A stretch of 18,199 nt of DNA, from contig SHMW01000087.1 in the NCBI GenBank assembly GCA_008080735.1, positions 1 through 18,199 of the forward strand, read 5' to 3'. Positions 1 to 18,199 of this stretch are shown piece after piece (positions within the stretch are counted from its first letter, which is position 1; every line of letters begins with the position of its first letter). The stretch comes from Promethearchaeota archaeon (GTDB lineage: Archaea > Asgardarchaeota > Lokiarchaeia > Sigyniarchaeales > SOKP01). The position numbers and the translations under genes are program-made. Under the pieces are notes generated by a model. That model did no database searches. It saw only the letters and a program-made list of their open reading frames with translations, and had not been told where the DNA came from.

Positions 1-108
1 AAAGAGGAGGATCTCGTATTTGAGGAAGACTCGGGATGCTATTTATGCGTCAATTGTCATAAGGGAGCGTATAAACATAAATATAAAATTATTGGTTTAA
101 ACAAATAA
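1..108 (+). CDS. 3' end of a gene entering the window; possible Zn-binding Cys motif
   Basis: Frame 1 is open from base 1 to TAA 106-108: KEEDLVFEEDSGCYLCVNCHKGAYKHKYKIIGLNK*. It is short and partial. Confidence 0.35.
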   Translation, partial: KEEDLVFEEDSGCYLCVNCHKGAYKHKYKIIGLNK

Positions 109-132
109 TCTTTTAATCGTCATTTTTTTTGA

Positions 133-624
133 TTAAAAACAAAATTTCCTGAAAAATATAACCCTACAATTGGAGCAAATTTTTTGGTAAAAGAAGTGGA
201 CCTAACCCAAGTCGTAGATAATCTGGATAGGTTAGATGAAGTTCTCAAAGAGAAAGTAAAAAGGAAGGGGTTTAAGATCTATTTTTGGGATATTGGCGGA
301 CAGAAAGATAAATTATTTGCGAATGAATATTATTTCCAAGATGCCGTTGGAGCGATTGTGGTATTTGATTTAGCAAACGAAGAATCGTTTGAACATCTTG
401 AATTTTGGGTGTCAAAATTGAAGGCATTAAGTGGAGATATCCCATTCATTCTTGTCGGAAATAAAATCGACTTATCAGACAAACGGGAAATCGCGACAGA
501 AGAGATCGATGAAAAACGAGAAGAATTGGGGACCGAATATTTTGAGACGTCCGCGAAGACTGATGAAAACGTTAGGAAGGCGTTTGAGGCCCTTTCTGCA
601 AAAATCTTGAATAATTTAAAATAA
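133..624 (+). CDS. Rab/Arf-like small GTPase (Ras superfamily), N-terminally truncated (no G1/P-loop); possible pseudogene
   Basis: The open frame after TGA 130-132 gives LKTKFPEKYNPTIGANF (switch I/G2), WDIGGQ (G3), VGNKID (G4) and ETSAK (G5). The first usable start is TTG 184. No GxxxxGK[ST] is found in any + frame upstream, and there is no C-terminal prenylation motif. Confidence 0.8.
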   Translation, partial: LKTKFPEKYNPTIGANFLVKEVDLTQVVDNLDRLDEVLKEKVKRKGFKIYFWDIGGQKDKLFANEYYFQDAVGAIVVFDLANEESFEHLEFWVSKLKALSGDIPFILVGNKIDLSDKREIATEEIDEKREELGTEYFETSAKTDENVRKAFEALSAKILNNLK

Positions 625-699
625 AAAGAAACTTATAATTTCAGTTTTAATTCTTTTTTATTAATAATCTTAAATTGCTCCCAAATTCGAATCGCTTAA

Positions 700-1431
700 A
701 TGATGAGCATTTTATTAATTCCCATCGCGCCGTTATCACGAACAAAATCTCGCTTGCGTGATTGTTTTAGCAAAACCCAATTGAAAGAATTAACGATTTG
801 CATGTTTAAGGATTTGGGAAACACTCTATCTTATGTAGACTGCTTCGATGAGATTATTGTTTACTGCAATGATGAGGAAATATTAACGTTAGCCGATAAA
901 TTCAATTTAATCGGGATGAAAGAAGAATTGACTACGCCTCGTAAATCCTTTGACGAGGTGATTAGTGACCTCAATGTAATTGCCTTGGAGCAATTTAATG
1001 CAAAAACAACAGTTTTTACGTTTTTAGACACAATACTGATTTCCCCTAAGAATTTTAATGAGATCGCCCATCTAATAGAAGATAACCAATTGATAGTGTG
1101 TCCTGCGATTCATTCAGCGGGGATCTCTGTAATAGGGAGAAAACCCCCCAATATTATTCCCACCTATTTTTCGGATCCCACCACTCCTTCGTTTGTTGCC
1201 CAAATGAGGAACGCTAAAAAGCACGGGCTTACAAAAATTAAAGTATATGATTCTTTTCGGGCTGGCTTTGATATTGATGTAAAACAAGATTTACTTTTAG
1301 CCTATGAATATTTGAAAATTCTTGATCTTACTGAGACATTTACCTATAGATTCCTGAAAGACAATTTAACTCTGTCCATTCAAAAATCAAATACGCAAAA
1401 TAATAGAATATTTCAATTTAGGGAGAAATAG
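700..1431 (+). CDS. cofC: 2-phospho-L-lactate/PEP guanylyltransferase (coenzyme F420 biosynthesis), CofC family
   Basis: N-terminal LIPIAPLSRTKSRL resembles the CofC xxPvK....aKSRL motif. C-terminal FDIDVKQDL resembles DvDtpeDL. Length is 243 aa. Confidence 0.75.
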   Translation: MMSILLIPIAPLSRTKSRLRDCFSKTQLKELTICMFKDLGNTLSYVDCFDEIIVYCNDEEILTLADKFNLIGMKEELTTPRKSFDEVISDLNVIALEQFNAKTTVFTFLDTILISPKNFNEIAHLIEDNQLIVCPAIHSAGISVIGRKPPNIIPTYFSDPTTPSFVAQMRNAKKHGLTKIKVYDSFRAGFDIDVKQDLLLAYEYLKILDLTETFTYRFLKDNLTLSIQKSNTQNNRIFQFREK

Positions 1432-1473
1432 CAATTCAGGGGTCAAGATTAAAGGAAAAAAGGTCGAAGGATA

Positions 1474-2703
1474 TTAAAAGGTGAAGGTTATTACTAATTT
1501 AAATTCCTCACCAATAATATCTTCCACTTCGTTTTGAAATTTGGCTCTATCTCTCTTTAGAGTTGCCAGATACTTCAAATAATCCTTATTCTTGCGTTCA
1601 ACATCATTTTCAAGATGTTCGACTCTCTGTGTATAGACAGAAATCTCATTTTGCAACTCTTCTCGTTTTTCGTCAAGTCCTTTTTTCTTGATTTGTTTTT
1701 TAAGATCCTTAATATTGTCTTTTAACTCTTGATATTTATCCAAATCATTGTAGATTCCCTCTTCATCAAAAATCTTATTAATTTGTTCGATGGTCTTTTC
1801 TCGCTTATCTGCCTTCAAATTTAATTTGTTTTCCTCTAACACATGGCGTAATTGTACAAGTAATCCCCGAAAACGAGTTAAATCTTTACCTTCACTTGCC
1901 AAAACTTTAATAGGATTTTTGATGAATTCTCTAATATAATTTTCATCTAAATTGCTGAGATGGATATTTTCGCGTTCAACTTCCACCCGGAGCTTTTTGA
2001 GCGCTTTTTTAAAGCCAAGTTCATTATTAATTGTGATTTTAAGCTTGAATAAATTGTCGCGATATTTTTTCAAGTCTTTGAATAATTCATCCTTTTCTAA
2101 TTTTATAAGTTGTTGGTTTAGATTTTCGAGTGTCTGTGTAGCCTCTTCTAACTCTTTTTCAAATTTATCCAAATCATTTTTGGCATTTTCTATATTATCA
2201 ATAAGAGCATGAAATTTGGAAAGTCTATCTAATACATCCTCAGCCTCTTTTACATCGGTGTACTTCTTTCTAATGAACTTTTCTAGGGACGCATGAGTTT
2301 TTGATAATTTTCTGGTGAGATAATTTAGCTCCTTGATCTCTGATTGTGCTTCCCTCTGAAATTTCGGAAGTGATTTTCGGGCAACATCATTGATGTTATT
2401 AAATAACTTTTTCATCGAATTAAGTAATTTAAGCAAATTATCGTAGGTAATATCTTCTTTAGGAATGTTAATTTCATCGATTTCTTTACGGATTCTGTCA
2501 GAAAAGAAGTTTAAAGAACGTACTGCTTTCTTCTCAAGCTGGTCTTCCTTTTCCATGAAATGCTCCATACAAATCTTAATTTCAACGAAATTTTCTTGTA
2601 TTTCTTCGATTAATTTGGAGGCGACTTTTTTTTCTTTATAAAATATATCGTTTAACCGATTTTTGTAAAATTCCTTAAACTGATCTAATTCAACTTCCAC
2701 CAT
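1474..2703 (-). CDS. Long coiled-coil hypothetical protein
   Basis: 409-aa ORF, E/K/L-rich with heptad pattern. No Walker A or other catalytic motif seen. Confidence 0.8.
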   Translation of the reverse strand: MVEVELDQFKEFYKNRLNDIFYKEKKVASKLIEEIQENFVEIKICMEHFMEKEDQLEKKAVRSLNFFSDRIRKEIDEINIPKEDITYDNLLKLLNSMKKLFNNINDVARKSLPKFQREAQSEIKELNYLTRKLSKTHASLEKFIRKKYTDVKEAEDVLDRLSKFHALIDNIENAKNDLDKFEKELEEATQTLENLNQQLIKLEKDELFKDLKKYRDNLFKLKITINNELGFKKALKKLRVEVERENIHLSNLDENYIREFIKNPIKVLASEGKDLTRFRGLLVQLRHVLEENKLNLKADKREKTIEQINKIFDEEGIYNDLDKYQELKDNIKDLKKQIKKKGLDEKREELQNEISVYTQRVEHLENDVERKNKDYLKYLATLKRDRAKFQNEVEDIIGEEFKLVITFTF

Positions 2704-2815
2704 ATTGATTATATATAAAAAACTTTTTTTACAGATAATTTAACTAATAGATTTGAAACTTTTTAAATCTTATAATATCAGAGATGTTTAATAATTTGTG
2801 AGAAATGAGATTTTC

Positions 2816-4114
2816 TTATCGTTTTGCTTGCCTTGGTATAATTTTCTTTTTTCCGTTCATATATTTGCGTAGGATTTTGGGTATGGTAATCGAATGGTCT
2901 TCATTCTGATAGTTCTCAAGTAAGCAACAAATCGTCCTCTCCGTTGCAATGGCAGTAGAATTTAATGTGTGGACGATATCTTTTTCTTTCTGGGTTCCCA
3001 CTTTCCCCATCCGGATCTTGAGTTTCCTGGCTTGATAATCAAGGCAATTACTGCACGAGACTAATTCCCGATAAGTCTGAGATGCCGGAAACCAAGCCTC
3101 TAAATCATATTTTTTCGCAGCGTTATCATTCAACTCTCCTGATGCGATACTAACGATACGATAGGGTAAGCTTAATCTCTTGTAAAATATTTCCGCATTT
3201 GAGATTAATTCTTCGTGAAAGTCCCAAGATTGCTCGGGTTTACAAAAGACAAACTGTTCAATTTTCTCGAATTGATGAACTCGAAAGATTCCGAGGGTGT
3301 CCTTTCCGTGAGAGCCCGCTTCTCTTCTAAAACACGATGAAATACCCGCATACTTCAACGGTAAGATATCAGGATCCAAAATCTCGTCATAATGATATGC
3401 CGCAAGTGTTTGTTCCGAGGTGGCTATCATGTAGAGATCTTCGTCTTGAATCTTATATAACTGCTCTTCAAAATCAGCAAGCTCCGCAGCTGCTTTAATA
3501 ACTTCATATTTGACGAAGAATGGAGTCCACATGGGGGTATATCCTTTTTCTTGTAAGATCTCAAGCCCAAACTTCATTAACGCTAAATTTAGCATGGCGA
3601 GATCACCTTTCAAATAATAAAACCTCGAACCTACTACTTGTGAGGCTTTAGTCGTGTCCGCGCCATCTATTAGCTCGACAAGATCTACGTGAGACACGGG
3701 GGTAAAACTAAACTCGGGATGTGTGCCTCCTTCTCGAATAATTTTGTTTTCTTCCTCCGTTTCACCAATCGGTACGGTGTCGTGGAGGATATTTCCCACA
3801 ACATATCTATATTCTTCTCTCTTGTTCAAGAACTCATCTGCCTTTACCTCTAAGGCTTCAATCTCCTCCTTTATAGCTGCAGATTCGCTTATTGCGTTTT
3901 GTGCTCTCTTCTCGTCTCCCTTTTTTTTATATTCTGCGATCGAATGAGAGATTTTGTTACGTTTTTCTCGCAAGCTTTGAAGCTCTCCTAACACTTCCCT
4001 CCATTTGATATCAAATTCTAACACTTTTCTGGCATTTTGTTGGTTCTTGAACCGTTTTTCCTCTGATGCCACTATTTTTTCAATATTTTCCCTGAAGATT
4101 TCTATATCAAGCAT
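2816..4114 (-). CDS. serS: Seryl-tRNA synthetase (standard/bacterial-eukaryal type)
   Basis: MLDI start with N-terminal coiled-coil arm, TSE loop (IATSEQ), motif 2 FRREAG...GIFRVHQFEKIE, ELVSCSNC.DYQAR, and motif 3 HTLNSTAIATER. Confidence 0.97.
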   Translation of the reverse strand: MLDIEIFRENIEKIVASEEKRFKNQQNARKVLEFDIKWREVLGELQSLREKRNKISHSIAEYKKKGDEKRAQNAISESAAIKEEIEALEVKADEFLNKREEYRYVVGNILHDTVPIGETEEENKIIREGGTHPEFSFTPVSHVDLVELIDGADTTKASQVVGSRFYYLKGDLAMLNLALMKFGLEILQEKGYTPMWTPFFVKYEVIKAAAELADFEEQLYKIQDEDLYMIATSEQTLAAYHYDEILDPDILPLKYAGISSCFRREAGSHGKDTLGIFRVHQFEKIEQFVFCKPEQSWDFHEELISNAEIFYKRLSLPYRIVSIASGELNDNAAKKYDLEAWFPASQTYRELVSCSNCLDYQARKLKIRMGKVGTQKEKDIVHTLNSTAIATERTICCLLENYQNEDHSITIPKILRKYMNGKKKIIPRQAKR

Positions 4115-4215
4115 GATTCCTTAAGATTTTTTAAGAATTGTTTTAGTCAATATTATAATTCACATAGATATAAATAATAACCGGAATTAAAGAAAGCTCA
4201 GATTTTATGATTTTT

Positions 4216-4401
4216 TTATTCATGTTTGATGCGATCGGTGATTGTGGAGCGCAATAGGGCAGTTTTCACTTTTCTCTTATCAAATCCGACGTTCTGTATT
4301 ATCCTCATGATTTTCATTCTCCGAGCTTTTCCTTTTAGACCTTCCTCTGCCATAAACTCTCGTGCGAATTCCTCGATTTTCTCATCATTGTTATCTGACA
4401 T
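4216..4401 (-). CDS. Small helical hypothetical protein (61 aa)
   Basis: ATG start, TAA stop, protein-like composition, co-oriented upstream of serS. Confidence 0.65.
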   Translation of the reverse strand: MSDNNDEKIEEFAREFMAEEGLKGKARRMKIMRIIQNVGFDKRKVKTALLRSTITDRIKHE

Positions 4402-4722
4402 ATCTATGGAGTAAAATGTATATTACCATAAAAAATTTAATGAGAATCCTTGAACTAAAAATATTAATGATATAGTTTAGTATAATATTTCCTACAATTC
4501 TTTCAGATTCTAACCTTTAAAAAATACTAATATTACTTTGAATGCGTTTATACAAGATTTTATTTAACCCCAGATTTAGCATTTTGATCATTCCTTAATC
4601 ATTTTTGAAAACGCCGTTATTAGTTTTAATAACAAAAAATAAATTCATTCCACAATTTTCTGAATCAAGAAAAATAAAAAAAAAACCTTAAAATTAATGG
4701 TGATTTTGAGAAGGGGATTAAA

Positions 4723-6723
4723 TTGTCTGATGATAAACAGACCAAGGATGAAGTTAGGATTGGAGTTTACGTCTGCGAGTGAGGCGTGAATATTGGAGCT
4801 ACTATAGATTGCGATGCGGTACGGAAATTTGTTGAGGGGCAACCGAATGTGGTCGTTGCTAGAACTAATAAATTTACGTGTAGTGATCCTGGACAACAAG
4901 TCATAAAAAACGATATTTTAGAATTAGACATTAATAGAGTAGTAGTTGGAGCATGCACCCCAAAAATACACGAACCTACCTATAGAGCGGTGCTTATTGA
5001 GGCAGGATTAAGTCCGTATTATTTCCAGATGGTCAATTTAAGAGAGCAATGCTCGTTTGTCCATGCGGATAAAAAAGAAAGGGCAACGGGAAAAGCCAAA
5101 CGACTAATGACCGCTGGTATAAATCGAGCACGAGAATTAGAATCCGTTCCTCGAAAAGAAATACCAATCGAGAAATCCGTACTGATCGTGGGTGCGGGTA
5201 TTGCCGGTATGAATGCAGCCTTAGATTTGGCTGATCAAGGCATAAATGTGTACCTTGTAGAGAAGGAACCCACTATCGGCGGTAAAATGGCCCAATTGGA
5301 CAGAATTTTTCCAACTGACGATTGCGGGATCTGAGTACTGGCCCCTATAATGGTCAATGCGTCAAAACATCCGAATATCACCCTACTGACCTATAGTGAT
5401 GTAGTGGAATTTAGTGGTATAACTGGAGATTATAAAGTAAAAATTCGGAAAAAGCCCCGCTATGTAGATCCCGATGTATGCACTGGCTGTGGTCTCTGTA
5501 CGACGAAATGTCCCATAAATATGCCGAACGAGTTTGATAGGGGCATTGGAGAGCGGGGAGCCATATATATTCCATTCCCACAAGCGGTTCCTAAGCTTGC
5601 GGTTATAGATATGGATGTATGCATTGGATGTAAAAGTTGCGAACGAACATGCCCAGCTGAAGCAATAGATTTTGAGCAAGAACCCCAATATGAGGAGATA
5701 AAGGTGGGTTCTGTAATCATTGCGACTGGCTGGGACGAATACCCAATTTGGGAGTCAAATGAATATAAATACGGCATTTATCCTGATGTGATCACCCAGA
5801 TTGAATTAGAGCGGATGCTGAGTCCGATAGGTCCTACCGATGGACATGTTTATAGAGTATCTGACGGAAAGCAACCCAAAAAAGTTGCGATGATACAATG
5901 TGTTGGTTCGCGAACTCTGCGGGGAAACGAATATTGTTCGGGTGTGTGTTGTAATGTCGCTCTAAAAAACGCGAATTTACTTAAACAAGAATATCCCAAT
6001 ATGGAACTTGTAATATTTTACATTGATATTCGCTCGCCTGATAAAGGAAACGAGGAATATTATCGAAAGATTCGGGAATCAGGAGTTACCTTTATTAAAG
6101 GGAAGCCAGGAGATATTAAACGAACGGAAAACGGAAGTTTGCGACTGTTTTACGATAACGCGCTACTTGATCAAGTAACTCATATGGATTTTGATTTAGT
6201 CGTCCTTTCAACGGGAATTATACCCTCGAAAGGAACACACGAAATTATAAACACAATGGGACTAAGTAGCGGTCCTAGCGGCTTTCTCTCAGAGATCCAT
6301 GGATGCCTCAAACCACAAGAAACAAAAAATATGGGAATTTATATTTGTGGCTGTGCTGCGGGACCTAAAAATATACCATATTCGGTCTCGACCGCGTTAG
6401 CTGCCGCGAGTAAAGCATCTACTTTGCTTTCTAACGACACGATTAGTCAAGAATTAATCATCGCTGAAGTGAATGAGGAGTTATGTATGGGCTGTCATAG
6501 ATGTGAGAAAGTGTGTTATTATGATGCCATTAAAGTTGCGGATGATGATATTGCGGTGGTTGATGATCTAAAATGTAAGGGATGCGGTGCTTGTGTAACC
6601 TCATGTCCTGCTAGAGCGATTGATATCAAGTATTATCGGGAAGCCCAATTCGAGGAAGAAATCAAAGGCATCGGAATGACAGAGATACCGATTGAGGATG
6701 CGGAAGCGATGGTAGAAAAATAA
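4723..6723 (+). CDS. hdrA: Heterodisulfide reductase subunit A (FAD/FeS electron-bifurcating subunit); selenoprotein with 2 Sec (U20, U204), 666 aa
   Basis: Single frame from TTG 4723 (purine-rich GAGAAGGGG upstream) to TAA 6721-6723. TGA 4780-4782 lies in RIGVYVCE-U-GVNI (family RIGVyvChCG.NI). TGA 5332-5334 lies in FPTDDCGI-U-VLAP (family FPTlDCs.CiL.P). Also present: GACTP, GAGIAG FAD motif, inserted and C-terminal 2x[4Fe-4S] ferredoxin motifs, and QCVGSR...YCSGVCC. Confidence 0.93.
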
Positions 6724-6741
6724 ACAATGCGGTGGTTATAA

Positions 6742-7161
6742 ATGTCCAAAGAAAACAACAAGAGAAATATAATTGCGTTTGCTTGCGATAAATGAGGGTA
6801 TGCGGCGGCCGATTTGACCGGGACAACCAGAAAAACCTATACGACCGATGTCAATCTAATTAGAGTACGCTGTACAGGAAGAGTTGGTATTCATTTAATT
6901 ATGGATTGTTTTGTAAATGGTGCGGATGGTGTTGCCATCATTTCATGACAAGAAGGTGAATGTGAGTTTGGAAATGGAAACCTCGTGGCATATAAACATC
7001 TGAGTATGCTGAAGAAAATTTTTACACATCTTGGGATTTCTGAAAAACGTATACAGCAATATTTTTGTTCCGCTGCTGATGTTGAAAAATTTATCAGTTC
7101 AGTAAAAGATATCTCACAAAAGATTCACGCACTCCCTCCTTTACCTAAAAAAACCGAATAG
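6742..7161 (+). CDS. mvhD: MvhD/VhuD [2Fe-2S] hydrogenase delta subunit; selenoprotein with 2 Sec (U18, U69), 139 aa; absent from the ORF track
   Basis: Manual translation: MSKENNKRNIIAFACDK-U-GYAAADLTG...LIRVRCTGRV...NGADGVAIIS-U-QEGECEFGNGN...PPLPKKTE*. TGA 6793-6795 and TGA 6946-6948 match the Cys in family motifs FlCnwCsY.gAD and GADGV...gCh.gdChy. Stop is TAG 7159-7161. GGTGG lies upstream of the ATG. Confidence 0.93.
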
Positions 7162-7221
7162 AATGATTCTTTCGAACAAATTATAGTCGTAAGATGACAA
7201 CCTTGCAAGGGTTAATTCGGT
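7153..7221 (+). promoter_or_regulatory. Putative SECIS element (eukaryote-like, tandem G.A core) 3' of mvhD
   Basis: A-UGAU (7163-7167) sits opposite UGAC (7195-7198). The upper helix is UCUUUCGA (7168-7175) / UCGUAAGA (7187-7194) with one U.U, closed by C7177-G7186, and the apical loop begins AAA (7178-7180). A lower helix ACCGAAU (7153-7159) / AUUCGGU (7215-7221) is possible. Folded by eye. Confidence 0.78.
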
Positions 7222-7280
7222 AAAGAGTTTTTTAATTATTATCAATGAATTTTTAGAATGTAACAATAGCATATAGAATT

Positions 7281-8783
7281 ATGAGTAATAAAGTTAATAA
7301 TGAAGTGAAGTTTTCTTGGGAATACCTTAAAAGTGTAATGCAGACATTGGATTCCTATAAGGTACGAGCTTTAATAGATGCTAAGGAAGAAATTATTGAA
7401 TGTGAAGTTTATGATGAGGAAGAATATAATAAAATTTTATTAAAGCTAATCGATGAAGAGAGAATAAAATATCAATTATATAATTACTTGAGAAATAATC
7501 AAACCCTCAATCTTTCCAACTTGGAAGCATTTTCTGAAGACTATGATCTCTTGCTTAGAAAAACATTAAGTCTGGCATATCTATTAGAAAAAGAACAATT
7601 AATAACCATACAGGAAGTATATGAGAAAAATGAAAATGCTGAAGGAGGTTCGAAAAAAATATTCAAAGATTTGGTTGTCTCAGTGGACGATGTTAATCTC
7701 ACTTCTATTAAACCGATATATGAACCTGTAAAAGTCATATTTGATTCCGAAATATGTTCTGGATGCGGGATATGCGCTGGCATCTGTCCTGTTGATTGTA
7801 TTATGATAAAAAATGGATTTGGAGAAATCGATGATGATAAATGTATACGATGTGGATTATGTTATCATGTGTGTCCACGATCTTATTTACCAGTGGATAT
7901 ACTTAATATGTATCAAGACAACGTCTCCGAGTATAAAGATTATGGGAAGATAGGAACCTTTAAGGAAGCATATTGCGCTCGCACGAAAATCGATGAAATA
8001 CGTGAAGTATGTCAAGATGGGGGTGTTTCTAGTACAGCCTTATATTATCTTTTGGATAATAATATAGTTGATCTCGCCTTAGGAGCAAAAATGGGAGAAA
8101 AACTATGGTGTCCCGAGCCAACTATAATAGAAAGTAAAGAAGATATTCTCAACACAGCGGGCACTAAATATGTGAATAATCCGAATTTAATGCTTCTAAA
8201 TCAAGTGGGACCTGAGAAAAAAGTAGCTGTAGTAGGTGTACCTTGTATGATGCAAGCATTGCTTAAATCAAAAATTTTTGATATTGATATTCCCTCATTA
8301 ACCAATGTAAAATATCGGATAGGAATCTTTTGTATGGAATCTTTTCCATATCAAGAGGGATTCCTTAAGATATGCGAGAAACTAAATGTGGATGTGGAAA
8401 ACGTCAAAAAGACTGATATAAATAAAGGAAAGTTCTTTATTTATACAAAAGACGGAGAGGAGCTTAGTGTTCCCATTAAAGAGGTAACTAGCTTAGCACG
8501 AGAAGATTGCGAGGTCTGCTTCGACCTTACCTCAGAATCCGCAGATATTTCAATTGGCTCGATTGGTGCCCCCTCCGGATGGAATGCGGTCTTGGTAAGA
8601 ACAGAGGAAGGAAAAGAGTTATATCAGGCTTTGTTGGAAAATGACCTAATTGAATCGAAACCAATTGATGAGGTCAAACCAGGATTACCATTACTCATAA
8701 AAATTGCGAATAGTAAACGTAAGAAAAGTAACTCACATATTTCTAAAAAGAAAGAAAACAACCAAAAATATCCTCAATATTAA
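7281..8783 (+). CDS. F420 hydrogenase/dehydrogenase beta subunit family (FrhB/FdhB/FpoF-like) with 2x[4Fe-4S] ferredoxin and ~150-aa N-terminal extension
   Basis: Ferredoxin motifs CSGCGICAGICP and CIRCGLCYHVCP. FrhB-type motifs QDGGVSS, AGTKY, VVGVPC, IGIFCME and CEVCFDLTSESADISIGSIGAPSGW. Confidence 0.88.
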   Translation: MSNKVNNEVKFSWEYLKSVMQTLDSYKVRALIDAKEEIIECEVYDEEEYNKILLKLIDEERIKYQLYNYLRNNQTLNLSNLEAFSEDYDLLLRKTLSLAYLLEKEQLITIQEVYEKNENAEGGSKKIFKDLVVSVDDVNLTSIKPIYEPVKVIFDSEICSGCGICAGICPVDCIMIKNGFGEIDDDKCIRCGLCYHVCPRSYLPVDILNMYQDNVSEYKDYGKIGTFKEAYCARTKIDEIREVCQDGGVSSTALYYLLDNNIVDLALGAKMGEKLWCPEPTIIESKEDILNTAGTKYVNNPNLMLLNQVGPEKKVAVVGVPCMMQALLKSKIFDIDIPSLTNVKYRIGIFCMESFPYQEGFLKICEKLNVDVENVKKTDINKGKFFIYTKDGEELSVPIKEVTSLAREDCEVCFDLTSESADISIGSIGAPSGWNAVLVRTEEGKELYQALLENDLIESKPIDEVKPGLPLLIKIANSKRKKSNSHISKKKENNQKYPQY

Positions 8784-8899
8784 CTAAAATTTTTACATTT
8801 CCTCTCTCCTTCTCTGTATCTTTTAAGAGGACAAATCAAAAAATTAATATTTCATATTATATTCTAACTATTTAGTTAATTAATTTAATGGTAATAATT

Positions 8900-9418
8900 A
8901 TGACCCAAGCAATACGCCCACCTAATTTCAAAGAACAAGTATTCTTTCGACAATTGCGTACCAGAGTGGATGGAAATGCGAAACTTGAGTATGGTTTGAC
9001 CCAAGTTAAAGGTGTTGGGAAAAGATTTGCTCAAGCCGTAGTTAGAACTGCTAATGTTAATCCAGAAACCCGCATTGGAGCACTTTCTGAAAAAGAAGTC
9101 ACTCAGTTGGAAGATATAATCATAAATCCTATAGAAAATGGAATTCCCGAATTTCTAGTAAATCGTAGAAAAGATCTGAAAAGCGGAAAAGACAGACATG
9201 TTCTCGGAAACGAGTTGGAGATCACAGTCAAACGAGATATAGATAGAATGAAGAAAATTAAAAGTTATAAAGGAATTCGACACCAACTTGGTCTAAAAGT
9301 TCGGGGACAAAGAACGAAGAGCACGGGACGGCATGGTCTAGTTATCGGAGTACAAAGAAAGAAGATTAGGGCAAAAATGGAGAAAAAGAGAAAGAAAGAG
9401 AAAAAGGAGGCGAAATAA
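8900..9418 (+). CDS. rps13: 30S ribosomal protein uS13 (archaeal S13P)
   Basis: GLTQVKGVG, NRRKD and SYKGIRHQLGLKVRGQRTKSTGR motifs. ATG 8900 preferred; ATG 8888 is an in-frame alternative. Confidence 0.96.
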   Translation: MTQAIRPPNFKEQVFFRQLRTRVDGNAKLEYGLTQVKGVGKRFAQAVVRTANVNPETRIGALSEKEVTQLEDIIINPIENGIPEFLVNRRKDLKSGKDRHVLGNELEITVKRDIDRMKKIKSYKGIRHQLGLKVRGQRTKSTGRHGLVIGVQRKKIRAKMEKKRKKEKKEAK

Positions 9419-9422
9419 ATAG

Positions 9423-9923
9423 ATGGGAGATCCACGCAGAATTAAGAAGAAATTTAAAAAACCAAAGCATCCTTTCCAAAAAGATAGAATTCTTGAAGAA
9501 TTGGAATTTATAGGAAAATATGGGTTAAGAAATAAACGTGAATTCTGGAAGATGCGTTCAAAATTAGGACGATGGCGTCAACGTGCCCGTTATTCGCGTA
9601 CTCTTCCTGATGAAGAAGCAGTTCAAGTTCAACAAACTCTAATTAAAAAATTAGTACGGTTAGGGATTTTAACCCCCGAATCTAGCTTTGAAGATGTTTT
9701 AAGAGTAACGGTCGAAGATCTTCTGAAGCGGAGACTTCAAACATTGGTTTTTGAAAAGGGGTTAGCAAAAAGCGTCTATCACGCACGACAACTAATCGTG
9801 CATAAGCATATACAAGTTGGATCAAAAAGAATCAACTCTCCCTCATATCTCGTGAAGCGGGAAGAAGAGGATTTGATCCAATTCGCCCCCACCAGTCCTT
9901 TTGCATCTGCTTCTGCTGCTTAA
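9423..9923 (+). CDS. rps4: 30S ribosomal protein uS4 (archaeal S4P)
   Basis: MGDP...KKPKHPF, YGLRNKRE.W, RRLQTLV...GLAKSVYHARQLIVHKHI and PSYLV motifs. Confidence 0.96.
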   Translation: MGDPRRIKKKFKKPKHPFQKDRILEELEFIGKYGLRNKREFWKMRSKLGRWRQRARYSRTLPDEEAVQVQQTLIKKLVRLGILTPESSFEDVLRVTVEDLLKRRLQTLVFEKGLAKSVYHARQLIVHKHIQVGSKRINSPSYLVKREEEDLIQFAPTSPFASASAA

Positions 9924-10122
9924 GATAAATTATTATTCTTTCTAATTCTGTTTTTATAAACTTTTCATATATTACTTCGCTTAGTGAATGAAGATCGGTC
10001 CTTAAAGTTATCTGATCGAAATAGATGTTTTAGTAATGCTTTATTCAATACTTTTTTAATCATAGTCTTCATATCTCATTTCATTAAACTCTGTATTTAA
10101 AATTAAAATTGGAGATGATTTT

Positions 10123-10320
10123 ATGGATGATATAATGCAATTAGAAATTCACGGCTCTATAATGTTGGTGACCGGAATAATTTTGGTATTGCTCTGGTCT
10201 TTTTTCAGTGCTCAATGGTGGTCTTCGGTATTTGGCTTTCTTTCGCTCTTCTTCCTTATTGAAGCTATCTGGCATTATGGTGTTGCGGATTATAAGAGAT
10301 TGAAAAAAAATTCCACATAA
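10123..10320 (+). CDS. Small two-TM membrane protein
   Basis: GGAG upstream of ATG, two hydrophobic segments and a basic C-terminal tail. Confidence 0.6.
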   Translation: MDDIMQLEIHGSIMLVTGIILVLLWSFFSAQWWSSVFGFLSLFFLIEAIWHYGVADYKRLKKNST

Positions 10321-10358
10321 ACCAATAAAAAAAGAAAAGGAAGTAAAAAGTTTAAAGT

Positions 10359-10589
10359 TTATATGCCCCGATAGTTGATTCCTATAAATAGGAGTAACCA
10401 TGAGAGAAAGACTAACCCAATTCCAATTATGACCCAAAATTCGATAGGAGTTAATGTTCCGATGGTAATTGTATTTATTGCATCCCAGATAGCTGGGATC
10501 CAATATATAGATACCATTAAAAGAATCCCGAGGGCCAATAGTAAAAACGATATCACAACGGTGATTTTCTTAGGTGGAGAATACGTCAT
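10359..10589 (-). CDS. Small two-TM membrane protein
   Basis: 76 aa, with PPKK before TM1 and a second TM ending in YRGI. Convergent with the previous ORF. Confidence 0.65.
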   Translation of the reverse strand: MTYSPPKKITVVISFLLLALGILLMVSIYWIPAIWDAINTITIGTLTPIEFWVIIGIGLVFLSWLLLFIGINYRGI

Positions 10590-10753
10590 ATTATTATCAC
10601 TTTTTTCATTTATTAGTTATTTATAGCTTAAGTAATTTAAAGATTATATTTTGGGAAATATAAATATTCTCTTCAATGGTAAAACTAATATTTTAGAATA
10701 TATTCTATTATTTAATTAAACAAAATCGAATCAACCACTTAAGTTGTGAAAAT

Positions 10754-11149
10754 ATGGCTCAAGCAGATGAACGATTCGCAATCGTGCACATTTATAGCAG
10801 TTATAATAACACCCTTGTAACCGCCACAGATCTTAGCGGTGCCGAAACCTTTGCTAAATGCTCAGGTGGAATGGTGGTAAAGGCAGATAGAGATGAGAGT
10901 AATCCTTATGCGGCCATGCAATGTGGATTCCGTGTGGCAAGTACATTAAAAGATTTAGGTATATATTCTGTCCATATAAAAGTGAGAGCTCCCGGAGGAA
11001 ATAAGTCACAAACCCCTGGTCCTGGCGCTCAAGCATGTATTCGGGCTCTTGCGCGCTCTGGACTAAAAGTAGGACGAATTGAAGAAGTCACCCCTAAGTC
11101 TCATGACCACTGTAGAAGAAAAGGCGGTCATAGAGGAAGGAGAGTCTAA
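10754..11149 (+). CDS. rps11: 30S ribosomal protein uS11 (archaeal S11P / eukaryotic S14-like)
   Basis: [41 protein letters not shown] and RRKGG.RGRRV motifs. Confidence 0.97.
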
Positions 11150-11297
11150 TTTTTTATCTTATTTTCTAATATTCCCTTTCTAATCTACTCCAAATCCTAA
11201 TTAATTTAAGATCAATTCACCTCTTATTCACATATTTAAAACTATAAGAAAGCTTTAGAAATCTTTATAAAATTCAAAACCGTTCATAAGGTATAGA

Positions 11298-12815
11298 ATG
11301 AACCTTGAACGTAAACTTTCGGATATAGAATCGATAATATATAGAGTGTATCAAGAGAGAAAGCCTCCTGGGTTAACATTCGGATTATTCGATAAACAGG
11401 GACTTATTTTGGAGAAAAGCTTAGGCTATGCGAATTTAGAGACTCAATTAAAAGTGAACAGAAATACGTCTTTTATGGTTGGGTCTATTACTAAATTACT
11501 TACGGTGATTGCGTTTATGCAGAATTATGAGAAAGGTTTCATAGATTTAGATGATCCGGTTAACAATTACTTACCAAAAGGGAAAATCGTAACTAAAAAT
11601 GGTTGGCCAGAAGTTAGGTTTAGGCATATATTAACCCATACATCAGGGATAGGGGAATTAAGGAGTATTTATGATATATTTAAGAAAGGATTTCGATTAC
11701 TCACCTATGATGATGAAGAGATTCCGCCCTTAAACAGTTTTCATGAACTTCCGGTCAAACCCGCCTCACCTGCGGGGGCAAAATATGCGTATTCAAATGT
11801 CGCGGTTTCGATATTAGGATATGTAATAGAACAATTGAATGGAATTTCTTTTCGACAATATATCTTGGAGAACATATTACAGCCTTTAGATATGGTAAGG
11901 AGTGATTTAATTAGGACTGAGGTGATAAAAGAAAATGAGGCTATAGGATATAAACTTAAAACGCGAAACAAATATAAACGCGCTAAGCGCTGGAACAATA
12001 TTATAAAACCCTCTGGGGCATTGTTATCTTCCTTAAATGATATGGTAAAATTTGGACAGATGAATTTGAACAAGGGAAAATTTGGAACTAACCAAATACT
12101 CAAGCCAAAGACATTTGAATTGATGTGGAGTCCCCATTATTATGCACACGACAAAATTATGGAGAGAAATTCAATCGGTTTTATTTATCGTCTACATAAC
12201 CTTAATGGTCATTTTATAGTGGAACATACTGGGGGTGTGAATGGGTTTAATACTGCATTTGTATGTCTGCCAGAAAATAACCTTGGATTTTTCACTTCAT
12301 GTAATCTTAATGAGGGGATGTATAACAGAACTACGCTTAAGCTTCGGAATGAAATTTTAAAGCTATTAACCGATATATCCAAGGAACATCCTAAAACTTT
12401 TCCCCAACCCAATAAATCCCATTGGTCACAAATTAAGGGATATTACGGAGGGTATCCCGGCTTTTTGACTAATACAAGAATCATAACTGCCGGAATTGAG
12501 TTCAAGATTACAGAGAAAAAAGAAAAGCTTCACTTTTCGGGATTAATCGGAAAGCAAAAGAAAGGAATATTATTACACTCCACTGAGGATCCATTTGTGT
12601 ATATTGAATATAACAAAAAAGATGAATCCATTTATTATTCCACTAAATATATCTTCGATACGGATGATGATGGAACTGTAATTGGATTATCGCGAGAATT
12701 CGACAGATTCCGAAAACTTAATTTACCACAAACCTTCAGATTCAAAATATATCTTAGTATAACTGGTATCTTTGCTATAATTATCCTTGCAATAATAATA
12801 CTGCTTTTTATATGA
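11298..12815 (+). CDS. Serine hydrolase, beta-lactamase class C/AmpC-like (PBP) fold, with C-terminal TM anchor
   Basis: SxxK (FMVGSITK), LTHTSG, YxN (YAYSN) and HTG (EHTGG) motifs. Hydrophobic C-terminal helix. Confidence 0.88.
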   Translation: MNLERKLSDIESIIYRVYQERKPPGLTFGLFDKQGLILEKSLGYANLETQLKVNRNTSFMVGSITKLLTVIAFMQNYEKGFIDLDDPVNNYLPKGKIVTKNGWPEVRFRHILTHTSGIGELRSIYDIFKKGFRLLTYDDEEIPPLNSFHELPVKPASPAGAKYAYSNVAVSILGYVIEQLNGISFRQYILENILQPLDMVRSDLIRTEVIKENEAIGYKLKTRNKYKRAKRWNNIIKPSGALLSSLNDMVKFGQMNLNKGKFGTNQILKPKTFELMWSPHYYAHDKIMERNSIGFIYRLHNLNGHFIVEHTGGVNGFNTAFVCLPENNLGFFTSCNLNEGMYNRTTLKLRNEILKLLTDISKEHPKTFPQPNKSHWSQIKGYYGGYPGFLTNTRIITAGIEFKITEKKEKLHFSGLIGKQKKGILLHSTEDPFVYIEYNKKDESIYYSTKYIFDTDDDGTVIGLSREFDRFRKLNLPQTFRFKIYLSITGIFAIIILAIIILLFI

Positions 12816-12833
12816 TAAAGGCCAATTTATATT

Positions 12834-14144
12834 ATGTCAGAGCCGTTAAAAGAACTCAAGAAAAATATAGAATATAAAAGATATTATACAGGCATATTCA
12901 GTATCAATTATTTATTTCAAGGCTTTACGAGTTCAATGTTTACTGTTATTATTCCTATTTATATTTTAACTTTAGCTGAAATCACAACTTCAGATATATC
13001 CTTAATCGCAACCATTATTTTAATACCGTCATCAATAAAGCTTATTTTTGGGATGTTGAGTGATAAATTTGGAGTAAAGAATATCGGTCGGAGGAGACCG
13101 TGGATAATAATTCCCGTAATGATTGCAGGATTAATGTGGGCATCATTACCCCTTATTATTCGAGTGGCTGATGTAGTAATTAGTTTTATGATTATGGGAC
13201 TTATAATTAATACGGGGGTCATGATGGGCGATACGTCCTCAGACGGACTTATTCTGGATATTTGTCCAAAAGAAAGATTAGGAAGGGTTCAAGGTGTCGT
13301 CTGGGGCTTTCGCTCAATAGGGATGATTGCGGGAGGACCAATATTAGGATTCATGGTATATGCAAATATATTGATAAATATCGAGACTACTTTTGTAATT
13401 CTTGGTGTTTTAATGATTTTAACATCATTTACCACGCTCCTTATAAAAGAACCTACGGTCTATGAGAGTGTAAAATTATGGCCAAATTTCAAGGAATTAT
13501 TTAAAGATAGGGAAGATTTAAAAACCTATGGTTTTTCTCTATTTAATTCGGTCGCGGATGGAATTATTTTGTTATTTCTGTCGCTATTTATTTTAATTCA
13601 AATGGGTCTCCTCAATATAGAGGAGGTAACCTTAAGCCTAACAAGTATTACGTCTGGTGAGGCATTTTTCATTCAAGCTATTATTTCCATTATAAGTAGC
13701 ATCGGGATAATTTTTGGGGCATTATTAGGAGGATTATTCTCCGATCTTATATCAAGAAAGCTCAGTGTATATGGTGCGATGTTCTATACAGCGGTCTCGA
13801 TAATGCTACTGTTAATTGAAACAAATTATATCGGTTTATATATCTTCTCCTTATTAATAGGGGTGGGGATCGGTTGGAGACATAGTGCGTTCTCTGCGGT
13901 AATTTCCCAGATGGCTAAATATCATCCAAAAACGGATAGTACCTACTTCGCGTGGTGCACTTCATTATCAAATCTCGGAGCAAATTTAGGTCTTCTTTTC
14001 ATGGGCCTTTTATTTGAGAATTTCCAAAGTTTTGCAATAATTTTTCTATTAACCGCAATAGCTCAATTGGTGAATTTAATTCCTTTTAGTATCATGAAAA
14101 CCAAAAAATATGAAATATCAAGAGAAAAGTCCAGATCACCATAA
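12834..14144 (+). CDS. MFS transporter (AmpG/BT1-like)
   Basis: About 12 TM segments. Motif-A-like GMLSDKFG...GRRRPW and GLFSDLISRK. D..SDG in TM4. Confidence 0.88.
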   Translation: MSEPLKELKKNIEYKRYYTGIFSINYLFQGFTSSMFTVIIPIYILTLAEITTSDISLIATIILIPSSIKLIFGMLSDKFGVKNIGRRRPWIIIPVMIAGLMWASLPLIIRVADVVISFMIMGLIINTGVMMGDTSSDGLILDICPKERLGRVQGVVWGFRSIGMIAGGPILGFMVYANILINIETTFVILGVLMILTSFTTLLIKEPTVYESVKLWPNFKELFKDREDLKTYGFSLFNSVADGIILLFLSLFILIQMGLLNIEEVTLSLTSITSGEAFFIQAIISIISSIGIIFGALLGGLFSDLISRKLSVYGAMFYTAVSIMLLLIETNYIGLYIFSLLIGVGIGWRHSAFSAVISQMAKYHPKTDSTYFAWCTSLSNLGANLGLLFMGLLFENFQSFAIIFLLTAIAQLVNLIPFSIMKTKKYEISREKSRSP

Positions 14145-14309
14145 TTTATTATATCCGCTTTTCTGTGATAATTTGTAGAAAAAGTGTGATATTTTATAAT
14201 TCAGAATGGAATACTTATTGTTGATATCACACAAAATTAAATTGATAAGTAATTTATATAATAATTAGATATAAATTAAACACGCGAGTAATTATCAGAG
14301 GGAATTAAT

Positions 14310-16154
14310 ATGACCGAAATGGAGGAAAAAAGTTCTATGCTTGAGGAAATCAGAGACATTTATGTTTACTTAACCGAAGGAGAGCCTTCTCCTGATGATG
14401 AAATTGAAGCTCAAAAAGAATTAATTACTCAATTTAAGAAGCTAAAGGATTCAAATAAGTTTTCCAATAATACCAGTTTGATAAAAGAGATATTAACAAA
14501 TTTAGAGGATTGGGATACCCTCGAATATTGGTTTATCGAAACTTCACTCCCGAAAATGATAAATAGGCTTTTAGAAGTTGATAAGGAAGAAAAACCAGAT
14601 AAGGAACAGGTACAAGAAGAAGAAACCATATCTACTGAAGAAAAAGAAGATACAATTAAATCTTCTGGGGTAAATATATCCGAAATAGTTGCTCAAGTTT
14701 CGGAGCAATTTAAGGGAGAGATTGATACCCTAAAAGAAAAGATAGATTCTCTCCAGCAAGAAATTAAATCGAAGGAGGAGACACTACAAAAAATACGGAA
14801 TCGAAAAGATGTCAAAACAATAAAACCACATAAAAAATCAACATCTAAATTACCTCCTCTTGAAATCCACCTGCCAACTATTAAAAAAGCGGAAGAAAAA
14901 TCTCTGGAAGACGCGGGAATTAAAAATGAAACGACAGAAAAGGATGAAACAAGTACAGGAATATCGGAACGAAAAGCAAAACTAGAACAAAAACAACAAC
15001 AATATAAGGAAAAATTAGAAGTATCCTTGAAACAATTAGAAGCCATTGAAAAAGAAATGGAAGAAAAAATACAAGAGGAGCAAAAATCAAGCGAGCAAAA
15101 GCTCGAAGAAGAATCAGGAGCAGATCAAGGTCAAATTGAAATTGTTTTAGAACCAGATCTTGGAGTTTCATCAAAACAACCGATTAATGAACAGAGGCCG
15201 TTCGAAACTGAAGGATATTCCGAAGAAACTACTCTAAAACCAATTCCTAGCGAGAAAATCGAGCAATTACCAAATGAGGTAGTTCAGCAAGAAGTAGAAA
15301 AAGTATCTCCCCCTGAACCAAAAAAACCAAAGGAGAAAGAACTTACCCCTATTCCTCAAAATAAAGCTAAAAAAAAAGAAGATACTGCACCACCTCCCCC
15401 ACCTAAACAATCTGAAATTCCTTCTAAACCTCCTACCCCACCCGCTCAAAGAGAAAAAACGGAGAAACCTCCCCCTAAACCGGAGGTACCTCAGAAAACG
15501 AGCGTATCTCAATCACAAACCTCTCCTCAAATTCCTAAAGAAAAAACCTCAGAGAGACCCTCTCCACCCGAGAGACCAAAAATATCTACAATGGCTATTG
15601 AAGAACCTCTTGAGAAAACAAAACCCTCCCAAGATCTTGAAAAATCTGAGAAGATGAAAGGGATCGCGGAAGTTGAAGTCGAGGAAACAGATGTGTCACC
15701 CCAAAAAACACCGAAAACTGATTTATTCAGTGTCTTTTCTTCTATGGGAACAAAAACGTCTCAAAAAACGCAAAAATCATCGAAATCCAGTGATTCTATT
15801 AGAACTTTTATTCCCGGTGCGGACAATTCTAAGAAGATTGAAAAAATACCAATGGAAGAACATCAAAAAAATGTCTCACAAACGCCACCGCAAGAACCCG
15901 AATATTCAGAAGAATTGGAATCTCCTAATCTCGATGAATTACCCCGGGATAAAGATTCATTATATCAAGAATTAATTGCTTTAGAGGGAAAGAGATATTC
16001 TATAGAACGGAAATATAAATCATTGAAGGATAGATATGAAAATGGTAATATCGGAGAGAACGAATTCAAATCAGAGGATAGCAAATTGAAAAATGAGTTA
16101 AATGAAATTACCAAAAAAATCACCAATATTAGGCGACTACTCTCAAGTTTGTAA
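14310..16154 (+). CDS. Coiled-coil / Pro-rich low-complexity protein with helical N- and C-terminal domains
   Basis: 614-aa ORF with two coiled-coil segments, a P/E/K/S-rich disordered middle (APPPPPK, KPPTPP, KPPPKP) and a C-terminal helical hairpin. Confidence 0.85.
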   Translation: MTEMEEKSSMLEEIRDIYVYLTEGEPSPDDEIEAQKELITQFKKLKDSNKFSNNTSLIKEILTNLEDWDTLEYWFIETSLPKMINRLLEVDKEEKPDKEQVQEEETISTEEKEDTIKSSGVNISEIVAQVSEQFKGEIDTLKEKIDSLQQEIKSKEETLQKIRNRKDVKTIKPHKKSTSKLPPLEIHLPTIKKAEEKSLEDAGIKNETTEKDETSTGISERKAKLEQKQQQYKEKLEVSLKQLEAIEKEMEEKIQEEQKSSEQKLEEESGADQGQIEIVLEPDLGVSSKQPINEQRPFETEGYSEETTLKPIPSEKIEQLPNEVVQQEVEKVSPPEPKKPKEKELTPIPQNKAKKKEDTAPPPPPKQSEIPSKPPTPPAQREKTEKPPPKPEVPQKTSVSQSQTSPQIPKEKTSERPSPPERPKISTMAIEEPLEKTKPSQDLEKSEKMKGIAEVEVEETDVSPQKTPKTDLFSVFSSMGTKTSQKTQKSSKSSDSIRTFIPGADNSKKIEKIPMEEHQKNVSQTPPQEPEYSEELESPNLDELPRDKDSLYQELIALEGKRYSIERKYKSLKDRYENGNIGENEFKSEDSKLKNELNEITKKITNIRRLLSSL

Positions 16155-16163
16155 TATCTTTCT

Positions 16164-16922
16164 TCATTTAATTTCAAAAACAGGGGGTATTCTTCTTTTA
16201 TGTTGCGAAGATTGGATCATTTTTCTAACTTGATTGATCTTGTCCTGATCCAAATCGTCCATGGGAAGGCCATAATCCATCCGATAGACTATTTCATCCA
16301 AATCGAAATATGATATTCCAATTTCATCTTCATCGGTTTGTCCCTCCCAGAGTCCCGCAGAGGGTGGTTTATTGATTATCTTATGTGACAATTCCAATTC
16401 TCTTGCTAATTCCCGCACCTCACATTTGTATAGGTCTCCTATTGGTTCAAAATCAACTCCTCCATCGCCATGTTTGGTAAAATATCCTATCAAGATCTCA
16501 GTCCTGTTTCCCGTGCCTGCTACAAGGTAGTTATTCATTGATTGACCAATAAAATATAGTGCTGTCATTCGTAATCTAGGTTTAATATTTCCTAGTGATA
16601 ATTTATTAGGTTTAATTTTAGATGAAAATTCTTTTGTAAATAAATCAAATGTAGATGTTAAATTGATTTTTAGAAATTTAAGTCCCAAATCTTCTGCTAA
16701 TGCCTCAGCATCTTCTATATCTTCTTGAAGAGAATTGCAAGGCAAACTAACACCGATAACTTTATTTTTTCCCAATGCATTCACGCATAACGCTGCTGTA
16801 ACTGAACTATCGATTCCCCCACTCAACCCAACGATAACTCCCGTCGAATTTGCTGATTCAATATAGCTCGTGATCCAATTTTGGATTTTTACTCTTAGTT
16901 CTTTGATATTAAGAGATCTCAT
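16164..16922 (-). CDS. nadE: NH3-dependent NAD+ synthetase
   Basis: GLSGGIDS, GNIKPRLRM, GYFTKHGDGG and PPSAGLWEGQTDE motifs. No glutaminase domain (252 aa). Confidence 0.96.
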   Translation of the reverse strand: MRSLNIKELRVKIQNWITSYIESANSTGVIVGLSGGIDSSVTAALCVNALGKNKVIGVSLPCNSLQEDIEDAEALAEDLGLKFLKINLTSTFDLFTKEFSSKIKPNKLSLGNIKPRLRMTALYFIGQSMNNYLVAGTGNRTEILIGYFTKHGDGGVDFEPIGDLYKCEVRELARELELSHKIINKPPSAGLWEGQTDEDEIGISYFDLDEIVYRMDYGLPMDDLDQDKINQVRKMIQSSQHKRRIPPVFEIK

Positions 16923-17072
16923 CGCTAATTTTTTAGAAACAATTATCTATTTTTAATTAAATATTTCAAATAAAAGTAATTTAGTTAATTAAGGATTTTG
17001 AAACCTTTTTAAAATTTCAGTTTTATTATACTATATAACTATACATAAAACGCATAAGGAATTGACAAAAAA

Positions 17073-17489
17073 ATGAGTGATGAATTTAAGGCTTTAGTAG
17101 ATGAATCATTTGAAAAAAGTTTACCAACGATTTGGATTTATACTAACGATTATGTCTATGGAATGATGCCTGCGGATGAGGAAGGTAATCGATGGACTGA
17201 AGTCTCTTATACATTTGAAATGGATGATCCGTTGAGAACTAAAGAGAGAGGGGCTGATTTATCGTATCAATTTTTATTCGAAGAATTGGAAAAAGGAGTT
17301 TCCTTTTATGTAAAGGATTTTAATGTAAATAATCTAAAACAATTTGCTAATAGTATTCAGAGTAAATCAGGTTCAGAGAAAGTGAAAGCTCTAATTGACG
17401 AGCTCATTAGTAATCCCCAAAAATATTCTGAGAACTTACCCATCATTAAATCTAAGGATGAAAGTAATATTTTAAAAGAAAAAGTCTAA
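17073..17489 (+). CDS. Hypothetical protein
   Basis: 138-aa ORF with AAGGA upstream, a T-rich tract after the stop, and globular composition. Confidence 0.75.
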   Translation: MSDEFKALVDESFEKSLPTIWIYTNDYVYGMMPADEEGNRWTEVSYTFEMDDPLRTKERGADLSYQFLFEELEKGVSFYVKDFNVNNLKQFANSIQSKSGSEKVKALIDELISNPQKYSENLPIIKSKDESNILKEKV

Positions 17490-17571
17490 CCTATCTCTTT
17501 TTTTAATTACATATTCCCCTATTGAAAAACAGCAGTTGAAAAGAATTTTTGTTTTGATTTTCATCTAAAGC

Positions 17572-18072
17572 TTAGCCATACATTTCGTCTCTTCTGGGAT
17601 AATATTTACGCCATTTTGCATCAATCTTTTTTGCCATTTGATATCCCACATTTGTCTTTCTCTCTTTAATTATTTTTTTCAGATATTCTCCTTCTTTCTG
17701 TGAAAATTTTTCAATACCGCTGGCGACCACATTTTTATTTGTATTGATGGGAACGACCATTCCAAACAAATTGATCATATCCTCTTTTGATAGTTTCCTA
17801 CCGTATGTTTCTTCGTCGATATCTTTGTCTATGTTTCTCACCACAGTTCCCATCGAAAGTGCAGAGAATGGGCTCAATTGTTTCGATTTCAACCAATATG
17901 TGTTGGGTTTTTTATTGATGAAGGTGTCTCTATTACCATTTTTATCTCGTGAACCAGTAATAGTCCACCCTTTCGAGTCTTTATCATACTCCTTCTTCAT
18001 CTGCTTGGCTATATGTGAAATTGGAGCAACCCCGTGGTAATCTTCTTTTTCTTCCTTGTCGTTTTTTCTCAT
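17572..18072 (-). CDS. Hypothetical protein (Lys-rich)
   Basis: 166-aa ORF with ATG start, TAA stop and an AT-rich upstream region. Confidence 0.72.
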   Translation of the reverse strand: MRKNDKEEKEDYHGVAPISHIAKQMKKEYDKDSKGWTITGSRDKNGNRDTFINKKPNTYWLKSKQLSPFSALSMGTVVRNIDKDIDEETYGRKLSKEDMINLFGMVVPINTNKNVVASGIEKFSQKEGEYLKKIIKERKTNVGYQMAKKIDAKWRKYYPRRDEMYG

Positions 18073-18199
18073 ATCTTCTATTATATTTAATAAATAAAAA
18101 TATAAAAACTTAAAGCTAAATGGATATAAACAATCTTGAGCTTTTAGCTAATATTTTAATACCGAATAAGTTATTTCTTCAACCATATTACATTCTAAT

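Follow-up and report, generated by a model that had tools for sequence, protein, structure and literature searches.

The closest described system is the HdrA-VhuD tandem of the Lokiarchaeota, for which Mariotti et al. (2016; PMC4989117) already spelled out a shared SECIS, polycistronic reading and a reach of ~2 kb; this arrangement was extended across the Asgard archaea by Huang et al. (2024; PMC11227280), who found hdrA and frhD always to be neighbours, almost all pairs to have a single eSECIS-like structure in common (most often of type I), and who modeled this structure with a lower stem and an internal loop. The shared-SECIS hdrA-mvhD operon is already known for this lineage, and the novelty that the preliminary description of the present locus had claimed for a shared SECIS acting at a distance on a polycistronic mRNA gives way to these two publications. 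Orthologous families with the same Sec sites (HdrA ~197; two in VhuD) and with hdrA-vhuD synteny occur in Methanococcales and Methanopyrus, where the VhuD SECIS also carries AUGA...GA/AA; unlike the locus examined here, these methanogens have a GAA_A type of SECIS and a single-Sec HdrA, and their HdrA has its own SECIS (Mariotti et al., 2016; PMC4989117). In eukaryotic multi-Sec mRNAs such as that of SELENOP, an untranslated kink-turn SECIS likewise acts distally on several UGAs (PMC4989117); yet SELENOP is monocistronic, has two SECIS elements and needs SBP2, which was not found in Loki (PMC4989117), whereas the present locus has two cistrons and one compact SECIS.

Within the window (the whole stretch of 18,199 nucleotides that was analyzed, from an uncultured Promethearchaeota archaeon of the Promethearchaeia, or Lokiarchaeia), hdrA is located immediately 5' of mvhD, in the same orientation and separated from it by only a very short spacer, in the tandem order of the Lokiarchaeota pair (Table 1). 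The two arrangements agree in gene order, strand, spacer, hdrA stop codon (UAA/UAG), a multi-Sec HdrA that includes the ~200 site, two Sec in VhuD, and one SECIS right after vhuD that is built from AUGA, a 9-bp stem, an 11-nt A-rich loop ending in AG, and GA (PMC4989117); nothing essential sets them apart, the predicted Sec residues numbering two plus two here vs. up to six per pair in that paper. Among the orthologues the spacing between both genes is short, or the genes overlap; at the present locus the spacer contains a Shine-Dalgarno-like GGTGG (6731-6735), 6 nt before the mvhD start codon. The FrhB-like gene occupies the same downstream position in all 17 orthologous loci that were compared, and its product is a probable partner of HdrA-MvhD. 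The T6 run that follows the SECIS domain is possibly an archaeal terminator, judging from its sequence; T-runs after the SECIS occur in only about half of the orthologues.

Table 1. Positions of the hdrA-mvhD genes, predicted Sec codons and RNA elements in the window, and of the tRNA-Sec gene elsewhere in the genome.
Feature	Position	Strand	Remarks
hdrA	4723-6723	+	666 codons incl. two predicted UGA-Sec; TTG start 4723, TAA stop 6721-6723
Start-codon hairpin	4725-4742	+	5 bp; G of TTG + UCUG (4725-4729) pairs with CAGAC (4738-4742); loop 8 nt
Predicted UGA-Sec codon 20 of hdrA	4780-4782	+	N-terminal CxUG motif; SECIS 2381 nt downstream
Predicted UGA-Sec codon 204 of hdrA	5332-5334	+	canonical HdrA Sec site; equivalent to Cys197 of solved complex
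Spacer hdrA/mvhD	6724-6741	+	18 nt, read from sequence
mvhD/vhuD (FlpD family)	6742-7161	+	139 codons incl. two predicted UGA-Sec; ATG 6742, TAG stop 7159-7161
Predicted UGA-Sec codon 18 of mvhD	6793-6795	+	opposite Cys in 9sw2_D and 7bkb_F
Predicted UGA-Sec codon 69 of mvhD	6946-6948	+	opposite Cys; SECIS 215 nt downstream
Extended SECIS domain	7153-7221	+	lower helix encloses SECIS hairpin + side hairpin 7199-7213
Loki-type (eukaryote-like) SECIS core	7163-7197	+	AUGA, 9-position stem, 11-nt apical loop ACAAAUUAUAG, GA
T6 run after SECIS domain	7228-7233	+	read from sequence
FrhB-like F420-binding subunit with ferredoxin domains	7281-8783	+	NF006807, 276.7 bits; directly 3' of SECIS
tRNA-Sec	contig C15: 60230-60370	-	between SepSecS and EFSec genes

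Read through its UGA codons, the hdrA product is an HdrA with a full-length match to PDB 9sfi_A (E 1.3e-211, residues 11-650) and with the FAD domain, the two ferredoxin domains and the N-terminal cluster domain of this family, all recovered as Pfam domains; three structures (9sfi_A, 5odc_A, and 8rvu_a) align over residues ~3-650 with E-values down to 1e-211, and the match to the NF040770 HdrA2 model reached 835.9 bits, under the model cut-off of 1100 bits. The read-through mvhD product corresponds to Pfam FlpD (PF02662; E 7.7e-38, profile positions 1-122 of 123), and PDB MvhD chains align to it over residues 7-137, with conserved Cys opposite its in-frame UGAs. In HdrA, codon 20 is aligned opposite a Cys of 9sfi_A, the second Cys of the CxCG motif, and codon 204 opposite the X (Sec) of this Methanococcales-type HdrA structure. 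By homology with Cys197, whose role in the solved HdrA complex has been described (PMC9012536), each protomer probably contributes one of the two predicted HdrA Sec residues as a ligand of the N-terminal [4Fe-4S] cluster. The preliminary description had placed four in-frame TGAs (4780, 5332, 6793, and 6946) at conserved Cys positions and an 18-nt gap between the two genes; its coordinates were exact on both counts, and each TGA falls opposite a Cys or a known Sec site in the HdrA and MvhD structures.

The same codons recur in orthologous loci from separate assemblies: TGA is found at codons 20 and 204 of hdrA in 18/18 loci each, at codon 18 of mvhD in 18/18, and at codon 69 in 16/18, the remaining two having Cys; Sec/Cys exchange among the orthologues was seen at this mvhD codon and at codon 78 of hdrA. 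Since TGA is kept in 16-18 of 18 separately assembled orthologous loci, the four in-frame TGAs are, on this comparison of sequences, neither chance nor sequencing error. The hdrA stop codon is TAA at this locus, and TAA or TAG in 18/18 orthologues and in three Sec-type paralogues, never TGA.

The SECIS begins one base past the mvhD stop codon, a position that is typical of its counterparts, which in 17 orthologues start 1-15 nt past the mvhD stop or overlap it, and it matches every published lokiSECIS feature. The AUGA at 7163-7166, located by pattern scan, is invariant in 26 aligned elements; the geometry is exact (stem 7167-7175/7187-7195, apical loop 7176-7186), seven of the nine stem positions are paired and the other two are U.U mismatches, and the GA at 7196-7197 follows right after the stem. 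Compensatory changes were found at all nine stem pairs across the 26 elements. The first five positions of the apical loop are A-rich and the loop ends in AG; AAA and AG are the same in every aligned element. With filters off, a covariance model of the element (CM R1) produced its sole match in the window at 7158-7202 (58 bits, E 1.2e-11), and the next-best match within 4300-7157 scored 8.5 bits (E 4.5). The same model found exactly one SECIS per hdrA-mvhD pair in 20 further loci, among them one that had been withheld from training (48.2 bits). The core is embedded in a larger structure, in which a lower helix formed by ACCGAA (7153-7158) with UUCGGU (7216-7221) carries the mvhD stop codon in its junction; a second covariance model (CM R2) scored this extended domain at 67.6 bits. 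Across 28 elements, in an alignment fitted to the model, pairing amounts to 80.6% in the lower helix and 90.3% in the side hairpin, and two-sided changes occur in 9/10 pairs of both helices taken together.

Other searches for recoding signals were negative. No SECIS family was detected by Rfam, either at gathering thresholds over the whole window or at E<=10 on 4300-7400; standard tools likewise failed on the lokiSECIS (Mariotti et al., 2016; PMC4989117). A scan of 4400-7300 for the methanogen-type GAA_A pattern gave 0 matches, and local folds after each UGA, where bacterial-type hairpins were sought, were not unusual (z-scores -1.4 to +1.6). Synonymous-site conservation within the hdrA and mvhD coding sequences exceeded z 2.2 in no window except at the first hdrA codons. 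The preliminary description had recognized a single convincing SECIS, after mvhD, and this stands: nothing SECIS-like was found in or upstream of hdrA by CM R1, Rfam, the GAA_A scan or local folding. Its further proposal, that one 3' element recodes four UGAs in two cistrons with a reach of ~2.4 kb, is likewise favored by the sequence analysis.

Taken at the level of sequence, hdrA and mvhD (vhuD/frhD) very probably represent a selenoprotein pair on one mRNA, whose four UGA-Sec codons are served by the single SECIS after mvhD. Both genes would most likely be translated from a common transcript that extends at least from 4723 to about 7221, and selenocysteine would be inserted at the four UGAs from Sec-tRNA(Sec), with an EFSec of the archaeal/eukaryal type as the delivery factor. 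The recoding signal would be the single eukaryote-like SECIS, a putative kink-turn, whose presumed action on both genes implies a reach of 215 to 2381 nt that passes over the hdrA stop and the 18-nt spacer. The sequence may also be compatible with a promoter within hdrA, or with processing that separates the two cistrons.

As an alternative, the SECIS could serve mvhD only, with the hdrA UGAs recoded with the help of an unrecognized signal located in or next to this gene, such as the start-codon hairpin. This hairpin is present in the centroid fold; it is conserved at the nucleotide level, its codons being invariant at synonymous sites in 17/18 orthologues, and the first UGA of hdrA lies only 38 nt downstream. 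Its exact pattern appears three times in the genome, each time at a Sec-hdrA start; a covariance model (CM R3) matches it in 74/81 genomes of the family, all 50 of the inspected matches fall on Sec-hdrA start codons, and it is absent upstream of the Cys-type mvhD loci (about 50 listed). Against this role, the hairpin is missing from several Sec-hdrA paralogues (for example on contig C42 of the same genome and at loci L123-L140) and from four genomes of one genus, of which the one examined (G013) keeps a Sec-type hdrA with both UGAs; moreover, it has no AUGA/GA core or other SECIS features, does not score with the SECIS model, and leaves codon 204 unexplained. A separate signal for hdrA is therefore improbable, and the shared SECIS after mvhD is preferred.

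The conserved hairpin on the 5' part of hdrA gives this operon a conserved RNA element besides the SECIS. It is conceivable, though rather unlikely, that the hairpin functions as a second cis-acting RNA element, which would either throttle or gate initiation in such a way that single ribosomes reach the slow UGA at codon ~20, or hold the recoding complex close to the 5' end; such tethering, if true, would aid a SECIS 2.4 kb away in serving hdrA. Neither the start-codon hairpin nor the lower helix and side hairpin of the SECIS domain are mentioned in the available text of Mariotti et al. (2016; PMC4989117), and in that of Huang et al. (2024; PMC11227280) neither a side hairpin nor a 5' element appears. 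Four further ideas about the 5' region were discarded. Loop-loop pairing of the hairpin with the SECIS apical loop, and an out-of-frame upstream ORF starting from the distal ATGGTGA, were judged by eye and found unsupported; a pairing between CAGAC and another GUCUG, immediately ahead of codon 20, is not conserved in the orthologues; and for a dimeric DNA-binding site the half-site spacing is too variable (5 to 11 nt).

Under another reading, the UGAs would be decoded by near-cognate tRNAs (Cys/Trp), or TGA would be generally reassigned, without selenocysteine; at one site 2/18 orthologues have Cys instead of TGA, which indicates that Cys is functionally acceptable there. This is contradicted by the use of TGA as an ordinary stop in two window genes and in about 17% of long ORFs genome-wide, by the conserved SECIS after each such gene pair, and by a complete and specific Sec machinery in the genome (a metagenome bin with 7% estimated contamination), where the Sec-decoding genes for EFSec, SepSecS, PSTK and SelD are all present together with a tRNA-Sec, the components that the preliminary description had named. 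SepSecS scored 491.7 bits with TIGR03531 (cut-off 224.85), SelB/EFSec 244.2 bits with TIGR00475, just above the cut-off of 242.25, and SelD, which has its own in-frame UGA and would itself contain Sec, 187.4 bits with TIGR00476 (cut-off 125); PSTK remained below the cut-off of TIGR03574 (178.9 vs. 290.5 bits), yet this was by far its best family. The tRNA-Sec gene was located by blastn with a same-genus tRNA-Sec as query; after removal of two introns of 22 and 29 nt it folds into the archaeal 9/4 cloverleaf, with a UCA anticodon, a 7-bp D stem, a long variable arm and G73. Because the gene carries these two introns it was overlooked by standard tools: ARAGORN (with and without introns) and Rfam returned no tRNA-Sec from this genome, and the unspliced gene scores under the Rfam cut-off. 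Two structural pattern scans for tRNA-Sec yielded noise or nothing, and an Rfam search around the Sec gene cluster nothing useful. Same-genus genomes gave tRNA-Sec matches, 4/6 of them above the Rfam cut-off, and 6/6 have the orthologous operon. Decoding of these UGAs without selenocysteine is thus very improbable.

Finally, although standard ORF calling breaks both genes into pieces, the view that the TGAs are true stops in decaying genes or assembly errors, leaving fragments only, is effectively refuted since 16-18 of 18 genomes, each assembled independently, have them at the same alignment positions, with the frame intact, motifs continuing and a protein identity of 59-85% past each TGA.

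With the shared SECIS as the favored reading, this type of arrangement would be the best natural case of one SECIS whose action spans a stop codon and a re-initiation site on a prokaryotic polycistronic mRNA. As the host lineage belongs to the archaea closest to eukaryotes, the arrangement bears on the origin of the eukaryotic 3'-UTR SECIS system, a point already made in 2016. To this the locus adds a verified example with conservation data from 18 genomes, and it illustrates two pitfalls: both genes are still broken up by gene callers, and a tRNA-Sec with two introns can be missed. The start-codon hairpin is the sole fresh lead; should it prove to be linked with recoding or with selenium-dependent control, it would be a regulatory element new to archaeal selenoprotein synthesis.

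Ordinary ORF calling splits both hdrA and mvhD; read with TGA as selenocysteine (Sec), they encode a full-length HdrA (PDB 9sfi_A, E-value 1.3e-211; also 5odc_A and 8rvu_a), with HdrA2 as its top NCBIfam family, and an MvhD/VhuD protein (PF02662, E-value 7.7e-38). All four in-frame TGAs occupy conserved Cys/Sec sites, and the coordinates in the preliminary description were exact throughout. In structure alignments, hdrA codon 20 falls on the N-terminal CxCG motif, at its second Cys, and codon 204 on the canonical Sec/Cys197 site, where the solved HdrA is printed with an X; both mvhD codon 18 and mvhD codon 69 have Cys as their counterpart. An MvhD orthologue with TGAs in place (59-85% identity) was found in 17 of the 30 related genomes searched, and a codon alignment of whole operons from 17 relatives and the window (18 loci) placed TGA opposite Cys or Sec, as had been predicted. 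TGA is retained in every locus at hdrA codons 20 and 204 and at mvhD codon 18; at mvhD codon 69 it occurs in 16 loci, with Cys in the other two. Judged by this alignment, hdrA codon 78 (4954-4956), a Cys codon in the window and TGA in 3 of the 18 orthologous loci, is predicted to serve this lineage of HdrA as a third, facultative Sec site. An exchange of Sec and Cys at set positions, seen across genomes that were assembled separately, is characteristic of true Sec codons, and rules out sequencing error and gene decay as the source of the TGAs. TGA reassignment is dismissed since two window genes terminate in TGA, which also ends many long ORFs (crude count of stops: TAA 1133, TGA 292, TAG 254).

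Coordinates of the hdrA-mvhD locus (window positions) and of Sec-related genes on other contigs of the same genome (prefix C)
Feature	Position	Strand	Remarks
Seryl-tRNA synthetase gene	2816-4114	-	divergent, upstream of hdrA
AT-rich spacer	4115-4722		608 nt, between seryl-tRNA synthetase gene and hdrA
hdrA	TTG 4723 to TAA 6723	+	666 codons, TGA read as Sec
Start-codon hairpin	4725-4742	+	CAGAC base-paired to UCUG and the start-codon G before it; 5 bp, A-rich loop
hdrA UGA codons	4780 (codon 20), 5332 (codon 204)	+	in frame
hdrA-mvhD spacer		+	18 nt, contains GGTGG
mvhD	ATG 6742 to TAG 7161	+	139 codons, TGA read as Sec
mvhD UGA codons	6793 (codon 18), 6946 (codon 69)	+	in frame
Extended SECIS domain	7153-7221	+	lower helix ACCGAA/UUCGGU, SECIS hairpin, side hairpin
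lokiSECIS	7163-7197	+	AUGA, 9-position stem, 11-nt loop ACAAAUUAUAG, GA
FrhB-like F420-binding subunit with ferredoxin domains	7281-8783	+	119 nt past mvhD
SepSecS gene	C15:58167-59531		flanks tRNA-Sec, Sec gene cluster
tRNA-Sec gene	C15:60230-60370	-	between SepSecS and EFSec genes
EFSec gene	C15:64704-66122		flanks tRNA-Sec, Sec gene cluster
Peroxiredoxin-like (AhpC/TSA) gene	C10:33575-34066	-	two-Sec, WUGHU redox box
ORF with in-frame TGA	C7:24804-25256	-	strong lokiSECIS
ORF with in-frame TGA	C89:10043-10384	+	strong lokiSECIS
ORF with in-frame TGA	C102:10160-10357	+	strong lokiSECIS

The eukaryote-like, Loki-type SECIS (lokiSECIS) begins one base past the mvhD stop and agrees with the published lokiSECIS in all listed format features. 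A genome-wide pattern scan recovered about 10 elements of this format in the window's genome; each of the three further pairs of Sec-type hdrA and mvhD (contigs C13, C42 and C49) has its own behind it. With a covariance model built from 26 elements and run with filters off, the window element scored 58 bits and the next-best match anywhere in the window 10.5 bits; the best score within 4300-7157, coding sequences included, was 8.5 bits, which bears out the preliminary description of a single convincing SECIS located 3' of mvhD. Searched together with ~650 nt upstream of hdrA, 20 further hdrA-mvhD loci yielded one significant match each, always 3' of mvhD; the one among them that had been excluded from model training scored 48.2 bits. 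Compensatory changes occur at all nine stem pairs; the elements were chosen by a pairing rule, which makes the percentage paired circular but not the covariation at homologous sites. No methanogen-type GAA_A SECIS appeared in a pattern scan of 4400-7300, no Rfam SECIS family matched around hdrA-mvhD, no unusually stable RNA fold followed any of the four UGAs, and past the first hdrA codons synonymous conservation showed no peak in hdrA or mvhD that pointed to a further signal.

Since the sole SECIS for the two invariant hdrA UGAs lies behind mvhD, the hdrA mRNA would have to reach at least position 7221. Both genes would be read from a common mRNA extending to the SECIS, which would act across the hdrA stop and mvhD re-initiation, over 2381, 1829, 368 and 215 nt, in the predicted insertion of Sec at the four UGAs. 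A promoter between the two genes would not fit into the 18-nt spacer; one within hdrA is possible. The hdrA stop is always UAA or UAG in the 18 orthologous loci and the Sec-type paralogues, as expected if UGA there were read through. The observation itself is confirmed, and sequence analysis, as far as it goes, supports the proposal that one 3' element recodes four UGAs in two cistrons over ~2.4 kb, but this proposal had already been published (PMC4989117; PMC11227280). The tandem described from Lokiarchaeota joins an HdrA with multiple Sec residues to a VhuD with two, and its only lokiSECIS comes behind VhuD; both genes were concluded to use this element on a polycistronic mRNA, for as many as six UGAs across ~2 kb (Mariotti et al., 2016; PMC4989117). 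Compared with this tandem, the arrangement in the window is not new. Asgard hdrA and frhD are invariably adjacent, and in nearly all cases the two have a single eSECIS-like structure in common (Huang et al., 2024; PMC11227280), as a 2026 review restates. Methanococcus reporter work indicated that distance is not strictly limiting for SECIS; our literature search found no experimental test of cross-cistron SECIS action.

The window's genome (4.15 Mb, 140 contigs, 93% complete, 7% estimated contamination) encodes SepSecS (491.7 bits), EFSec/SelB (244.2 bits, barely above the cut-off), PSTK (178.9 bits, under the curated cut-off, yet the top-scoring family) and a SelD with an in-frame UGA of its own at codon 19. 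Neither Rfam nor ARAGORN found tRNA-Sec in this genome, and in 20 of 31 related genomes it exceeded the Rfam cut-off; the gene was located by blastn with a same-genus tRNA-Sec as query. It had been missed because it contains two introns, of 22 nt after position 37 and of 29 nt within the T loop; a T-loop intron in Loki tRNA-Sec has been reported (Mariotti et al., 2016; PMC4989117). The spliced molecule (90 nt) folds as an archaeal tRNA-Sec cloverleaf, with a 9-bp acceptor stem, a 7-bp D stem with a 4-nt loop, a 6-bp anticodon stem, a UCA anticodon, a long variable arm, a 4-bp T stem and G73. The genome search proposed in the preliminary description thus recovered tRNA-Sec, EFSec, PSTK, SepSecS and SelD, and the objection that missing machinery would have raised does not apply.

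The lokiSECIS is part of an extended domain of three helices, with the mvhD stop codon placed inside the junction that the lower helix closes; the loop of the side hairpin carries a conserved GC. This domain is kept in the 18 orthologous loci, its architecture also scores after other selenoprotein genes of the window's genome, and it is an addition to published lokiSECIS descriptions as far as the literature was searched. An FrhB-like gene lies directly 3' of the SECIS in 17 of 17 orthologous loci, so that the SECIS may lie between cistrons and not strictly at the 3' end. The three genes, with no HdrBC nearby, may form one HdrA-MvhD-FrhB module; its gene content suggests a link to F420, and the best HdrA family, the F420-dependent HdrA2 type, points the same way. 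Upstream, no confident RNA or ORF was found in the AT-rich spacer; many orthologues have a second GGTGA-like motif ~27 nt ahead of the hdrA start. The divergent seryl-tRNA synthetase gene encodes the enzyme that also charges tRNA-Sec. Elsewhere in the genome, the peroxiredoxin-like gene has its own lokiSECIS 15 nt past its stop and possibly a third Sec codon (TGA at codon 35). The TGA-containing ORFs on C7, C89 and C102, followed by a lokiSECIS after 2-21 nt, gave no Pfam match and are possible uncatalogued selenoproteins; in the C7 ORF, two TGAs stand side by side (motif GCUUEK).

The sole strong synonymous-site conservation falls on the first hdrA codons (z 5.7), where the start codon takes part in a hairpin whose loop varies from 5 to 11 nt across sequences. 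Its codons TCT, CAG and ACC are invariant, yet each is a minor codon (21-26% of its own synonymous family). Across 4.15 Mb the exact pattern has three occurrences, all at Sec-type hdrA starts; with a covariance model, 74 of the 81 host-family genomes gave 1-4 matches each, and none came from 20 genomes of three sister families or from the four genomes of one genus. Each of the 50 inspected matches coincides with an hdrA start codon; the genes concerned have their UGAs at codons 17-24 and ~201-209 and represent several hdrA paralogue types. In four sequences the 3' arm reads CAGAU, so that a G.U pair is retained and Thr becomes Ile, which favors an RNA constraint over a constraint on the peptide or a DNA palindrome. 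The alignment to solved HdrA homologues starts no earlier than residue ~9-12, which places the hairpin codons outside the conserved fold. Sec-type hdrA with both UGAs also occurs in the examined genome of the hairpin-less genus and in several paralogue groups, so that Sec decoding does not depend on the hairpin. Start regions of hairpin-less Sec-type paralogues show nucleotide-level conservation of their own: one group has GGAATGATATGCA ahead of the hdrA ATG, another ATGCAACGGATTGG inside the first hdrA codons. A direct action of the hairpin in recoding has a low probability; our best guess is that it controls initiation on these selenoprotein mRNAs. With the shared SECIS already on record, the start-codon hairpin, which goes beyond published descriptions as far as the literature was searched, is the modest new lead from this locus.

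Follow-up and report, generated by a model that had tools for sequence, protein, structure and literature searches.

The region that spans the mvhD stop codon (positions 7149–7228, + strand) of the window, by which we mean the whole 18,199-nt stretch of DNA analysed here, is very probably the SECIS of a bicistronic hdrA–mvhD mRNA in a Lokiarchaeial (Promethearchaeia) genome, a member of the lokiSECIS or Asgard type I eSECIS-like class that folds as a three-way junction. The SECIS class, the operon logic, the overlap with the coding sequence (CDS), and the idea of an L7Ae/L30-type reader have all been published previously. To these, our analysis adds well-supported comparative evidence for a lower helix and a side hairpin, for a standard kink-turn (K-turn) predicted to lie within a three-way junction, and for the same arrangement in several Asgard families. 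It thereby sharpens the model of the conserved unit to about 70 nt with three helices, a textbook K-turn, and an extra arm with a sequence-conserved loop. In the main texts of PMC4989117 and PMC11227280, in the review PMC13188914, and in the papers searched that deal with both SECIS elements and three-way junctions, we found no description of the third helix.

The two genes served by the element lie 18 nt apart on the forward strand and together contain four in-frame UGA codons. The first, hdrA (4723–6723, probably starting with a TTG at 4723 and ending with a UAA at 6721–6723), was translated with TGA read as U; the product matches the Pfam families Fer4, Pyr_redox_2, and FAD. Its two UGA (Sec) codons, at 4780–4782 and 5332–5334, fall in Cys-type motifs, CEUG and DDCGIU. 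The second, mvhD (also vhuD or frhD; 6742–7161, 139 codons, UAG stop at 7159–7161), encodes a PF02662 protein (E-value 7.7e-38) with UGA codons at 6793–6795 and 6946–6948, again in Cys-type motifs. All four UGAs are located 5′ of the SECIS core, at distances of 217, 370, 1831, and 2383 nt. Most likely, a single element would direct Sec insertion at all of them, acting at a distance as the SECIS elements of eukaryotic 3′-UTRs do. Downstream of mvhD, an frhB/fdhB-like gene occupies 7281–8783.

We also searched for the Sec machinery and for transcripts of the locus. A search of the host genome recovered SepSecS with a score of 389 bits. ARAGORN, run with or without introns, detected no tRNA-Sec in this metagenome-assembled genome (MAG), which is 93% complete, and no hit exceeded the gathering score of RF01852; the published Loki tRNA-Sec is intron-bearing. 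The tRNA-Sec candidates that were listed proved to be ordinary tRNAs. No RNA sequencing run containing the mvhD locus was found among the sequencing runs searched, and those that matched were DNA runs from marine sediment, which may be where this MAG came from. A contig search for the locus returned one match, a Promethearchaeia MAG with an MvhD 85% identical to that of the window.

The centre of the element is predicted to be a standard K-turn. Its bulged strand (7161–7166) would begin with G7161 (position −1b), which doubles as the third base of the UAG stop codon, continue through the bulge A7162-A7163-U7164, and end with G7165 and A7166; the AUGA core thus occupies 7163–7166 and is preceded by A7162. 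The non-bulged strand consists of G7196, A7197, and C7198 (7196–7198). Two tandem sheared pairs are predicted, G7165·A7197 and A7166·G7196, and C7198 would pair with G7161. On one side, the K-turn would lead into helix II with its A-rich apical loop (7167–7195), whose stem (7167–7175/7187–7195) has nine positions, comprising seven standard pairs and U·U oppositions at 7167/7195 and 7172/7190. The 11-nt loop (7176–7186), ACAAAUUAUAG, starts A-rich and ends in AG. On the other, canonical side, the predicted structure splits into two helices. The lower helix, or C helix (7153–7159/7215–7221), comprises seven Watson–Crick pairs, and its 5′ strand is made of the last sense codons of mvhD and the U of the UAG. 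The third helix is a short side hairpin (7199–7213; stem AACCU/GGGUU, loop UGCAA) that leaves the non-bulged strand directly after C7198. The sequence-only reading of this DNA had placed a core, an upper stem of about 9 bp, a loop, a lower helix that takes in the first base of the stop codon, and a side hairpin forming a three-way junction at these positions, and each of these features is present in the sequence as it claimed.

We then asked how distinctive the element is within its own genome. A strict core descriptor (AUGA; at least seven of nine pairs; an 11-nt loop with at least three A among its first five bases and G as its last; then GA or AA) found one site on the two strands of the 18.2-kb window, at 7163, in agreement with the earlier placement of the core 2 nt past the TAG. 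Across the whole genome, the descriptor found 26 sites, compared with 6–9 in order-1 Markov copies (8.3 Mb searched), and these copies give a chance expectation of about 0.03 sites per window. Rfam 15, searched with E-values up to 10, yielded no SECIS or other relevant family at the element; elsewhere in the window, it returned only sub-threshold snoRNA and lncRNA noise. Folding energies were less distinctive. RNAfold of 7140–7235 gave a z-score of −0.95, and the proposed fold scored −13.0 kcal/mol against −14.0 for the minimum free energy (MFE) structure. In the RNAfold check suggested by the sequence-only reading, the plain MFE is a different structure, and the proposed fold becomes the MFE when the K-turn bases are held unpaired. 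Since thermodynamics alone does not single the fold out, its support is comparative.

To place the element among published ones, we compared it with the two descriptions of Asgard SECIS. The main text on the lokiSECIS describes an AUGA, a 9-bp stem, an 11-nt loop with A-rich first five positions and a final G after A, and a GA or AA on the 3′ side (Mariotti 2016, PMC4989117). There, the element after VhuD is presented as common to HdrA, over about 2 kb; it partially overlaps the CDS, and UGA stops lie close by, one of them supplied by the AUGA itself (PMC4989117). The same text expects a K-turn, reports no SBP2, and proposes L30 as a candidate reader; models of eukaryotic SECIS did not match the lokiSECIS (PMC4989117). 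The window element agrees with this description in its core, stem, loop, and gene context, including UGA at conserved Cys positions, so that all published lokiSECIS sequence features accompany what had been read as a eukaryote-type K-turn SECIS. In contrast, the lokiSECIS is presented in that main text as a hairpin only, and its wording mentions neither the closing G–C pair and RAU bulge, nor the lower helix, nor the side hairpin with its GC-containing loop; the terms junction, lower stem, internal loop, and helix do not occur in it, and the term hairpin appears solely in the title of a reference (PMC4989117).

The later Asgard type I eSECIS-like model, as described in its text, combines an upper stem of 7–15 bp, in which at most two mismatches are allowed, with a loop of 8–20 nt and a GA_[G/A]A core (Huang 2024, PMC11227280). 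Its general form adds a lower stem and an internal loop and covers more than 400 Asgard genomes (PMC11227280). An element common to hdrA and frhD is likewise described, as are UGA stops that often overlap the AUGA (PMC11227280; review PMC13188914). In the text on this model, what separates the core from the lower stem is an internal loop without conserved bases, and no third helix is included (PMC11227280); in the class to which the window element belongs, by contrast, a hairpin that covaries and has a conserved loop takes its place. The exact protein sequences of the window are absent from the supplement of Huang 2024, which writes Sec as X; a shorter motif recovered from it an FrhD ~96% identical to the MvhD of the window, from the Lokiarchaeia genome GCA_014730295. 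With a near-identical FrhD in these data (PMC11227280), the SECIS call itself is not new, and the window element adds nothing to the catalogue. In these studies, the lokiSECIS or Asgard type I class is based on computational prediction only (PMC4989117; PMC11227280).

We next examined how widely the three-helix arrangement is shared. A protein search with MvhD across 40 relatives recovered 22 orthologous loci, 59–85% identical and all from one GTDB family, and the same element lay over or just past the stop codon in all 22. A first covariance model, R1, which encodes all three helices, matched the window element at 7149–7228 with 69.3 bits (E-value 1.7e-12), and a second model, built from a diverse element set (R2), matched it at 7149–7229 with 74.8 bits (E-value 2.7e-18). 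Every sampled genome of the same family had R1 matches (24/24 and 25/25, with two to nine matches per genome). The genome of the window itself had seven strong ones, including the C102 and C10 matches. Two of the seven follow paralogues of mvhD; another lies behind a vhuU-like gene (DCULSCAAH) that terminates at the core's own UGA, and a further one behind an ORF of 162 aa that contains in-frame UGAs, one of them in a GCUU motif. The same motif thus recurs after other TGA-containing genes of this genome, as the sequence-only reading had proposed to check.

Beyond the family, R2 found matches in other Asgard families, namely f18 (5/5 genomes), f15 (3/3), f21 (3/6), f9 (1/26), and f16 (1/4). These elements have a GC content of 35–54% and helices of different sequence; in one of them, for example, the lower helix is CUGCUGC/GCGGCAG and the side hairpin is CCCCU-GCG-AGGGG. 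The upstream ORF was read for seven out-of-family matches, six of which lie at the end of mvhD, with UGA at two conserved positions. One example from family f4, of the same order as the window's genome, was read by hand and has the same three-helix plan.

Covariation was assessed in three alignments: the orthologues (A3), 78 rows consisting of this element and 77 others that follow other selenoprotein genes (A4), and 13 elements from four other Asgard families (A5). In A3, 89.5% of the cells were paired, both sides had changed in 19 of the 20 pairs, and the covariation score was 0.55, compared with at most 0.19 for slid registers. The corresponding values for A4 were 89.5%, 20 of 20, and 0.80 against at most 0.16, and in A5, 90.8% of the cells were paired with both-sides changes in 19/20 pairs. 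None of 500 shuffles reached the observed score in any of the three alignments. Each of the three helices was supported separately; in the lower helix, all six modelled pairs covary, as do all nine pairs of helix II in A3 and A4. The proposed search for covariation across the 3′ regions of Asgard selenoprotein genes was thereby positive in every alignment.

These counts come from model-fitted alignments of related sequences and lean towards the model; we therefore added model-independent checks. RNAalifold, applied unguided to a plain MAFFT alignment, recovered the side hairpin and eight of the nine helix II pairs; it did not recover the lower helix from that alignment, because the length of a linker varies by 1 nt. 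Folding the elements one by one, with only the K-turn bases held unpaired, produced all three helices in 90 of 101. In addition, duplexes between an element's own 5′ flank and its own 3′ tail reached −8.2 kcal/mol, compared with −4.6 kcal/mol for mismatched partners, and when elements with the common CCGA motif are set aside, the self median was reached by only 4.4% of the cross pairs. On this comparative evidence, both additional helices, the lower one and the side hairpin, are real across about 115 elements, and so is the three-way junction, which supports this part of the sequence-only reading.

The same alignments informed the pairing at the centre of the element. On the 5′ side, 102 of the 104 aligned rows have GA; on the 3′ side, 74 rows have GA and the other 30 have AA, and the C that follows is near-invariant. 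The −1b/−1n pair is G–C in 94 elements, A–U, with both sides changed, in two, and G·U in two more. The bulge reads AAU in 61 elements, GAU in 34, and UAU in four, and the apical loop is 11 nt long in 92/104 aligned rows. The core had previously been interpreted as a UGAU/UGAC quartet, in which C7198 stands opposite U7164; in the K-turn reading, it is instead paired with G7161. The bases of the quartet are there, but the covariation at −1b/−1n fits the K-turn rather than the quartet pairing. The joint G-to-A and C-to-U changes that speak for the K-turn come from two elements and possibly from a single event, and on this basis we favour the standard K-turn. At the sequence level, the element carries a standard K-turn's closing pair, 3-nt bulge, and G·A plus A·G pairs. 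A pairing of the apical-loop UAG with a CUA after the core was considered and rejected, as the CUA is not conserved (the copy in the window is CAA) and the geometry is implausible.

The side hairpin is conserved in both shape and sequence. Across elements, it has a stem of 4–7 bp with two strongly conserved C–G pairs and a loop of 3–8 nt. The loop contains a near-invariant G, which is followed by C in 90 and by U in ten of 101 elements. It starts 0–5 nt after A1n in 101 elements, most commonly at 2, and mostly 0–3 nt after −1n. We suggest that this arm may serve as a second recognition or architectural determinant for an archaeal SECIS-binding factor.

The position of the stop codon relative to the core also follows a pattern. 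Among the orthologues, the stop is a UAG at −4 relative to the A of the AUGA in 11 loci, including that of the window, a UGA at −3 in two, and a UAA at −6 in one. At five loci, the UGA of the AUGA core itself is the stop (+1), and at two, a UAA within the apical loop (+14). In the combined set of orthologues and other genes, 57 elements have a single clear reading frame upstream; among these, UAG at −4 (19 elements) and the core UGA (12) dominate, and the other stops lie mostly within 16 nt upstream. The preference for UAG, or for a UGA displaced by one base, is explained by its G, which is the closing G of the predicted K-turn. When a stop codon occupies the A site, the ribosome covers about twelve bases downstream of it. 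From this footprint, a ribosome terminating at the UAG would have to unfold the element, opening the K-turn together with the lower helix and a portion of helix II.

Just past the element, a run of six T's (7228–7233, + strand) begins 7 nt beyond the lower helix and is likely an archaeal oligo-T termination signal. To see whether such runs are common, we counted runs of at least five T whose first base falls in a 38-nt interval opening 8 nt upstream of the point where the model match ends. They follow 52 of 101 elements, compared with 16% of random genome windows and 4/101 upstream coding windows. This excess suggests that many of the transcripts probably end just past the junction. It also speaks for an alternative in which the functional SECIS is the published hairpin only, and the lower helix and side hairpin form a separate 3′-end module acting in mRNA stability or oligo-T termination: the T-runs often place the structure at a transcript 3′ end, and the published models need only a core, a stem, and a loop. 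We consider this alternative unlikely. Both additional helices enclose the core in a nested arrangement, joined by fixed linkers of 1–3 nt, and the near-invariant G–C pair ties them directly to the K-turn. The loop of the side hairpin is conserved across families with a GC content of 27–54%, which a generic stability hairpin would not need, and about half of the elements lack a T-run altogether.

Two further explanations fit the data far less well. The side hairpin and its flanks might belong to a 5′ leader that regulates the downstream frhB/fdhB-like gene and lies outside the SECIS; such a gene does follow mvhD here, and at several orthologous loci a start-like ATGAGT…GAAGG occurs about 60–100 nt past the element. 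Yet the same three-helix plan recurs with other downstream neighbours, after the vhuU-like gene and the 162-aa ORF, and the lower helix pairs with the coding end of mvhD and with nothing in the downstream leader, which makes this reading very improbable. That the structure is a functionless chance hairpin in AT-rich DNA deserves even less weight, to the point of being negligible: the modest RNAfold z-score and the handful of descriptor matches in each simulated genome would be in keeping with it, but the low number of sites expected by chance contrasts with a single site located 2 nt past the stop of a gene with two UGAs, conserved in place in 22 orthologues and covarying. We hence retain the SECIS with a three-way junction as the best explanation of the element.

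The element resembles several known RNA structures, each in part. Helix II of eukaryotic SECIS elements is longer than nine positions. The window element shares with eukaryotic SECIS type I (RF00031 and related Rfam families) the tandem sheared pairs of AUGA…GA at the base of an upper helix, the unpaired apical adenines, a predicted action at a distance from the 3′ side of the UGA, and a lower helix. It differs in that a G–C pair, a 3-nt bulge, and a three-way junction replace the internal loop, and in its overlap with the CDS. A further difference is that no additional, SBP2-like gene with an L7Ae domain was found in the host genome. The Asgard element is the main argument for the descent of the eukaryotic SECIS from an archaeal one, and the three-way junction is a structural difference from the eukaryotic form to be weighed in that argument.

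The SECIS of methanogens, as defined in the texts of the two studies, has a GAA_A bulge and a G/C-rich upper stem (PMC4989117; PMC11227280). Inspection of 7149–7228 by eye found neither the methanogen GAA_A bulge nor a short G/C-rich upper stem. A methanogen counterpart in the text of the earlier study is the VhuD variant of Methanococcales and Methanopyrus, which belongs to the same gene and has AUGA on one strand and GAC or AAC on the opposite one, above an extra lower stem (PMC4989117).

U4 snRNA (its 5′ stem-loop) and box C/D RNAs contain K-turns bound by L7Ae or 15.5K, in which a canonical stem is followed by a bulge of 3 nt (AAU in U4) and by G·A plus A·G pairs. These RNAs differ from the window element in being non-coding RNP scaffolds; the element is part of an mRNA and extends over a stop codon, its apical loop is A-rich, and it lacks C/D boxes. 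A reading of the element as a box C/D sRNA was likewise rejected, as it contains neither an RUGAUGA nor a CUGA box.

A further structural parallel is the k-junction, known from TPP riboswitches and DUF-3268 (PMC4005666; PMC10573300), the likeness being one of secondary-structure topology only. In k-junctions, the third helix stacks coaxially on the C helix, and the K-turn keeps its cross-strand hydrogen bonds (PMC4005666; PMC10573300). The predicted structure of the window element has this topology, with a third helix that leaves the non-bulged strand after the K-turn, opposite the bulge, and we infer a k-junction-like three-dimensional fold. Many of the related elements differ from k-junctions in that one to three additional pairs separate the branch point from the K-turn. 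The 30 aligned rows with AA on the 3′ side have this AA at 2n·1n, as in the rare A·A K-turns.

A broader and more tentative proposal is that a k-junction-like three-way junction is the general form of the type I SECIS in Lokiarchaeia and in at least three other Asgard families, and that the third arm is a required second determinant for the reader that is absent from the published models. We regard this as possible, with the odds somewhat against it. The alternative picture to this proposal is one of eukaryote-like hairpins with an unstructured internal loop.

Finally, we examined which protein might read the element. The sequence-only reading had suggested an L7Ae/eL30-family protein in place of SBP2 as a possible reader of the K-turn. 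Genes of the L7Ae family (PF01248) numbered two or fewer per genome in all 41 relatives, with or without this SECIS, and no dedicated extra L7Ae-domain paralogue was found among these 41 related genomes. Given these equal gene sets, an L7Ae-type reader of the K-turn, if there is one, would be a housekeeping protein. If such a protein does read the K-turn, the loop of the side arm would be an obvious place for specificity, and the junction model offers concrete baits and mutants for finding the SECIS reader.

The same genome carries further SECIS elements besides that at the mvhD stop codon. Three complete three-way-junction elements were recovered as model matches at a single locus on another contig (L036, G000:C10:33496-35035), all on the minus strand and within a span of about 1.5 kb, an arrangement that suggests a tandem set of small putative selenoprotein genes. 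An element of the same plan (locus L037, G000:C7:24725-24805, minus strand) lies 3' of a 162-aa ORF in which adjacent UGA codons occur within a GCUU motif. Scanning with the core descriptor detected an additional site near position 33825 of contig C13 (G000, minus strand), with eight of the nine upper-stem positions paired and the loop ACAAAAACGAG; it is located about 36 nt 3' of another mvhD paralogue with two UGA codons. Among the matches listed, this site was absent both from those of R1, the covariance model of the three-helix structure, and from those of R2, a second model built from a diverse set. The two models therefore do not recover every SECIS of the genome.

Variation was also evident among the elements in related genomes. 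At the orthologous mvhD loci L008 and L021, the mvhD reading frame crosses the K-turn, continues through helix II's 5' arm and ends at a UAA stop codon inside the apical loop. The element at L021 diverges further, with AUGC replacing AUGA, and the mvhD gene there has one UGA only; decay of the element or a mistake in the assembly may account for this. In just two elements, L100 (G019:C51) and L105 (G024:C75), the stem is followed by GAU rather than GAC. The K-turn closing position of each likewise carries A, not G, which gives an A-U pair.

Downstream of the SECIS, on the plus strand, lies a gene that resembles frhB/fdhB and includes a ferredoxin domain (window 7281-8783; PF04432, PF04422, Fer4), and a T-run (7228-7233) separates the two. 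At several orthologous loci, a comparable gene starts about 60-100 nt 3' of the element.

Elsewhere in the window, Rfam returned two sub-threshold matches to box C/D snoRNA families on the minus strand (13352-13436, 28.3 bits, E 1.9; 3168-3235, 22.7 bits, E 0.9). Each falls within an ORF, and both are probably noise. A seryl-tRNA synthetase gene (2816-4114, minus strand; PF00587 and PF02403) lies on the upstream side of the selenoprotein operon, about 0.6 kb away and in the opposite orientation. The initial charging of tRNA-Sec is carried out by SerRS; the closeness of its gene to the operon may be a coincidence.
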